A stretch of DNA of 64,000 bases from an uncultured virus (IMG/VR IMGVR_UViG_3300025009_000095). Lineage: Duplodnaviria; Heunggongvirae; Uroviricota; Caudoviricetes. The position numbers and the translations under genes are program-made. Below are positions 1 to 64,000 of this stretch, piece after piece. The notes below the pieces were generated by a model that ran no database searches, was not told the origin of the DNA, and saw only the letters and a list, made by a program, of their open reading frames with translations. Position 1 is the stretch's first letter. Each line of letters starts with the position of its first letter. The DNA lies in IMG/VR virus record IMGVR_UViG_3300025009_000095; one strand, 5' to 3'.

Positions 1-250
1 TAGGGCTGCGGGGAATTATTCCCTAGCGGTAGGGTCGGGAGCCATAAACACAGCCGGAGCGTTGCCGTCCTTAATTCTTTCAGGAAATGTCTTTGGCACA
101 TCCCTAGCACCAGATAAACAATACGCGAACCAATCAACAGAGGATAGGCTTTCTCTCGGCGATATCGGAGCATACCGCTTTAGTGGAGTAACCAGATACA
201 AAATAGACAACTCCCACGTTAACGGTATTCAGGACGGAGTCGGGGAATGA
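1..250 (+). CDS. C-terminal fragment of a beta-helix/choice-of-anchor-Q-type protein (5' partial)
   Basis: Frame 2 is open from base 2: RAAGNYSLAVGSGAINTAG...GDIGAYR, matching the Y-x-L-x3-S-x-AI...DIGAY pattern at the end of parallel beta-helix proteins. Confidence 0.55.
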   Translation, partial: RAAGNYSLAVGSGAINTAGALPSLILSGNVFGTSLAPDKQYANQSTEDRLSLGDIGAYRFSGVTRYKIDNSHVNGIQDGVGE

Positions 251-267
251 ATTTACAAGGAAATATT

Positions 268-993
268 ATGAAAACATTTTTAACTACACTGGTAGTTGGC
301 TGCTTCTTTAGCGCCGTTTCGTATGCCGGTGAAATATCGCTATCAGGCAGCGGAACCATGGAGCTCAACGGAACTGGCACGGTAGCTATAGAAGGTGGAT
401 CAGCTCCAGCATACCGCGCTTTACTTGAGGGCGACGAAACGAACGGGGCACCGCTTGCATACGGGACAGGCACAGTTACGAAAGTCAACGCTGCAAATAT
501 CACGTTTACTGAGGCTTCTCAGGGCGTAGGGTTCGACCTTGATGGTGCGACTGATGATATCGTGTCTGTCGGGGTTGCAAATATCAATCCAGACAAATTT
601 CGAATAACGTTCAAGTTCGGTAAGACAGATCAAACCCATGATAATTATGGTAAATTCTTTTGCTTAGGCGCTGAGCAGATACAGTTTATGACCTTGGTTT
701 CCAGCCTCGATTTACAGATAGATTACAACGGAGTCACAATATGGAAAAACATCACGACCACAACATCTTTATTCATAGGGGTTCATGATGTGGAGGTCAA
801 CCTTGATAATGCCACTGACACTGTGTCCGTATACATAGATAACGTGTTGATCACAAATGAGGTTTCTGCTACATGGCCGGGAAACATTGCAACACCAGGT
901 TCGCTTTTTCTCGGCAACAGGTCAACTGGGGACAGGTCGGCTGGCGGAAGAATGGCTGACATCACGATATACGACACACTGAGAGGGGAGTAA
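268..993 (+). CDS. Exported LamG/concanavalin A-like domain protein
   Basis: ATG at 268 after AAGG; signal peptide MKTFLTTLVVGCFFSAVSYA; LamG-like motifs FDLDGATD, VSVYIDN, LFLGNR, GRMADITIYD. Confidence 0.6.
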   Translation: MKTFLTTLVVGCFFSAVSYAGEISLSGSGTMELNGTGTVAIEGGSAPAYRALLEGDETNGAPLAYGTGTVTKVNAANITFTEASQGVGFDLDGATDDIVSVGVANINPDKFRITFKFGKTDQTHDNYGKFFCLGAEQIQFMTLVSSLDLQIDYNGVTIWKNITTTTSLFIGVHDVEVNLDNATDTVSVYIDNVLITNEVSATWPGNIATPGSLFLGNRSTGDRSAGGRMADITIYDTLRGE

Positions 994-2699
994 TGAAGAA
1001 AGCGTATATCATTGCAGGAATGTTACTTATATTGCCAGCACTCTCCCATGCGGCTACACCATGCACTACTAAGACCCTCACAATACAAGGGAAGAACTTC
1101 ACGTTCGATTTTAATTCTGCTGGTGGATCGGCACTGTGTGGCCAGTTCGCAAATCTCGACTGGTGGGTCGCTCCTGCTGTCGGGCAGTCTACTGTTACAG
1201 TCACTGGGGTAACGACAACATCGGATAATTTCATATCTGCTGACGTTGACCCGATAATGGAGTCCATGGGTCTCCGAACGGAGAGTCAGAATTACGGAAA
1301 CTATAGTGCGGCACAGGATATCATTCCCGCGTTGCCACAGTCGTATTCTGGTATAAACTCTATTGTCGCTGCTCTCGAAAAGAATCAGGCCGTTGACGGA
1401 CAGTGCGGCACATCCTCAATTTTAGGGGGGTGTCTATATGTTTATGCAGTTCTTACTATTCTCCCCTCCGTCCCCTCCAATGAAGGAATAGATATGTTGC
1501 GGCCCAACATAACTGGAGAAACGAAAGAAGTAATCACTTGGTCAGACCTCGACCTTACCAGACTTCCGGCGAAGTCTTATTTCCCTGCAAAGACTGAAGC
1601 TGATCTTGAAGTTATCAGGGAGAGGTGGGCGCATAACACGGAAATATTCTCGCTTGATTCTATTGATGGCATGTTCAGTGAAGGCGGCAGAGCGTTTCGT
1701 TCAGAGTTGGTATCGGATGACTATGGTGCTGACAATGGCGGGTATCTTAACAATGGCTTTGTGGCGGTGATGAGTTCTGGAAATACGATTGAGCAGAAGA
1801 AACCAGCCTTAGCGTCGTTACTTTCTTACGGACTGGATATATATCATGCGATGTACGATGCGCCCGTAGGCAGAGAGCGATATTGGGCCGCTGGCGCATC
1901 TCAGGCAGTCGGCAAAGTTACAGCGCCATATTTTCTCGGGGCGTTATTGACCGATGAGACAATAATGGACAAGCTCAAGTTGGAACCAACACGGCTGCAT
2001 GAGTTTGATTATCTGAGAGGGCCACTTGAGCTAGGGCAGATACAGAAGGGAACCGATGCGGCTCCTGTCTGGGGCACTTATGAGACAAACAATGACTTAT
2101 ATTGGGCCGGTGTTGTCTTAGCCCAGAAATATGACGGCGGCACCGGAGCCGGAGGCAACACCAATCAAAAACAAAATTGGGACCCATATGGATACATCGA
2201 CGGTCCTACGGTCTATGGCCCCGCATCTGGATATTTTTCTTCCTCTCGCGGTCCGATGAAAGCACTGGCTGCATTTATGCACATCATGCCTGAGATGTGC
2301 GAGGTAGTAAACTACCCACGGCTCACTACGTTTATCGACCGAGTTGAAAACAGCGGGATACATGCATATCCGGACCCATGCACAACCCCTGACTCCAGGG
2401 ACGTTGCGACCAATTGCCTCCCAGGACAGTCCGGGACGTGCACCTACTATGGCATTACATGGGGGGATGATGGTTCAGGGAACTGCATCACCACTCCCGC
2501 TGCGGGGTACAATAAGGTTGGCCGGTATGTTGATGGGTTTCATGGCCAACCAGACGCAATTGACAGGCAGCAAGCCGATATCGAAGCGGCGTGGACAACG
2601 ATCAGATCAGAATCAGTATGCGGCAGCGGAACACCTGCAAGAATTCGTTACGTTTGGCCAGGCGGGGCGCACGTAACCGGGGCTACTGATTCCGAGTGA
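993..2699 (+). CDS. Exported Cys-rich protein of unknown function
   Basis: 568-aa ORF coupled to the previous gene (TAATG); signal peptide MKKAYIIAGMLLILPALSHA; several paired Cys. Confidence 0.6.
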   Translation: MKKAYIIAGMLLILPALSHAATPCTTKTLTIQGKNFTFDFNSAGGSALCGQFANLDWWVAPAVGQSTVTVTGVTTTSDNFISADVDPIMESMGLRTESQNYGNYSAAQDIIPALPQSYSGINSIVAALEKNQAVDGQCGTSSILGGCLYVYAVLTILPSVPSNEGIDMLRPNITGETKEVITWSDLDLTRLPAKSYFPAKTEADLEVIRERWAHNTEIFSLDSIDGMFSEGGRAFRSELVSDDYGADNGGYLNNGFVAVMSSGNTIEQKKPALASLLSYGLDIYHAMYDAPVGRERYWAAGASQAVGKVTAPYFLGALLTDETIMDKLKLEPTRLHEFDYLRGPLELGQIQKGTDAAPVWGTYETNNDLYWAGVVLAQKYDGGTGAGGNTNQKQNWDPYGYIDGPTVYGPASGYFSSSRGPMKALAAFMHIMPEMCEVVNYPRLTTFIDRVENSGIHAYPDPCTTPDSRDVATNCLPGQSGTCTYYGITWGDDGSGNCITTPAAGYNKVGRYVDGFHGQPDAIDRQQADIEAAWTTIRSESVCGSGTPARIRYVWPGGAHVTGATDSE

Positions 2700-2733
2700 C
2701 GGAATAAAAACAATTAACTAAAGGAGAGATGAA

Positions 2734-3477
2734 ATGAAAGAAACTGACTGGACAAGGAATGTTGGGATAGGCTTATGGCTTTTGGTTTTGTTTTTGGTGA
2801 GCTTGCCGGGATGCGGAACAATAAAGATAACAAGTATCGAAGGTAACATGGGATCTAAAGCTCCTACTACTTCAAAAGATGTTACAGCTGATCCTCTATG
2901 CGGCGATCAAACTATTATAGTCATCGACTCTGGTGGTATGGATTCTCAGCAAGAGGGTGCACTTGGTAGTCAGGGAGCCAATGCTGCGACTGGCGGTATG
3001 ACAGATGCGGTAGCAAAATGGTGGCAGGATTTAAGAAAAACAAATTCAGATAATCCGACGACGACCAACACGACCACCACAAACACCTACAACGTAAGTG
3101 ATAAAGAGGGAACGCTTCAGGATGACTTGAAAGTATCTCCTGGTAATGATGTTCCAAGTGGAGACGTAGACTTCCTTCATGCAAAATCCTATAAAGCATA
3201 TGGGCAGCGCAATGGTGGAAGATGGGCTTGGAGGATACCTGAGCAAGGACCAGATTTCGGGAGCAAAATCAAGGTTGTGTTCTCCGATGGGCATACTGTT
3301 TATGTAGAAGATACTTCTCATAATTATCGTGAAAGTGACGGTTTTGTGTTCAAGCCAGGCCTCGGTCCGAACGGGGAAGGAGAAGCTGATACTGGTACAT
3401 CTCATCATGGAGTTTATCTGCACGCTCCGTACAAAAATAACAGTCAGGATGTAACATTTTATTTTAACGGAAAATGA
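2734..3477 (+). CDS. Putative lipoprotein
   Basis: AAGGAG RBS; hydrophobic stretch ending in lipobox-like LPG-C; Thr-rich linker. Confidence 0.6.
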   Translation: MKETDWTRNVGIGLWLLVLFLVSLPGCGTIKITSIEGNMGSKAPTTSKDVTADPLCGDQTIIVIDSGGMDSQQEGALGSQGANAATGGMTDAVAKWWQDLRKTNSDNPTTTNTTTTNTYNVSDKEGTLQDDLKVSPGNDVPSGDVDFLHAKSYKAYGQRNGGRWAWRIPEQGPDFGSKIKVVFSDGHTVYVEDTSHNYRESDGFVFKPGLGPNGEGEADTGTSHHGVYLHAPYKNNSQDVTFYFNGK

Positions 3478-3755
3478 CTGTCTGCGAGTACTGTTTAACT
3501 GAATTTCATGGTAGAACATTTTGTCCAGAGTGTGGAGTGAGTATTTTGGAGACACGAACGATAGCAGATGAAAGCTTACTGGATATAACGATGCGGGGTG
3601 TTAAAGATCGGTATGCTCAATGCGGTGAACTGTTTTGCTTTGCTTATGATATTATGGGAAAGTTACCTGATATATGGTGTCCTCACTTTCAGCAAATTAA
3701 TGGAAAGAAGACTTGTGATAACTGTGGTACTACTAACAAAGAGGTGAGTAGATGA
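3474..3755 (+). CDS. Small zinc-binding protein
   Basis: Multiple CxxC pairs; ATGA overlap with upstream gene. Confidence 0.5.
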   Translation: MTVCEYCLTEFHGRTFCPECGVSILETRTIADESLLDITMRGVKDRYAQCGELFCFAYDIMGKLPDIWCPHFQQINGKKTCDNCGTTNKEVSR

Positions 3756-4111
3756 ATCTGAAGTTCATGACAGATGTATTTAGAGTAGGTCAGCAAGTTA
3801 GAAATCCAGAGACATGGAAAAACGCGGGCACAATGTTTGCTACAGTAACTGGTCTTCTAGGTATTTCATTTGCGGTTCTAAGGCACTTTGGGTATGTTAC
3901 AGTTGAACTTACTGCTACAGATGCTGAAGTAATAGCAGGAATCTTGATATCTCTTGGAAGTCTTTTCCATATCATCTGGACAAAGATAACGAGTAAGAAG
4001 GTGGGCGTCCCTGGACTAGATAAAGCCGAGCCTGCACCTTCAATACCTGTTAAAGCTGAAAAACTCGAAAGACCAGCTACATCAGGTCAAAGTGAGGCAT
4101 TACGTGGATAA
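3752..4111 (+). CDS. Holin-like membrane protein (2 TM)
   Basis: Two hydrophobic helices and a charged C-terminal tail; late-operon position. Confidence 0.5.
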   Translation: MNLKFMTDVFRVGQQVRNPETWKNAGTMFATVTGLLGISFAVLRHFGYVTVELTATDAEVIAGILISLGSLFHIIWTKITSKKVGVPGLDKAEPAPSIPVKAEKLERPATSGQSEALRG

Positions 4112-4424
4112 TGAGCTAAAGGTTTATCATACACGGCGTAATAGTTTAACTCCAGAAGACTTAGAAGATATAACAGCTATATTTGAGTCCATACAACATA
4201 AAAAGCATTCAGTTGAAGATTGCCGATTTTCGAGCATAACACCTGAAGAGCTTAGAGTTATCATTGAAGGCAATAAAAAGTTTAATGCTATAATGGATGA
4301 TAGCAAGAGTATTATCCGACGATTCTTTACTGTGTTAATTTTATCTGGGTTATCTGGTATTATAATTGCTGGAGTGTGGTCTAAGTTTTCAGCCTCAGTA
4401 AAACGTGTTATAGTTGGTGAATAA
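4092..4424 (+). CDS. Small membrane protein (single C-terminal TM), possible lysis accessory
   Basis: FFTVLILSGLSGIIIAGVW helix; follows the holin-like gene. Confidence 0.45.
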   Translation: MRHYVDNELKVYHTRRNSLTPEDLEDITAIFESIQHKKHSVEDCRFSSITPEELRVIIEGNKKFNAIMDDSKSIIRRFFTVLILSGLSGIIIAGVWSKFSASVKRVIVGE

Positions 4425-4425
4425 T

Positions 4426-4638
4426 ATGGAACAACTTGAGCAGGCAGAGAGATTTGAATCATTGCACCGAGAACATGCTATCATCGCAATCAGATCACAG
4501 TTACAAATAGGTGAATCAAGAACTCACTGCGAAGAATGCGATGATCTTATTCCTGAGTTACGACGAGCTGCTGTTCCTGGTTGTAAGTTGTGTATAGATT
4601 GTGCAGAAGAAAAGGAGCGGTTAAATAATGTCATATAA
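4426..4638 (+). CDS. TraR/DksA C4-type zinc finger protein
   Basis: CEECDDLIPELRRAAVPGCKLCIDC is the canonical DksA/TraR finger. Confidence 0.85.
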   Translation: MEQLEQAERFESLHREHAIIAIRSQLQIGESRTHCEECDDLIPELRRAAVPGCKLCIDCAEEKERLNNVI

Positions 4639-4867
4639 ACCTGGTGATTATTTAGTAATCTGTGATCAATGTGGTTTTCAGCGTTACGCATCTGAATGCA
4701 GAATGACTTGGGATAAATTATTTGTTTGTGCTGATACATGTTGGGAAGAGAAACATCCACATTATACTGATCCAAAACCATTGGGTGATAAGCAAAGTGT
4801 TCCTGTGTATCGTCCTGAACCAGAAGAAAATTTTATAACTACTCAAATAACGCAGGAAGATTTATAA
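4628..4867 (+). CDS. Small Cys-containing phage late protein
   Basis: ICDQCGF...VCADTCWE; overlaps the previous gene. Confidence 0.55.
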   Translation: MSYKPGDYLVICDQCGFQRYASECRMTWDKLFVCADTCWEEKHPHYTDPKPLGDKQSVPVYRPEPEENFITTQITQEDL

Positions 4868-4875
4868 GGAAATTT

Positions 4876-5544
4876 ATGGCTACTTTTATTGAGTTAAAAA
4901 ATAAAGTTAATGTCCTTGTTGATGATTCTTCTTTAGCTGCTTCTTTGGGTGGTTTTATTAATCAGGGAGTTTCTGAGATTGCTGGTGGGATGCCTTCGTT
5001 GCTAGATGGGATTGCTAATCCACTGCCAAATGTACTTACTCCACCATTACCAGAATTATTTACTATAGATACTGTAGAAACATCTACTGTAGCTGCTTTT
5101 GTAACTATGCCTACTAATTTTCAACGAGAGTTACAATTTGTATCTTCTTCATCGGGAAGTGAGATTGACATAGCACATTCATTTATAGAGTTTGCAGAAA
5201 CGTATCCGTTGTTAAATAAGGTAGGTAATATTTCTGAAGTTATTGAACATGGAAAGAAATTATATTATCAAGGTATTCCTGCTAGTGCTGAAACATTAAC
5301 ACTGCATTATTATAGAAAACCTGTTGATATGATTACTGATACAGCTGTTCCTGATGGAATTCCAGAGCATTTACAAGTATCTCTTTTGGTAAATTTTGCT
5401 GCCTGGAAAGCTCAGGAGCATCTTGAAGATGGTATAGAAGGTGAGACACCGAATACGATTAAGTTTAAAAATCTTTTTCTTGAAGCGATGAGAACTTTTG
5501 AATTAACTCTTCCATCTTATTCACGCGGATTTATGCTTAAATAA
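4876..5544 (+). CDS. Putative head-tail adaptor
   Basis: MATFIELK start and LHYYRKP...DGIPEHL motif typical of podovirus adaptors; first gene of tail block. Confidence 0.55.
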   Translation: MATFIELKNKVNVLVDDSSLAASLGGFINQGVSEIAGGMPSLLDGIANPLPNVLTPPLPELFTIDTVETSTVAAFVTMPTNFQRELQFVSSSSGSEIDIAHSFIEFAETYPLLNKVGNISEVIEHGKKLYYQGIPASAETLTLHYYRKPVDMITDTAVPDGIPEHLQVSLLVNFAAWKAQEHLEDGIEGETPNTIKFKNLFLEAMRTFELTLPSYSRGFMLK

Positions 5545-5549
5545 ATATT

Positions 5550-6479
5550 ATGATTGAAACAGTTAAGATAATTTCCAAATGTACTGGAATAAATAATAAA
5601 ATAGATCCAAAAAGATTGAATGAGAATGTTCAAGAAACTGGATCAGCAGATATAGCTGAAGGTGTAAATGTTAATATTGATGATTCTGGTCAAATCATAA
5701 GCAGACCGGGACAACTTGAGATTTCATCTGTACCTTCGCAAGTTTGGTGTGATAAGGCAGAAGGTTTTCAAGTTCAGCAACGAATCAGTGATGCGGCAAT
5801 ATTTCAACTCAATCCTGATGCAAGTGTTCCTGCAACTCCAGTTGTTACAGGATTAGTTAAAGGACAGAGACTTGGTTTTTGGCAAGCAGGTGATAAAACT
5901 TACTGGTCAAGCCTTTCAGCACATGGACTTATTGTTGATGGAATAAACTACGATTGGCCAGGATATAATCATGTTGGAGCAGCAACACAGAAAGTTTTTT
6001 ATCCTGCTCCTTACGGTAATAAGATATGTATCTTCAAAGGAAGAATGTGGATTGCAATTGGCAAGGAGATATGGGTTTCTGAATATTTAGCGTTTGGTAA
6101 GTTTAGACTTGCTGCGATGGTTCTTCCATTTGTATCAGATGTCCTGATGATGAAACCTGTTGAGGGTGGTGTATGGGTATCTGATAGTGAGAAGATTTGG
6201 TTTCTTGCTGATGAAGGAAAGTTTGAATCACTGAAGTGGATCAAGAAAGCTTCCTTTCCTGCTCATGAATTTTCAGAAAATATTGAATTGACTGATTACT
6301 CTGATACATATCTTCAAATACTTGGCTTGTGCGCTACATGGGGAAGTAACGAAGGTAAGTGTATTGGTACTCCTGATGGGCGTTTGATTGTTCCTACGAA
6401 AAATAAACTTTATTATCCGACCGGAACACAAGGCTGTACTGTTGTCGATGGTCATAATATAATTAATTCGGTGTGGTAA
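5550..6479 (+). CDS. Tail protein (nozzle/stabilisation-like)
   Basis: GINN...NVNIDDSGQIISRPG N-terminus; beta-rich; follows the adaptor. Confidence 0.5.
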   Translation: MIETVKIISKCTGINNKIDPKRLNENVQETGSADIAEGVNVNIDDSGQIISRPGQLEISSVPSQVWCDKAEGFQVQQRISDAAIFQLNPDASVPATPVVTGLVKGQRLGFWQAGDKTYWSSLSAHGLIVDGINYDWPGYNHVGAATQKVFYPAPYGNKICIFKGRMWIAIGKEIWVSEYLAFGKFRLAAMVLPFVSDVLMMKPVEGGVWVSDSEKIWFLADEGKFESLKWIKKASFPAHEFSENIELTDYSDTYLQILGLCATWGSNEGKCIGTPDGRLIVPTKNKLYYPTGTQGCTVVDGHNIINSVW

Positions 6480-6480
6480 T

Positions 6481-7938
6481 ATGGCATATACAGAAGCAAC
6501 TGCAATAGTTCCAATTGAACAACGAAGTACTGATGATATAGCTAGGATTCATGATCCATGGCCTGCAGTTACTCCGTCTGCTCCATATACGCTGATCAAT
6601 GAGAAGTTTGATCGGACGATGGAAGTGGCTGAGGAATATCTTATTAAACTGAATGGTGTTGATGGAAACTCTGGGTATCTTGGGACACTGAATAGCCTGA
6701 TTACATCTTATGCACTTCCAACAGATTTACCTACACTGACGATTGATATTGATATTACAACACCAACAGCAGGAGTATCACCACCAACCGCTAATCTTAC
6801 TGGTGTAGATATTACATTTGATTCATTTGATGTTACTGCACCTGTACCTATTGTCCTGCCTACTATTGATACAAGTAGTCTTGCATTGATTACACCTCCT
6901 GATTCAGGTATTACTACAACTATCAATTGGACAGAGATACCATTATCTAGCACTTTGTATGACCTGCTCGTAGCCAGGATCATAGCAGATATTACTACTG
7001 GTGCAACTGGTCTTGCTCCTGGAATTTTAGAAGATGAATTTGCTCAAACTTTAGCTCGGCAAGCAATTGAAGATGATAAAGCTCAATTAGAGATTGAAGA
7101 ATATTTCAGTTCAAGAGGATGTGAGCTCCCAACAGGTATGTTTGCCGCTAGACTTGCGGAACATCTTAATGAAAGACAGCGTAAAACAGCAGATGTTAAT
7201 GTAAGTCTTACGAGGATCAATGCTGATTTAGCACAGAAAAACTCGCAGTTCATAATTGAACGTGCCTCGGCAATAGAAAAAATGTTACGAGATTCTCGCG
7301 ATGCAGAATCGAACCGCAAGCTTGATAAGGAAAAATCACAGGTTCAATTTATTCTTCAGAAGTTTGCTGAACAAGTTCGTGCTTATATTGGCGAGATGGA
7401 GGCTACAAAGATTTATATTGAAGCTCAAGTTTCAGCATTGCAGGGCGCAGTTGAATATAATAAGGGACTTGTTCAAGTTTATGCAGCACAGGCAGATGTA
7501 CATGAAACTCTTATTAATGCTCAAGCTAAGGCGAATGATGCCATAGTCAGTGTGTACGATGCCGAGATTCGTGGATATGAGGCAGAGTCTAAAGCATTAA
7601 ATGCTGACAAGATGGTTGTAGTGGAGAACAACAAAGCTATTATTGCCAAGGCAGAAGTTGAACTGCGAGCAATTATCGCGAAGATTGATAACTCAATTGA
7701 GGGTTATAAGACTGAAGCAATGCTTAAAGAGCGTGTAACAAATGACATGGCCACTATTACTACACAAATTGTTGCATCAATGGCAAGCTCTACTAATGTC
7801 AACGCTTCGATGGGTTATACTGGTAGTGAGAGCAGAACTGAGGGATACGATCATAATGAATCAATATCTCAATCTGTCCACTTCAGTCAGTCAATCAGTG
7901 AAGATCATAGTTATCCACATGAACCAGCAGCAGTATGA
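6481..7938 (+). CDS. Virion structural protein with long coiled coil
   Basis: 485 aa; Pro/Thr-rich region, then helical A/E/K-rich region; tail-block context. Confidence 0.5.
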   Translation: MAYTEATAIVPIEQRSTDDIARIHDPWPAVTPSAPYTLINEKFDRTMEVAEEYLIKLNGVDGNSGYLGTLNSLITSYALPTDLPTLTIDIDITTPTAGVSPPTANLTGVDITFDSFDVTAPVPIVLPTIDTSSLALITPPDSGITTTINWTEIPLSSTLYDLLVARIIADITTGATGLAPGILEDEFAQTLARQAIEDDKAQLEIEEYFSSRGCELPTGMFAARLAEHLNERQRKTADVNVSLTRINADLAQKNSQFIIERASAIEKMLRDSRDAESNRKLDKEKSQVQFILQKFAEQVRAYIGEMEATKIYIEAQVSALQGAVEYNKGLVQVYAAQADVHETLINAQAKANDAIVSVYDAEIRGYEAESKALNADKMVVVENNKAIIAKAEVELRAIIAKIDNSIEGYKTEAMLKERVTNDMATITTQIVASMASSTNVNASMGYTGSESRTEGYDHNESISQSVHFSQSISEDHSYPHEPAAV

Positions 7939-9749
7939 GAGAACCAAAAATCACCACTACTGGCAATCGCTTTGCTGCGCAGAGATTCTATAAAGAAGCT
8001 CGTGAACAAATGCGAGAACTCAAGCGGAGTATGAAGCCGGGCAAGCTCCAGCAGAATAAACTGGAAAAGCGTCCCTATCCTGGTGTGGTGATTTCTTGTC
8101 ATTCATGGATGGGAAATGATACAGTAAATATTCATGTTGATCCTGTTCTTGTTCCTATTAAAGCAGGCAAGCAAGAATTTAAAATACTTGAAGAATTTTT
8201 TTGGTATGCTTTTAATGTATCAAGGACTGGTAGCACAGTATATTCTGGAGGAAATATTCTTCTTGGAATAGGAACTGATTCATTTGGTAATTCTTATGTT
8301 GGTGGTGGATCAAATCTTGGTGCTGATTCATGGACAACCAGAGCGCCAATCATTATTAAGTATGATAAAGATGGTGTATTTCAATGGCGTAAGGTTGTTA
8401 ATGGTGGAAGTGGCATGGATCAGATACAAGCACTTTCATACGAAAATCCAGCAGGAAATATTTATGCAGGATATATTCAAGAAAATTCTTTGCGAGGCGA
8501 TAATCCTGATGCATATGTTGTTAAGTATCAAAAGGATGGAACACTTGTATGGCAACAGAAATTAACTCATAGTGATCCGACTATTGCAATTTTTATAAAC
8601 GGATGTGCGTTAGATGTTAATGTTTCAGATAGCAGTCTTACATGCTGTGCAATATGTGGAATGCTTATTCATTATGATGCTTGTATGTATCGTACATATT
8701 TAACTCAGTTTGCTGCTGATGGATCATTGAATTGGCAAAGAAATATTGGTTTATTTGTTGATGGAGATCCGCGAGATTGTGAGTCTGGTGGCGCTTGGTC
8801 AGATGGGGAATCAACAACAGATGGCTTACAAAGGATTGAAGAACCGTGTCAACTCAGATCTTGCTCAGTAGATGCTAGTGGAGATATTTATGGTGTAGGC
8901 CATATTTATGGTATTGGAAGTGTTGTACCTTCAGGTCTTATCATGAAGTTTTCATCAAGCGGTACATTGGTATGGAAACGAGCAATTAATGGGTTCAGGT
9001 TTCAGAACAATGAACTGATTGGCGTGTATAGTAAGGGACTTTATTTGATAGATAATTGTATTGATGCTGAAGGAAATATTTATATATCTGGATATACTCA
9101 AGTTAATTCTGTTCATCGTTGTCATTCTCATGTTTTTAAGTTTGATTCAGATGGAGATCTTTTATGGGGAAAGTCATCGTCTGCATATATGAATGGGGCT
9201 TATGATGTTGATCCTGCTGGAAATATTGCTGTTAGTCCTGGTGGAGTATTTGTTCTTTTTCCAAAAGATAATGTTGGTGGTCTGACATATGGAATGACAC
9301 TGACAAAACTTAATCCGATAGATGGAACTACTATATGGTCACGATATTTGCGAATGCCAGAATTTTCAATTGGAGGAAGTTCTTTTTCTGGCATTAGGCC
9401 ACAAGGGATAGAAGTTAGAAATAACTGTCTTCACATTATTGCTGATATTGAAACAACAGAAATTACAGTAACTATGAAACTTCCTTCTGCTGTAATTCCA
9501 GTTGGAAGATTTCAACAACTTGATGTAAGAGTATCGTCTGATGTTTTTTCAGATATTGAAGATATAGAATACATTGAAGAAGAGGAAGGAGATGGACATT
9601 ACTTTTTTGAGATACAATCAGTATTTGATCTAGACATCAGCGCAGGTGATTTGACAAAATCAACCGTAACAACAGGTGATACTTCAACAGATACTTGGGG
9701 AAGAACAGATAAGATTTTTGTTAAGAAGAAAGAAATTGAAGTTGTATAA
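7935..9749 (+). CDS. Beta-propeller repeat virion protein
   Basis: Repeats D-x-x-GN-I/S-Y...K-Y/F-x-x-DG-x-L-x-W (SBBP-like). Confidence 0.6.
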   Translation: MREPKITTTGNRFAAQRFYKEAREQMRELKRSMKPGKLQQNKLEKRPYPGVVISCHSWMGNDTVNIHVDPVLVPIKAGKQEFKILEEFFWYAFNVSRTGSTVYSGGNILLGIGTDSFGNSYVGGGSNLGADSWTTRAPIIIKYDKDGVFQWRKVVNGGSGMDQIQALSYENPAGNIYAGYIQENSLRGDNPDAYVVKYQKDGTLVWQQKLTHSDPTIAIFINGCALDVNVSDSSLTCCAICGMLIHYDACMYRTYLTQFAADGSLNWQRNIGLFVDGDPRDCESGGAWSDGESTTDGLQRIEEPCQLRSCSVDASGDIYGVGHIYGIGSVVPSGLIMKFSSSGTLVWKRAINGFRFQNNELIGVYSKGLYLIDNCIDAEGNIYISGYTQVNSVHRCHSHVFKFDSDGDLLWGKSSSAYMNGAYDVDPAGNIAVSPGGVFVLFPKDNVGGLTYGMTLTKLNPIDGTTIWSRYLRMPEFSIGGSSFSGIRPQGIEVRNNCLHIIADIETTEITVTMKLPSAVIPVGRFQQLDVRVSSDVFSDIEDIEYIEEEEGDGHYFFEIQSVFDLDISAGDLTKSTVTTGDTSTDTWGRTDKIFVKKKEIEVV

Positions 9750-9776
9750 TATTAATTCAAATTATGTGGTGAAAAA

Positions 9777-10256
9777 ATGGCAGAAAGATTAAGTACAGGT
9801 TTTGCAGATGCACTGAACATTACCGGCAGTGTCAAGTCGATAATGACCAACTTCACCATCCACATTTTCTCAGGCACACAGCCTGTTAATGCGGATACCA
9901 CAGAAGGAGCTTCAACCTTGCTAATGAAGCTCACTGAGAGTAGCGGCGCATTTGTGTCGGGTTCTCCTGAATTTGGTTTGAATTTCCACACTGTCTCGAC
10001 AGCAGGCGTTCTTCCCAAGGCTACTGGAGAAACATGGTCAGGAGTAGGGCTTGCAGCAGCAGGGGCAGGTATTGTTGCAACATGGTTTAGGGCGTATGCC
10101 AATACTGTTGTAACAGGGGATAGCACAACCGCAGTACGTTTTGACGGAGCTATCGGAACATCTTCGACCTATGAGATGCAGATGAGCAATACTACCATTG
10201 TTCAAGATGTGGCCGCCGTAGTACAAACATTCAACTATACCACCACCAAGGCGTAA
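9777..10256 (+). CDS. Virion structural protein
   Basis: IHIFSGTQP...ATWFR...RFDGAIG pattern common in small tail proteins; precedes the large fibre gene. Confidence 0.5.
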   Translation: MAERLSTGFADALNITGSVKSIMTNFTIHIFSGTQPVNADTTEGASTLLMKLTESSGAFVSGSPEFGLNFHTVSTAGVLPKATGETWSGVGLAAAGAGIVATWFRAYANTVVTGDSTTAVRFDGAIGTSSTYEMQMSNTTIVQDVAAVVQTFNYTTTKA

Positions 10257-13200
10257 ATGGCTCTTTGGACCCCGGCAGAAATAACCACCAGCCTGTGGCT
10301 TGATGCTGACGATGCCAGCACGATTAGCATCGCCACAGGAGTTTCACAGTGGAGAGATAAGTCAGGCTTAGACAGACATGCTTCGCAGGCAACTACAACT
10401 AAGCAGCCAGCTTTGTCTGTAGCTGCACTGAATGGCAAAAATGTTATTACATTTGACGGAGCTTCCGATGCATTAGCTACGGTATCATTTGCCGCTCCTG
10501 TTGTTATGTCAGCGTTTGTGGTGATGAGTAGCGCCCAAATTACAGATGGGGTAATTTTTGAACACAGTGTTAATTACAATAATTATTATCACACAAACAT
10601 ATTCATGGTGCGCTCCGGCCCGGATGCTGGAGCCACCGTACACCACGGAAGCGGGACGAATCAATATGCGAGTACAAGGTTTTCCGGACGAGGAACGTCT
10701 CCGTGTGTCGAGGCAATGTTATATGACGGAGGATCGTCCACAGATTTATTTCAAAACGGCACCCAACTTGCAGAAACACAGGCATATACCGTAACCGGAT
10801 CTGGCACAAGCAGCAGTTACCCGTATTATATAGGTGCGAGAGGGGGCACGTCTCTTTATTATAATGGTGATATTGCAGAGATTATATTCATTTTCGGCGC
10901 TCCTTCAATTGAAGTCAGGCAAAAAATTGAAGGCTATCTCGCCTGGAAGTGGGGCCTTGAAGATAACCTCCCTGCCGAGCATCCATACAAGTCGGAAGCT
11001 CCAATTATCGCGCTAGAGTGTGACGGGGATGTAGAAGCGCCGATCCCTGTTATTGATTCAATTACTATTAACTACCAACCTGCACAGGTAGATGGTGATT
11101 TCCACGTACCACTTTCCTCTGTTTCTTCGTATGCTGCCTCAGCAAACCACACTATTACAGCGAGAAGCGTAGTAATAGATATCGCAGATAATTGGGGCGG
11201 CGACCAGGTAGGAATACGTTCAATTGATTTCTATCTTCTCGGAGAACTTGTAGTGCAGACTGATACAGGGGAAACGCTCGGAATAGCAACCTCTCAGTTA
11301 TCAACCAACTACAATGGCACAAAAGCGTTCCTCACTAATCTCGATAAAGTAGGTTACGCTTATGATAATTCTTGGTTGTCGTATTTAGGATATGGAACGA
11401 ATCAAAGACTCATTCTCTACAGGTACAACTCGCCGATTGTCTTTGATCAGATCGTCGTAAACAATTTTCATAACAATGGAGATGATACCAATAAAAGTGC
11501 TAAGAACATTGTAGTCACCACGACACTTGATCTGTACTCCACCACAACATACAACGCAATTGTAACGAACGGAGCGGTTATTTTTGAAGGGCAGTTGGGC
11601 CAGCACGTTGCTTCTAATGCAGAAGATTCTCAGACGATCTTCAATATTAGTTTCCAAGATATTGATATTAATGTTGATTTCGTTACAACTTGCGAAATAT
11701 CGGGAATCACCGAGAATGCAAACGCACCAGAGCCTTCTGATATAGATGTCTCTTTTGAGTCACCGCTTTCCGCAATCTCAGGCGTAACGCTCAACTCAGC
11801 ACCAGTCCCCTTTGTTTTTCTTGTTCAGTCAGAGCACCCTGATGGAGACAAGGATTTCTTTGATGTAGCGAAGAACCTGCCAGTTCACGCGACCGGAGAT
11901 GTTCGGCACGTCACTAATCCAATAGGCACTACCCCATATTTTGGGGATTCGTGCATCATGCTCACCTCGTTGTTTCATGGCCCTTCCGATGGGGTGCTGT
12001 ATACCGACGAGACAGTAGACTTCGCTTTTGGCACCGGAGATTTCACCATTGATTTCTGGTTTTACCAGATTTATCCGGCGACCAATGGCCAGTTCTTCTG
12101 GATGTCAGGTAGTCCGACTGGTCTCAATAAACCTGCCATTGCGCTTGAAAGGGTCAATATCGGGAATGATTTATGGATGACATTCAGCGGGATGTCGTCT
12201 GGGCCTGTCGGTTATCACGACCTGACTCCTGGGATGCTCTGGGATTCTTTCGCATGGTATCATCTCGCCTGGGATCGAAGAGATGGCGTGTCGCGCATTT
12301 GCCGAGGTGGTGCCGTACTGTATGAGGTTGTCGATACCACAGACTATGACGGCAGAATCCTCAATATTGGGAACAACAATTGCTTAATTGAAGAACTGCG
12401 AGTTTCAAGATATTCCCGTTGGGGTGGAACTTTTACCCCTGACACCGAGCCGTTCGTAGCGGAAGACACAACATCTGCCAGTTTCAAAACTTTACTACCG
12501 AATATTTCAGCAATAGTTTGGAATCATCCGCCACCCAAGACCTATGTTAATGGTCAGCCGTGGATCAATCAGTACAATTTCAACACGACAAATCCGACTA
12601 ATTTTGGCACGTTTGTTCAAGGGGAGGATTTTCCTGTCGCAATTTCACGTAGAATGTCTCTGGTTAATGATGAATTTGCATACATTATCGGTGGGACTAC
12701 CACTTATTACGCTGCACGAAACAGTGACGGAACTGTCGGAACCTGGATGACGACAACCGGCTTGACTGTGGCGCGAGTTGGGGGGCAACTGTTTGAGACA
12801 TATAAGCGAGTTTTTATTGCAGGAGGCTACGAGTACGGACAGCCGGTAAGAACAGTTCTTACTGCTCCTGTAAATTCTGACGGCAGCCTGGGAGAGTGGA
12901 CAAATACCTTTCCCATGACATCCACTCGTGCAGACTTTGCTTTATCTATCACCAGGAATAGGGTTTATGCCCTAGGTGGATTTGTTGACGGTGAGATTGG
13001 TGGGTTTGTCACCGATACTTATGAGTATGCCCCGATCAATTATGCCGGCACAATAGGCGCATGGGAGTTCGCTGGGAACATGCCGAATGCGCGGGACCGG
13101 TGCTTCAGCATCTGCACTGGGCCATTGCTGTATATTATCGGCGGCGGATTACTGGCCGACCCGTTGAATACCGATGTCGTTTATGTCAGCGATGAAGGCG

Positions 13201-14351
13201 TTATCATTGAACCGTGGACAACTGAGGAATGGTATGGTCGTCCTGCCTGCGCGTTTGTCTGTTCGGCTACCAGATTATTCATGCTCGGAGGAATAGCAGG
13301 AAATTTCAGCGTTGATGAGATTCATTCGAGAGATATCACGGCAGGCGTTATCAGTGACGGGACGGCAGACTTTAGGGGGTATCTACCAGATGAGGTTCAT
13401 AGTCCTACGGTTTTTCTTACTGATGAAAAAATATACATCATTGGTGGAATATCTACGGATATTGATGATAATTGGATTACTTTAACTACTACAGGCGTTG
13501 CTACTTTCTCTGGCATAGATGTTGATTTTGCACTCTATACCAGTGTTGAAGAAGAAACAGCAATTCCGATAGGCGGTAGTATTATCGCTCCGGCAGTAGA
13601 GATACAATCATATTTCGGTTACGGCAGTCTAGCCTTTGGTGATGTGAGTGTACCTGTACCAACTCTTGATGGTATTACTCGATACACTGAGTTTATTAAT
13701 GGTGATGTGATTGCTCCGTTGCCGGAAATTTACTCTATAACGCATTTCTGGCGATATATCGACACAGAGTTTGTTGCACCACTCCCGGAAGTCTACGGCT
13801 CAAGTGGAGCAATGATCAGTGGTGGAGTAGCTGCACCAGTTCCTGATATCAAGTCATATGTAGTACGTGTATATTTTATGACGGATTTTAGGACGCAACT
13901 TCCAGTTATTTCATTATCAGTGTCAAATCCGATCGCGATCAATGGAGATATTAAAGTAGTTCATCCACATTTTAATAGCACGTTTCAGACGATTTCGAAT
14001 TTTCATGCACCTGCTCCTAGCATTAATGCTGTTACAGATAATCCATATGCTATCATAGGAAATTATATAAGCAAGCCACCGATTGTTAATTCTTTATTTT
14101 CGAATCCAGAATTAATTACATGTTCATTTGCACCAAAGGTTACTAAGATAAATGGTACAGCATTTGAAGTACCATACATTATCACGAATATAAAAAGTAA
14201 AGTACCTAGTATTTCTTCTTATGTTGATGAAGGCCCAATTAGAATTTCTGGTAATTTTGTTCCTCAGCATCCTACAATTCATGGAGAGTTTGTTATGAGT
14301 GATGATTATGTTTTAATTAAGTATCGAGAGAACAGACTATGCAGACTATAA
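10257..14351 (+). CDS. Multidomain receptor-binding/tail protein (LamG-like x2, kelch repeats)
   Basis: LWLDADD...WRDKSG...IEGYLAWKWG; FGTGDFTIDFW...IEELRVS; repeated Y/F-I-I-GG kelch units; Pro-rich C-terminal repeats. Confidence 0.7.
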   Translation: MALWTPAEITTSLWLDADDASTISIATGVSQWRDKSGLDRHASQATTTKQPALSVAALNGKNVITFDGASDALATVSFAAPVVMSAFVVMSSAQITDGVIFEHSVNYNNYYHTNIFMVRSGPDAGATVHHGSGTNQYASTRFSGRGTSPCVEAMLYDGGSSTDLFQNGTQLAETQAYTVTGSGTSSSYPYYIGARGGTSLYYNGDIAEIIFIFGAPSIEVRQKIEGYLAWKWGLEDNLPAEHPYKSEAPIIALECDGDVEAPIPVIDSITINYQPAQVDGDFHVPLSSVSSYAASANHTITARSVVIDIADNWGGDQVGIRSIDFYLLGELVVQTDTGETLGIATSQLSTNYNGTKAFLTNLDKVGYAYDNSWLSYLGYGTNQRLILYRYNSPIVFDQIVVNNFHNNGDDTNKSAKNIVVTTTLDLYSTTTYNAIVTNGAVIFEGQLGQHVASNAEDSQTIFNISFQDIDINVDFVTTCEISGITENANAPEPSDIDVSFESPLSAISGVTLNSAPVPFVFLVQSEHPDGDKDFFDVAKNLPVHATGDVRHVTNPIGTTPYFGDSCIMLTSLFHGPSDGVLYTDETVDFAFGTGDFTIDFWFYQIYPATNGQFFWMSGSPTGLNKPAIALERVNIGNDLWMTFSGMSSGPVGYHDLTPGMLWDSFAWYHLAWDRRDGVSRICRGGAVLYEVVDTTDYDGRILNIGNNNCLIEELRVSRYSRWGGTFTPDTEPFVAEDTTSASFKTLLPNISAIVWNHPPPKTYVNGQPWINQYNFNTTNPTNFGTFVQGEDFPVAISRRMSLVNDEFAYIIGGTTTYYAARNSDGTVGTWMTTTGLTVARVGGQLFETYKRVFIAGGYEYGQPVRTVLTAPVNSDGSLGEWTNTFPMTSTRADFALSITRNRVYALGGFVDGEIGGFVTDTYEYAPINYAGTIGAWEFAGNMPNARDRCFSICTGPLLYIIGGGLLADPLNTDVVYVSDEGVIIEPWTTEEWYGRPACAFVCSATRLFMLGGIAGNFSVDEIHSRDITAGVISDGTADFRGYLPDEVHSPTVFLTDEKIYIIGGISTDIDDNWITLTTTGVATFSGIDVDFALYTSVEEETAIPIGGSIIAPAVEIQSYFGYGSLAFGDVSVPVPTLDGITRYTEFINGDVIAPLPEIYSITHFWRYIDTEFVAPLPEVYGSSGAMISGGVAAPVPDIKSYVVRVYFMTDFRTQLPVISLSVSNPIAINGDIKVVHPHFNSTFQTISNFHAPAPSINAVTDNPYAIIGNYISKPPIVNSLFSNPELITCSFAPKVTKINGTAFEVPYIITNIKSKVPSISSYVDEGPIRISGNFVPQHPTIHGEFVMSDDYVLIKYRENRLCRL

Positions 14352-14800
14352 GAACAAATCTTTCAAACAATGCTTCAACACAATATACAAACTTTAATCA
14401 TACTTCAATGTGCGTGTTTAATGGTATGATATTAGGAGCAGGTCCAGATGGATTATTTAACACCTGTTGTGGAATTGATGATAATGGCAGTGATATTGAT
14501 TCATATATTAAAACTGGCTCAAGTCTTTTAGAGTGGCCAGGTAAGAAGAAGAATAGGTTTATTTACTTAAATATAAAAACATCTGGCTCTGTTATAGTTA
14601 CACCAATAGTTGATGGAGTTGATGGTACTCCAATAGTTTTTAATCCGAGTGATACAGAAAATCATTATATGAAAATGTCTGTATCTAGAGATAGTCTTGG
14701 TTATTACTGGGCATATAAGATTGAAAATGTTGATGGATGTTCCTTTACCATAGATGAAGTCACAGTATTACCTGTTTATTTAAGTAAGAGAAAAGAATAA
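14339..14800 (+). CDS. Virion structural protein
   Basis: 153 aa, overlaps the fibre stop, beta-rich. Confidence 0.45.
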   Translation: MQTIRTNLSNNASTQYTNFNHTSMCVFNGMILGAGPDGLFNTCCGIDDNGSDIDSYIKTGSSLLEWPGKKKNRFIYLNIKTSGSVIVTPIVDGVDGTPIVFNPSDTENHYMKMSVSRDSLGYYWAYKIENVDGCSFTIDEVTVLPVYLSKRKE

Positions 14801-14821
14801 AAATTAACTTGTGGAGTTAAA

Positions 14822-15955
14822 ATGGCCCTTAATACAATTAATGAAGACGAGAAAAAGAAAAGATTTCTTTCTCCTACTACAGATGATGCATTTACAGGTG
14901 AGGTTTGGAATGTTCCTGCTCCTATAAAGAAGAAACAGGCATCAATGGATTATCCTGGTGATCCAAATAGTGAGTCATTTTATGGTGGAAGTAATCCACA
15001 AAGAGCTCTTGAAAAGTTAACAGGATCAACACCTTTAAGTGAACCAAAAATATCAAAACTATATGATGCTCCAGCAAGTTTAAATCTACCAAAAATCAAT
15101 GAAATTCCTAATGCACAAAGAGATTCAGAGTTAGGTAAAATGAATGTATCAACTGATGGAAATACAACTACTTATAACATTGGTAGAGATACTCTTTCAT
15201 ATAAACTAAGTGATAGAGATAAGCAACTTAAAACTAACTTGGAAAGAATAGATCAGATGGTTGCTTCTGGTGTTGAAGTAAGTCCAGAACAAATGACAAG
15301 AATTAATAATCTTCGTCGGCAGGCGGGATTTCTTCGTGGAGGAACAGATAGACAATTAAGCAATCCTACACAACAAAGCAATCTTGATGTAGAGTTTGAT
15401 TCTACAGTAATTCCTGAAGCAAGAGAAACATTCTTGAAGAATCCAGTTGCTCCGGTTGCTCAAATGGATAGATATGATAAGAGACAATTAGCACAGCCGG
15501 TTCAAGAAAATCCTGATCCTAAACCTGTTATGCCTACGAATAGAACAAACCAAGCAATGGCTAATTATAATCAGGCGATGGGTGAATGGAGCGGAAGGCA
15601 ACTTACTCGAGAAGGCCAGTCCTTGACTAAGGATGCAAATCGTATAGATGAATTAGGAGTTACAGCAGAAAATAAGTTACGTGATATTCAAGGTCAGGTA
15701 ATGCAAAATCCACCTGATAAAGAGAATCCATTAAAACCTATAGTAGTAAAAGAGTATGATGAGTTAGGTAATGTTATTGGTGAGAAGATTAAACTTCCTG
15801 GTCCTGATGGTACATATGGAACAGCAAATCAAGCACAAGGAATACAACTTTCTGATAATCATCCGGCGATTGAATTTTTACGGAAAAATCCAGCAACAGC
15901 AAATAAGTTTAAAGAAAGATATGGGTATTTACCTTCTTGGGCAGTAACTAAATAA
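14822..15955 (+). CDS. Putative internal virion/ejection protein
   Basis: Hydrophilic Q/N/P-rich protein immediately upstream of the giant ejection-like gene. Confidence 0.45.
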   Translation: MALNTINEDEKKKRFLSPTTDDAFTGEVWNVPAPIKKKQASMDYPGDPNSESFYGGSNPQRALEKLTGSTPLSEPKISKLYDAPASLNLPKINEIPNAQRDSELGKMNVSTDGNTTTYNIGRDTLSYKLSDRDKQLKTNLERIDQMVASGVEVSPEQMTRINNLRRQAGFLRGGTDRQLSNPTQQSNLDVEFDSTVIPEARETFLKNPVAPVAQMDRYDKRQLAQPVQENPDPKPVMPTNRTNQAMANYNQAMGEWSGRQLTREGQSLTKDANRIDELGVTAENKLRDIQGQVMQNPPDKENPLKPIVVKEYDELGNVIGEKIKLPGPDGTYGTANQAQGIQLSDNHPAIEFLRKNPATANKFKERYGYLPSWAVTK

Positions 15956-15967
15956 GGAATATTAAAT

Positions 15968-18900
15968 ATGAGTATAAATCCTTACGATCAATTTGATTCT
16001 ACTGAGGAAAATCCTTATAATCAATTTGATTCTGTTAATGCAGTAACTAAACCTGCACTTGCTACTGCGTCTGATGATTCTGATTTTGTTCCTGGAGTAA
16101 AAAGAGGTCTACAGAATCTTCAAGCATCTCTTTATGGTGCTGGTGCGCTTGCTGGAGCAGGGTTAAAAAATCTTGGTGCTGAATCTGTAGGGCAGTCCTT
16201 GCAAGATTTTGGCATGGAAGGATATAACAGAAACATCGAAGAGGCAAAACAATATCCTGCAAAGCATACTTTTAAAGATGTTTATACTGGTGAAGCAGGC
16301 ATCGGTGGTACTATTGATTGGGCACAAGGAACTCTTGGAGAACTTGTTCCAAGTATGGCTGAAGCAGCTGTCGGCGCGATAGCAGGTTCTGCTGTTGCTC
16401 CTGGTCCTGGTACTATTGCTGGTGGTCTTGCTGCCAGAACAGTAATCAAAAAAGGAATCGAGGAATCTGTCAAGCAAGCACTTAAACGTGGTGTAGGTAA
16501 TTTGACAGAAGATCAAGTAAGGAAACAACTTACTGGCCAAGCACTGAAGAAACTTGGTGGTAAAATTGGTATTGGTGCAGCTGTAATGCCGATGGAATCA
16601 GGCGGAATGTATGCTGACTTGTTGCAGAACAAGGGCATTGATGCTCCTGAGACTGCCCTACTGTTTGGTGCTCTGGCAACATCATTAGAGTTTGCTGGTG
16701 GTAACAGTAAGCTCGTAGATACTTTTGTTGATGCTTTAAGTAATGGGGCTACAGGAACTGTAAAGAAATCAGCAAAGGAACTTCTTACAAATATTCCGCA
16801 GGAAGCGCTTCAAGAAGGTGGTCAGGAACTTCTCAGTATTCTTAACACTGTAGCGAATACTGATGAGAAGCTTTTGACTGCTGATAATGTTGAGAGAATT
16901 ATTGAAAGCATGGCTGCTGGTGCTATAGGTGGTGGTGCTGGTGCGGTAGTTAATGCAGGATTTTCTAGTCAAGCAACAAAACCTGGAACTGAAAAAACTG
17001 ATCAAGAGCTTATGCTTGATAAGCGAGCAACAAATATTCTTACTCAAGAGAAAGATCAGATTGATCAAAGTATTCAAAAGTTATCTACTGATCTTAAGTC
17101 AAACCAGGAACTTCTTGGTGATCTTGATAAACTTGGAGCAAAAGCAAAAGAAGAAAATATTGAACCTACTGAATTATTCAGAAAACTTACTGATGATAAT
17201 AAGAATAATCAAGGTTTACTTGATAAAATTAATTCTGGAATAAAAGCGAAAGAAGACTTAGCTAAAAAAGAATATGAAAAACTTTCTCCTGAAGATAAAG
17301 CAGTAAAGGATTTTGAGAATAAGTTAATTGCTAAGCGCGAAACTGATGCTCAAAAAATCAAGACTGACCTTGAAGTACTTAGCAAAAGAGAAACAATCGC
17401 GCTTGATCAATATAAGAACGAACAAGACCCTGAAAAGAAAAAAGCAATTGCTGACAGAGTTTTTAATCTTCGTAAAGAAAAAAATACTCTTACTGATCGT
17501 CAGTTAGAAATAAAAGAAGTTAATCAAGCTAAAGAATTTGCTGATGCAAAGAAGGCTGATGAAATTCGTCAGGAAAGAGAAGCTTTCTATAATCAATCTT
17601 GGGCTGATATTGTTAATAAAGATGCAGTAGAATCAGGTAATGTTTTTCAAGAAGAATTAAGTTCAAAAAATATAGCTGATTATATAGATTATATAAACAA
17701 TGCTAAAGTAGAAGATCGTCAACAAGCTCTTAATCAATTAAAATCAAAAGTTGAGGCAGAAAAAGATAATCAAAAAATTACAGAGTATACTGATTATATA
17801 AAGAATAATTTATCTGATATAATTAAACAAGAAGAAGCTGCTAAGGCACAAGCAACTGGTGAGAAGTTTTATACTGATCTCTTTGCTCAAGAGAAACGTC
17901 CGTTTAATATTGATGCTTATAATGAAGTTACTAGTAAGTATGCTGAAGAATCTGCTGCTGCATTTGAAAAAGCTGGAATGGCGAAAGGCCAGACAAGTCC
18001 GTTCACAGATGAACAACAAGTTCCTTTAACCGACCAGCAACAAATCATTGTAGATAAAAACAATTTTCAAATTGCTAAATTAAATGAGCAATATAATTCA
18101 ACCATTGATCGTGATGAAAGAATAAATGTTCTGAATCAAATAGATGTACTTGAAAAAGATAATGCAAATATAAGAACCTCTATTGAACAATTCAATCCAA
18201 ATGAACAGCAAGTTAATGAGTTTCTAGAGTTTCAAGTTGCTGATAATCAAGAAAATAATACCTCACAAACTATTACAAAACAAGAAACATTATTAGGAAA
18301 TATTCTTACTCAAGTAAAAGAAGCAGAAGGACTCACTGGTCAACTAGCAAAATTCATAAGTGATTTTATACCTGATTCTAAACTTGACATCAAAGTCATA
18401 ATTGATCCATTAGCTCGAAGTGCAAGTTATGTCGGGGGACAAGTAAATACTATAACACTTCGTGATCCAGCACAACTGACTACTTCACTTCACGAGATTA
18501 CACATGCAGTAACTGTACGTGAAATGAAAGCGAATGAACAGATTCGTAATCAAGTAATCTTGTTGATGGATCGAGTTAAAGCTAAAGCAATTAAAGAAGC
18601 TCTTATAACTCCAGCACAACTTGAATTACTTGAATCACAGCAAACAAGCCGAGGATATAAAGAAAATCTTAATAATCAATTTAAATATGATAATGTTGCG
18701 TATGGCTTGCTGAATGAGAATGAATTCCTTGCTCAAGCAATGGGGAGTTTACAGTTTCAAGAACTGCTTAAAGCAACGACAATTGCAGACAAAGGAACTT
18801 TACGCAACGCATGGGATGTTTTTGTTGAGCTTGTTATGAAAGCATTAGGAATTAAAAGCACACATAAAAATGCTTTTGGTGAGTCATTAAACTTAATCGC

Positions 18901-21376
18901 TCAATTAGCAGCACAGGGGAACATTGATCAATCTAATCAAATGATTAATGAATCTCTTGAAGTTGAACAAAGATTATCTGATGTAGAGTATGATGAAATA
19001 TTCATGGAGAAGAATAATCTCCTGAAAGACATTGCACAAAATGCAAGGATGAAGTATCATGAGATAAAACTTCTTGCAGATAAAGCACTTGGTTCAATAT
19101 CTACCAGACTTAAAAATATTGATCCAGAACTTTCTGAACATCTTAGATGGCTTGATCATAAAACAAGTCAGAAGATTATTGCTGTACTGAAGACTGCAAA
19201 GCCTTTGCTTGATGCAACTAAAAGAATGTCACCCGAAGATAAGAGTGCTTGGAACTGGGCAAGACTAAATTCTGATGAAGGAAAGATTGAGCAACTTGCA
19301 CAGAAATATAATCTGACTGAAGGTCAAAATAATCTTCGTGAAAAGTTAAATCAAATTCGCCAAGAAGCAATCGAAGTAGGTTATGATGTAGGTTTCATTA
19401 AAGAATATTGGCCACGAGTTATCAAAGACCAAGAAGGTTTTCTACAAGCAACACAAGAAATTTCTCAGCGAGCTGTATTTACTGAAGCTTTCAGAGATCA
19501 GGCAAAGAAGCTTGGCATATCTCAGGAACAATTTGAACGTGAGTTTCCTGAAGTTAAAGCAGACATTATTAGTAATCTGATTCTTGGTAGAGCTACAGGA
19601 ATTGGTGGACCTGGCAACATTAAAGCTCGTGTGTATGAAACGATTCCAAAAGAGTTTGCAAAGTTCTACATGGATGCTGATGCAGCATTGATGCAGTATG
19701 TTTACAGTATGACAAAGAAGATCGAAGCAAGGAAATTCTTTGGTAAGGTTCCTCAGAGAATCAGCGATCTTAAATCAGCAAAGAAAAGAAAACAAGCAGA
19801 TTTAATAAAGTACAATCAGCTTGCTGATATGGCACGTGCTGAAAATCCAGAAAGACTTGCAGATTATGAAGATCGAATCAGTAACTTAAATGATGATCTT
19901 AGTCTCATTGAAGAAAAGTTAAATGTATATAAACATACACATGATTATACTGAAAACATTGGAACTTACATTGATGATCTAAGAATTGCAGGAAGAATTC
20001 AAGCTAAGGATGAAAAAGTAGTTCGTGATATTCTTGATGCAAGATTCCATGAACATGGTACGACTGGTGTAGTTAACGCGTATAAGAACTTATCCTATAT
20101 TGATACTATGGGAAGCCCACTGTCTGCTATCACACAGATTGGTGACTTAGCTTGGGCAATGTATGTTGGTAAGGTATGGACACCACAAGGCTTCAGTGAT
20201 ACAGTTAAGAATCTTTCCAAAGCAATACTGAAAAGATCAAACATAACTAAGGAAGACTTAGGAATCGAACGAATCGCGCAGGAATTTGCTGATGGAACAA
20301 CATTAAGTAAAGCAGTCAATAAAGTATTCTGGGCTGTTGGCCTGGAAAAAATAGACACGATTGGTAAAGAGGTCTTAATTAATAATGCTCTTGATCAATT
20401 CAAAGCACAGGCAAGAAGAGACCCCGAAGCATTAGCTAAGTTAATCAGGCCGACTTTTGGAAGCAAATCAACTGATGTAGTGCAGGAGATTTTAGCAGAT
20501 AATCCATCTGATAATGTTAAGATGTTACTTTATTCTAAGTTGCTTGACTTCCAACCATTAGCTCTTTCTGAGATGCCTGAGAAGTATCTTACTGCTGGAA
20601 ATGGTCGAGTATTTTACATGCTCAAGACATACACCTTGAAACAGTTTGATGTTTTCAGGCGAGAGGTTATTCATAATATTAAGTCTGAAAATCCTCAGCA
20701 AAAACTTCAAGGCATGACTAACATGATTCAGCTGATGGCATTACTTACTATTGCTAATGCTGGAGCAGATGAGATCAAAGATTTTATGCTTGGAAAAGAA
20801 TCAAAGTTCTCAGACAATGTTATTGATAATTTTCTGACAATGGGCGGAGCTTCAAGGTTTGTGAGGTTACAAGTAGTTAAGGAAGGTTTTGGATCTGCAC
20901 TGATGCAACAGATTCTTCCGCCGATGAAGTTTGTTAATGCTGCAAGTAAAGATGTAGCAGAAGGTTACAAGAATCACGTATCAGGCGATACCAGTAGTTT
21001 TGACCATGCAAGGATCATTGACTCGATTCCTGGTCTTGGTAAACTTTATTATTGGCATTATGGTAGAGGGACTGATCTAAAGAAATCTATCAGTGAGCAG
21101 GAATTTACAAAGGCAGGAACAGATACGAGATTGTTTAAGAAGCAGCTTGAAAATTCTCAAGATAAGCGCACTTTTATTGAGTCAAATCTTGACAGATTCA
21201 AACAGATGAAAGTACATGAGAATTTTCAAGCAGCTCTTAATAGAAATAAAGCAGTGATTAACAAGTTAGAAAAGATTCCCTCAACAGCAAATGTTCAGGA
21301 AAGACTTGGGCAACTGAAAGCTCAGCGAGAAAGTATTTTGAAAAAGTATCTTGAAGTAAGAGAAACATTACAATAA
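15968..21376 (+). CDS. Large DNA-ejection/polyvalent-type virion protein with HExxH motif
   Basis: 1802 aa; N-terminal NPYDQFD repeat; Gly/Ala-rich helices; SLHEITHAV...NEFLA zincin-like motif; last late gene. Confidence 0.6.
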   Translation: MSINPYDQFDSTEENPYNQFDSVNAVTKPALATASDDSDFVPGVKRGLQNLQASLYGAGALAGAGLKNLGAESVGQSLQDFGMEGYNRNIEEAKQYPAKHTFKDVYTGEAGIGGTIDWAQGTLGELVPSMAEAAVGAIAGSAVAPGPGTIAGGLAARTVIKKGIEESVKQALKRGVGNLTEDQVRKQLTGQALKKLGGKIGIGAAVMPMESGGMYADLLQNKGIDAPETALLFGALATSLEFAGGNSKLVDTFVDALSNGATGTVKKSAKELLTNIPQEALQEGGQELLSILNTVANTDEKLLTADNVERIIESMAAGAIGGGAGAVVNAGFSSQATKPGTEKTDQELMLDKRATNILTQEKDQIDQSIQKLSTDLKSNQELLGDLDKLGAKAKEENIEPTELFRKLTDDNKNNQGLLDKINSGIKAKEDLAKKEYEKLSPEDKAVKDFENKLIAKRETDAQKIKTDLEVLSKRETIALDQYKNEQDPEKKKAIADRVFNLRKEKNTLTDRQLEIKEVNQAKEFADAKKADEIRQEREAFYNQSWADIVNKDAVESGNVFQEELSSKNIADYIDYINNAKVEDRQQALNQLKSKVEAEKDNQKITEYTDYIKNNLSDIIKQEEAAKAQATGEKFYTDLFAQEKRPFNIDAYNEVTSKYAEESAAAFEKAGMAKGQTSPFTDEQQVPLTDQQQIIVDKNNFQIAKLNEQYNSTIDRDERINVLNQIDVLEKDNANIRTSIEQFNPNEQQVNEFLEFQVADNQENNTSQTITKQETLLGNILTQVKEAEGLTGQLAKFISDFIPDSKLDIKVIIDPLARSASYVGGQVNTITLRDPAQLTTSLHEITHAVTVREMKANEQIRNQVILLMDRVKAKAIKEALITPAQLELLESQQTSRGYKENLNNQFKYDNVAYGLLNENEFLAQAMGSLQFQELLKATTIADKGTLRNAWDVFVELVMKALGIKSTHKNAFGESLNLIAQLAAQGNIDQSNQMINESLEVEQRLSDVEYDEIFMEKNNLLKDIAQNARMKYHEIKLLADKALGSISTRLKNIDPELSEHLRWLDHKTSQKIIAVLKTAKPLLDATKRMSPEDKSAWNWARLNSDEGKIEQLAQKYNLTEGQNNLREKLNQIRQEAIEVGYDVGFIKEYWPRVIKDQEGFLQATQEISQRAVFTEAFRDQAKKLGISQEQFEREFPEVKADIISNLILGRATGIGGPGNIKARVYETIPKEFAKFYMDADAALMQYVYSMTKKIEARKFFGKVPQRISDLKSAKKRKQADLIKYNQLADMARAENPERLADYEDRISNLNDDLSLIEEKLNVYKHTHDYTENIGTYIDDLRIAGRIQAKDEKVVRDILDARFHEHGTTGVVNAYKNLSYIDTMGSPLSAITQIGDLAWAMYVGKVWTPQGFSDTVKNLSKAILKRSNITKEDLGIERIAQEFADGTTLSKAVNKVFWAVGLEKIDTIGKEVLINNALDQFKAQARRDPEALAKLIRPTFGSKSTDVVQEILADNPSDNVKMLLYSKLLDFQPLALSEMPEKYLTAGNGRVFYMLKTYTLKQFDVFRREVIHNIKSENPQQKLQGMTNMIQLMALLTIANAGADEIKDFMLGKESKFSDNVIDNFLTMGGASRFVRLQVVKEGFGSALMQQILPPMKFVNAASKDVAEGYKNHVSGDTSSFDHARIIDSIPGLGKLYYWHYGRGTDLKKSISEQEFTKAGTDTRLFKKQLENSQDKRTFIESNLDRFKQMKVHENFQAALNRNKAVINKLEKIPSTANVQERLGQLKAQRESILKKYLEVRETLQ

Positions 21377-21383
21377 ATTAAAG

Positions 21384-21417
21384 ATAGGGCATGGAGAAAT
21401 TCATGCCCTATTTTTTT
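21384..21417 (+). terminator. Intrinsic terminator between the convergent arms
   Basis: ATAGGGCATG-N8-CATGCCCTAT followed by a T tract. Confidence 0.8.
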
Positions 21418-21577
21418 AATCATTCTTTTGTTTTTGATGTGCCTGAATATTCTTATGCACTCCCTTCCGTGCTCGCTCTCGTTCTTTCTCAATATAAGCT
21501 TCGATTGATTCTACTGTAGATTCCATGCCTTCGCATCTTGCAAGGATCGCGCTGATTTCTATTCGATCTTTTTTCAT
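21416..21577 (-). CDS. Small hypothetical protein (53 aa, not in ORF track)
   Basis: MKKDRIEISAILARCEGMESTVESIEAYIEKERERARKG...; GGAG RBS. Confidence 0.5.
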   Translation of the reverse strand: MKKDRIEISAILARCEGMESTVESIEAYIEKERERARKGVHKNIQAHQKQKND

Positions 21578-21578
21578 G

Positions 21579-22454
21579 TTATAAAAACTCCTCCCAAGGC
21601 ATCATGTTCATTACTCGTTGCATATCTGGATGAGCAGATTTTGCTGTTCGTAGCTTTCTAATATGTGCCCATTCAGCAGCGTCTGCTGTAACCACGATCT
21701 CAGTCTTCAGAGCGTTGGGCAAGATTGCTCTGGCTTGTTGGGGAGAGCGTCCATAGGAAATAAGTGATTGATATAAATCTTCATCATATTTAAATAATGT
21801 TTCCATCCAATCTCTTTCTTCTTCATCTTCAGAACCATCCCACCACCAAGGCTCAATAAACTCCATATCCTTGCCACCGTAATTCACATACCGGGTTGAT
21901 TCTTGAGCGAACGAGCATGGTCGGTGCCTTACCAGTTCATGACTGACTCCTCGATCACAGATGAATTTTGCTGAGTAGCGATGAAGTTCTTTGGGAATTT
22001 CATCATGAGGACAGACTTCCCAAGAGGATCGTAACGTTATCATACTTTGGTCAAACAATGTTCCATATATTTCCACAAATGGAACAAGCACCGCAGCATA
22101 CCTAATTTCCATAGTCACTTGCGCCCAGGCTGTTAAACTGCCACCAACATAGATGTGATCTTTCCTTACTATAACCTTAATATATTTTCCTAGTTGTTCT
22201 GCTAGCAATGCAACATATGCAGAAGTAAAACTATTGTTAGCTCTGACCACAAAGTTGCTATGTTCGACCATAGCCAAATGTGGATAAGGTTTTGCTCTGA
22301 TTAATTTTCTTACAAATCCTTCAGCACTATCTTCAGTGATCTTATCCTCTGATTTGTAGCAGGTTCTTCCTGCCATCTCGATGAACTTGAGAGCAGCATT
22401 ATATTCAGTTGGCACTGCGCCGAAAAACTCTACTGATGGTTTGATTATTTTCAT
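21579..22454 (-). CDS. thyX: FAD-dependent thymidylate synthase
   Basis: SHELVRHRPCSFAQESTRY ThyX signature; QARAILPNA. Confidence 0.95.
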   Translation of the reverse strand: MKIIKPSVEFFGAVPTEYNAALKFIEMAGRTCYKSEDKITEDSAEGFVRKLIRAKPYPHLAMVEHSNFVVRANNSFTSAYVALLAEQLGKYIKVIVRKDHIYVGGSLTAWAQVTMEIRYAAVLVPFVEIYGTLFDQSMITLRSSWEVCPHDEIPKELHRYSAKFICDRGVSHELVRHRPCSFAQESTRYVNYGGKDMEFIEPWWWDGSEDEEERDWMETLFKYDEDLYQSLISYGRSPQQARAILPNALKTEIVVTADAAEWAHIRKLRTAKSAHPDMQRVMNMMPWEEFL

Positions 22455-22789
22455 TTTGATTCTCCAGAACGAAGAAATTGTCGATGAATACTTCTACTTT
22501 CTTTAGTAAGAGGATTATATACTTCAACTACACCATTAAGACTTTCAGAAAGAACATAAGCGGAGGTGATAGGCTTTCCATCCTTATCTTTCCAGAAAAT
22601 TTTTTCGCTAAAATAATTATCAGAAAATACGACAATCTCATTCTTGGTGAACAGTCCCATCTTTGGCATCTCCTGTTTTTTATATGCTGTTATCCCTGCT
22701 GTAATAATTATACTTGCTATAATAATTATCCCAATGATTAAATATCTAATGTTATATTTGAGTCTTTCCGCAAAAGTTGACATACTCAT
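22451..22789 (-). CDS. Hypothetical membrane protein
   Basis: N-terminal TM helix; GGAG RBS. Confidence 0.5.
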   Translation of the reverse strand: MSMSTFAERLKYNIRYLIIGIIIIASIIITAGITAYKKQEMPKMGLFTKNEIVVFSDNYFSEKIFWKDKDGKPITSAYVLSESLNGVVEVYNPLTKESRSIHRQFLRSGESK

Positions 22790-22844
22790 TTCTCCTATAC
22801 AGTAGCTACAACATAAATGATTATAGCCAATGTTATATATAATG

Positions 22845-23030
22845 TCATTTGTTTTCCTTATTTATTATTTGTTCTTGCATCTCAGATAAAATTTGTATGT
22901 GATTATTAAGTTCTTTAATCTTTTCATTAATTGCATCTATGCTTGCTTTTGTTAAGTTTTTATGAAGAAACTCACGAAGCAATGGGGCATGAATATGAGC
23001 CCTGTCAAGTGTTTTAAGATGTGCTTTCAT
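22845..23030 (-). CDS. Hypothetical protein
   Basis: Coupled ORF, GGAGG RBS. Confidence 0.45.
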   Translation of the reverse strand: MKAHLKTLDRAHIHAPLLREFLHKNLTKASIDAINEKIKELNNHIQILSEMQEQIINKENK

Positions 23031-23227
23031 TCATCAATGCCTCCTTGTGCTTTAGAAATTTCCAAGCATATCGTATCAACGATTACTCTGAGTTTATGAT
23101 TCTCTGGTCGATTCTCGTATGGACATGTCGCATGAACAAAATTTTCACCAATTACAAAATAAAAATTTTCATTATCAATTACTGCTTTAATTCTTTTGCA
23201 TCTTGCTACATCAGGTGAGTGGCTCAT
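23027..23227 (-). CDS. Hypothetical protein
   Basis: Coupled ORF in operon. Confidence 0.45.
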   Translation of the reverse strand: MSHSPDVARCKRIKAVIDNENFYFVIGENFVHATCPYENRPENHKLRVIVDTICLEISKAQGGIDE

Positions 23228-23396
23228 TATTACATTCCTTGACTATTTTAATACAATCTTTAATTGCTTGTACAGTAGCCGCAGCTGTAACTCCATCAGG
23301 AATTATTATGTTAGCAGCGTCACGAACTGGAATGGATTCTTTCTTAAGTAAAAAGGATTGGAGTTTTTGTAAGATTTCATCTTTAAGTTTATTCAT
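23211..23396 (-). CDS. Hypothetical protein
   Basis: Coupled ORF in operon. Confidence 0.45.
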   Translation of the reverse strand: MNKLKDEILQKLQSFLLKKESIPVRDAANIIIPDGVTAAATVQAIKDCIKIVKECNNEPLT

Positions 23397-23902
23397 AAAG
23401 CTTTTCTTAAAAGATACTGATAAAGTTTTTCATTCCAAATAGCATCTGACAAAGCATTATGTTCATCTACAGAATCAGGGATTTTTTCTTTTCCTGTCTC
23501 ATCTAATAATTGTTTAAGATCTTTACAATACATAGGCCAGCCAGTAGGTAAATTAATCATCGAACCAAACAACCAACAAAATACTACCCAATCATAATCA
23601 GCATAATAGCCCCAAAACTCTGGAATATCATCACCAATAAACATTTTTACAATATCAGCAATTCTTTTGTTATTTGAAAACATTACAAAAGAATTTGATA
23701 TAGACCTATCAATAAATGGTTTTTTATTTTGATGTAAAAGTTTAGATATCACATTTTCTTTTACCCAATCATTAGCTTTATTTTTATTAAAATCAGTTGA
23801 TTCTGCATAAAAAGTTCTACCATCTTCACATTTTATACCTAATGAAATAAGATCAATTGTACATGGATATTCAATAAATTCTGTATCAATATAATATTTC
23901 AT
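23393..23902 (-). CDS. DEDDh 3'-5' exoribonuclease (Rv2179c/RNase AS-like)
   Basis: YYIDTEF, YYADYDWV, HNALSDA motifs. Confidence 0.85.
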   Translation of the reverse strand: MKYYIDTEFIEYPCTIDLISLGIKCEDGRTFYAESTDFNKNKANDWVKENVISKLLHQNKKPFIDRSISNSFVMFSNNKRIADIVKMFIGDDIPEFWGYYADYDWVVFCWLFGSMINLPTGWPMYCKDLKQLLDETGKEKIPDSVDEHNALSDAIWNEKLYQYLLRKAL

Positions 23903-23904
23903 CT

Positions 23905-24234
23905 TTATTTCTCCTTATCAAACAAGTATCTAATTTCAACTTCAAGTCCTTGTTTCTTAGCCTGATCAATTCCATACTGCATACCTTTCGTTATACCTAA
24001 GTCAGCATACACTACAGATGCTTGAGCAACAACTTTCCATGCAAGTCCTGCATCAATACCAAGTTGTCTTTCTGCTGGAATATGATCATTTAATATGCTA
24101 TCTTGAGTATATAACAAGTGACTTGCTATTGGTGCTTCTCCACGAAGTAGGCTGTCTCTGACACATCTTCTTGCATATTGAATATTTCTAGGGACATTTC
24201 CAGCATATGGACTTTCTAATATCACAAGTTTCAT
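23905..24234 (-). CDS. Nucleoside deoxyribosyltransferase-like (DUF4406-like) protein
   Basis: VILESPYAG...GEAPIASHLLY...GITKGMQYGI. Confidence 0.65.
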   Translation of the reverse strand: MKLVILESPYAGNVPRNIQYARRCVRDSLLRGEAPIASHLLYTQDSILNDHIPAERQLGIDAGLAWKVVAQASVVYADLGITKGMQYGIDQAKKQGLEVEIRYLFDKEK

Positions 24235-24235
24235 T

Positions 24236-25258
24236 TTATTTTATTTTCTCCTTAAAAACAATTGGGCAGGGTTTAATTGGATTAAGCTTTGACAGTTCTT
24301 TTTTATACTCTGAGTAAAGCTCATCCCAATCTGGAATTTGTTCTTTTAAATATTCTAAAAGATCATTTCCAGTACGTTTTGCACAGTGTCCATGATGACA
24401 TTTTAAAACCATATAACCGTTTGATTGAACAAAGACTGTAGCGCGATCATCTGAAGGATCAGTATGCTCAGCAGCCCAAGGACAACTAATATCATAATGA
24501 CCTTCATTAAGAATGTTTTTAATTTCAAGCTTTTCCCAGGCAGGATGTTGTGAAGCATAATGATCTTCAAGAAAGTCATAATCTTTAGAGTTGCTGTACT
24601 TTGATGAGACAGTCAAGTCAATATCAAATGAGCTTGCTAAATCCTCAATAGAAATTTTAACTTTCGGCTGCCAAATTACTAGATTACATTTAAAAATCTT
24701 ACCATTGTTTAAGGCAACTTTACTTTTCTTTGTATTGTAGCCTTCAGGCAACCTGACATATCTTGTAACTCCAAGCATCCCCGAATCAATTCCATCAGGG
24801 CAAAGTTTACTAACTAAGCCAGCAAGAAGATTCTCAACAAAAGTTCGTTCCTTGCATGGCTTAGTTAGTATGTAACCCCACTGCTGAGATCCTGGAGAAG
24901 TCTCAAGAACCCAGCTCGGTGCAGGCTTATCAAGCATTAAGTTTAGTGGAATCTTTTCTCCAACATCATCAATCACTATGCAGTGAGTTGACTTGAAAAG
25001 TTCTTTCCTTCTGCGAGCTAGCTGATCTTCAGTCTCATGAAACAAACTAATCGTAAAGTATTGATTTGCATAATCACGCAGCATTCTGTTGACGTAGAAA
25101 TTTCCTAACCATGCGCGCTTGCTTTCTTCTGAAAACCTAGTACCGGGATCGTGAAAGAAGTCCGTCACATGAGCCCAGATAAAATCGTCCCCAAAGATTG
25201 CCTGAAGAAATTCTTGATTTGAAATATTCATAGTTGAAATTTCAGTTTCGTTGTTCAT
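24236..25258 (-). CDS. RepB-like DNA primase
   Basis: VIDDVG, LETSPGSQQWGY, TRYVRLPEGYN; C-terminal CPW..H...CHHGHC zinc site. Confidence 0.8.
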   Translation of the reverse strand: MNNETEISTMNISNQEFLQAIFGDDFIWAHVTDFFHDPGTRFSEESKRAWLGNFYVNRMLRDYANQYFTISLFHETEDQLARRRKELFKSTHCIVIDDVGEKIPLNLMLDKPAPSWVLETSPGSQQWGYILTKPCKERTFVENLLAGLVSKLCPDGIDSGMLGVTRYVRLPEGYNTKKSKVALNNGKIFKCNLVIWQPKVKISIEDLASSFDIDLTVSSKYSNSKDYDFLEDHYASQHPAWEKLEIKNILNEGHYDISCPWAAEHTDPSDDRATVFVQSNGYMVLKCHHGHCAKRTGNDLLEYLKEQIPDWDELYSEYKKELSKLNPIKPCPIVFKEKIK

Positions 25259-25273
25259 TTGTGAACAAAAAGT

Positions 25274-25468
25274 TTATTCTTTTTGTCCATATTGTTCTAG
25301 TATAACTTTTATTCTTTCTATCATCACGTTAAGTCTTTTATCAAACTCTTCTGCTTTTGCATAAAATTTTTCAAGCTCATCAGCTGCTTGTAATCTTGCT
25401 TCACGTAATTCATGTTCATCAATACCATAAGGGTTTCGTAAATAAGATAACATTCTCATTTTAGTCAT
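25274..25468 (-). CDS. Hypothetical protein
   Basis: ORF with AGGAG RBS. Confidence 0.45.
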   Translation of the reverse strand: MTKMRMLSYLRNPYGIDEHELREARLQAADELEKFYAKAEEFDKRLNVMIERIKVILEQYGQKE

Positions 25469-25472
25469 ATTT

Positions 25473-25802
25473 TTACACTCCTACTAATGTTCTTGCACAA
25501 TAATCTGAACAAACTGGATATCTAGACATAAAATACATTTCTTCTTCTGGTTTAATTTTTCCACATACCTCACAAGAACAAAGACCATCAAAAGGTATAT
25601 ATACTCCTTTTCCTTTTGAGGGAAATTGATCTGCTGTAGGATCTACAATAACACCACTCTCTGTTTCAGTCCACCAGTGTTGTTGTTCTCCCCATTGTGC
25701 ATCATAGTAATGTCCTCTTACTAATTTAAGATCAGGATAATCCATTATTAAAGCAGCAGCATATTCAAAACACTTTCCTCTATATTTTTCATAGTCATTC
25801 AT
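25473..25802 (-). CDS. Transglutaminase/papain-like Cys-His-Asp protein with C-terminal zinc finger
   Basis: GKC...HWW...IVDPTADQF; CEVC...CSDYC. Confidence 0.5.
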   Translation of the reverse strand: MNDYEKYRGKCFEYAAALIMDYPDLKLVRGHYYDAQWGEQQHWWTETESGVIVDPTADQFPSKGKGVYIPFDGLCSCEVCGKIKPEEEMYFMSRYPVCSDYCARTLVGV

Positions 25803-25812
25803 ACTTTACCTC

Positions 25813-26448
25813 CTAGTCTAAGGTAATAATTCCTAAGTCAAGCAATGCAAAGAAGCATCGTTTCGTTGCACTAATATCTGCAAATGCATCATGAGCGCCA
25901 TCAAAGTTTTCCTTGAATAAAATCTCATGCAGTTCAATAAGCTTTGGCCATTTAGGTTTATTTAACTTATTCTTTAATCCACAAAACTTAACTACTGTTT
26001 TATCCTTCATAGTACAATAACCAGGTAAGTCAAGATAAAATGCTGACCTTGCTTCATCAGACATTTTGTCAATATTTCTTTCCATCAAATGAGTAACATA
26101 TTTCCAATCAAAATCAAAGTTATGACAGACCATTAAATCTGCCTGACGAAGCATTAACCCGAATTGTTCTGCGGCTTCAAGCTCATGAACTCCTTCAGCA
26201 TCAGCTCTTTCAACTGATATTCCATGGACTTCTTGCGCAAATGGATTCATTGATCTACCATTTGCTTTAATAATTGTATTCATTTTTGCAAAATCTTCAT
26301 TCTGATTACCTAAGATCGCACCAATTTGCACCGTCCATGCTTGATCTGGATGATCATGAGAAAGGTCTTTTTTAATAAATCCTGATGTCTCAGTATCAAA
26401 GAAAAGAATTTTAGTTTCATCAGTTAATTCAATTGTCTTGTCAGTCAT
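25813..26448 (-). CDS. DnaQ-like 3'-5' exonuclease
   Basis: FFDTETSG, HNFDFD, AHDAFAD. Confidence 0.9.
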   Translation of the reverse strand: MTDKTIELTDETKILFFDTETSGFIKKDLSHDHPDQAWTVQIGAILGNQNEDFAKMNTIIKANGRSMNPFAQEVHGISVERADAEGVHELEAAEQFGLMLRQADLMVCHNFDFDWKYVTHLMERNIDKMSDEARSAFYLDLPGYCTMKDKTVVKFCGLKNKLNKPKWPKLIELHEILFKENFDGAHDAFADISATKRCFFALLDLGIITLD

Positions 26449-26465
26449 TTAAAGTTCTCCTTAGT

Positions 26466-27722
26466 TTAACTCTTAATTAAGTTTCGATCCATTAATCTAA
26501 AAACTGTATCATCCAAGTAACCTGAACGATCAACTTCAACCTTTGTCCTGATAGTAGTATACCTTGATGCAGTTGCAGAAGTCTCAGCCTTAATCAATCC
26601 TGATTGCTCTGCCATTTCAACATATCCACGAAGCTGCGGAATGTTTTCTACATCAAGATGAAAGTTCCTCATAAGTTCAGTCCAATCAAAATATTCATGT
26701 GAATCAATAAAAGTAAGGAACTTTGCATACACATCTGATTGACTTGATAAACCCAGGCCATAAAAAGCATTTGGCATTTCTTGCTCTGTTGCTTGTAAAA
26801 TTGCTAAGGCTTTTTCAAAGTGCCTAGCAGTGATAATCATATCATTTGATTCTGATGCACAAACAATCATGCAAAGCTTATTAACATGTAAAGGTCGCCT
26901 GTGATTGTATCCGAGAAATTTATCTGACATAACCCCTGATTCATCATAATCATGTTCATACCATCGCACGTATGCTTTAAGAAATTCTTGTGATAAAATA
27001 AATGGCCCAGATAAGTTTGATATTTCCTGCAGATCAGTTTCTAAATGCTTGCTTATTTCTTCCTCCTCTTCGGTTAAAAACTGTAAGGCTCTTCGTTGCT
27101 TCGGACCATGACCAACTACGAAAATAATTCGAGAAATCAAGCCGCCGCCTACTGCGTCTTGGCTTAACTTTGATTGAAGCAAACTTGGAGTAATCGCGCC
27201 AATGATTGTCAGCCAACAATTTGATAAGTCTTCATTTTTCCTTGCTAGAGTTTTGTACTTCCAATGATCAGCACAATCAAAAAGATCAGTCAAAGCACTT
27301 AGTAGCATTTGATCTCGATCATTAAGAAAGACTTGAAATTCTTCTGACCATATAGAAACACTCTTATGCTTCTTAGTCAAGCCTTGAGGATCAACATAAC
27401 TATCCTCTGAATCCATTATTTCTTTATAAAGTGCTTGCGTAGAACCTAATGAATCTGCACCCATTGGTACATTTAAAGTTTGAACAATTGACTTAGCAAT
27501 TTTCATTGCGGTGCCTTTCCGTCCTCCAGGTGGACCGACAAGAGAAACAAATAAGTTAGGATAAACATAACCTCTCAATGCACCCCAATTACAGTAACAC
27601 TTTCTTCTGAGGGCTGAACTAATTGCAGTCAATCCTGACCACAGATGATAAAGTTCAGGAGGTTCTGTTCTCTGAGTATACTTCATATAGTATTCTAACC
27701 AATCAGAGAGTTGTCTTGACAT
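26466..27722 (-). CDS. DUF3987/YfjI-like P-loop helicase
   Basis: PNLFVSLVGPPGGRKGT Walker A; SEEF Walker B; GGLISRIIFV. Confidence 0.75.
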   Translation of the reverse strand: MSRQLSDWLEYYMKYTQRTEPPELYHLWSGLTAISSALRRKCYCNWGALRGYVYPNLFVSLVGPPGGRKGTAMKIAKSIVQTLNVPMGADSLGSTQALYKEIMDSEDSYVDPQGLTKKHKSVSIWSEEFQVFLNDRDQMLLSALTDLFDCADHWKYKTLARKNEDLSNCWLTIIGAITPSLLQSKLSQDAVGGGLISRIIFVVGHGPKQRRALQFLTEEEEEISKHLETDLQEISNLSGPFILSQEFLKAYVRWYEHDYDESGVMSDKFLGYNHRRPLHVNKLCMIVCASESNDMIITARHFEKALAILQATEQEMPNAFYGLGLSSQSDVYAKFLTFIDSHEYFDWTELMRNFHLDVENIPQLRGYVEMAEQSGLIKAETSATASRYTTIRTKVEVDRSGYLDDTVFRLMDRNLIKS

Positions 27723-27725
27723 TAT

Positions 27726-30248
27726 TTAAAACCCTATTTTCTTAACTGCATTATCAACTTGCTCCTGTGTAAACTGATCTATCCCTGCCGTGTTACCTGC
27801 CCACTGAGTGCCAATCTTAGCATCTAACCCTATAGTGAAGCTCTTACCCTTGTAAGTAAAGGTATGTGTCATGTGTTCTTTTATAATCAATAAAATGTTT
27901 ACTAAGTTTGGTATTTGACTTTTATGGAACATAAAAAGATCTGAATCATGAACAGTAGTTAACATTCTAATATCATAACCATCTTTACCAAGCCGAGGAT
28001 CATTAACCATTTTAATTGATCCGCGGTTAAGTAACTCTGCAACAGTAGACTGCGGTTTATAACTGTAAGCATTCCTAAATAATGCAGCGTTCATCTCGCC
28101 AAGAAATCTCTTGGGCCGACCAAACAAATTAAACAAAGTTCTTGTTGATTGTACCTCTTCTTCAATTGACTGATGCCAACGCTTTAAACCAGGAAATCTA
28201 TCAGTATAGTTAGTAAGGAGTCTCTTACAATCTGATTGACTCATAAAGATTTCTTCAGTAGCAAGCTGATCAGAGAAAGTTTGTGGACCCATTGCATAGT
28301 TCGATGCATGAACTACTTTCTTGCCCATATAACGCATAGTAGACTTTTGATCTTCTTTATTATTCTTTGCCTCTTCAATAACTTGTTCAATAGGAACATT
28401 GAAAATCTTACTCGCATTAAAAGAGTGAACGTCAATACCACTAACGAATGACTCGATCATGTTAGCATCTTGACTCAAATATGCAACAACATGAGCTTCA
28501 GCCTTTGCTAAGTCAACCTCACATAAAATCCAATCAGGATCAGCGAGTAAAAAGTATTTAAAAACATACGGAATGTTTTGAAGGTTTGTACCAGTACCAA
28601 AGTAAGTTCCTTCAGTAGCAATTCTGCCTGAGCTTGTTCCAGAAATCTTATGATTACAACGAAGTCGCTTATCTTCATCTACTGAAACATTAAAATAAGT
28701 AGAAACAAGCTTACCGTACTTTCTGATCTTAATTATGATCTTTGCTTCAGTAGAACCTTTACCACCATTCTTAGCTATCCGATGTAGCGCAACAGTATCA
28801 CATGTAGCACTATTTGTCTTTCGATTAATATAAGGCTTAATCATGCAGATGCCATAAAAATATGCAATCATCTGCTTAGAAGAGTTCGGATTAAGTTCTT
28901 TCCCTGCAATCTCATTGAGTTGTTTTTGCAGAGTCTCCATCTTTTCTTCATACTCTGCTTTAGTCTTCTTGATTCCTTCAGTGTCAGTCAAGATACCATT
29001 AAACTCCATTTCCATTAAAGGCTTATGAAGGTCCATGGTGTATTCCATGTCATTTGATGCCTCAAATTCTTCGAGTTCTTTGATTAAGGCTTCAGAGATA
29101 GGAAGTAAATAAGCTGAATCTTTTGCATTATAATACCAATACTGTGGCCAATCCTTTATTACTTTCAAGTGAGATTGTTTGCCATCATCCTTATAGTAAG
29201 GATAATAAGTATAACAAGATGTTAAATAATCAAGACCTTTCGGAAGCTCGGTATAGCATATGTGCTGTGCGAGCATTGTATCAAAATAAAAGTTCTCTGT
29301 TTTAATATTCATCGTTCGCAGGATGAACATTATGTCAAACATTCCATTTTGAAGAATCTTTTTGATATTTTCATCAGCAAGAATCTTTGCACAGCCTATC
29401 CAGATTTTTACTTCTTCTTCAGGAGACCAATAACTTCCCTGATTGTTCATCAGAGGAACGCACATACTCTTGATCTTGCCTTCATCATAAACAGCAAAAG
29501 AAAAGCAAGTAATAAACTTCGGCGTTGCTTCAATATCAAAAGCTACAAATTCTTTTTCCTGAGTAAGAGCATAAAATTGCATAACTTTCTCGAAGCCCGG
29601 CGAGATCGTAAGTTCAGTATTGTCAACCAGTAACTCTGGTTCATCAAGAAGTTTCAGTGCTTTTGTAAAATCTGCAAGCATTGTATAGAAGTGTGTAGGC
29701 TTGCCTAAGAACGTAGTAAATGATGGATGAAAGGAAAAACCTATGATCTTGCCAGCAAGTTTTTCTTTCAAGTGAGGAAAGCTTTCAGCAGGATAAAATG
29801 ATCCTCTGTATTTTTGAATAGAGTCAAACTTAGGCTCATCAATAAGCAGCCGTATGGCAGTATCTCCGAGTAGCATAATTATTTTGCCTGGAAATTCTGC
29901 AAGCTCATTGATCAAATTGTTCTGAAGCTCACCCCATTTCGGATGCCGCCAGCCCTTTTCAGTCCACAGCTTGCTGATATTATTCTTGGGTAGCTTTGCT
30001 TTACAAGCATGTGTCAAATAGATTTGATACCTTGCCAACCTAACTGCTGCACAAATACGATTAAACTGTGCACCAACTGGGCCAACAAAAGGTTCATTCT
30101 TTAATACTTCAATATCATTAGGAGCATCACCGACCATAGCAATGATCGCGGTCTTGATGTTGTCCGTTGGCAGACATTCTACAGCAAGGACATCAAAAGA
30201 ACTCTTCTTCTGATCTTGTTCGCTTGTAGGATCTTTTGGAATTTTCAT
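27726..30248 (-). CDS. polA: Family A DNA polymerase with N-terminal family-4 UDG-like domain
   Basis: UDG motifs GDAP..E....PFVG and FHPSF; exonuclease FDIE/QNGMFD/YNAKD; polymerase NLQNIP, DLAKAE, RYMGKKVVHASNY, VHDS. Confidence 0.9.
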   Translation of the reverse strand: MKIPKDPTSEQDQKKSSFDVLAVECLPTDNIKTAIIAMVGDAPNDIEVLKNEPFVGPVGAQFNRICAAVRLARYQIYLTHACKAKLPKNNISKLWTEKGWRHPKWGELQNNLINELAEFPGKIIMLLGDTAIRLLIDEPKFDSIQKYRGSFYPAESFPHLKEKLAGKIIGFSFHPSFTTFLGKPTHFYTMLADFTKALKLLDEPELLVDNTELTISPGFEKVMQFYALTQEKEFVAFDIEATPKFITCFSFAVYDEGKIKSMCVPLMNNQGSYWSPEEEVKIWIGCAKILADENIKKILQNGMFDIMFILRTMNIKTENFYFDTMLAQHICYTELPKGLDYLTSCYTYYPYYKDDGKQSHLKVIKDWPQYWYYNAKDSAYLLPISEALIKELEEFEASNDMEYTMDLHKPLMEMEFNGILTDTEGIKKTKAEYEEKMETLQKQLNEIAGKELNPNSSKQMIAYFYGICMIKPYINRKTNSATCDTVALHRIAKNGGKGSTEAKIIIKIRKYGKLVSTYFNVSVDEDKRLRCNHKISGTSSGRIATEGTYFGTGTNLQNIPYVFKYFLLADPDWILCEVDLAKAEAHVVAYLSQDANMIESFVSGIDVHSFNASKIFNVPIEQVIEEAKNNKEDQKSTMRYMGKKVVHASNYAMGPQTFSDQLATEEIFMSQSDCKRLLTNYTDRFPGLKRWHQSIEEEVQSTRTLFNLFGRPKRFLGEMNAALFRNAYSYKPQSTVAELLNRGSIKMVNDPRLGKDGYDIRMLTTVHDSDLFMFHKSQIPNLVNILLIIKEHMTHTFTYKGKSFTIGLDAKIGTQWAGNTAGIDQFTQEQVDNAVKKIGF

Positions 30249-30260
30249 TGTTTATACCTT

Positions 30261-30470
30261 TTAATTATTATAAATCGACTTTGCTTCTGCATAAGTAATT
30301 AGTGCATTCTCTGGATGTAAACCACTATGACCACCTTCAAGAGAATAAAAATTCATTTTTCCTCCAGACATAAATTCCATATGTCCTCTTCCAGTTATTA
30401 CACATACTCCAGATCGACCAAGAATAAAAACACGTTCACCAAGAGTAAATTTAAATGGTTTATTTTTCAT
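30261..30470 (-). CDS. Hypothetical protein
   Basis: MKNKPFKFTLGERV..., RBS AGGT. Confidence 0.45.
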   Translation of the reverse strand: MKNKPFKFTLGERVFILGRSGVCVITGRGHMEFMSGGKMNFYSLEGGHSGLHPENALITYAEAKSIYNN

Positions 30471-30471
30471 A

Positions 30472-30765
30472 TTATAACCTATCTTTTTTAAGTTGCCCTG
30501 GATTAGGTGCTTTAATTTCTTGCTTACATTCAAGACAAAGATAACTTCTTATCCGAACAACATTTGCAGTTAAAATACCTACAGCAAAGTTATAATTCGC
30601 TTCTTCTTTGTAGCCATTCGGCCAGCTTTTAATGGCAAAACCTATCTCAAGAGGCACAATATTTTTATGTAAACAACAAAAAGATTTTCTTCTTTCAGAG
30701 CCTCTTTCAATAATTTCTGAGTCTCCTTCCTTTTTCATTATTCTTCCTGGTTCATACTTTGGCAT
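30472..30765 (-). CDS. Hypothetical protein
   Basis: GAGG RBS; Cys motifs. Confidence 0.45.
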   Translation of the reverse strand: MPKYEPGRIMKKEGDSEIIERGSERRKSFCCLHKNIVPLEIGFAIKSWPNGYKEEANYNFAVGILTANVVRIRSYLCLECKQEIKAPNPGQLKKDRL

Positions 30766-30772
30766 ATTAGCC

Positions 30773-31282
30773 TCATATTGTAATCATAAGTTTATGTATA
30801 GTTAAAAAACTATTTTTTAACACTATATTATTACTTATTAACATAGGATAATCAGAAGTTCCTCCAACTCCACCACTACAAAATACAAACATATTATCAT
30901 TACTTACTAATTCAAATCTATTTACTACTCCTGAGAAACTTATATCTAATTGTAATCCGTTAATACCTAATTCATTATATGAACATTTTGATAAGGCTAA
31001 AACTCTTTCAGCATAAGCATTATCTTCATAGCCAAAAAGATAAAAAGTACAATCATGTAATATTTTAACAAGGGAACTATCATTATGTAAAAGTTTCAGC
31101 AAAGGTGCTGACATTTCAAATGGAATTATTTCTGGTTTCTCAAATAAAATACTAGGTGATTCTTCTTCAGGATAATAATCATCATCATAATAACCCCAAT
31201 CATCATACTCGTGTTCTTCATCTTCTTTTAAAATAGCTAAACATGTTTTAATCAATTCTTTAATTTTTTCTTTTCTATTCAT
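30773..31282 (-). CDS. Hypothetical protein (AT-rich)
   Basis: GGGAGG RBS; acidic D/Y-rich segment. Confidence 0.5.
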   Translation of the reverse strand: MNRKEKIKELIKTCLAILKEDEEHEYDDWGYYDDDYYPEEESPSILFEKPEIIPFEMSAPLLKLLHNDSSLVKILHDCTFYLFGYEDNAYAERVLALSKCSYNELGINGLQLDISFSGVVNRFELVSNDNMFVFCSGGVGGTSDYPMLISNNIVLKNSFLTIHKLMITI

Positions 31283-31303
31283 TTATGCCTCCCATCTTAT
31301 AAA

Positions 31304-32737
31304 CTATAATCCAGTTATGTCTGCTGATATTCCAGTAAATTGCGAAAGGCGCTGATAAAATTGAGGAATATATTTCTGACTTTTATCACATCCAATCGGC
31401 ATCATTCTTGCTTTAGCAGCAGAAATAAGACAATTACCTGATCCAGCAAAGGGACTCAAAAAGATAGTTCCTGGCCGACCAAGTGACTTAAGAAAATGAT
31501 CGTAAAGATTAACTGGTTTTTCCCACTGATGAATCCTTTGAGCACTATTTCCTGTATCAATATTAATTCCACTGAGCAAACTTGAAGTATTAAACTGTGC
31601 ATTTCCTTTGCGAAACAACAAGTACATTTCCCAATTACTTACAAGACCTCTTTTCGGCTGATTCGTGCTGCCACCAGCTTTTATCCAAGCACCAGGTTGC
31701 TGAATTTGAAATCCAATCTGCTCTGCAATCTTGTTAGTCTCAACAAAATGTTCCTTGCCAGTCCAGCAAAGTACCCAACTAGCATCAAGCATCTTGTTAT
31801 AGATTAATGGCAAGTAATTAAAGTAAAATTCATAAAGTTGTTTCTCTGTCCAATCATCTGCTTTACTTTCAATGCCATTAGCCTTACCATAATTCTCATT
31901 AAACCCAATTGCATAAGGCGGATCAAGCTCAACCAGGCCAACAGAGTTATCAGGGATTTTATCTAAGAAAGTCTTGTAGTTTTCAGCAACATAAATAACT
32001 TGAATGTTTTGAAAGGCTTCTTTTTCTTCTTCATTAGCAAGGAGAAAATCTTCTTGTTCTTGATCTTGATCTTCATCATCAGAAAGATCTTTTTGCATAA
32101 CAGGAGCAGCTGGTTTCTTAGTCTTCTTTGGAATTTGAAAATTCCCTGACTGAAGAGCATTCAGTCTATCTTTCTCAACATCAGTAAAGTTATCCATTCG
32201 CTGAATTGCATGAGCCTGATCACCAAAAGCTTTATAAAGTTCTCTTGCGCGGCCTTTAGTAGTTTGTTTCTTTAACTCAGGAAACACTTTCAATGCTTCT
32301 GCAAAAGCCAAATCAGTAGACAATCCACCTAAACTGCAATGAAGTCTCTTCGCAGTCTCACGATAACCCCAAGTCTTATTATCTTTCTCTGCTGCTTCTT
32401 TCCAATAATTATGCAGTTTGTATTTGATTTCTATTTCTTCATGCCAAGCGAACTCCTTACGGTCCATATTTGAAAGAAGTTCAATCAGCACATGATCGTC
32501 TTGAGTAATGCCAAAGACTACCCGAGCCTCGACAGTTTTCAGTCCGAGACTTTCAATAGCTTTCAGCCGATGAAGTCCATCAATAAGGACATTATCTTCA
32601 TCAATCAAGATTGGTGTCAATTGACCAACCATCTTGATTGAGTTAGCCAAAGATGTAACATCACCAACCTCATTTCTCGCACGTTCCTTGATAATGATAT
32701 CAGCGATTTGCTTTTCTTCTACTTGAAAGAGTTGCAT
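31304..32737 (-). CDS. ParB-like N-terminal domain fused to an N6A/N4C DNA methyltransferase
   Basis: LANSIKMVGQLTPI...LIDGLHRL (ParB); LDPPY, HQWEKP, SPFAGSG (beta-class MTase order). Confidence 0.85.
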   Translation of the reverse strand: MQLFQVEEKQIADIIIKERARNEVGDVTSLANSIKMVGQLTPILIDEDNVLIDGLHRLKAIESLGLKTVEARVVFGITQDDHVLIELLSNMDRKEFAWHEEIEIKYKLHNYWKEAAEKDNKTWGYRETAKRLHCSLGGLSTDLAFAEALKVFPELKKQTTKGRARELYKAFGDQAHAIQRMDNFTDVEKDRLNALQSGNFQIPKKTKKPAAPVMQKDLSDDEDQDQEQEDFLLANEEEKEAFQNIQVIYVAENYKTFLDKIPDNSVGLVELDPPYAIGFNENYGKANGIESKADDWTEKQLYEFYFNYLPLIYNKMLDASWVLCWTGKEHFVETNKIAEQIGFQIQQPGAWIKAGGSTNQPKRGLVSNWEMYLLFRKGNAQFNTSSLLSGINIDTGNSAQRIHQWEKPVNLYDHFLKSLGRPGTIFLSPFAGSGNCLISAAKARMMPIGCDKSQKYIPQFYQRLSQFTGISADITGL

Positions 32738-32766
32738 TTATTAATCCTTATTAAAATCTATTTTAA

Positions 32767-32949
32767 TTATTCTTGATCTATCCAACTATCAGCACAATCT
32801 TGATGACATCCATAATCTATTTGAGTGAATTGATTATATTTTGCTTGACATTCTTCACATACTGGTTTATCACAAATTTTACAAAAATCAACTTCTTCAT
32901 ATGATAATTCTTTTCCACAAATACATTTTAAATTTTCCATAATATTCAC
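32767..32949 (-). CDS. Small zinc-finger protein
   Basis: Several Cys pairs. Confidence 0.45.
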   Translation of the reverse strand: MNIMENLKCICGKELSYEEVDFCKICDKPVCEECQAKYNQFTQIDYGCHQDCADSWIDQE

Positions 32950-33225
32950 TTAACTTGCGAATTGTTTTTTAATTAACTCTATTTGTTCTGGAGTTAGCTT
33001 TGCTAAGGCATCATTAGCGCTTTTAGTTATATCTTTTGGTGCTCTAGTTTTGCCAGAAGTCTTTTGAGCAATCTTTTTCATCTTTGTGCTGGAAATACTT
33101 CTAGAACTAACAAGAGCTTCATTAAGTGCTGAGCTTCTAATCGTTCTAATTTTTTCAACTAAACCAAGTTGTTCGGGATATGACATTTCCAGAAAAGACT
33201 TGACGTAAATTCTATCCATTAACAT
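32950..33225 (-). CDS. Hypothetical protein with shared C-terminal helical tag
   Basis: Ends ANDALAKLTPEQIELIKKQFAS. Confidence 0.6.
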   Translation of the reverse strand: MLMDRIYVKSFLEMSYPEQLGLVEKIRTIRSSALNEALVSSRSISSTKMKKIAQKTSGKTRAPKDITKSANDALAKLTPEQIELIKKQFAS

Positions 33226-33227
33226 AA

Positions 33228-33380
33228 TTATTCTCCTTTCTTCTTAGGAGGCTTTCTTAATATTCTGAAAAAACGAACAAAGAAAACAAATCTACAATCA
33301 GTGCATCGAGGGATAGATTTCTCAAACTTTACATTACTAGAACCACAATAAGGACAAAATTTAATCTCTGGTTCTTTCAT
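33228..33380 (-). CDS. Small zinc-ribbon protein
   Basis: CPYCGS...CTDC; GGAG RBS. Confidence 0.45.
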   Translation of the reverse strand: MKEPEIKFCPYCGSSNVKFEKSIPRCTDCRFVFFVRFFRILRKPPKKKGE

Positions 33381-33852
33381 AGTTCTTCTCCTTCTCTTTT
33401 TGAAATGCTCTATTGTATACGTCTCCAGCAATTTCTGCTAGAGTTTTTATTGGTATATTGTTTTCAGAATCTTCTTCATCTAGTTCATTCAACACATAAC
33501 CTGATAAATCTTCTAACTGCTTCAATGGCCGATCATCAAGATGAGGAAACTTCTTCTCTGTATTATAAAGATTAATCAGACAAAACATTGCAGCACCAAG
33601 ATGATGCTTATCAATATTATATTTTTCCTTTGCTTCAGGATCACAAGATTCTAAATCAAAGAACCAGGCTTTCAAGTGTCTCATTAACGCATCATACATT
33701 ACTGTAGAATTGAAACCAAGTCGCCATGATTCGCGTTCGTACTTCAAGACTCCTTCACGATAAGCAGGTTCCAGCATCGGTATGATAATATCAAGCGGGA
33801 TCAGGCTGATTTGAAACTTGTCTTCAGTAGTATTATTTTTAGGTGCTGGCAT
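33361..33852 (-). CDS. dATP/dGTP diphosphohydrolase (DUF5664-like)
   Basis: SLIP...GVLKYERESWRLG...YDALMRHL...HHLGAA. Confidence 0.8.
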   Translation of the reverse strand: MPAPKNNTTEDKFQISLIPLDIIIPMLEPAYREGVLKYERESWRLGFNSTVMYDALMRHLKAWFFDLESCDPEAKEKYNIDKHHLGAAMFCLINLYNTEKKFPHLDDRPLKQLEDLSGYVLNELDEEDSENNIPIKTLAEIAGDVYNRAFQKEKEKNYERTRD

Positions 33853-33855
33853 AAG

Positions 33856-34032
33856 TTATTCCTTATTCTCAGAATAAGTATGGCTGTAATAAATCGTTTT
33901 AGCCTCATTTAACATCCTGACCTCTTCTTTATATGAGTCAGCAGCATCTTTATATAATTGACTGGCAACTTTTAACAGTTGTACAATTTCTTTGTACTCA
34001 ACCAACAATTCTTCGAGTTGTTTATTTGTCAT
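33856..34032 (-). CDS. Hypothetical coiled-coil protein
   Basis: AAGGA RBS, helical. Confidence 0.4.
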   Translation of the reverse strand: MTNKQLEELLVEYKEIVQLLKVASQLYKDAADSYKEEVRMLNEAKTIYYSHTYSENKE

Positions 34033-34048
34033 TTCCTTAGCACCTCCA

Positions 34049-34261
34049 TTATTCCTTCTCAATTGCAGGCAAGGTTAATGCTTTTCCTTTATAAAGATAA
34101 TCAGTAATTTCATTAGCCCGATTATCAGCAATAATAATTTTTAGTGACTTAAAAACATTTCTAAAGAACAGCGTCTGCTGACCATGATAAAAATAATCCT
34201 GAATTTGACTATACAAACTCTCCTCAATTCTTGCAGTAACTTTACATTCCTTCTCACTCAT
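34049..34261 (-). CDS. Ribbon-helix-helix-like protein
   Basis: KVTARIEESLYSQI pattern. Confidence 0.45.
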   Translation of the reverse strand: MSEKECKVTARIEESLYSQIQDYFYHGQQTLFFRNVFKSLKIIIADNRANEITDYLYKGKALTLPAIEKE

Positions 34262-34473
34262 TTGACTTCTCCTTGATTTTTATATAATATCTTATCACAT
34301 TGATTAATTGCTTGTCGGCCTTTTTCTATCCACATAGATACTTGCTAATAAAGTCCGTTAGATCCTCTTGTATACCAAGCACTTCCCACACGCTGAGCAC
34401 GAGCAACCTCTAAAATCACTCGACGTAATATTTTAATTTGTTCTCGTAATTTTTCTTTTTCTTCATTAGTCAT
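34258..34473 (-). pseudogene. 71-codon ORF interrupted by an in-frame TAG (codon 43)
   Basis: MTNEEKEKLREQ...SNGLY*QVSMWIEKGRQ...GEVK; strong RBS; ends in ATGA overlap with the next gene. Confidence 0.6.
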
Positions 34474-34490
34474 TTGACTTCTCCTTGATT
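34258..34490. repeat. 21-bp perfect direct repeat (34258-34278, 34470-34490)
   Basis: TCATTTGACTTCTCCTTGATT at both positions. Confidence 0.9.
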
Positions 34491-36235
34491 ATACTCATTA
34501 ATTGTACTTCAGTTATTTGAGAAACTCCGTATTTTATTGCTTTATTAATCTTAGTTCTTCCTGCTTCCTCACCAACAACAAGATAATTTGTATCCATTGT
34601 GACTGTAGCAGAAAACTCAAAAGAATAATCATTAAGCATTTCAATCATTGCATCACGAGAGATACTCAACGAACCTGTGATACAATACTTTGCCTTTGCA
34701 GGACTTGGTATACGAGCAAACTTAAATATTTGCATTTCTTCTGATGCCTTTTTATAAATCATAGCAGCCTCAGGAAAACTTTTTTTAGCTGTATTATGCA
34801 CATTACCAGAAAGCTCACCGGTTTTGATGTATTGACAGAGCTTTAAAGCTGACTTATAAGCAAGTCCGGGAATACCTAGACCAGCAATAAAGTGAGCCAT
34901 GTTTCTAGTTTCACTTATCCTTGAAACTTCATTGAGAATATTACTGAATATAATTTCTCCTACAGCATCAATGACATCAAGTATAATATCATAAGAATAC
35001 ATATCAAGTAATGCCCAAGAACTATTAATCAAGACTGAGTAACACTTCTGATTATTCAGGAGTTTTTCAATTACTGATTCACCAATACCATCAATCATTA
35101 TTCCTTTGATTGAATAAAAATAAGTTATAGAAGTTATCTTTTGGGCAAGGCAGTTAGCTCCGTTACATACTAAGTGAACTCCTTCCCAACGAAGAAAGTC
35201 TCCACAAGCAGGACAAATAGTTGGAACTAATAATTCATCATTAACATTATCAATATTCTCTATTTCAATAATTTTCGGAATAATTTCTCCTGCTTTTCCT
35301 ACAGTAATTATAGAGCCAATTTGAATTTTTCTATCAAATACCCATTTTGCATTATTACCAGTGACTCGTGAGTTTGTAGTTCCACAAAGTTCAATCGACT
35401 GATAAATAATTGTAGGAATAACTCTACCAAGCCTAGAAACATTCCATTCAATCTGAATAACTATAGTTTTTTTAATTTGAATCGGTGGCTTCCATGCAAT
35501 CGACCAGCTATTCGTAGTGCCATTATTACCTGCGATTAAGCGAGTTTTTTCATTCTTGATCTTAATCATCAGGCCATCAATAGGATAAATCTTTGCCCAT
35601 TCAGCATGGGTGTTAAGAAGTAGTTCTCCTAATGCATCAAGGTCTCCATCATACAAATAGTCTTTATATAATGATCCAAAATTATGAGGAATTGCTGTCA
35701 TCATAGCGCCAGGAGCCTCATACTTACGCGCTAACCATCCTGCTACAACGTTCCTCGGATTCTTTCCATATTCAGGATTCCATTCAGCAACAGGAAGCAA
35801 AATTTCCACTGCTTGAAAGTTTCTCAATTGAAAATTAATATTAATAAAAGGCAACAAGTGAGTAATATCTCCGCCGCTTTTACCATCACCTTCAAGAGTT
35901 ACTGACAAGCCTGATTTCTCAATCGTTATAACTGCTGCACAACCATCATACTTCGGCTCAATAACAAGCTGTTCACTGCCAAAGCGAGTTAGAAAAGGTT
36001 TCAAGTCTACCATTCCGAATGCTTTGTTCGTGCCAAAAATTTGATGCTTGTGCCAAGATTTATTATGTACGTGATTATAAGCTTGAGCAGTATGATAAAG
36101 CAAAGAATTTTCAGGATCAATAGCATAAAGTGCTTGCCATAACAGATCATATTCTGCGTCTGTTATGAAAGGAATCCCTGCTGAATAAGCCATATTAGCT
36201 TCTTCAATTGCTTGCTCGAGTTCTTGTTTAGTCAT
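34466..36235 (-). CDS. ligA: NAD-dependent DNA ligase
   Basis: ITDAEYD, EPKYDG, PIDGLMIK, KAGEIIPKI, CPAC zinc finger, C-terminal BRCT (CITGSL). Confidence 0.92.
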   Translation of the reverse strand: MTKQELEQAIEEANMAYSAGIPFITDAEYDLLWQALYAIDPENSLLYHTAQAYNHVHNKSWHKHQIFGTNKAFGMVDLKPFLTRFGSEQLVIEPKYDGCAAVITIEKSGLSVTLEGDGKSGGDITHLLPFININFQLRNFQAVEILLPVAEWNPEYGKNPRNVVAGWLARKYEAPGAMMTAIPHNFGSLYKDYLYDGDLDALGELLLNTHAEWAKIYPIDGLMIKIKNEKTRLIAGNNGTTNSWSIAWKPPIQIKKTIVIQIEWNVSRLGRVIPTIIYQSIELCGTTNSRVTGNNAKWVFDRKIQIGSIITVGKAGEIIPKIIEIENIDNVNDELLVPTICPACGDFLRWEGVHLVCNGANCLAQKITSITYFYSIKGIMIDGIGESVIEKLLNNQKCYSVLINSSWALLDMYSYDIILDVIDAVGEIIFSNILNEVSRISETRNMAHFIAGLGIPGLAYKSALKLCQYIKTGELSGNVHNTAKKSFPEAAMIYKKASEEMQIFKFARIPSPAKAKYCITGSLSISRDAMIEMLNDYSFEFSATVTMDTNYLVVGEEAGRTKINKAIKYGVSQITEVQLMSIIKEKSND

Positions 36236-36236
36236 T

Positions 36237-36443
36237 TTATTTATTCCAGTTCTGAATTATTGAGCATGATGCATCTATAATAATTCCAAGATCTGCTTTC
36301 TCATTCTCATGCGTTGTTTTAGCAGAGTAAAGTTTATGTGCAATAGCTTGAATGCACATAATTTGAGCCTTATTCCAATTTCTCTCACGTGCTCTTTTCT
36401 GAGCCTCAGAGACAGATTTAGTTTTTTTCTTTATTTTAATCAT
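36237..36443 (-). CDS. Hypothetical protein
   Basis: GGAGG RBS. Confidence 0.5.
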   Translation of the reverse strand: MIKIKKKTKSVSEAQKRARERNWNKAQIMCIQAIAHKLYSAKTTHENEKADLGIIIDASCSIIQNWNK

Positions 36444-36472
36444 AAGGCCTCCTAAGTTTTTCTATAATCTAA

Positions 36473-36574
36473 AAACAGTATAATTAACACTTACATATAA
36501 CGTAGTCAGCGGATTTTCACCAACAAATAGTTCTCATTCTATAGAGTTGGTTATAACGGTTAATTATACTGTTT
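36473..36574. repeat. 102-bp element with 16-bp perfect terminal inverted repeats
   Basis: AAACAGTATAATTAAC (36473-36488) / GTTAATTATACTGTTT (36559-36574). Confidence 0.8.
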
Positions 36575-36783
36575 ATACATTAAAGAAAGGTATAAGTTAA
36601 ATACTTTGGAAACATATCAAAGTTTCGTTCACAAATGAATACCAAGTTTTCCTTTCTTTGGTATCTTGTAGGCGTCGCATCAACGCCTCGTTCAGAATGG
36701 CTTTGCCAAACCCAGCTCACTGATCGCGGAAACTGGACTCCAATACCGGCATTGATTTACGTTTTTTCATTAACTTTCCTTAA

Positions 36784-37206
36784 TCAAGTGATACGCAAAA
36801 TTTCATTCCTAGGCTGACCTACCTTGATCGGATTACCTTCATCGTCAGTACTCATTCCGTCATTGAAGCTCACGTCTGCTGAAAATTCCAGCCCAACAAG
36901 ATCAGACTCGTCAGTTTCCTCATCAGGATCAAGACCCAAGGCACGAATGAAATCTTTCACCATCCGCCACATCATGTTAGACTTGTCTTCATCATCGTTC
37001 TGATAATCTTTGTAATTTCCATACCACAATGTATGAAAGATACTATTCGCGTTATCTTCACCTTCAATCTGAATAACTAGCATACAACCATATCTGCCAG
37101 TTTTGTTTGATTTAGTCTCTTTGACCTTAGTAATTCTAAGATCATACTCCCCAGCTTCTACTGGTGCTTTCTCAGGAATGTCTTTGAGATTCGGAATCAT
37201 TGCCAT
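36784..37206 (-). CDS. SSB-like protein (DUF669-like)
   Basis: PVEAGEYDLRITKV...RNEI; beside AAA and nuclease genes. Confidence 0.6.
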   Translation of the reverse strand: MAMIPNLKDIPEKAPVEAGEYDLRITKVKETKSNKTGRYGCMLVIQIEGEDNANSIFHTLWYGNYKDYQNDDEDKSNMMWRMVKDFIRALGLDPDEETDESDLVGLEFSADVSFNDGMSTDDEGNPIKVGQPRNEILRIT

Positions 37207-37269
37207 AATAAAACTCCTTTATAAGGTTTGTTGTTAAAGCGATCTAAGAACAATTCTCAGATCAATTTA

Positions 37270-37470
37270 TTAGAAAGATAACATTCCTCTTTCTCTTTGC
37301 TGTAAACGTCTAGTCTTTTCTTTATTACTTTGATGCGGATTACTCCAAGACCTAGTAATCTTTTTAACTTTTTTCTTTTGTTTGATATTCTGTAATTTAA
37401 ATAATTCATTACTATATCCTAATTTAAATCCCATCATTGCATTAAATAATTTCTGTCCTTGAGTTAGCAT
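37270..37470 (-). CDS. Small basic hypothetical protein
   Basis: GGTGA RBS; K/R-rich. Confidence 0.4.
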   Translation of the reverse strand: MLTQGQKLFNAMMGFKLGYSNELFKLQNIKQKKKVKKITRSWSNPHQSNKEKTRRLQQRERGMLSF

Positions 37471-37480
37471 TTTATCACCA

Positions 37481-38278
37481 CTATTGAATGATTGTCTTTC
37501 CTGCAAGGTAAGCCTTAGCAAGCTGATCAAGGGTAACATCCTCAACCTTCGGCATGCTGAACACTCGTGACTTTGCTTCAAAACTAAGTTTTTCAGTGAA
37601 AAATATTTGTCTTTTCGTTCCTTGACAAGTCAGCAGATAAGCTTCATCAAAATCACATGCAAGAAGCTGACGAAACTGCCCATTAACTGCGGGATACCGG
37701 CCAACTACTTCCTGATTGGAATTCATCAAAGTGTGCAAATGCACTGTAACTGCTACTGCACAAGGAAGTTCCTGCAGAGTGCTTACCATGGTAGTCATCC
37801 AGTTAAGCAACTGACCCCAATGCGGCGGAGCCATTCCAAGTTTCATGTCAATCTTTTTACCGATGCCGCTCGGAGTAACTCCAGCTTTTTTTGCAATTTC
37901 CTCGATTGCTTTAAGATTTGCATTTGTCAGACTGTCAATAACAAGTAGCCCACTATTCTCTGCAAGCCAATCAAACAGGCCATCTTTCTCATCTTGTTGA
38001 AATTGATGCCAGAAATCAGAGAAAAGCTGCTTACTGCTTGAAAAGTTATCAATAGTTATATCATTTCGTTTTGATGCTATTTTCTCTATTGTTTTCTCTC
38101 CCCCTTTGTCAAACATATAATAATGAATCGGACCACTTGTATAAGTAGCTGTAAAGTGAGTTTTACCAGAACCGGAATTTCCTGTTAGAAGAAACTTCAA
38201 ATCAAACTTGCGTTTTTTAGCTGCAAGCTTGTGCTTATTCGGTGGCATTAATACTTTTGTTTGATTGTCCATAATCAT
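37481..38278 (-). CDS. AAA_24/Sak4-like ATPase
   Basis: GNSGSGKT Walker A; LVIDSLT Walker B. Confidence 0.75.
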   Translation of the reverse strand: MIMDNQTKVLMPPNKHKLAAKKRKFDLKFLLTGNSGSGKTHFTATYTSGPIHYYMFDKGGEKTIEKIASKRNDITIDNFSSSKQLFSDFWHQFQQDEKDGLFDWLAENSGLLVIDSLTNANLKAIEEIAKKAGVTPSGIGKKIDMKLGMAPPHWGQLLNWMTTMVSTLQELPCAVAVTVHLHTLMNSNQEVVGRYPAVNGQFRQLLACDFDEAYLLTCQGTKRQIFFTEKLSFEAKSRVFSMPKVEDVTLDQLAKAYLAGKTIIQ

Positions 38279-38305
38279 TTAAAACTCCTTTAAATGTTTA
38301 CAAAG

Positions 38306-38557
38306 TTAAGTTTCTTTTGATAAAGCAATTGCAAAATCTACATGCTTATCAAGAAGAAATTCTCCAATAGTTTGTCCTGAAGCATTTTTAAAATCAGAAA
38401 GACTTACAAAAATACATTTACGATCAACAAACAAGCTAATTGATTCGTCATAGATTTTACGAATTTCTTGCTCTTCCAGGCTTGCATCAGGACCAATATC
38501 CATCTCACAATCAAAAGAACATCGCGGAGAAATAGTTTTAGTCATTATTGTTTTCAT
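38306..38557 (-). CDS. Hypothetical protein
   Basis: Overlapping ORF in operon. Confidence 0.4.
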   Translation of the reverse strand: MKTIMTKTISPRCSFDCEMDIGPDASLEEQEIRKIYDESISLFVDRKCIFVSLSDFKNASGQTIGEFLLDKHVDFAIALSKET

Positions 38558-39521
38558 GATTTGCTAGCCTCTTTCTCATATTTGCATCATGCAAGTCGGG
38601 GTCCCAGGCATCATAATGAAATCCTTGAGGAGGCTTATCAAGCCAACCAAGTGGATTATTTCTCATCTTGCAAAGATCAAAATAAGGGCAAGGAGACATA
38701 AAACTAGTGCAAGCTGAACCACAGTTGCGATGAAAAGAACTCAGCAAATCAGAACGATCCTTGCATCTTATTTTATCTTCCTCAAGGAGCCTAATATCTT
38801 CCTGAAGCTTCTCAACATAATAAATCAAGTCATGCAGAAAGTGATCAATTGCACTGGATCGTTTGCTGATTGTAATCGGTTGAAAGTCAATCTTGCCTTT
38901 TTGAACTAAAGCAACTCGATAAGTGATCTTTGGAATCTTGTCATAAAATAGCCTTCCGGCAGTCAAGTAACCATCTGTCTGAAAACTATTTTCAAATTGT
39001 TGTGGAGTAATTTTGTAAATTGCTTTAGCTGTCTTGTGATCAATAATCTCAATACCCTCACCATCACTGAGAATCAGATCAATCCGACCAATATAACGTG
39101 GCAAGTTTGGCCCAAATTGTGAAAGATCAATAGCGAAGGGGGCTTCGACAGCAAGAACATTATGCTTGGAAGAATCAAGTTCCTTGAACCGTTCCCAGTA
39201 TGCTTTGTACATATTCGCAGCATGTCCAGGAGACTTAGGAAAGATCAAGTCTTCGTCTTTCCAATGTGGCGCACCATCAAGAGCCCAAAGCTTATTAAAT
39301 GCCTTGATCGAATGAATGGTCAAATCCATTGGTTTGACAGACTTGTCATTTTTGAGCAAGTTGTATGATTCTTCTAGCCCATAATGCCAGCAAGAACCAA
39401 ATACAAGATGAATAGAATTGCCAGCAGGACGCAAATTCATTATATACTGGAAAAGAAATTTGCGCGGGCAACTCATATATGTACTGATTGAACTGTAATC
39501 AATCTTTTCTGTATAATCCAT
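38538..39521 (-). CDS. PD-(D/E)XK (RecB/Cas4-like) nuclease
   Basis: YSSISTYMSCPRK, GSCWH, GRIDLI, IIDHKT, C-terminal Cys cluster. Confidence 0.85.
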   Translation of the reverse strand: MDYTEKIDYSSISTYMSCPRKFLFQYIMNLRPAGNSIHLVFGSCWHYGLEESYNLLKNDKSVKPMDLTIHSIKAFNKLWALDGAPHWKDEDLIFPKSPGHAANMYKAYWERFKELDSSKHNVLAVEAPFAIDLSQFGPNLPRYIGRIDLILSDGEGIEIIDHKTAKAIYKITPQQFENSFQTDGYLTAGRLFYDKIPKITYRVALVQKGKIDFQPITISKRSSAIDHFLHDLIYYVEKLQEDIRLLEEDKIRCKDRSDLLSSFHRNCGSACTSFMSPCPYFDLCKMRNNPLGWLDKPPQGFHYDAWDPDLHDANMRKRLANHENNND

Positions 39522-39552
39522 GAGAAACCTCTCAAGGTTAAGTTAATAAAAT

Positions 39553-39630
39553 GTCGGGCTTCCACCGACTCCCACTTCGCTTTAACGTATGCGTGTCCAA
39601 TACGACCTGACTTTCCAGGCTGTCAGGCAC
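39553..39630 (-). ncRNA. Candidate structured intergenic RNA
   Basis: Three consecutive hairpins on the - strand: CCUG-GAAAGU-CAGG, CGUAU-N9-AUACG, GUCGG-UGGAAGC-CCGAC. Confidence 0.35.
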
Positions 39631-39996
39631 TTACCGCGCGTTATTAAACTGCGCCAGAACTGCTTCACGAACCTCAGGAGGCAGATTGCCAAGAGCTTCC
39701 ATTGCTTTCTCTTCAGCAGTCTTGGTTATGCGAAGGCTCGGTTTCCAATCACTAAAGTCCTCAGCAGCAATAGCTTCATCAGAGTTACTGAACTCGCCAT
39801 TGTCATCTTTTTCTTCGAGCTTCCTGCGAACTACGGCCCGAAAGCTAACTTTGAGCTGATTCTTAACCTGATTGACTACCAGTTCCTCACCAAGAGCTTC
39901 CACGAGTTCCTCGACCGAGCTGCATCCCATGATTGCCGGCTCAGTAACGGTGATTTCACGAGTGGCTTGATTTGAAACTACTTTGATCATTGACAT
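39631..39996 (-). CDS. Hypothetical protein, paralog of 51040-51441, with shared C-terminal tag
   Basis: AGGGAG RBS; WKPSLRITKTAEEKAMEALGNLPPEVREAVLAQF. Confidence 0.7.
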   Translation of the reverse strand: MSMIKVVSNQATREITVTEPAIMGCSSVEELVEALGEELVVNQVKNQLKVSFRAVVRRKLEEKDDNGEFSNSDEAIAAEDFSDWKPSLRITKTAEEKAMEALGNLPPEVREAVLAQFNNAR

Positions 39997-40106
39997 AATA
40001 ATTCTCCCTAATAAAATGAGATTGATAAATTGGGCACAACGCCCGCAATTAAAACAGGGAATTTCCGGGCTGGAAAAAACCCGGCCTTTCCCGACTTTGA
40101 AACCAC

Positions 40107-40175
40107 ACAATAACACCCTTACGGGCAAAAAGCAACATATTTTTTTATTTTTTTTAGCCTTTTTTTGCCTTTTCA
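40107..40175 (-). promoter_or_regulatory. sigma70-type promoter with A-tract UP element
   Basis: TTGCTT-17-TATTGT on - strand with upstream A tracts. Confidence 0.55.
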
Positions 40176-40185
40176 CCTCCTTAGA

Positions 40186-40464
40186 TTACCATGTGTGAAG
40201 TGTACTAATAACTGGATCAATAAAATTTCCTTCTCTGTCAATTATCCAATTTCTTTCACCTTCCTCACCACAAAAAGGACAATCAGTATTAGGAAGATCC
40301 CATATCTTTTTTAATTCCTCTTTTGAGATAAAAAGATTGTGTTCACATTTACGACAAATAAATACTATATCAGGGTTTGCATCATCATCAGTTTTGTTTT
40401 TATTGTTTTTTGGCTCTTGAAACTGCTCATCAGCTAAACCATTATTTGGTTTTGATTCCACCAT
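40186..40464 (-). CDS. Zinc-ribbon hypothetical protein
   Basis: CRKC...CPFC; AAGGAG RBS. Confidence 0.5.
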   Translation of the reverse strand: MVESKPNNGLADEQFQEPKNNKNKTDDDANPDIVFICRKCEHNLFISKEELKKIWDLPNTDCPFCGEEGERNWIIDREGNFIDPVISTLHTW

Positions 40465-40648
40465 GAGATTTCTCCTTGAGTAGATTTTTATACTTGCCAA
40501 GATCTCTGAATTGCTTGTACTTTTCCTCAGCTTGCCTGGCAGTTTCTTTGCTATGTGGTCCCTTGATTGACCATAAACCAAGTTTGCAAGTAATAATCAC
40601 GCAATCAGTGCAGGGTTTGTAGTTTACGCAAAGATCAAAGTTATTCAT
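40442..40648 (-). CDS. Hypothetical protein
   Basis: Coupled ORF with Cys motif. Confidence 0.4.
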   Translation of the reverse strand: MNNFDLCVNYKPCTDCVIITCKLGLWSIKGPHSKETARQAEEKYKQFRDLGKYKNLLKEKSHGGIKTK

Positions 40649-40656
40649 GATATACC

Positions 40657-40842
40657 TTATTTACTAGAAGTTTTACTTCCATTAACTGCACCTGCTAAAA
40701 TTAAACAAGCAAGCCAATTTTTTAACGTGTAAGCTATACTAAAACTAAAAAGTGTATTTAAACCCCAAATAATAGCTATTGGGCCAACTACCATAAGAAT
40801 AAAGACAATTAGGATTACTATAATAATTTTACCCATTTTCAA
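40657..40842 (-). CDS. Small membrane protein
   Basis: Two hydrophobic segments; GPIAIIWGLNTLF. Confidence 0.5.
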   Translation of the reverse strand: MKMGKIIIVILIVFILMVVGPIAIIWGLNTLFSFSIAYTLKNWLACLILAGAVNGSKTSSK

Positions 40843-41105
40843 AACTCCTTTATATGCTTAGAAAGATCATCAAGTATAACATTCTTAAAGTGCGAATTAG
40901 CTGTTTGCATAAGACCTATAGCTATACGAATGTATTTTACTTGCTGAATATAGTTATCTATTGTTATCTTGAGGATATTGTTTTCTTTCTCCAGCCGTTC
41001 TACTTCCTTTGTTAAAGACTGTATGCTTGCCATGTTAATAATCTCCTCATTAAATATAAAAAGTTCTCCAGGAACTTCTGATTTCTCCAAATTTATGGTA
41101 GACAA
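40839..41105 (-). CDS. Hypothetical coiled-coil protein
   Basis: ORF in operon; start uncertain. Confidence 0.4.
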   Translation of the reverse strand: MSTINLEKSEVPGELFIFNEEIINMASIQSLTKEVERLEKENNILKITIDNYIQQVKYIRIAIGLMQTANSHFKNVILDDLSKHIKEF

Positions 41106-41229
41106 GAATGCTTACAGCACCACAACGAGTGCATTCTTTTCTTCCTGGGCCTATATAAACTGCCCACTCATGCCCCTTCTTCCGGCATCGTCGCTTCTTC
41201 ATTATTTGGACGAACTCTGGCCAGGTCAT
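41050..41229 (-). CDS. Small Cys/His protein
   Basis: CRKKGHEW...CTRCG; AGGAG RBS. Confidence 0.4.
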   Translation of the reverse strand: MTWPEFVQIMKKRRCRKKGHEWAVYIGPGRKECTRCGAVSILVYHKFGEIRSSWRTFYI

Positions 41230-41230
41230 C

Positions 41231-41572
41231 TTATTTCTCCTGTGAATGAATCGTTCCAATAACTTCCATAAAAGCCTCGTCAATTTTAGTTTCAGGAAAT
41301 GGAAATCCATGAGGAACCTTTCTGAAGCCACATTCTTCATTAGACCAAATAACCAGATAAGTTTTTGATGCTCCAGGCATTGTTGTTTTGATGAGATCAT
41401 TCTCATAAATCATAGCACCATTTGCATCTAATTTTCCTGTGAACATATCAAGGTCTTTTAACTCAAATTCCGCTGATCGAAGGTCAATAGCTTTGTAATC
41501 ATTGATAAAGATTAAATTCTCATTTGCATACCAGTATTCTTTTCCATCCCATGCTCTAAATTTTTTAATCAT
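41231..41572 (-). CDS. YopX family protein
   Basis: KFRAWD...FTGKLDANG..IYENDL...EVIGTIH. Confidence 0.85.
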   Translation of the reverse strand: MIKKFRAWDGKEYWYANENLIFINDYKAIDLRSAEFELKDLDMFTGKLDANGAMIYENDLIKTTMPGASKTYLVIWSNEECGFRKVPHGFPFPETKIDEAFMEVIGTIHSQEK

Positions 41573-41808
41573 AATTTTCCAAGCTCCTTTAAAATAGCTT
41601 GAAAATCAGCAATAGCCAATTTCAATTTAAGATCATCAATAATAACAGCATTATCAATCGTTGCTGTTGTATATGAACCACGACCTTTAACTCCATGCCG
41701 ACAATCAGCTTGAGTAGCTTGTCTTCCATTAAATATTTCTTTTAATTGATAATATCTTTCTGCTAAAACATTTATATATTCCTGATGTTTCTTTTTCATA
41801 ATTAACAT
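41569..41808 (-). CDS. Hypothetical protein
   Basis: AAGGAG RBS. Confidence 0.45.
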   Translation of the reverse strand: MLIMKKKHQEYINVLAERYYQLKEIFNGRQATQADCRHGVKGRGSYTTATIDNAVIIDDLKLKLAIADFQAILKELGKL

Positions 41809-41820
41809 AATTAAGCTCCT

Positions 41821-42024
41821 TTAATAAAGTTTTCCAGTAAAAATATGCTCTAAATCATTTCTAATAGCTCTGAGCTTTTCTGCTCGTTTAGCAGCATCTG
41901 CTATTAAATGATCCATTTCATCAGCTTCATGCCTAGGAGCATATTCCTCATTTGCTGCAATATTAAGAAAACACAATATTTCTACTGATATTTTATTGAT
42001 TATTTGAACTTGTTGTTCTCTCAT
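41821..42024 (-). CDS. Hypothetical protein
   Basis: AAGGAG RBS. Confidence 0.45.
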   Translation of the reverse strand: MREQQVQIINKISVEILCFLNIAANEEYAPRHEADEMDHLIADAAKRAEKLRAIRNDLEHIFTGKLY

Positions 42025-42037
42025 GATAAAGCTCCTT

Positions 42038-42325
42038 TTATTTATTAAGTAAACTTTTAAGATGTTCAATATATGCAAGCAGGCTTTTATTTTCTTTTTC
42101 TAGTTCAGGATATTGATTAAATCTTTTTACAAGTTCAATAGATACTAATTTGCATGTATCACTATATTCCTTACTAGGGAACTGCATCCATGGTTGAATG
42201 AAATAAAATTCCGGTTTTGATGTAAATTCAGCGAAATCATGGGATTTACTAAAATCATAAAAGATATCAAAACCTGAGCCATTATTTGTTCCTTGAACAG
42301 AAAGTTTTAATTTTCCAAATTCCAT
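42038..42325 (-). CDS. Hypothetical protein
   Basis: AAGGAG RBS. Confidence 0.45.
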   Translation of the reverse strand: MEFGKLKLSVQGTNNGSGFDIFYDFSKSHDFAEFTSKPEFYFIQPWMQFPSKEYSDTCKLVSIELVKRFNQYPELEKENKSLLAYIEHLKSLLNK

Positions 42326-43815
42326 ATTTTAAGCTCCTTATTAGCTTCTTGCTTCATCATAAGCAACTCTTTATTGATTTGAACTGCTGCCTGGAATGTT
42401 TGCGGAAAAGTTGCCTGACATTCGCTTAAGTCAAGTTTATGTAATGCTCTACTTGCAGCAACATACAGGATGTTTGTTTCTTCTTGAGTAGGAACATTTC
42501 CATCTCCAGGAATCTTGAAATCATTTGCCAGCTTGACTACTGACCATTCAAGGCCTTTAGACTTATGGGCTGTAGTTATCGTAACGCTCGCATCATCAGC
42601 TGACTCAGTAGTTGATTCTAGGATGTTCAGCAATCTTTCACGGCCATAAACTTCAATAAGCTTCAGGACTGCTTTAAGATCTCCACCCATCGGGGAATCA
42701 GAGTATTCTTTAAGATCTGTAAAGCTAGTAAATAAGAACAAATCAGGGTGATTCGTGTAACCTTTTATTTTGAGTTGAAAAATCGAGTTAATCAAGTAAG
42801 TTAATGGTTGAATGCCGCCTAAGATGTGAACTGATTCACCTTTTGCAAGCTCCTTGATAGTTTCTGCAATGACTCCTTTGTTTGTTCTGCAAATGATGCA
42901 GTCAATGTTACTCAGCGGATTGTAAAAGATTTGTGATTGAATCTCATCATTCCCATGAAAAGGAACATAGTCGAAATCAGCGGGATAGTAAGATTCAATG
43001 ATGTTATTTGTTAAGTTTGCTATGCCTTCACCGAAACGAAAACTTCTAGTAATATAAAGTTTCGCCAGCCTCTCATCTTGCAAGGCATTAACTGCTCCAC
43101 GCCAAGCATAGATTTGCTGAAACTGATCACCCACAAAAATCTTCTGACAATTTTGTTTCTTGATTATGTCTGCAATGACAGGATTGCTGTCCTGGTATTC
43201 GTCAAAGAAAATATAATCTACGTTGATCTTCGGATTAGTCAAGGCCCAGATCTTCAGATAGACATCATGTGTTATTGGTAGGTCAGATTGCTCGTTTGCC
43301 ATCTCATTGAAAACTTCGGCAGAATAATAAACTAAGTCTTCTTTCATCAGGTCGATGTTTTTCTCATCTAGGATCGTTAGCTGAGGAAGATGCTTGTAGC
43401 TGATTATTCTGTCAGCCGAATAGCAATACTTGCGAATAGTATTCAGAATCAAGTAACCTTTATTGCTCGGACTGTTATAAAGTTGCCACTCCCCGATGTC
43501 TTGTGTGTCTGCAAGATGCTTGCCTGTGAGTTTCTTTAGACGATGCTTGTACTTGAAGCCTACTGCTCCATAAGCGAGAGCATGGCCAGTTTTGCAAGTA
43601 ACTGCTGAATTGAACTTCTTGCTTGCTTCAATTGAAAGGAGCTTATTAAAGCTGATTGACAAGCCATATCCTTTCATCTTGCGGGCAAGAGCAAGCAGCA
43701 GAAATGTTTTACCTGATCCTGGAGGCGCTTGGATTGCATGATTTTCACCTTGCAGGATTGTGTTTATGTGATTCTCTTGCTCTGCTGTGAGAATCTTTCC
43801 CTTGTATTTGATCAT
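42307..43815 (-). CDS. UvrD/Rep-like SF1 helicase
   Basis: APPGSGKT, FDEYQD, VGDQFQQIY, SFRF, TAHKSKGLEW, YVAASRA. Confidence 0.9.
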   Translation of the reverse strand: MIKYKGKILTAEQENHINTILQGENHAIQAPPGSGKTFLLLALARKMKGYGLSISFNKLLSIEASKKFNSAVTCKTGHALAYGAVGFKYKHRLKKLTGKHLADTQDIGEWQLYNSPSNKGYLILNTIRKYCYSADRIISYKHLPQLTILDEKNIDLMKEDLVYYSAEVFNEMANEQSDLPITHDVYLKIWALTNPKINVDYIFFDEYQDSNPVIADIIKKQNCQKIFVGDQFQQIYAWRGAVNALQDERLAKLYITRSFRFGEGIANLTNNIIESYYPADFDYVPFHGNDEIQSQIFYNPLSNIDCIICRTNKGVIAETIKELAKGESVHILGGIQPLTYLINSIFQLKIKGYTNHPDLFLFTSFTDLKEYSDSPMGGDLKAVLKLIEVYGRERLLNILESTTESADDASVTITTAHKSKGLEWSVVKLANDFKIPGDGNVPTQEETNILYVAASRALHKLDLSECQATFPQTFQAAVQINKELLMMKQEANKELKIWNLEN

Positions 43816-43845
43816 ATTGAAATTCCTTATAATTTATGAAACAAT

Positions 43846-44085
43846 TTAAAATCTTACAGACATAGGATCAAGAGAGAGCTTGTAATCATAAATCCATGCC
43901 TCGATTCTCCTGATTCTTGCTTCTATGGTAAGTCTTTCGAGATTAGCAAGGTGATTATCACGATCTTTTTTCTTTTCTTTTGCTGTGCATTCTCCACAAG
44001 TATCTATTGTCCTTTGAGAAGCTACTTGACACACTGTAGCTGGTTTATGACATTTGCTACAAATAATATTATCTATATATGCCAT
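43846..44085 (-). CDS. Zinc-finger hypothetical protein
   Basis: CSKC...CGEC. Confidence 0.45.
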   Translation of the reverse strand: MAYIDNIICSKCHKPATVCQVASQRTIDTCGECTAKEKKKDRDNHLANLERLTIEARIRRIEAWIYDYKLSLDPMSVRF

Positions 44086-44098
44086 GATATTTTCCTTT

Positions 44099-44266
44099 TT
44101 ACTTGACTAAGTTTTTAGCTTTTTGAAGGCCACGAAAAGCTGCACACATGTTATTGCTGAGCTGCTCTTCTGCTATGTCAAGAAAAACTAAAGCTTTTTC
44201 TAGCTTAGTGATTCTTTTTAGGAGCTTGTCTTTTGATAGAGGCTTCTGAATGAACTTAGTCTTCAT
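44099..44266 (-). CDS. Small hypothetical protein (55 aa, not in ORF track)
   Basis: MKTKFIQKPLSKDKLLKRI...; AGGAG RBS. Confidence 0.45.
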   Translation of the reverse strand: MKTKFIQKPLSKDKLLKRITKLEKALVFLDIAEEQLSNNMCAAFRGLQKAKNLVK

Positions 44267-44546
44267 GATTATCTCCTGACAATAATGAATGCTCGCTTAA
44301 TGTATATAATATATCTGCATTTACTACTTTATTTTTATACCAGTACTCTTTCAAAATACATGTATGCATATTTCCAAAATAAAATGGAGTTCCTTTATTA
44401 GCTTCTCCTTTAGTTGATAAGGAAATTACTACAGTTTCATCTCTTTCTTGATGATAAAAAAGAGGCACTTGCTTAGCAACATCATTATTATCATAAGAAT
44501 CAATTATTTCTAAGAGTGCTTGAATTATTTCTTTGTCTTTATTCAT
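44256..44546 (-). CDS. Hypothetical protein
   Basis: GAGGAG RBS. Confidence 0.45.
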   Translation of the reverse strand: MNKDKEIIQALLEIIDSYDNNDVAKQVPLFYHQERDETVVISLSTKGEANKGTPFYFGNMHTCILKEYWYKNKVVNADILYTLSEHSLLSGDNHED

Positions 44547-44602
44547 GATGATTCTCTCCTCGTTGTTAATCAGGGTCGCTGCGCTCCCATTGTTAGTAAA
44601 GA

Positions 44603-45118
44603 TTACTCTGCTTTGCAACTATTAATTATGATTTTTATGTATTGTTTTGCTTTTTCAAGTGACCAAGCATGGATGTAATTATTACCAATGGTAGTATCTT
44701 CATCAGGGAATAAATCAGCTCCATCAATCTTACATTTTGTATCTGACCAATCAATATTGATAACTCTCTTACGCCAACCAATCTTGATTCGACCAATAGT
44801 AGTTGTCACGATAAACCAAGGAAGATGTTGACAACACCAGTCATTGCAATATTGATTTGGTATTTCTTCTACATAAATCGGCTGTGGAAATAATTTGATT
44901 AATTCTTTATTTTCTTCAGTTTCTTTTTTTGTCTTTGGATTATTTATTTTTATTGCTAATTGTATTTCTCTTGATATCATTTCTTCAGCGCGCCTAATTG
45001 CATTATGAATTCCTTGATATTTAAGATTATCTAAATCAAGGCTTGTAGCTAATTCAATATGAATACCAAAAGAATATGATCCAAATGATTCTCTTTTAAA
45101 TACTGTTTTATAATCCAT
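44603..45118 (-). CDS. Phage hypothetical protein
   Basis: IPNQYC...CC...PW...IGWRKRVINIDW; AGGAG RBS. Confidence 0.55.
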   Translation of the reverse strand: MDYKTVFKRESFGSYSFGIHIELATSLDLDNLKYQGIHNAIRRAEEMISREIQLAIKINNPKTKKETEENKELIKLFPQPIYVEEIPNQYCNDWCCQHLPWFIVTTTIGRIKIGWRKRVINIDWSDTKCKIDGADLFPDEDTTIGNNYIHAWSLEKAKQYIKIIINSCKAE

Positions 45119-45126
45119 TTTATCTC

Positions 45127-45390
45127 CTAATAAAGACTGTCCATTTTGATTTTTTGTGCTCGCTTAGTTTCTTTCCAAAGTTGCTTAACTAAGTCAAGCG
45201 AGAACTGGGATGCTGGGCTTGTCGGGTTAGATGATCGGGCGATTGCTAGAAGCAGGGCAGTTTTGACTATGTTGCTGTTTGTTACTAGTTTATCTTCTGA
45301 TACTCCTTGTTCGATCAGACTATCTCGGACTTTTGCAAATTCTTCAAGAGTTATTCTAGTAGAAACTGGACGTGTTATTTCGGCTGGCAT
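45127..45390 (-). CDS. Ribbon-helix-helix-like protein
   Basis: RPVSTRITLEEFAKV...NSNIVKTAL. Confidence 0.5.
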   Translation of the reverse strand: MPAEITRPVSTRITLEEFAKVRDSLIEQGVSEDKLVTNSNIVKTALLLAIARSSNPTSPASQFSLDLVKQLWKETKRAQKIKMDSLY

Positions 45391-45415
45391 GATTAGGTTC
45401 CTTATTTAATAATAT

Positions 45416-46066
45416 TTATTTAATGTTCAGTAATGCCGGATTAAGCACGCCTCCTGATTTATTAGCTAGTTCGCCTTCATTACTAATTTGAGTATCAAGA
45501 TTATGCCAAACGCGCAGTTCTTCACCATAGAGCCAAACCTTAGAAAGTATTCCAACAGCACAACCATACATAAAACCAGTAATTCCTTCAATATCTGCAA
45601 GATGTGAACATTCTTCTGCAATATCAGCTATTTGTTCTCCTGAGGCTTTTCGCACTTCCATTAATTGTGCCCATCTTTCTGCATAGATTATCACAGTACC
45701 ACCATATGAATCTGTATTCTTTTCACAGATTTTTTTCCATCCTTCATTATCTCGCAAGCTCATATGCTCTGGAGCATTTTTAAGCATATTGGCAAGTTTA
45801 TCTTTCTTTTCTTTTTCTTTACGTTGATAATCTTCTTGTTGTTTTTTATATTCTGGTGATGCTATGTATTCTTCATGTAAGCGGCGCGATTCATTTTTGT
45901 AAGATTGAGCTAAAGATTTTGAGGCACTGGTTGGTAAAGCTATAAGTTTTTGCCCATTAAATTCAAATTCTATATAACAATGTTTTGCTTTTGCCATGAT
46001 TACGGCTTTTTCACATGCTGCATTAATATCACATCCTGCATAAATTTCTATTTTTTCAGTTTTCAT
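45416..46066 (-). CDS. Phage hypothetical protein
   Basis: 216 aa; GITGFMYGCAVGILSKVW. Confidence 0.55.
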   Translation of the reverse strand: MKTEKIEIYAGCDINAACEKAVIMAKAKHCYIEFEFNGQKLIALPTSASKSLAQSYKNESRRLHEEYIASPEYKKQQEDYQRKEKEKKDKLANMLKNAPEHMSLRDNEGWKKICEKNTDSYGGTVIIYAERWAQLMEVRKASGEQIADIAEECSHLADIEGITGFMYGCAVGILSKVWLYGEELRVWHNLDTQISNEGELANKSGGVLNPALLNIK

Positions 46067-46115
46067 TAGGTTTTCCTTTAAGTTATTTATTAGTTATTTT
46101 AATTAATTATTTTAA

Positions 46116-46304
46116 TTAATGTACTGGCAGCCCTGCGTCAAGGCGTTTTCTGCGAGGAACATGATAAGTTGGTTTGCCAATTGAAATGCGATGACACTTG
46201 TAACATAAAGATGCTTGTGGTTTTTTGTCTATGAGATTTTGCTTAAGGATCGTGTTGCAACGAGAACATTTATGGGATGATTTTACTGTGTAAGAATTTT
46301 TCAT
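46116..46304 (-). CDS. Small zinc-finger protein
   Basis: CSRC...CYKC; AAGGAG RBS. Confidence 0.5.
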   Translation of the reverse strand: MKNSYTVKSSHKCSRCNTILKQNLIDKKPQASLCYKCHRISIGKPTYHVPRRKRLDAGLPVH

Positions 46305-46330
46305 GATAAAGCTCCTTGTGAGTTGTTTGA

Positions 46331-46624
46331 TTAATCTTCGAGTGATGTTTTCACTGGTGATTGCTTTTGAATTTCGATTAGTTCATCAAGAGTGATTTGA
46401 TTCCTCAGAGGATTGTTGATGAAATGCTCGATTTCTGCTTGAATATGCGTTGGTACTACATCTAATTTGTTGATGATCATTTTAGTCATGTAAGTATGAT
46501 AGATTGATTTGACCATCTCGTTGAGACTAGTGAGTTGATAGGTTGGTTCAAGTTGTCGGATTGCTTGCAGCCCGCAAGCTAGTTGATAAGTTGTAAGTTT
46601 AAATACTATGCGGTGAGATTTCAT
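46331..46624 (-). CDS. RHH-like protein, paralog of 49481-50047
   Basis: IVFKLTTYQLACGLQAIRQLEP vs VSFRISDYHLARGLRAIRILEP. Confidence 0.6.
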   Translation of the reverse strand: MKSHRIVFKLTTYQLACGLQAIRQLEPTYQLTSLNEMVKSIYHTYMTKMIINKLDVVPTHIQAEIEHFINNPLRNQITLDELIEIQKQSPVKTSLED

Positions 46625-46665
46625 TTTATTTGCCCTATAATGGTTGTTCATAAGTGAACGGAAAG

Positions 46666-47340
46666 TTATTCACTGATTGTCAGTTTGGCTGGTTTGAACT
46701 GAGCTAAAACCGCTGCTTGTTGCTCGGGTGATAAGTTTGCCAGGATTTTCATGGCAAGCATTTCGCTTGTCTGAGCATCGGTTTCGGATGCTGGCTTTTT
46801 AGTTGATGGTGCTTTGGCTTTGAGTAAGGTTTTTTGCTGATGATTTATCATCTGCTCTTGATAGTCAAGGTCTTGGTACTCTTTTGCCTGGATCTTCCAG
46901 TTATTGTAGGCTCGCTGATAAATTGCTCCGGCCTCTTCAAGAGCTTGTTTGAGTTCTTTGAGTGCTGGCTGTTGCGATTGTTTGGCTTTTTGACTGGCGA
47001 CCTTGATGCAGTTAAGGCAAATGTTTGCATAGTTAAAGTTTTTCAGCCTGGGAAGCTTTTCTATCAGTTGATTAGTTGGTTCAATAGAATAGGTTTGGTT
47101 GCACGATGAGCAAGTTGCTTTGGTTATCTTTTGATTCTGGCTGGTAATGCCGATTTTATGATAATCAGGGCGATTGGAGAGATTTTTATGTGCCATTGCG
47201 CTGATTAAGGGCATGTTTGCACGAGGCGGTATTTTTACTTTACAGTATGTAAGAACTTCTTCCTGCTGTTCTTTAGTCCCATGTAATAACATTATCTTAG
47301 CAACTTGATCTTTTGTTTGTTCATTCATTGAGTCAGTCAT
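46666..47340 (-). CDS. Zinc finger/coiled-coil protein with shared C-terminal tag
   Basis: CSSC...CLNC; ends AMKILANLSPEQQAAVLAQFK. Confidence 0.6.
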   Translation of the reverse strand: MTDSMNEQTKDQVAKIMLLHGTKEQQEEVLTYCKVKIPPRANMPLISAMAHKNLSNRPDYHKIGITSQNQKITKATCSSCNQTYSIEPTNQLIEKLPRLKNFNYANICLNCIKVASQKAKQSQQPALKELKQALEEAGAIYQRAYNNWKIQAKEYQDLDYQEQMINHQQKTLLKAKAPSTKKPASETDAQTSEMLAMKILANLSPEQQAAVLAQFKPAKLTISE

Positions 47341-47370
47341 GTTTGTTCTCCTGTTAAAGTTATTAAGATG

Positions 47371-47427
47371 TTAATTGGCAAATCAAGAGACTCATTGAAC
47401 TTGTGAGTCTCTTAGTTTGGCAATTAA
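47371..47427. promoter_or_regulatory. Long intergenic hairpin (24-bp arms, 21 matches)
   Basis: TTAATTGGCAAATCAAGAGACTCA-N9-TGAGTCTCTTAGTTTGGCAATTAA. Confidence 0.6.
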
Positions 47428-47768
47428 TTAAATGGACAAGTTTCTTGATCTGCTTCTCCCCAATCTCCCTGATTAACTGAATCATCTATAATACCAGCAG
47501 CTAAATCGTTTACAAGTTGTTGAAAGATGCCATCCCACTCATCAATATCAGCTTGAGATGCATATAATTCTGGATATTCTTTTACCTGTGGAGCATTAGG
47601 ACCTATACAACAGCAAAGATATCTTGTATGAGTTTTTTCATCAATAATTGTACATCCGATGTGATAATCACAAGCTACTACAATAGCAGAAAGAGTTTCT
47701 TCTTCGGCAGTGGTATATTTGATTACTTTTCCAGCAAATTCTGGATATTCTCTTTTTTCAAACTGCAT
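47424..47768 (-). CDS. Hypothetical protein flanked by 20-bp direct repeats
   Basis: AAGGAG RBS; repeats at 47408-47427 and 47794-47813. Confidence 0.55.
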   Translation of the reverse strand: MQFEKREYPEFAGKVIKYTTAEEETLSAIVVACDYHIGCTIIDEKTHTRYLCCCIGPNAPQVKEYPELYASQADIDEWDGIFQQLVNDLAAGIIDDSVNQGDWGEADQETCPFN

Positions 47769-47809
47769 TGTTATTCTCCTTAATGGTTGATATTCTCTTA
47801 GTTTGACAA

Positions 47810-47998
47810 TTAAAGCAATTCATCAATGTAATCTGGTTCCAGGCCAAAGTATTCCTGGCAGATATTGTAAGCACTTTCTTGATCATCATCAGTGAGATAT
47901 TCTTGAAGCTGTTCTCGAGCTTCTTCGATAAGGTCATCTGCTTCCTGGCTGGTCATTCCATCTCGACGCATGAGGATTTGTTTGATTGATTCGGTCAT
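47810..47998 (-). CDS. Small acidic phage protein
   Basis: ILMRRDGMT...FGLEPDYI. Confidence 0.6.
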   Translation of the reverse strand: MTESIKQILMRRDGMTSQEADDLIEEAREQLQEYLTDDDQESAYNICQEYFGLEPDYIDELL

Positions 47999-48306
47999 TT
48001 TTCTTGCTCCTTAGTATTGCGTTGTGAGTTCTTGCCTTGCGGTATGATCTTGATGATCCCATTCTCCTGCCAGGCCAAAGGCTATTAGAATAAACAAGGC
48101 TACGATTAATTTGAGAAGTTTTGCTTTCACTTTATTTTCTCCACGTATGCTTGATAATCAAGGTTGAGGGCTGGTTTGGTGAAATGAGACTTTGCTGTGT
48201 GCTGAGCTTCTGCAATCCAATCGCGGTTGGTAATCAAGAGAAGTGTTACTACGGCGAGGAAACCTATGCAGAAGCAGCAGAATGATTTAGAGTCTCGCAT
48301 AGCTTT

Positions 48307-48567
48307 TTATTCCTTATGAGAGTTTTTTGCTTGTGAAATGCTGGTAAGAATTTCGTTTGCTTCTGCGTATGCTGCACTAGTCTCTATTAGCTTTTCCTCT
48401 TGTTCATGGATTGCAATTATCATGTCTGTCATGTTTGTGTTAGCAAAACTGTACAGTTTTTTGAGCATCTTTCTAATTGCCACAAGATGTATAATGGCTG
48501 TCTTGGTATAAAGCATATGTAAGCCGGGATTGTTTTTTCTCTGATCAAATTCATATGACTTTTTCAT
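48307..48567 (-). CDS. Hypothetical protein
   Basis: AAGGAG RBS. Confidence 0.45.
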   Translation of the reverse strand: MKKSYEFDQRKNNPGLHMLYTKTAIIHLVAIRKMLKKLYSFANTNMTDMIIAIHEQEEKLIETSAAYAEANEILTSISQAKNSHKE

Positions 48568-48741
48568 GGCTTGTCTCCTTTCAGTGAATGGTTAAGTATG
48601 CTATTTGATCGATTACTTTGATGAATCCGAATCTCGCTGCTTGATCGATTGTTTCTTGGCCGAAGAGGATTGTTAGGGTGATGATGAATTCTTTGTGCTG
48701 ACAAATGAGTAAGTAATCTATTATGTCCATGATTGAGGTCC

Positions 48742-48882
48742 TTAGAAAGACTTGAGGAAGGTGAATGATGCTAGTCTGTGACTGATGCAATGGACTGAAA
48801 AGATGCAGTCTAGGTAATAATCAGGGTGATTGTAAGGTATTGCTGTGGCTTCATTCCATCTGTAGTCTGTCCAATGATTCAT
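48742..48882 (-). CDS. Small hypothetical protein (46 aa, not in ORF track)
   Basis: MNHWTDYRWNEATAIPYNHPDYY...; AAGGAG RBS. Confidence 0.4.
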   Translation of the reverse strand: MNHWTDYRWNEATAIPYNHPDYYLDCIFSVHCISHRLASFTFLKSF

Positions 48883-48892
48883 GGTGAGCTCC

Positions 48893-49156
48893 TTATCTGT
48901 ATTGTTTAATGACTGCACTAATGGTAAGGTGTGGCCTGGCTGGATTGTTTTGCTTGATTACGCAAGGTTTGCAGCAGGCGAGTAAGTTTCGGTTGTCAGT
49001 GCTTGGCTTGCGACTGTCTCGGTAGATGTGAGTAGTTGGCTGGTGGCAGAAGTAACATAAAGGTATGATTGGTTGGTCTGGTTGAATGAGTTCTGATGTG
49101 ATAGATTCATTTGAGTCATGAAGAGTTGCTAGGATTGTCTTTGCATAGTTTGTCAT
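48893..49156 (-). CDS. Zinc-finger hypothetical protein
   Basis: CYFC...CKPC; first gene after the promoter at 49257. Confidence 0.5.
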   Translation of the reverse strand: MTNYAKTILATLHDSNESITSELIQPDQPIIPLCYFCHQPTTHIYRDSRKPSTDNRNLLACCKPCVIKQNNPARPHLTISAVIKQYR

Positions 49157-49214
49157 GATGTTTTCCTTGTAGTGAGTTGCTGGTTTGGTGGTGCTTTATA
49201 TATAGGGCGAGATT

Positions 49215-49472
49215 TTCGTGTCGGTGGTTGGTTGTGTAAAATTGTGCTATGTAGACAGGTTAACACGTGACACCGGGTTTGTCAACAATTTTTTGGTGGT
49301 TTTCGGAGGCACGTGTCGTTTTTTGGTGTTGTTTGGTGCGTGGCTATTTTGACGTATAAGGCCCGTTTGGTCGTGGTGCGTGGATAGTACGGGCAACCCG
49401 TGTGCGTGGCGTGGCGGTGTCGTGTCGTGCGTGTGTCGGCGTTTTTTGGTGCTTTGCACGCACGTCACGTCG
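49215..49472. repeat. CACG/CGTG micro-repeat array
   Basis: About 15 CACG/CGTG units and three TTTTTTGGTG units in an intergenic GC-rich stretch. Confidence 0.65.
49257..49285 (-). promoter_or_regulatory. sigma70-type early promoter
   Basis: TTGACA-17-TAACCT. Confidence 0.7.
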
Positions 49473-49480
49473 CCTGCCGG

Positions 49481-50047
49481 CTACTCTTTCCATTCCTTGG
49501 GTGGACTAAAGTCAGTTACTGATGATATGATTGAGTCTGTAATGTTTGGATCATGAAACTCTGATGGCTTGGTTAAAGTTTTGTTTGATGCTTTAAAGGC
49601 TAAATTGATTTGTTCGTCTAGCTCTGTGTCTTGTTGATTTAGTTTTTCTTGTGCGGCTAGCTTTTCTTGTGATGCAAGTTTTGCTAAGGATTCTCGTCGC
49701 ATCTCATTAAAGATTCTTTCTTCTTCGAGTTCACGAGCGATTTGCTGGGCTGTTTTTTGTGGTTGGCGATTCTTGCCGAGTTGTGGCAAGGCGTCCAGTT
49801 GTTTGTTTACTTTCTCGTTGCTTTCTAGCCCTGCTCTTGATAAGGCAATTTCTTGAAGGAGTTCTGGTGGTACGTCTAATGATGTGTTATTGAAATGCTC
49901 TGACTTTGCTATGTAGTCATTGAAGATTGTTCGGATGAGATTTGCTGGTGTTGTTAGTTCCCAGTTTGGTTCGAGGATGCGAATGGCACGCAAGCCACGA
50001 GCTAGATGATAGTCTGAGATTCTAAAACTTACGGTAGGGTTTGACAT
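49481..50047 (-). CDS. RHH-like DNA-binding protein with coiled coil
   Basis: PTVSFRISDYHLARG; AGGAG RBS; paralog at 46331. Confidence 0.6.
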   Translation of the reverse strand: MSNPTVSFRISDYHLARGLRAIRILEPNWELTTPANLIRTIFNDYIAKSEHFNNTSLDVPPELLQEIALSRAGLESNEKVNKQLDALPQLGKNRQPQKTAQQIARELEEERIFNEMRRESLAKLASQEKLAAQEKLNQQDTELDEQINLAFKASNKTLTKPSEFHDPNITDSIISSVTDFSPPKEWKE

Positions 50048-50113
50048 GGTAGTTGCTCCTGTTGAGTTGAGGGTTTGTTGATTGGTCGGCTGTTTGCCGA
50101 TTGTTATGATGGT

Positions 50114-50142
50114 AGTTTACCATGGTTTACCGGGGTTTGCAA
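50114..50142 (-). promoter_or_regulatory. sigma70-type promoter embedded in GTAAAC repeats
   Basis: TTGCAA-17-TAAACT. Confidence 0.6.
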
Positions 50143-50605
50143 GTGTTTTCTGCGGTTTGCCGGGGTTTACATGGGTGGGTTTGCATAGCTAAGTGCCTGA
50201 TATTGTTGGGAAATAAGTGTTTACCTTGTTTACGGTGTTTTCAGGGGTTTACAGAGGTAACTAGTTGATATTGTTGAATGTTTACATGTTTACTGGGTTT
50301 GCGTGTAAACCCCACCCTCCTCTCCTCTGGTACATCTATTTAAGAAAAAAATTAAATACTAAAATAGGACACCCACCCTTACACTCTTTTATGACAGGAG
50401 GGTAGGGTTTACAAGTAAACAGAGTAAACATAAGTTTACATGTGTTAACTACCTGTTATCACTACCTTTATTTTTGCATACTCTCTGTTTACTCTGTTTA
50501 CCCTGTTTACCTATCATTAGCTAACTACCTGTTATTACTATCTTTATCATGTTTACTTTTGTTTACTCTTGTACACTCTTGTTTACCTGTCTACCCTTTG
50601 TTCAC
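50115..50605. repeat. GTTTAC repeat array with inverted repeat and AT-rich core; putative replication origin
   Basis: About 19 exact GTTTAC/GTAAAC plus variants, many at 9-10 bp period; 17-bp IR at 50305-50321/50396-50412 flanking AT-rich 50335-50366. Confidence 0.7.
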
Positions 50606-50747
50606 CAATGAACAACCAGACAACCTTCCTCTAATCGCTAGTTACTCAAGCGAGAAATTCAAATTGATGAATAAGAAATGCCCGGAATGGCCAGAAGTGA
50701 ACCAAACCGGGCAAAGTGAAAGAATTGAGGGAAGTGAAGGAATGGCG

Positions 50748-50963
50748 TTACCTGGTTAGCTCAATCAATACGCCGACTTTTGCAGCTTTATTCAATGGTG
50801 AAGAAGCAACGCCGAGGAATCTCAGGACGCCAGAAACATTGTTTTCGTCTCGACCGAGAATGCAGCGGACTACTTTCATATCGTCTTTGGTGGTAGTCAT
50901 TTTGATCCCTTGAGCTACCGATATTCCGAAGAGGACATCTTTTTTTAAACGTGAGATTTTCAT
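50748..50963 (-). CDS. Hypothetical protein
   Basis: GAGG RBS before MKISRLKK; flanked by hairpins. Confidence 0.45.
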   Translation of the reverse strand: MKISRLKKDVLFGISVAQGIKMTTTKDDMKVVRCILGRDENNVSGVLRFLGVASSPLNKAAKVGVLIELTR

Positions 50964-51039
50964 ATTATCCTCGTAAGTTTGCCGGAAACATCCAGTAATG
51001 AATGAATCCGGCAATGTTCAGGTTGTTTAGAGATTCTGG

Positions 51040-51441
51040 TTATTTACCAAGCTTCTTGAGAAGTTCTGCAATTTCATCGGCGGACATCTTACCAAGGACC
51101 GAAATTGCTTTCTCTTCGTCGCTCATGCTCGTTTGCGGCCGGGAGACGGTTTTCCATTCCATTGAATCGATGTTTTTCTGGCCGTATTCCTCGGACCATG
51201 TATCGTCCTTTTTGCACGCTTTGAAGGTTGCCCGAACTTCAATTATGCCTTTCTGCAGTCCTTTCTGAATCAGTTTTGCTGTGAAGTCATTCTCATTGGC
51301 CCAAGCAATCAGCTTGTCTGCATCTTCAAACTGTTCAGCCGAGGGGAAAAGATGTGATGGCAGGGAGTGAACGTATTCCTTACCGTCTACAGGAGTAATG
51401 ACTTTGCCGTTATCCAATTGGATGTAAATTGATTCTGCCAT
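51040..51441 (-). CDS. First early gene; hypothetical, paralog of 39631-39996
   Basis: AGGGAG RBS; WKTVSRPQTSMSDEEKAISVLGKMSADEIAELLKKL. Confidence 0.7.
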   Translation of the reverse strand: MAESIYIQLDNGKVITPVDGKEYVHSLPSHLFPSAEQFEDADKLIAWANENDFTAKLIQKGLQKGIIEVRATFKACKKDDTWSEEYGQKNIDSMEWKTVSRPQTSMSDEEKAISVLGKMSADEIAELLKKLGK

Positions 51442-51501
51442 GATAGTATCTCCCTTGAAAGAGTTTGTTTGACCAAGAACTATTCTTGATCTGTTATGGG
51501 T

Positions 51502-51539
51502 AATGTATACCCGGTTAATCCTTTTGTCAACATTTATTT
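51502..51539 (-). promoter_or_regulatory. sigma70-type early promoter
   Basis: AAATAAATG-TTGACA-17-TACATT. Confidence 0.7.
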
Positions 51540-51602
51540 TTGAGTTAGTTTGAAATAATTAAATGTTGAATGATTCAAACTATCTCGATGTTGATATCTA
51601 AT

Positions 51603-51640
51603 ATGTTATAGCAGATTAGTCTGATTGTCAACATTTATTT
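51603..51640 (-). promoter_or_regulatory. sigma70-type early promoter (tandem copy)
   Basis: AAATAAATG-TTGACA-17-TAACAT. Confidence 0.7.
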
Positions 51641-52237
51641 GTAGGTTGTTTGTCCTTTATTATATGGACAAGGAAGAATGTCTCTTGATAATAATTGTTA
51701 GTTGCTATTGATTATCAATGTTGTTTGATTGTGAGAGTTAATACCAATTGATATTGATTGCCAGGTAAGACTGATTATCAAATGAGAGAGAATGCCAGGA
51801 AAGAATGGTTGTTAAGAAAGAATGTTTCTCAAATGATTCTAGTTCTTTTGAGGGAACAATTATTGTTAAGAGCTGAATGCCTGACAACCAATGCCTCGGT
51901 TCTCTCTGACGGATAAGTGGTCTCTGTACTGAGTTGTGGAAAGCACACTTTTCCAAATGCCGGCAACTGGGAACAATCAAAACATCCACTCAAAAGCACC
52001 AGTCAACCTTGCAAAACTCATCAGCAAACAGAAACAAGACCGTCTTTAAAATATCGCCGCCAGCCTGTAAGAATGCTGGCAATCTGCACCAACCAGCACC
52101 AAACAGGAAAAAACCGGAATCTTTTTCACCAATCAACATTTTCCTTGCAATTCCCTCCTAAATATAGTACGGTTCGTTAAGACCTAAAGAAATATTTACC
52201 CAACACCATTTTTCCCTTTACTACTCGGACAACCACA

Positions 52238-52966
52238 ATGCTCAAAGAACTGCGAACCCAGCACAGAACGATCATCCAGATGGTCTTCGCAGGATACAAG
52301 AACAACGAAATCGCCGAGCGTCTTGAAATGTCTGCCTGCACAGTCTCTCAAATCGTCCGATCTCCACTAGGCCAGGCATACTTGGAAGGCCTCCAAGATA
52401 AAGCACAAGAAGCAACTCTAGACGTTCGCAAGAAGCTCGTATCGCTGAACAAGAGTGCCTTAAGTGTTCTCGAGCGCGTGATGAATCCAGCTGAAAAGGC
52501 TCCTCACGTAGTTCAGTTAAATGCAGCCAAAGATGTCCTTGACAGAACAGGCTACAAAGCACCAGACAGATTGCATGTTGACATGACAATGCAGACCAAG
52601 ACAGATGCAGAGATCGAGGCAGAAATCCTGGCCATGCAAGAAAGCATCATGAAGACATATCACCAGGACCCGAATCAGCTAGCCGAGCCGAAGAAAACTG
52701 TGGACGCAGAAAATGTTACGTTCACTGATGAACACCAAGAACAAGAAGAAGAACTTGACTTAGAACTCGAACTTGACTTCGCTCTTGAAGTAGAAATTGA
52801 AGAAATGGGCTCTTCCGATCAACCTGATAACTTTTCCCAAAACGATAGTAATCAAGATGATTTGTCCAGCACTTGTAATGCCTCCCGCAATGCACTTAGT
52901 CAACTGTCGGAAGAGTCCATTTCTTTGCTCTCTAAAATACCAGCAAACATCTTTCAACCAACGTAA
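52238..52966 (+). CDS. terS: Putative terminase small subunit
   Basis: N-terminal HTH (NNEIAERLEMSACTVSQIV), AAKDVLDRTG motif, acidic tail; directly before terL. Confidence 0.65.
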   Translation: MLKELRTQHRTIIQMVFAGYKNNEIAERLEMSACTVSQIVRSPLGQAYLEGLQDKAQEATLDVRKKLVSLNKSALSVLERVMNPAEKAPHVVQLNAAKDVLDRTGYKAPDRLHVDMTMQTKTDAEIEAEILAMQESIMKTYHQDPNQLAEPKKTVDAENVTFTDEHQEQEEELDLELELDFALEVEIEEMGSSDQPDNFSQNDSNQDDLSSTCNASRNALSQLSEESISLLSKIPANIFQPT

Positions 52967-53063
52967 GTCTTACCACCGTACGAATTCGGCCCGCGAATGC
53001 GAGGCCGCCTGATTAACTACAAAGACAAAATAAACATACTTACTAAGGTCCTGCCACTACTTA

Positions 53064-54578
53064 ATGCTTGAGCTAAGTCAAAACATTGTTCCAGCCCATG
53101 ATCAACCTCTTGAGGACATTTCCCACCTCAATCGTGATCAAAAGGAACAATACCTTAAGCTTCTCAAGGAAAAATCAATCCGCATCAAACAAAACCGCAT
53201 CATCCAGTATTATCCTGAAACTGGTCTCCTTTCCCGCCATAACTATCCCAAGCACATGTCCTTCTTTGCAGCCGGAGCGAACTTTTCCGAACGTTGCATT
53301 ATGGCTGCCAATCGTATTGGCAAGTCTGAAGGCATTGGTGCGTATGAGATGACACTGCACTTGACAGGACGCTATCCTGATTGGTGGCAAGGACATAAGT
53401 TCACCCAACCTATAACTGCATGGGCATGTGGGACTACAAGCACCACCGCACGAGACATCGTTCAGTTTAAACTTATAGGTACACCGGAAGAACAAGGCAC
53501 TGGCCTGATCCCGGAAAAATACATTATTAAAACAACACCTCGTGCTGGTGGTGTTCCTAACGCAGTAGATACAATTCTCGTGCGGCATATCTCAGGCGGC
53601 ATCTCTCGCTGCAAGATCAAGTCTTATGCTGAAGGTCGTAAGTCTTTTGAGGGCACTGAGCAAGACATAATCTGGCTCGATGAAGAGTGCCCGATGGACA
53701 TATATACAGAGTGCCTGACCAGGACCATGACGACTAATGGTCGCATCATGCTGACCTTCACACCATTAGCTGGACTCACGGAAACTGTTCTTCAGTTCAT
53801 GCCAGAAGGCAAAGTTGAAGACCACCAAGAAGGCAGCAGGTTTCTCATCCAGGCAACCTGGGATGATGCCCCGCACTTAACGCAAGCCCAAAAAGACAAA
53901 CTCTGGGCAGCCCTGCCGCCGCATCAACGTGAAGCAAGGTCTAAAGGTGTTCCTCAACTCGGCGCCGGTGCAATTTATCCGATTCTTGAAAGTAACATAG
54001 TTGTGCAGGACTTTCCAATACCAGATCACTGGCGGCGCGGTTATGCTTTAGATGTGGGTTGGAAGAAAACTGCATGTATATGGGGGGCTACCGACCCAAC
54101 AAGTAAAATCACTTTTTTATATTCTGAATACTATCAAGGTCAAGCAGAACCAGTCATTCATGCTGAAGGCATCAAGGCTCGCGGAGTCTGGATTCCAGGC
54201 GTTATAGACAGCGCTGCTCATGGACGTTCACAAGAAGATGGAAAACAATTATTCGATATTTATATGGCACTTGGTTTAGATATAACAAACGCAAATAAAT
54301 CAATCGAATCTGGTCTTTATAAAACTTGGCAATTACTCGCAACTAATCAACTGAAGGTATTTGGATCATTAGTTAATTGGTTGAGCGAATTTCGTATATA
54401 TCGTCGGGACGAAAAAGGTCAGATCGTCAAGGATCGCGACCATCTTATGGACTGTACAAGATATTATGTTATGTCCGGCCTTGATAGAGCAATACCAAAG
54501 CCCTATTGGGAGTTCGAGGCATGGGAAGCAAGTGACCTTTATAATGAATCTGATGCAAACTATGTTACAGGATATTAA
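53064..54578 (+). CDS. terL: Terminase large subunit (P22-like)
   Basis: MAANRIGKS, IWLDEE, LTFTPL, ALDVGW, DHLMDCTRY. Confidence 0.95.
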   Translation: MLELSQNIVPAHDQPLEDISHLNRDQKEQYLKLLKEKSIRIKQNRIIQYYPETGLLSRHNYPKHMSFFAAGANFSERCIMAANRIGKSEGIGAYEMTLHLTGRYPDWWQGHKFTQPITAWACGTTSTTARDIVQFKLIGTPEEQGTGLIPEKYIIKTTPRAGGVPNAVDTILVRHISGGISRCKIKSYAEGRKSFEGTEQDIIWLDEECPMDIYTECLTRTMTTNGRIMLTFTPLAGLTETVLQFMPEGKVEDHQEGSRFLIQATWDDAPHLTQAQKDKLWAALPPHQREARSKGVPQLGAGAIYPILESNIVVQDFPIPDHWRRGYALDVGWKKTACIWGATDPTSKITFLYSEYYQGQAEPVIHAEGIKARGVWIPGVIDSAAHGRSQEDGKQLFDIYMALGLDITNANKSIESGLYKTWQLLATNQLKVFGSLVNWLSEFRIYRRDEKGQIVKDRDHLMDCTRYYVMSGLDRAIPKPYWEFEAWEASDLYNESDANYVTGY

Positions 54579-54581
54579 GTA

Positions 54582-56753
54582 ATGGCAATCCCAACTTACG
54601 AATCCCCTGATCCCGCACAGGTGGCACGCCTGGGCGCTCAAGGAGTGCAAGATGAAACCTTATCACCTGATTTGGAGTTATCTAATATTGCTGGCAATCC
54701 TCCTGTTTGGGCATCTGAGCAACCCGTGGAAGAAATCCTCGCAGAGCAAGCTCAGCCCATAGATCAAGTAACTGAACAGTTAATTCAGAAGGAAGTTCTT
54801 CGCGCAGAGGCCTTAGTCTTAGTAAGCAACATTGCAGACAAGCAGTCCAAAGATGTTCTCTCTGACATAACAACCAGGTCTCTTGAAGGTTATAAGATAG
54901 ATCTAGCTTCACGGACTGAGTGGGAAGAACTCAATAAGCAAATCATTGACCTTGCTAAGCTTCATGTCAAGAAGAAAACTTATGCTGGCGAAGTCGTAGC
55001 AAACGTCAAGTACCCGCTGATTATTAATGCGTGCATGCAATTCGCAAGTCGTGCATACCCAGAGCTGATCAAGGGCAACAACGTAGTTCGAGGAAAAGTA
55101 ATAGGCAATGATCCAACTGGGGCAAAACTTGAGAAGTCTCAGCGCATTAGCGAATTCATGTCTTTCCAGCTTCTTTCGCATATGGAAGGCTGGGAAGAGG
55201 GCGTAGATCAACTTCTCTTCACACTTCCTGCGATTGGTTGTGCGTTCAAGAAGAGTTACTTTGATAGTATTGAGCGGAAGAACATTTCCTCATTGGTTTT
55301 TGCTGATGACCTGGTAGTTAATTACTTTGCTGAATCACTTGAACGTGCTCCACGAGTTACACATAAGATTTATCTTTACCATAATGAAATTGTCGAAAGA
55401 ATAACCTCAGGAACGTTTGTTAAGTTTGACATCAAGGAACTTGGCCAGGCAACGTCAGATAAAACTCCTGATGTAGATGATGAGACGCCGCATCTGTTTC
55501 TTGAGCAGCATCGCTGGTATGATCTAGACAAAGATGGCTATCAAGAGCCTTACATAGTTACCATTCATGAAGCAACACAGAAGCTGGTCAGGATTTCTCC
55601 TCGCTGGGCGTCTGATGGAGTTATCAGGACGAACAATGATCAGGGCATTCAAGATCCTGATGGAGCAATAGTTAAGATCATTCCTGAGCAGTACTTTACG
55701 CGCTACTTGTTCATGCCGGCCATTGATGGTGGTTTTTATGGCATGGGCTTTGGCAGCTTGTTGATGAGCACGAATGCAGCCATCAACACGTTACTTAATC
55801 AGCTGATTGACGCAGGAACATTAAGTAATCGTCAGTCAGGGTTTCTTGGGCGTGGCTTACGGTTAGGTCGCGGCAAATCTATTCAGCTGAAGTCTGGTGA
55901 GTGGAAACCAGTTGATGTTACTGGAGATGATCTGCGGAAGAATGTCTTTCCAATGCCAGTCAGAGAACCAAGCACAACGTTGTTTCAGTTGCTTGGCTTA
56001 TTGATTGAAAGTGGTAAAGAACTTGCAGGGATGACTGAGATCTTGTCAGGAAATTCTCCTGGAGCAAACGTTCCTGCAGAAAGTGTTCTTGCCCTGATTG
56101 AACAAGGCTTACAAGTTTACTCGGCAGTTCATAAGAGAATCCACCGCGCGCAGTACAAGGAATTTGCAAAGATCAAACGGCTCAATGCTCTTTATCTTGA
56201 TCAAATGACTTATGGTCTTGTCCTTGATGACCAGCAAGCAATTGTTCAGGCAGACTTCTCGAGTCATGACTTTGACATCGAGCCAGTAAGTGATCCGAAT
56301 GCTACGACAATGGTGCAGAGGCTGCTTAAGGCTAAAGCACTTCTTGATCTTCGTGGAGAAGGTCTTGATGATCAGGAGATTTTGCGACGTTACTTGATTG
56401 CACTTGATATTGAAGACATTGAAGCATTCTTTCCTGAAGGTGAGAAACCTGAAGAACAATTAGCAATGCAGAAACTGCAGCTTGAACTTGAAGAGTTAAA
56501 AGCTAAGATTGATAAAATAATGGCTGAAGCTGAAAAGATTCGTGCTGATATTCCAGGTGCACAAGTTAAACAGGTTAAGGATGTTGCTGGCATAGAGAAT
56601 GATGCGAGAAAGCTTGACATTGAAGAAAAGTCTGTAGAGAATCAAATTGAGCTTGGTAGAACTCAGATGAGTTTAGGTAAAGCACCAGGTGGCTTGAAAG
56701 AAAGTACAATGAAAAGAGAGTACTGGTTAGAGACTAACAATAAGGAGAAATGA
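54582..56753 (+). CDS. Portal protein
   Basis: 723 aa after terL; FYGMG...NQLIDAGTLSN; C-terminal coiled-coil barrel. Confidence 0.85.
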   Translation: MAIPTYESPDPAQVARLGAQGVQDETLSPDLELSNIAGNPPVWASEQPVEEILAEQAQPIDQVTEQLIQKEVLRAEALVLVSNIADKQSKDVLSDITTRSLEGYKIDLASRTEWEELNKQIIDLAKLHVKKKTYAGEVVANVKYPLIINACMQFASRAYPELIKGNNVVRGKVIGNDPTGAKLEKSQRISEFMSFQLLSHMEGWEEGVDQLLFTLPAIGCAFKKSYFDSIERKNISSLVFADDLVVNYFAESLERAPRVTHKIYLYHNEIVERITSGTFVKFDIKELGQATSDKTPDVDDETPHLFLEQHRWYDLDKDGYQEPYIVTIHEATQKLVRISPRWASDGVIRTNNDQGIQDPDGAIVKIIPEQYFTRYLFMPAIDGGFYGMGFGSLLMSTNAAINTLLNQLIDAGTLSNRQSGFLGRGLRLGRGKSIQLKSGEWKPVDVTGDDLRKNVFPMPVREPSTTLFQLLGLLIESGKELAGMTEILSGNSPGANVPAESVLALIEQGLQVYSAVHKRIHRAQYKEFAKIKRLNALYLDQMTYGLVLDDQQAIVQADFSSHDFDIEPVSDPNATTMVQRLLKAKALLDLRGEGLDDQEILRRYLIALDIEDIEAFFPEGEKPEEQLAMQKLQLELEELKAKIDKIMAEAEKIRADIPGAQVKQVKDVAGIENDARKLDIEEKSVENQIELGRTQMSLGKAPGGLKESTMKREYWLETNNKEK

Positions 56754-56754
56754 T

Positions 56755-56964
56755 ATGGAAGAGTATCAAGAAAGAGTTTTAGTTGAACAAAAAGAACTTG
56801 GTGAAAAGATTATTAAGTTAACTACATTTCTTATAAATGCTGAGAAAATGAAAGTTTTGGGAGAGCAGGAATGGAAACAACTTAATCTTCAACTTGAAGC
56901 AATGCTTGAATATCATTTAATATTAATAATTAGAATAAGAAATTATAGGGAGCCCCTTCAATGA
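56755..56964 (+). CDS. Small helical phage protein (crAss001_48-like)
   Basis: YQERVLVEQKEL..KI.KL..F...QLEAM..Y..IL..RI. Confidence 0.6.
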   Translation: MEEYQERVLVEQKELGEKIIKLTTFLINAEKMKVLGEQEWKQLNLQLEAMLEYHLILIIRIRNYREPLQ

Positions 56965-57215
56965 TAAGCGCTGAACAGTTTGCAGAATGGAAAACACATC
57001 CAGTGACGAAAGAGATTTTTGGTGAAATTGAGCAGGTTAAAAAAGAGCTTGTAGCTCAAATGATTCATGGAAGCACTATTGGATATACTGCAGAAGAAAC
57101 TCATGGTATGACTCATCATATGATTGGGCATATAGAAGGACTTGATCAGCTGTTAAATATTTCTTATGCGAACGAAAAAGTTGTTGATGAAGTAAGCGAT
57201 CAGAGTGGGTATTAA
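56961..57215 (+). CDS. Hypothetical head-module protein
   Basis: FAEWKTHPVTK motif; post-portal position. Confidence 0.55.
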   Translation: MISAEQFAEWKTHPVTKEIFGEIEQVKKELVAQMIHGSTIGYTAEETHGMTHHMIGHIEGLDQLLNISYANEKVVDEVSDQSGY

Positions 57216-57216
57216 T

Positions 57217-57423
57217 ATGCTTGATACTGATTTAATAACTCATGATGTTGCAGCATTTAATATTTTTCTTATTGGTGAAATGCTTGGTATTGAAGTTCCA
57301 GTAAATGAAAAACAAACAGAAATATTTTTAACTGCAATTAAAGAAAGAATTAAGGCACAGCAAAAGCAAATTAAGAATGTTAAAGAGTTTAAAGCTGCGT
57401 TAGATAACTTGAGATATTTATAA
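57217..57423 (+). CDS. Hypothetical protein
   Basis: AT-rich ORF. Confidence 0.4.
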   Translation: MLDTDLITHDVAAFNIFLIGEMLGIEVPVNEKQTEIFLTAIKERIKAQQKQIKNVKEFKAALDNLRYL

Positions 57424-57455
57424 TAAGAATAACAATTATTTAAAAGGGTAATATT

Positions 57456-57782
57456 ATGCAAGAACAAGACATTAATCAATCAGGGATCTTGCCTACTGGT
57501 GGGCACCTGCTAGTCCTTCCTGATAAGGTTGAGGAAAAGACTGCTGGCGGAATTTACCTGCCTCAGACTACACGTGACAAGGAGCAACTTGCTGCTACAG
57601 TTGGAAGGTTGATTGCAGTTGGGCCTGGTGCCTGGACTGATCTTGATGATGGACAACCATGGGCTATAGTAGGCGACAAGGTCAGTTATGCTAGGCATGC
57701 TGGAGTTGCGATGACTGGTCAAGATGGTCAAGATTACGTATTGATTAATGATAATGATGTACTTGCAAAATTACTTTTTTAA
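57456..57782 (+). CDS. groES: Co-chaperonin GroES (Cpn10)
   Basis: EEKTAGGIYLP mobile loop, IAVGPG, VGDKV, LINDNDVLA. Confidence 0.9.
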   Translation: MQEQDINQSGILPTGGHLLVLPDKVEEKTAGGIYLPQTTRDKEQLAATVGRLIAVGPGAWTDLDDGQPWAIVGDKVSYARHAGVAMTGQDGQDYVLINDNDVLAKLLF

Positions 57783-57794
57783 ATAGAGGTTATC

Positions 57795-58727
57795 ATGGCA
57801 GAAGAATTTATTAATGACATTATTGCGGCAGAGCCAGCAGTAACAACTGTTGCTCCTCCTGATCCAGCTACTGTTAAGGCTCCTGAGAAGCAAGAGGATG
57901 CTGAGGCTAGCAAGGCTACGAATGTGGGCGGAGCCCACCCGATTCCAGCTAAGACTGAGGAAGCTTCTGGTAATGAGCTGCCTGGTGTTAAGGAACTGGC
58001 TGCACAGCTTGGTTGGCGTGAAGATCATCAGGGTGAAGATGCTGTTGATGCTGTGACTTATATTTTGAGATCGAAAGATATTCAAAAATCTATGAGTCAG
58101 CATAATAAGGACTTGAAGGAACAGCTTCAGACTTTGAATGGTTCTGTTGAAGCATTGAAGAAACATAATGAAACTGTTTATAAGGCAGAGGTAAAGAAGC
58201 TTGAGGCTGAAGTTGCTGTACTGAAGAAGGAACGTAAAAGTGCTATTGAGTTGGCTGATGTTGATAAGGTTGAAGAACTTGATAAGCAGATTGATGAGTT
58301 GCAAAAAGATATTGCTGCACCGAAAGTTGAAGAGAAAAAAACAAGTTCTACTAATGATAATCCTGCTTATGATGTATGGATAAAGGATAATCAGTGGTAT
58401 TTGAAAGATGATGAAATGGCAAAGTTTGCTGATAGTGTTGCTCAGCAATATGTTGGAGCGCCGCTTGATCGACTTTATAAAATAGTCAGAACTAAGGTAC
58501 AGGAAGTTTTTCCTGATAAGTTTGAAGTAGTTAAACCAGCTAGTCAAGTTAAATCTCCTATAGGGCCTAAGAGTCCTGTTGAAGGATCTTCTGCAAAAGG
58601 AAATAGTGCTACTTTTACTAAGGCTGATTTGACTCCTGCTCAAATTAATATTATGAATCAGTTTGCTAGACTTAATATTATGAGCGAAGAAGCCTATATT
58701 AATGATGTTGCAAAGATGCAAGAATAG
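57795..58727 (+). CDS. Capsid scaffolding protein
   Basis: Acidic coiled coil, AAQLGW and WIKDNQWY motifs; upstream of capsid genes. Confidence 0.65.
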   Translation: MAEEFINDIIAAEPAVTTVAPPDPATVKAPEKQEDAEASKATNVGGAHPIPAKTEEASGNELPGVKELAAQLGWREDHQGEDAVDAVTYILRSKDIQKSMSQHNKDLKEQLQTLNGSVEALKKHNETVYKAEVKKLEAEVAVLKKERKSAIELADVDKVEELDKQIDELQKDIAAPKVEEKKTSSTNDNPAYDVWIKDNQWYLKDDEMAKFADSVAQQYVGAPLDRLYKIVRTKVQEVFPDKFEVVKPASQVKSPIGPKSPVEGSSAKGNSATFTKADLTPAQINIMNQFARLNIMSEEAYINDVAKMQE

Positions 58728-58738
58728 GAGATACGAGA

Positions 58739-59167
58739 ATGGCTGAGCAAGCAAATGCACAAGTAAATGAAAAACCTAAGAGTGTTAATGGTGAGCAACC
58801 AAGAAAAAGAATTCCTCTTGGTACACGGAATATCTTAACTGCACCGAAAAAGCCCGGATTCGTGCGCCGGTTTGTGAATGACAAGGGTGATAGGGTTGAG
58901 AATTTTAAAGCTGCTGGTTGGAATCTCGTTGATGAAGCAGTTCAGGTTGGTGATTCGAAGATTGGACGGGCTTCTTCTACTGGGAGTCTTGTGAATCCTC
59001 ATGTTGGTGGTGGTCAACGAGCTGTGTTGATGGAGATTCCAGAAAATCTTTATAATGAAGATCGAGCAGCATCGCAAGCAGCGATTACTAGGGTTGAGAA
59101 TGAGATTAAGAGAAACTCAAAAACTCCTGGTAAGGATGGTTTAGGTGGAGAAATAAGTATTTCATAA
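58739..59167 (+). CDS. Head-module protein
   Basis: GFVRRFVND...GW...AVLMEIP. Confidence 0.55.
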   Translation: MAEQANAQVNEKPKSVNGEQPRKRIPLGTRNILTAPKKPGFVRRFVNDKGDRVENFKAAGWNLVDEAVQVGDSKIGRASSTGSLVNPHVGGGQRAVLMEIPENLYNEDRAASQAAITRVENEIKRNSKTPGKDGLGGEISIS

Positions 59168-59193
59168 ATTGTTAACATTAATGGAGTTATATT

Positions 59194-59784
59194 ATGGCAA
59201 ATCTTGATACTCCATTCGGGTTTAAACCAGTTAAGCATTTACTGGGTACTCCCTGGAATGGAAAGACTAATGTTTATTATGTTCCTAGTACTGATGGGAC
59301 TGCAATTTTTAAAGGTGATGCAGTTAAAGGTGCTGGTTCTGCTGATGCTACTGGTAAGTTTCCTTCGGTAGCACAGGCTGCTGCTGGTGATCTTATTCGT
59401 GGTGTTGTTGTTGGTTTTGGTGATAATCCTTATACGATGCTTCATCCTGATACACCGAATCGCGATTATCGCCCTGCGTCAACTGCTATGTATGTTTTTG
59501 TAGTTGATGATCCGTTTGTTATTTTTGAAATTCAGGAAGATAGTACTGGTAATAATCTTGCTGCTGCTCAGGTAGGTCTTTCTGCGAATGTTGTTGTAGG
59601 AACTGGCAGTACTGCTACTGGTAAGAGTGCAATGGAACTTGATTCAAGTGATACTGCTACTGATACTACTGGTCAGTGCAAGATTTTGCGTGTCGTTGAT
59701 CGTGAAGATAATGCACTTGGAACAAATTGCAAATGGGAAGTTCTCATTGTTGAGCATGAATTGTTAGTCGCAACTGACGTATAA
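59194..59784 (+). CDS. Capsid decoration/minor capsid protein
   Basis: MANLDTPFGFKPV...IFKGDAV...VVDDP; immediately before the major capsid gene. Confidence 0.6.
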   Translation: MANLDTPFGFKPVKHLLGTPWNGKTNVYYVPSTDGTAIFKGDAVKGAGSADATGKFPSVAQAAAGDLIRGVVVGFGDNPYTMLHPDTPNRDYRPASTAMYVFVVDDPFVIFEIQEDSTGNNLAAAQVGLSANVVVGTGSTATGKSAMELDSSDTATDTTGQCKILRVVDREDNALGTNCKWEVLIVEHELLVATDV

Positions 59785-59795
59785 GGAGATTACTG

Positions 59796-60719
59796 ATGGG
59801 AATTATTACTACTAGCAATTTTGCTAAAGATTTGGTACCAGGTGTAAAGACCTGGTTTGGGCAGAAATATAAAGAGTATCCAATTGAGTATCTGGATATC
59901 TTTGAGAAAGGAACTTCGACGAAGGCTTTTGAAGAAGAGGTTGGAGTTACTGGTTTTGGTCTTGCTGCGGTTAAAACTGAGGGTGCGGGCGTTGCTTATG
60001 ATGATCAGGAGCAAGGCTTTGTAAGTCGTTATACGCATATTACGTATGGTCTTGGTTTTATCATTACTCGTGAGATGTATGAGGATGGTATTGCGGTGAC
60101 TGTTGCGCTGCGAAGGGCAAGTGCTCTTGCTTTTTCTATTCGGCAGACTAAGGAAATGGTTGGTGCGAATGTTCTTAATCGTGCATTTACTTCTACTTAT
60201 ACTATGGGTTCTAATTCTGATGGTAAGGAGCTTTGTGCTACTGATCATCCGAATAAGTCTGGTGGTACTTGGAGTAATGAACTTGCTACTGCTGCCGATT
60301 TGAGTGAAGCTGCTTTGGAACAAGCTTGTATTGATATTGGTGCTTTTAAGACTGACCGGGGTTTGACGATTGCTATTATGCCCCAGAAACTGATTATTCC
60401 TTCTGCGCTTGAGTTTGATGCGTTTAGGATTCTTGAGTCGATTGGGCAGTCTGGATCGGCTAATAATGATATTAATGCTTTGAGAGCTTCTAAGAAGTTC
60501 CCGCAGGGTGTTAAGGTTAATCATTATCTGACTGATGCTGATGCGTGGTTTATTGGGACTAATTGTCCTGATGGGCTCAAGTACATGGAACGGCGTGCTG
60601 ATGCATTTGGAACTGAGAATGACTTTGATACTGAGAATGCAAAGTTTAAAGCTACGTTCCGTGGAAGTTTTGGTTGGTCTGATCCGCGAGGAATTTTTGG
60701 TTCTCCTGGTGCAGCATAA
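59796..60719 (+). CDS. Major capsid protein
   Basis: 307 aa; DGKELCATDHP, PQKLIIP, FGWSDPRGIFGSPG; strongly T-ending codons. Confidence 0.85.
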   Translation: MGIITTSNFAKDLVPGVKTWFGQKYKEYPIEYLDIFEKGTSTKAFEEEVGVTGFGLAAVKTEGAGVAYDDQEQGFVSRYTHITYGLGFIITREMYEDGIAVTVALRRASALAFSIRQTKEMVGANVLNRAFTSTYTMGSNSDGKELCATDHPNKSGGTWSNELATAADLSEAALEQACIDIGAFKTDRGLTIAIMPQKLIIPSALEFDAFRILESIGQSGSANNDINALRASKKFPQGVKVNHYLTDADAWFIGTNCPDGLKYMERRADAFGTENDFDTENAKFKATFRGSFGWSDPRGIFGSPGAA

Positions 60720-60816
60720 TAAACTTGGCGTTCATAATTGAACAACCAAACTAATTTTAATACTGGCGTTGGTAGGACCCAATCTACCAACGCTGCTCTA
60801 AACAAGGAGTGGTAAA

Positions 60817-61221
60817 ATGGGAAAGTATTCTTTTGGTAAAAATGGTCCTACATTCAATGGTGCTTCAATAGCTCCTGCATTTAATTCAGTTACTACTACT
60901 GCAACTCCTGCTACAGGTTCCTGTGCAGTTCAATTTGTTTTCAAAGATGTTAATGGCAATGCTCTTATTGCTCCTGTTTCTGGGTTGCTTTATTTAAGTG
61001 AAGTAGCTACTGGACTGACAAATGATTTGGCTGATACGACTTTAGCTGTATTGACTAATGGTGCACTTAAGAATCTTGGTAGTGCTGGTCCAAGTTTGTT
61101 TACTACTACTGCTGCCGGATTATTAGGTCTTACTATTACTGCGGTTGCTGATAGTTATTGGGTTGTTTTTGTTAAACCTGATGGTTCTCTTTTGATATCT
61201 GATGTTTGTACTGTAAATTAA
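60817..61221 (+). CDS. Putative capsid-associated protein
   Basis: AAGGAG RBS; T/A-rich; same codon bias as capsid gene. Confidence 0.5.
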   Translation: MGKYSFGKNGPTFNGASIAPAFNSVTTTATPATGSCAVQFVFKDVNGNALIAPVSGLLYLSEVATGLTNDLADTTLAVLTNGALKNLGSAGPSLFTTTAAGLLGLTITAVADSYWVVFVKPDGSLLISDVCTVN

Positions 61222-61233
61222 TTCAAGTATATT

Positions 61234-61273
61234 AAAGTCCATAGTAATAGATTAATAATTACTATGGGCTTTT
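61234..61273 (+). terminator. Probable (leaky) intrinsic terminator
   Basis: AAAGTCCATAGTAAT-N9-ATTACTATGGGCTTTT. Confidence 0.55.
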
Positions 61274-61282
61274 GGAGGAATC

Positions 61283-61591
61283 ATGAGAGCAAAAACACTA
61301 ATAGCGCCAACAGAAGCTGCTGCAAAAAAGATATTAATTATTGATAGTTTAAATCTTAATGGATCAATTTCTATTGTAGGACTTGTTACTACTGAAAGTG
61401 TTGCTATTGAGATTCCTAAAGTAGAAAATCCCGACGTAAGTACTGATACTGATTGGACACCACTTGTTTATGATGGGACTACTTATGTTTTAGATGTAGA
61501 TAATAATAGGAGAAGTATTCCTTTTCGTGGGACATATAGAATTTCTAAGCCTGCAAGTAATGGTAATGCATTTGGAATAGGGTTTGAATAA
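61283..61591 (+). CDS. Hypothetical virion protein
   Basis: GGAGG RBS; beta-rich. Confidence 0.5.
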   Translation: MRAKTLIAPTEAAAKKILIIDSLNLNGSISIVGLVTTESVAIEIPKVENPDVSTDTDWTPLVYDGTTYVLDVDNNRRSIPFRGTYRISKPASNGNAFGIGFE

Positions 61592-62016
61592 TGTTTAGCT
61601 CGCCATTTATAAATCCATTTAATAGTCCTTTTATAGGATTGAATCGGTATGGGAGTTCTTACGCCACAACCTTCGGTAGTTATGCAGCGGTGCCCCTTGA
61701 TACGGTTGTTATGTCGAGGACTATTCAGACACAGGCAACAGGCGCAATCAGCATCACGGCGGACCTGTCCGGGACCGGAGAATATCAGATTAACGGGGGG
61801 CTGTGGACTTCGGCTCCGGGGACTGTTGTCCCAGGAGACTTGATACGGGCGAGGCTGACCAGCTCGGCGCTGTATGAAACGTTGTCTGCCCTTGAGATAA
61901 CCATTGATGGTGTTGCTGATACGTTCAGCGTGACGACCGTAGTGGAGAGCATTGACCTGTTCGCGCACTATACTGGTGAAGAGAACTACACCGATACCAA
62001 CCATTATACGGATTAA
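61591..62016 (+). CDS. Ig-like/beta-sandwich domain protein
   Basis: GEYQINGG.WTS..G.V..GD...RLTSS...TIDGVADTFSVTT surface-protein repeat unit. Confidence 0.5.
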   Translation: MFSSPFINPFNSPFIGLNRYGSSYATTFGSYAAVPLDTVVMSRTIQTQATGAISITADLSGTGEYQINGGLWTSAPGTVVPGDLIRARLTSSALYETLSALEITIDGVADTFSVTTVVESIDLFAHYTGEENYTDTNHYTD

Positions 62017-62019
62017 GAT

Positions 62020-64000
62020 ATGAAAAAAATATTGTTAGTAGCGGCACTGTTACTCGTAGCTTCTCCAGTTTTTGCAGAACAAGGGGACATCACGGTTGGG
62101 ACCGCTGAAGCAAGCGCCAGCCTTGATACGAACTTTGCTAATGCTCAAGCAAACTTTACTGAGTTGTATGGATGGGTAGACCAGGGGGTAAAATCTACGA
62201 ATTCGCCAGTCTTTGCAGGTGTAAACCTTGGAGTTGCTTCAACCACAACAGGACTGCTTAACTTCTACGGCAACACCAAGGCATTCCCTTTCGGGCTGTT
62301 CTCCCAAGGTGCTGACTCTCCTGGGATAGGACTTCGCCTTCCTTCTACAATGCCAACCGTGACATCAATTTTTATAGCTGATACTAATGGTTATATGGAT
62401 TATCTCGATCCAGCAGGGTTTGCCGCAGCTCTCACCTCTGACCAGAATTACGTGTCAGACGCGCAGATTACACTGCTCGAAAATACATCCGGGTCGAACA
62501 CCGGAGATCAAAGCGGAGCAACAGTAGCTTTTGCCGATACTGATAACCTATTCACAGCGACGATGATCGGTCCGGCAATAGAGGAATTTAACGACTCCAT
62601 CAATTCAGGCGTTCCAAATAGCACCGGAGCAAAGGTGCATTGGTCGCAGATCGCAGGGATGCCGGCCGTTTTTGCTGATGGTACGGATGATGGAGCTGCC
62701 GGAGAAGGAATATCCCACGCTACTTCTGATGGGGCATATTACGCCTCGAAAGACGGAGCGTGGGCCAGCCTTACAGGTCTATATCTGGCCGCAGGTGGCA
62801 CTGCGGCAAACTCAGCTCTTCTCGAAAATCATGCTGCCAGTTACTTCCAAACAGCACTTACTGATCCATTAGTCAGAGCAGACATAGACGATATTCCGGT
62901 AAACAGTGAGATCACTGGTCCAGTTTCTTCTAACTGGGCGTATGACCACGGCGCTGCCGCTGACCCACATATCGGTTATGCACTTGAGAGTGCACTCGGC
63001 ACAGCATCATCGCGCAACGCAGAGGATACCCTAACCGATGGGAGCAATCTCCCAGATGGTGCGGCGATCAAAGCGTATGGTGATGCAAATTGGGGCGGCG
63101 GATCTCTCCCGGATGGCACAGCAACCAACCAGCTTCTCCAGTGGAGTGGAACAGCGTGGGCACCAGTTAGTACAATCGCAGGTATAGGGAATATCTCAGG
63201 GGCGGGATCATATAATAAAGTAACGGTGACAGAGCCTGCAACAGGCGCGACACTCACCTTGGCTGATGGTTCAACGCTGGCTACATCAGGGGCGTATTCA
63301 CTTACACTGACTCAAACAGGCAACAGCAACGTAACATTACCGACCGCAGGCACTCTGGCAACGCTTTCCGATATCCCGGCTGGTTCTCTGCCAACCTGTT
63401 CCGTAGATACCCAGACGGTTGAGTGGGATACTACAACAAGCGATTGGATATGTGTTGATACGGTCAGCATTACAGCGGGAACGGGCATCACAATTAGCTC
63501 TGGTGCGATTTCTGTAACAGCCAACACGTACCAGCCACTTGACAGCGATCTGACCTCTATCGCCGCACTCACTACTAATGCCGTGGGCTTGAGCCTCCTT
63601 GACGACACGTCAACCTCTGCCCTGAGAACATCCATCGGCATGACAGCGAACGGGTCTTCTCTGGTCGTTGCGGCTGATTACGCAGCCATGCGGACCTTGC
63701 TTGATCTGGAGGCAGGAACCGACTTCAACTCTTATGATGAGGATTTGACAGACCTCGCAGACGGTTCACTTTCCGGCTCAAAAGTAGGCACCGGAATAAA
63801 CGGCGATAACGTGACATCCGGGACAATTGCTGATGCTCGGATTGCGTCAACAATCACCCGCACAGTAGCATCCGGCACGTCCGCCCTTGGTACCACAGAA
63901 ATAGCTTCAGGCGCGTGTGCTTCTGCCGTGACGACCTCCGCTACTGGAACCGCAACGACTGATGTTATCAATTGGGGATTTAATGGCGATCCTACAGGCG
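62020..64000 (+). CDS. Fibre-like protein with Sec signal peptide (3' partial, >660 aa, absent from ORF track)
   Basis: Frame read by hand is open to the window end; MKKILLVAALLLVASPVFA|EQ; fibre motifs ANFTELY, DPHIGY, QLLQWSGTAW, YQPLDSDLTSIAAL. Confidence 0.8.
   Translation, partial: MKKILLVAALLLVASPVFAEQGDITVGTAEASASLDTNFANAQANFTELYGWVDQGVKSTNSPVFAGVNLGVASTTTGLLNFYGNTKAFPFGLFSQGADSPGIGLRLPSTMPTVTSIFIADTNGYMDYLDPAGFAAALTSDQNYVSDAQITLLENTSGSNTGDQSGATVAFADTDNLFTATMIGPAIEEFNDSINSGVPNSTGAKVHWSQIAGMPAVFADGTDDGAAGEGISHATSDGAYYASKDGAWASLTGLYLAAGGTAANSALLENHAASYFQTALTDPLVRADIDDIPVNSEITGPVSSNWAYDHGAAADPHIGYALESALGTASSRNAEDTLTDGSNLPDGAAIKAYGDANWGGGSLPDGTATNQLLQWSGTAWAPVSTIAGIGNISGAGSYNKVTVTEPATGATLTLADGSTLATSGAYSLTLTQTGNSNVTLPTAGTLATLSDIPAGSLPTCSVDTQTVEWDTTTSDWICVDTVSITAGTGITISSGAISVTANTYQPLDSDLTSIAALTTNAVGLSLLDDTSTSALRTSIGMTANGSSLVVAADYAAMRTLLDLEAGTDFNSYDEDLTDLADGSLSGSKVGTGINGDNVTSGTIADARIASTITRTVASGTSALGTTEIASGACASAVTTSATGTATTDVINWGFNGDPTG

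Follow-up and report, generated by a model that had tools for sequence, protein, structure and literature searches.

A tailed phage of the class Caudoviricetes appears to put a swappable set of putative sugar-binding and sugar-cutting proteins on an export route, headed by a mosaic fibre protein with a signal peptide. The fibre gene stands at the end of the window (the whole stretch of 64,000 nucleotides of uncultured viral DNA that was analysed) and opens an unbroken run of six late genes that are coupled in translation, all with Sec or lipoprotein signals. In the textbook view, the assembly of tailed-phage virions is wholly cytoplasmic; the export signals on the fibre and the next five genes therefore suggest that the set matures outside the compartment in which the virion is built. 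Export of the fibre by the host Sec system is very probable. As to what becomes of it thereafter, our tentative preference is for a glycan-binding kit that acts off the virion, either anchored in the envelope or released, rather than for a fibre that is loaded onto virions at lysis.

The fibre gene is an uninterrupted reading frame from its ATG to the window end (62020..63999, plus strand, 660 aa), and the full 708-aa protein is present in virus record G001, with 100% identity across the 660 aa. Its N-terminus, MKKILLVAALLLVASPVFA followed by EQGDIT, has lysines at positions 2 and 3, an uncharged core (ILLVAALLLVA) and V-F-A at −3 to −1. All signal-peptide and lipobox calls in this work were rule-based; those for Sec/SPI look for a positive n-region, an h-region of 7–15 residues and small residues at −3 and −1, all of which the fibre leader has. 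The n-h-c layout and VFA|EQ site that the initial annotation had read as a classical cleavable Sec signal on an ORF at 62020 were thus confirmed by these rules, and by its layout the leader is a textbook Sec signal peptide.

Table 1. Features of the fibre locus and the adjoining variable island (positions in the window)
Feature	Position	Strand	Basis or remark
C-terminal end (last 82 codons) of 514-aa signal-peptide beta-helix protein	2..250	+	PF13229, E 3.2e-7
248-aa signal-peptide protein, ConA/LamG-like	247..993	+	PF13385, E 3.5e-5, below Pfam cut-off
568-aa signal-peptide protein, 10 Cys, no known family	993..2699	+	
247-aa lipoprotein, LVSLPGC|G; disordered linker and conserved beta-rich C-terminal domain	2734..3477	+	
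Zn-ribbon protein (93 aa), then 119-aa and 110-aa ORFs (variable island)	3474..4424	+	
Adaptor protein	4876..5544	+	PF24175, E 1.2e-10
15-bp hairpin then UUUUGG, terminator-like	61234..61272	+	just past the last gene common to same-backbone relatives
102-aa ORF, AT-rich, without signal peptide	61283..61591	+	weakly alignable to 94-aa ORF of L007
141-aa signal-less protein (USP)	61591..62016	+	phrog_14394, E 7.7e-4
Fibre gene, first 660 of 708 codons, running past window end	62020..64000	+	
Signal peptide of the fibre (19 codons; cleavage predicted at VFA|EQ)	62020..62076	+	
C-x8-W-x6-W-x-C hairpin (residues 460-478)	63397..63453	+	
Start of C-terminal tip domain (residues ~600-708)	63817..64000	+	modelled at pLDDT ~90

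Beyond what the initial annotation had recorded, five further exported proteins follow the fibre, and the window wraps round a circular genome, which we read as podovirus-like and about 66 kb in size. The cluster accordingly resumes at the start of the window (Table 1), with a 227-aa ConA-like signal-peptide protein and the remainder of the 514-aa gene falling in the 2102 bases between window end and start. Junctions between the cluster genes are −4 to +3 bases, apart from one of +34 with a ribosome-binding-like site (AAAGGAGAG). The rule-based scan flags 8 of the 87 ORFs of the genome: five are consecutive in this cluster, whose sixth gene has a lipobox, and the other three are at most 105 aa. 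The 568-aa protein shows 43% identity to a 597-aa signal-peptide protein of phage G006. Among 88 homologs of the lipoprotein, 63 begin with a lipobox-like sequence and 8 with some other hydrophobic leader, while the remaining 17 have neither; the lipoprotein matched no family in the family scans. Its C-terminal domain gave a confident model which had no Foldseek match and only generic beta-sandwich rows by VIA-align (best Z 5.2), and thus has no clear known fold. The corresponding clusters of relatives include an SNase and a peptidase M28, both with signal peptides.

Signal peptides are found in about half of the 120 fibre homologs listed, and their leader sequences are divergent. All 11 fibre loci from the viral collection lie on viral contigs, and a search of 185,579 species genomes gave a single weak locus. 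A profile of the tip region matches 3856 representative proteins, 153 of which we examined; about 123–126 of these have export signals (signal peptide or lipobox), with 16 of the 153 called as lipoproteins. The tip cysteines, Cys633 and Cys688 in the fibre (the latter past the window end), are kept in 123 of the 126 proteins with a signal peptide or lipobox, compared to none of the four with classical signal-less fibre starts, which have Ser/Ser, Ser/Ser, Ala/Val and Phe/Ala at these positions. The association is significant over all rows (Fisher p = 0.005) and with the no-signal rows restricted to Met-starting proteins of at least 300 aa (p = 0.00015); 22 tip-domain proteins without a signal-peptide call retain the pair, many of them fragment-like. 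The tip cysteine pair thus goes with predicted export, which supports the earlier proposal that the fibre is exported and oxidatively folded in the periplasm. Further, signal-less relatives begin exactly at the position of the predicted mature start: a signal-less fibre lines up from its residue 2 with the mature N-termini of relatives, and over residues 2–34 with that of phage L007. This coincidence of start sites and the link between signal and cysteine pair indirectly support the inference that the protein is translocated and cleaved. In P0080, P0088, P0053 and the phage-encoded 398-aa ORF of L031, a lipobox lies a few residues ahead of the fibre N-terminal motif. The mature N-terminus belongs to a different class in each of three same-backbone phages, and every one of these classes is also found on other backbones. 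Taken at sequence level, these proteins probably constitute a very large family of fibre proteins, mostly exported and without a family name.

The mosaic of fibre motifs noted earlier was recovered in full, with NFTELY at residue 45, GSNTGDQ at 158, DPHxxY at 315, QLLQWSGTAW at 371 and QPLDSDLTSIAAL at 505, as was the C-x8-W-x6-W-x-C staple; in homologs P0002 and P0003 the W..W hairpin is likewise present but the cysteines are absent. The module at residues 385–470 is common to 28 signal-less proteins, which have classical fibre N-termini, and 7 signal-bearing ones. The N-module recurs in 14 matching proteins, 12 of them signal-bearing, and the N-terminal 134 aa show 49% identity to the fibre of phage G005. 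Judged by these modules, which are common to recognised phage fibres, the protein is a mosaic of the phage-fibre type. It matched no family in Pfam (Peptidase_S74 included), PHROGs or NCBIfam, and no PDB sequence at E ≤ 1. In an AlphaFold2 monomer model of the full-length fibre (mean pLDDT 58), the usable parts are the leader, helix 29–56 and the tip: the tip is modelled at pLDDT ~90, and the leader is followed by helix 29–56 and strands 78–129 at pLDDT 53–85. Foldseek gave no PDB match to the model at E ≤ 0.001, the top rows for the tip being sub-threshold phage tailspike C-terminal domains (7eea, E 7.6e-3, TM 0.08–0.09) and lectins. For residues 1–160 the ESM Atlas returned only sub-threshold viral fibre-type neighbours (scores 0.88–0.89, TM 0.28–0.36).

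The fibre lies within a 9.5-kb variable island between the conserved head genes and the adaptor gene. Homology to the same-backbone relatives L005 and L007 ends at ~61222 and resumes at ~4622; GC content is 0.44–0.55 in the island versus 0.32–0.40 in the flanks, jumping at ~61650, and the lipoprotein gene closes the GC-rich part. The hairpin near the left boundary (−17.4 kcal/mol, z −4.1, none of 200 shuffles as stable) was unflagged by the consensus terminator scan, and the consensus scans for promoters and terminators gave sites no more numerous than in shuffles. The ORF that follows it overlaps the next gene via TAATG. On the far side, the 119-aa and 110-aa ORFs are candidate membrane proteins, holin-like as read from their sequences; weak homologs of the small genes of this part come after the exported genes of G006. 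In the same-backbone phage G002, different signal-peptide proteins fill the equivalent slot, followed by ORFs of membrane type and a lysozyme. The genome has no tRNAs, and no endolysin was recognised in it by family scans. Alcaligenes phage vB_Af_QDWS535, a cultured relative, has in this slot a signal-less 494-aa protein, whose repeats make it a candidate beta-helix or tailspike-like protein.

The 227-aa and 514-aa proteins show 77–88% identity to their counterparts in phage L025, which otherwise has in common with the window only the C-terminal domain of the lipoprotein (47% identity). Similarly, G005 otherwise has in common only ThyX and two weak tail-protein matches. The cassette of fibre, ConA-like protein, glycanase-like beta-helix protein and lipoprotein recurs in otherwise unrelated phages, adjoining lysis or tail genes, and this distribution shows it to be mobile between them. 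In the present genome it includes a second ConA-like protein and the 568-aa protein as well. L025 has signal-less fibres alongside the cassette, and the present genome codes for large signal-less tail proteins of 1364 aa (Kelch repeats), 604 aa and 1802 aa. By tblastn of relatives, no signal-less paralog of the tip domain was found in this genome.

In the reading that we tentatively favour, the host Sec system would export the mosaic fibre as the lead product of a late-expressed, horizontally mobile cassette. Late in infection the cassette proteins would cross the inner membrane, the signal peptide would be removed at VFA|EQ, and the fibre would trimerise and be disulfide-stapled in the periplasm. 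The fibre and its partners would then stay off the virion, anchored in the envelope or freed at lysis, as a kit for binding and cutting the polysaccharide of the host surface around the cell as it lyses. Receptors might thereby be masked or destroyed, or the removal of capsule and matrix might let progeny escape. First, we count in favour of this reading the exported operon of six genes, the variable GC-rich island and the mobility of the cassette. Second, the N-terminal classes do not follow the backbone, lipobox relatives exist and the cysteine pair tracks export. Third, relatives have a secreted SNase and peptidase M28, and the phage itself codes for large signal-less tail proteins. Against it we count the leader-bearing structural proteins of a Cellulophaga phage considered below, the protein in the vB_Af_QDWS535 slot, the 22 tip proteins with a cysteine pair and no signal-peptide call, and the cysteine content of the cluster, which is not raised. 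The motif at the mature N-terminus is the very N-terminus of a signal-less fibre and modules are common to classical fibres, so the protein looks built like a virion fibre, which also counts against a role off the virion. With no signal-less tip paralog, masking of the phage's own receptor is not directly supported. Moreover, we know of no way for the proteins to cross the outer membrane, nor is it evident what the phage would gain from a free fibre.

For such a kit the closest analogy is provided by the MAT fibres of Bdellovibrio bacteriovorus, which, as described by Caulton et al. 2024 (PMC10769870), have a signal peptide, an N-proximal helix and small beta-rich region, a long mosaic phage-fibre-like shaft and a swappable tip, with presumed glycan binding outside the cytoplasm. 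Compared by that description, the present fibre likewise has a predicted signal peptide, followed by a putative helix and small beta-rich region, a mosaic shaft and a candidate tip; it is, however, encoded in the late operon of a lytic-type phage, whereas the MATs are encoded in the predator chromosome and displayed on the surface or on vesicles. The comparison drawn in the initial annotation is apt as an analogy: the fibre may work like a MAT, but being phage-encoded it is not classed as one, and, given that it has no Peptidase_S74 match, it would in any case be of a non-S74 type.

Alternatively, the protein could be a true virion fibre that matures outside the cytoplasm and joins the particle once holin action and lysis mix the compartments, serving as an accessory tail receptor-binding protein. 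We regard this as a real possibility, though on balance a doubtful one. The ConA-like and beta-helix partners would perhaps do likewise, with attachment possibly through the 141-aa USP. In its fullest form, which we hold to be just as doubtful, fibre, lectin-like adhesin and depolymerase would all be Sec-exported, stapled in the periplasm and fitted onto particles at lysis as a plug-in cassette spread across unrelated phages. The best precedent is Cellulophaga phage phi10:1 (KC821618), in which, as here, consecutive leader-bearing proteins (gp091–gp094) occupy the fibre slot; they are followed by a leader-bearing pectate lyase and small hydrophobic membrane-like proteins, so that exported genes again stand beside lysis-type genes. 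According to the annotation of that record, gp091–gp094 are structural on MS/MS evidence, which favours virion loading. The phi10:1 proteins differ in their Bacteroidota host, in a Gln after the cut site and in being virion components by that annotation, and they are not homologs of this fibre: against 50,697 phage records the fibre gave one unrelated weak match and no similarity to phi10:1 proteins.

Also consistent with loading are the place of the gene in a late operon between head and tail genes and the alignment of the L007 mature N-terminus with a signal-less fibre. Moreover, shaft modules and the N-terminal motif are common to classical signal-less mosaic fibres such as P0042 and the 321-aa fibre of L025, as, in P0042, is the tip domain. 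These fibres differ in lacking the 19-residue leader and the tip cysteine pair (Ser/Ser in P0042). The order of fibre, small binding protein and depolymerase, which we take to resemble that of receptor-binding modules, was counted on the same side. USP itself has a variable N-terminus, a conserved FGS..VP.TV.SR motif and an Ig-like domain. Both of its close homologs, in L030 (71%) and L031 (63%), lie directly upstream of a signal-peptide fibre-like ORF on other phage contigs, and the GC boundary falls inside the USP gene after ~20 codons, as expected if a backbone-specific anchor had been kept. On the other hand, the signal-peptide fibres of the same-backbone phages G002 and L007 are not accompanied by a USP homolog, and four more distant USP matches are domains within large signal-less proteins rather than neighbours of signal-peptide fibres. 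Lipoprotein forms of the fibre would be unable to leave the membrane, the N-terminal classes do not track the backbone, and the cluster mates in relatives are secreted-type enzymes; all of these weigh against loading. The small MIRSPI ORFs upstream of the signal-peptide fibres of L025 and G005 were also considered as USP equivalents and rejected (14–15% identity, no evidence of homology).

The remaining explanations fare much worse. A plain cytoplasmic tail fibre, with a hydrophobic start that does not work as an export signal, would accord with the modules in common with classical fibres and with signal calls that are rule-based; it is nevertheless very unlikely, as the n-h-c layout recurs on six consecutive genes and in about half of the 120 homologs listed despite divergent sequence, lipobox variants exist, the cysteine pair accompanies the signal, and signal-less relatives start precisely at the predicted mature N-terminus. 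The head fibre proposed by the initial annotation, in which the exported protein would decorate the capsid, draws only on gene order, the fibre gene following the capsid gene with two small ORFs in between; it is not supported, as the gene lies in a 9.5-kb variable island with lysis-type candidate membrane proteins, flanked on its far side by the adaptor gene, and homologous cassettes stand after tail genes and beside lysis genes in G005, G006, L025 and L031, so that, with no link to the capsid protein either, we consider it highly improbable. Finally, the abrupt GC shift at ~61650 might suggest a chimeric assembly, or a phage contig with bacterial DNA attached to it, but this can be practically dismissed: 8 contigs on record code for exactly this fibre protein and 9 for the lipoprotein (up to 66,463 bases in length), G001 has the identical junction, phage genes close the island on both sides in one circular map, island genes overlap phage genes, and the species genomes yielded only the one weak locus.

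Several phage proteins act in the envelope by way of host Sec or Lol, including T5 Llp (its gene beside the receptor-binding gene), Cor-type exclusion lipoproteins, T4 Spackle, signal-peptide and SAR endolysins, and spanins; to our knowledge, none of them is fibre-like. Our literature search, mostly at the abstract level, turned up no account of tailed-phage fibres with signal peptides. If such fibres do join virions, particle assembly would have an extracytoplasmic final step, with a bearing on host-range prediction, virome interpretation and phage engineering, the last because the fibres would have to be expressed by a route that passes through the periplasm and forms disulfides. Should they remain off the virion, lytic phages would be secreting sets of adhesins and enzymes that remodel the surface or matrix of the dying cell, an unstudied layer of phage–host ecology. 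Under both readings the cassette is a defined, testable unit.

Two candidate regularities of the cassettes were rejected. "Cys-rich secreted proteins" fails as a general signature, the cluster mean being 0.75 versus 1.66 Cys per 100 aa. A strict pairing of the 227-aa protein's GQG[MC]GPGPGF N-terminus with the fibre tip fits four cassettes, but the tip-bearing fibres of G006 and L009 have no such neighbour; the co-occurrence of the two is a weak lead.

The fibre ORF proposed in the initial annotation is real: it stays open up to the window end, coding for 660 aa there, and the virus record G001, with 100% identity across these 660 aa, supplies the full fibre of 708 aa. Its start, MKKILLVAALLLVASPVFA|EQGDIT, has the n-, h- and c-regions typical of a Sec signal peptide, V-F-A occupying -3 to -1 (a rule-based call, as are all signal-peptide calls here), and every fibre motif quoted in that annotation was recovered, including C-x8-W-x6-W-x-C at residues 460-478. 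The exact protein is recorded on eight contigs, the longest of 66,463 bases. The monomer model is confident in three parts only, namely the leader helix, a second helix (29-56) and the tip (610-708); a fold search with this model returned C-terminal domains of phage tailspikes and lectins in its top rows, all with E > 0.001.

The initial annotation overlooked that the fibre gene is the first of six consecutive genes for exported proteins, i.e., those with a predicted Sec signal peptide or lipobox (see table). Junctions inside this cluster measure -4 to +3 bases, plus one 34-base gap bearing AAAGGAGAG, a ribosome-binding-like site. A crude signal scan flagged 8 of the 87 genome ORFs—five consecutive genes of the cluster and three ORFs of at most 105 aa—while the lipoprotein escaped because its n-region is acidic. 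The cluster is a compositional island (GC 0.44-0.55 versus 0.32-0.40), spanning from about 20 codons inside a 141-aa ORF through the lipoprotein gene. General cysteine enrichment was looked for in the exported cluster and none was seen.

Features of the exported cluster and side observations (window coordinates unless a record is named)
Feature	Location (strand)	Predicted start	Match or remark
Fibre, 708 aa	62020-63999 (+)	cut VFA|EQ	no family match
227-aa protein		cut TFA|GQ	weak ConA-like matches
514-aa protein		cut AWS|VD	Beta_helix PF13229, E 3.2e-7
248-aa protein	247-993	cut SYA|GE	Laminin_G_3, E 3.5e-5, below cut-off
568-aa protein	993-2699	cut SHA|AT	no family match; 10 Cys
247-aa lipoprotein	2734-3477	lipobox LPGC	no family match
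Staphylococcal-nuclease homolog, exported cluster of same-backbone relative	L005 8696-9163	signal peptide	PF00565, E 2.2e-18
M28 peptidase, exported cluster of same-backbone relative	L007 5595-6623	signal peptide	E 3.1e-25
Distinct ~100-aa ORF starting MIRSPI	L025 4926-5225; L010 9651-10001	signal-less	directly 5' of signal-peptide fibre
GroES-like co-chaperonin	57456-57779 (+)		phrog_3188; within head module
Sigma-70 region 4 protein	52238-52966 (+)		5' of terminase gene
dATP/dGTP diphosphohydrolase N-terminal domain protein	33361-33852 (-)		PF18909, E 1.2e-12
Tad4-type Thoeris inhibitor domain (anti-defence gene)	45416-46066 (-)		PF25186, E 9.6e-27
Family-A DNA polymerase	27726-30248 (-)		fused N-terminal uracil-DNA-glycosylase-superfamily domain

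The genome is circular and the window wraps round it: the 248-aa and 568-aa proteins at its start are the same as those encoded 3' of the fibre in G001, and the genes of 1-3477 continue the cluster at 61650-64000. Between window end and start 2102 bases are absent, giving a genome size of about 66.1 kb. The gene order runs from terminase, portal, a GroES-like protein and a scaffold-like protein to the major capsid protein (PF25209), with a 134-aa gene after it, and then a hairpin, a 102-aa ORF and the 141-aa ORF; there follow the six exported genes, small Zn-ribbon and hydrophobic (membrane-type) proteins, an SU10-type adaptor (PF24175) with large tail proteins and, on the opposite strand, the replication genes. 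Identity to Alcaligenes phage vB_Af_QDWS535 is 43-45% in the portal and 55% in the capsid protein; the hosts of other relatives are Pelagibacter, Roseobacter and Caulobacter. DNA homology with the same-backbone relatives G002 and L007 ends at 61222 and restarts at 4622, and thus the exported genes occupy a variable slot of 9.5 kb, with conserved head genes on one side and the adaptor on the other. The G002 slot is filled by a different set of proteins with signal peptides, namely a 586-aa fibre, a beta-helix protein, a lipoprotein and an SNase; membrane-type ORFs and a lysozyme come after them.

Our main argument for export comes from the fibre tip. A profile of this region matched 3856 representative proteins at E <= 0.001 (892 at E <= 1e-30), and we assembled a sample of 153, comprising the 148 with new identifiers among the best 150 of the 3856 matches and five found earlier. 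In this sample, a pair of cysteines (Cys633 and Cys688 in the window's fibre) occurs with a signal peptide in 107 proteins, with a lipobox in 16 and without a signal call in 22, many of which are fragment-like; three have a signal without the pair and five have neither. At the pair positions, the four tip proteins whose starts are classical, full-length and signal-less show Ser/Ser (P0042 and P0256), Ala/Val and Phe/Ala. For the pair versus the export signal, Fisher p = 0.005 across all rows and 0.00015 with the no-signal rows restricted to Met-starting proteins of at least 300 aa; in the signal-peptide fibres of viral loci the pair is invariant (6/6). We take this pattern as a natural control: export is very probably real, and the fold has probably adapted to an oxidising compartment.

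Fibre homologs are mosaic, with 182 of 8000 scored candidates matching at E <= 0.001. Among the 120 listed of these 182, 54 satisfy a strict signal-peptide rule, with some six further borderline cases by eye; the remainder include classical signal-less fibre starts. Counted by module, homologs with a signal, as lipoproteins and without a signal number 12, 0 and 2 for the N-module (20-150), 36, 3 and 6 for 150-290, 7, 0 and 28 for 385-470, and 5, 0 and 2 for the tip (600-708). The fibre is almost missing from 50,697 GenBank phage records (a single match, 8% coverage) and 185,579 species genomes (a single weak locus), and is frequent in viral contigs (11 loci).

The cassette is mobile among phages. 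L025 seems to be a distinct podovirus, its 580-aa fibre weakly matching the T7 tail-fibre N-domain (E 0.0011). Its cassette has first a 253-aa fibre-like protein with a signal peptide. Next come a 232-aa protein (77-85% identity to the window's 227-aa protein), a 512-aa beta-helix protein that matches the 514-aa one at 82-88%, and a lipoprotein whose C-terminal domain is 47% identical; L025 has signal-less fibres too, of 580 and 321 aa. Three other phage records (G005, G006 and L009) have almost nothing besides in common with the window. G005 carries a triad of a fibre, a small protein and a large protein, all with signal peptides, and G006 two exported clusters, in one of which the 568-aa protein has a homolog of 597 aa (43% identity). 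Cargo in the relatives includes an M28 peptidase as well as a collagen-repeat fibre, each bearing a signal peptide.

Once exported, the fibre may well act off the virion, a reading we hold tentatively. Lipoprotein versions of the fibre occur, one on a viral contig (L031), with the same N-terminal fibre motif 8-16 residues past the lipobox. The mature N-terminal classes are independent of backbone—three same-backbone phages have three classes, each recurring on other backbones. Further, the cluster mates are secreted-type enzymes, lysis-type genes lie in the same island, and the phage encodes its own large signal-less tail proteins. Loading of the exported fibre onto virions is somewhat less likely. 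In its favour, gp091-gp094 of Cellulophaga phage phi10:1, starting MKKILLLLLFISASLSA|QT and similar, carry the annotation "structural protein ... experimental MS/MS proteomics" (the gene after them, a pectate lyase, is leader-bearing as well), and the mature N-terminus of the L007 fibre aligns to residues 2-34 of the signal-less 321-aa fibre of L025. The signal-less 141-aa protein also has two close homologs (L030 and L031), and both stay directly 5' of a signal-peptide fibre, but it is missing in G002 and L007, and its remoter matches are domains within large proteins. The head-fibre role first suggested had gene position as its sole support and was not retained.

The exported fibre parallels the architecture of the Bdellovibrio MAT fibres, which have a mosaic shaft and a beta-rich, conserved N-domain in addition to their signal peptide (PMC10769870); however, it is phage-encoded and is likened to them by architecture, as an analogy rather than as a member of MAT. 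The literature searched yielded no account of tailed-phage fibres with signal peptides, and the protein joins two known things, a phage fibre and Sec export.

The lipoprotein of the cluster belongs to a family of 88 members (P0122-P0209), with a lipobox-like start in 63. Its C-terminal domain of about 100 aa has a confident beta-rich predicted fold, for which no clear relative was found, and shows 60-85% identity over most of the 88 homologs. The domain is mostly borne by short lipoproteins, many with acidic linkers (by eye), and also occurs in a signal-less subfamily whose members have about 341 aa. Pfam and PHROG scans of the window plus gap recognised no endolysin, and tblastn of the same sequence with the G002 lysozyme and the SleB-like enzyme of L025 as queries gave no match; this role could fall to one of the exported proteins lacking an assigned function. 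Among the 37 scanned ORFs of at least 120 aa, there was no adenylosuccinate-synthetase-like gene; the dATP/dGTP diphosphohydrolase N-terminal domain, present in the window, is associated with phages having modified purines.
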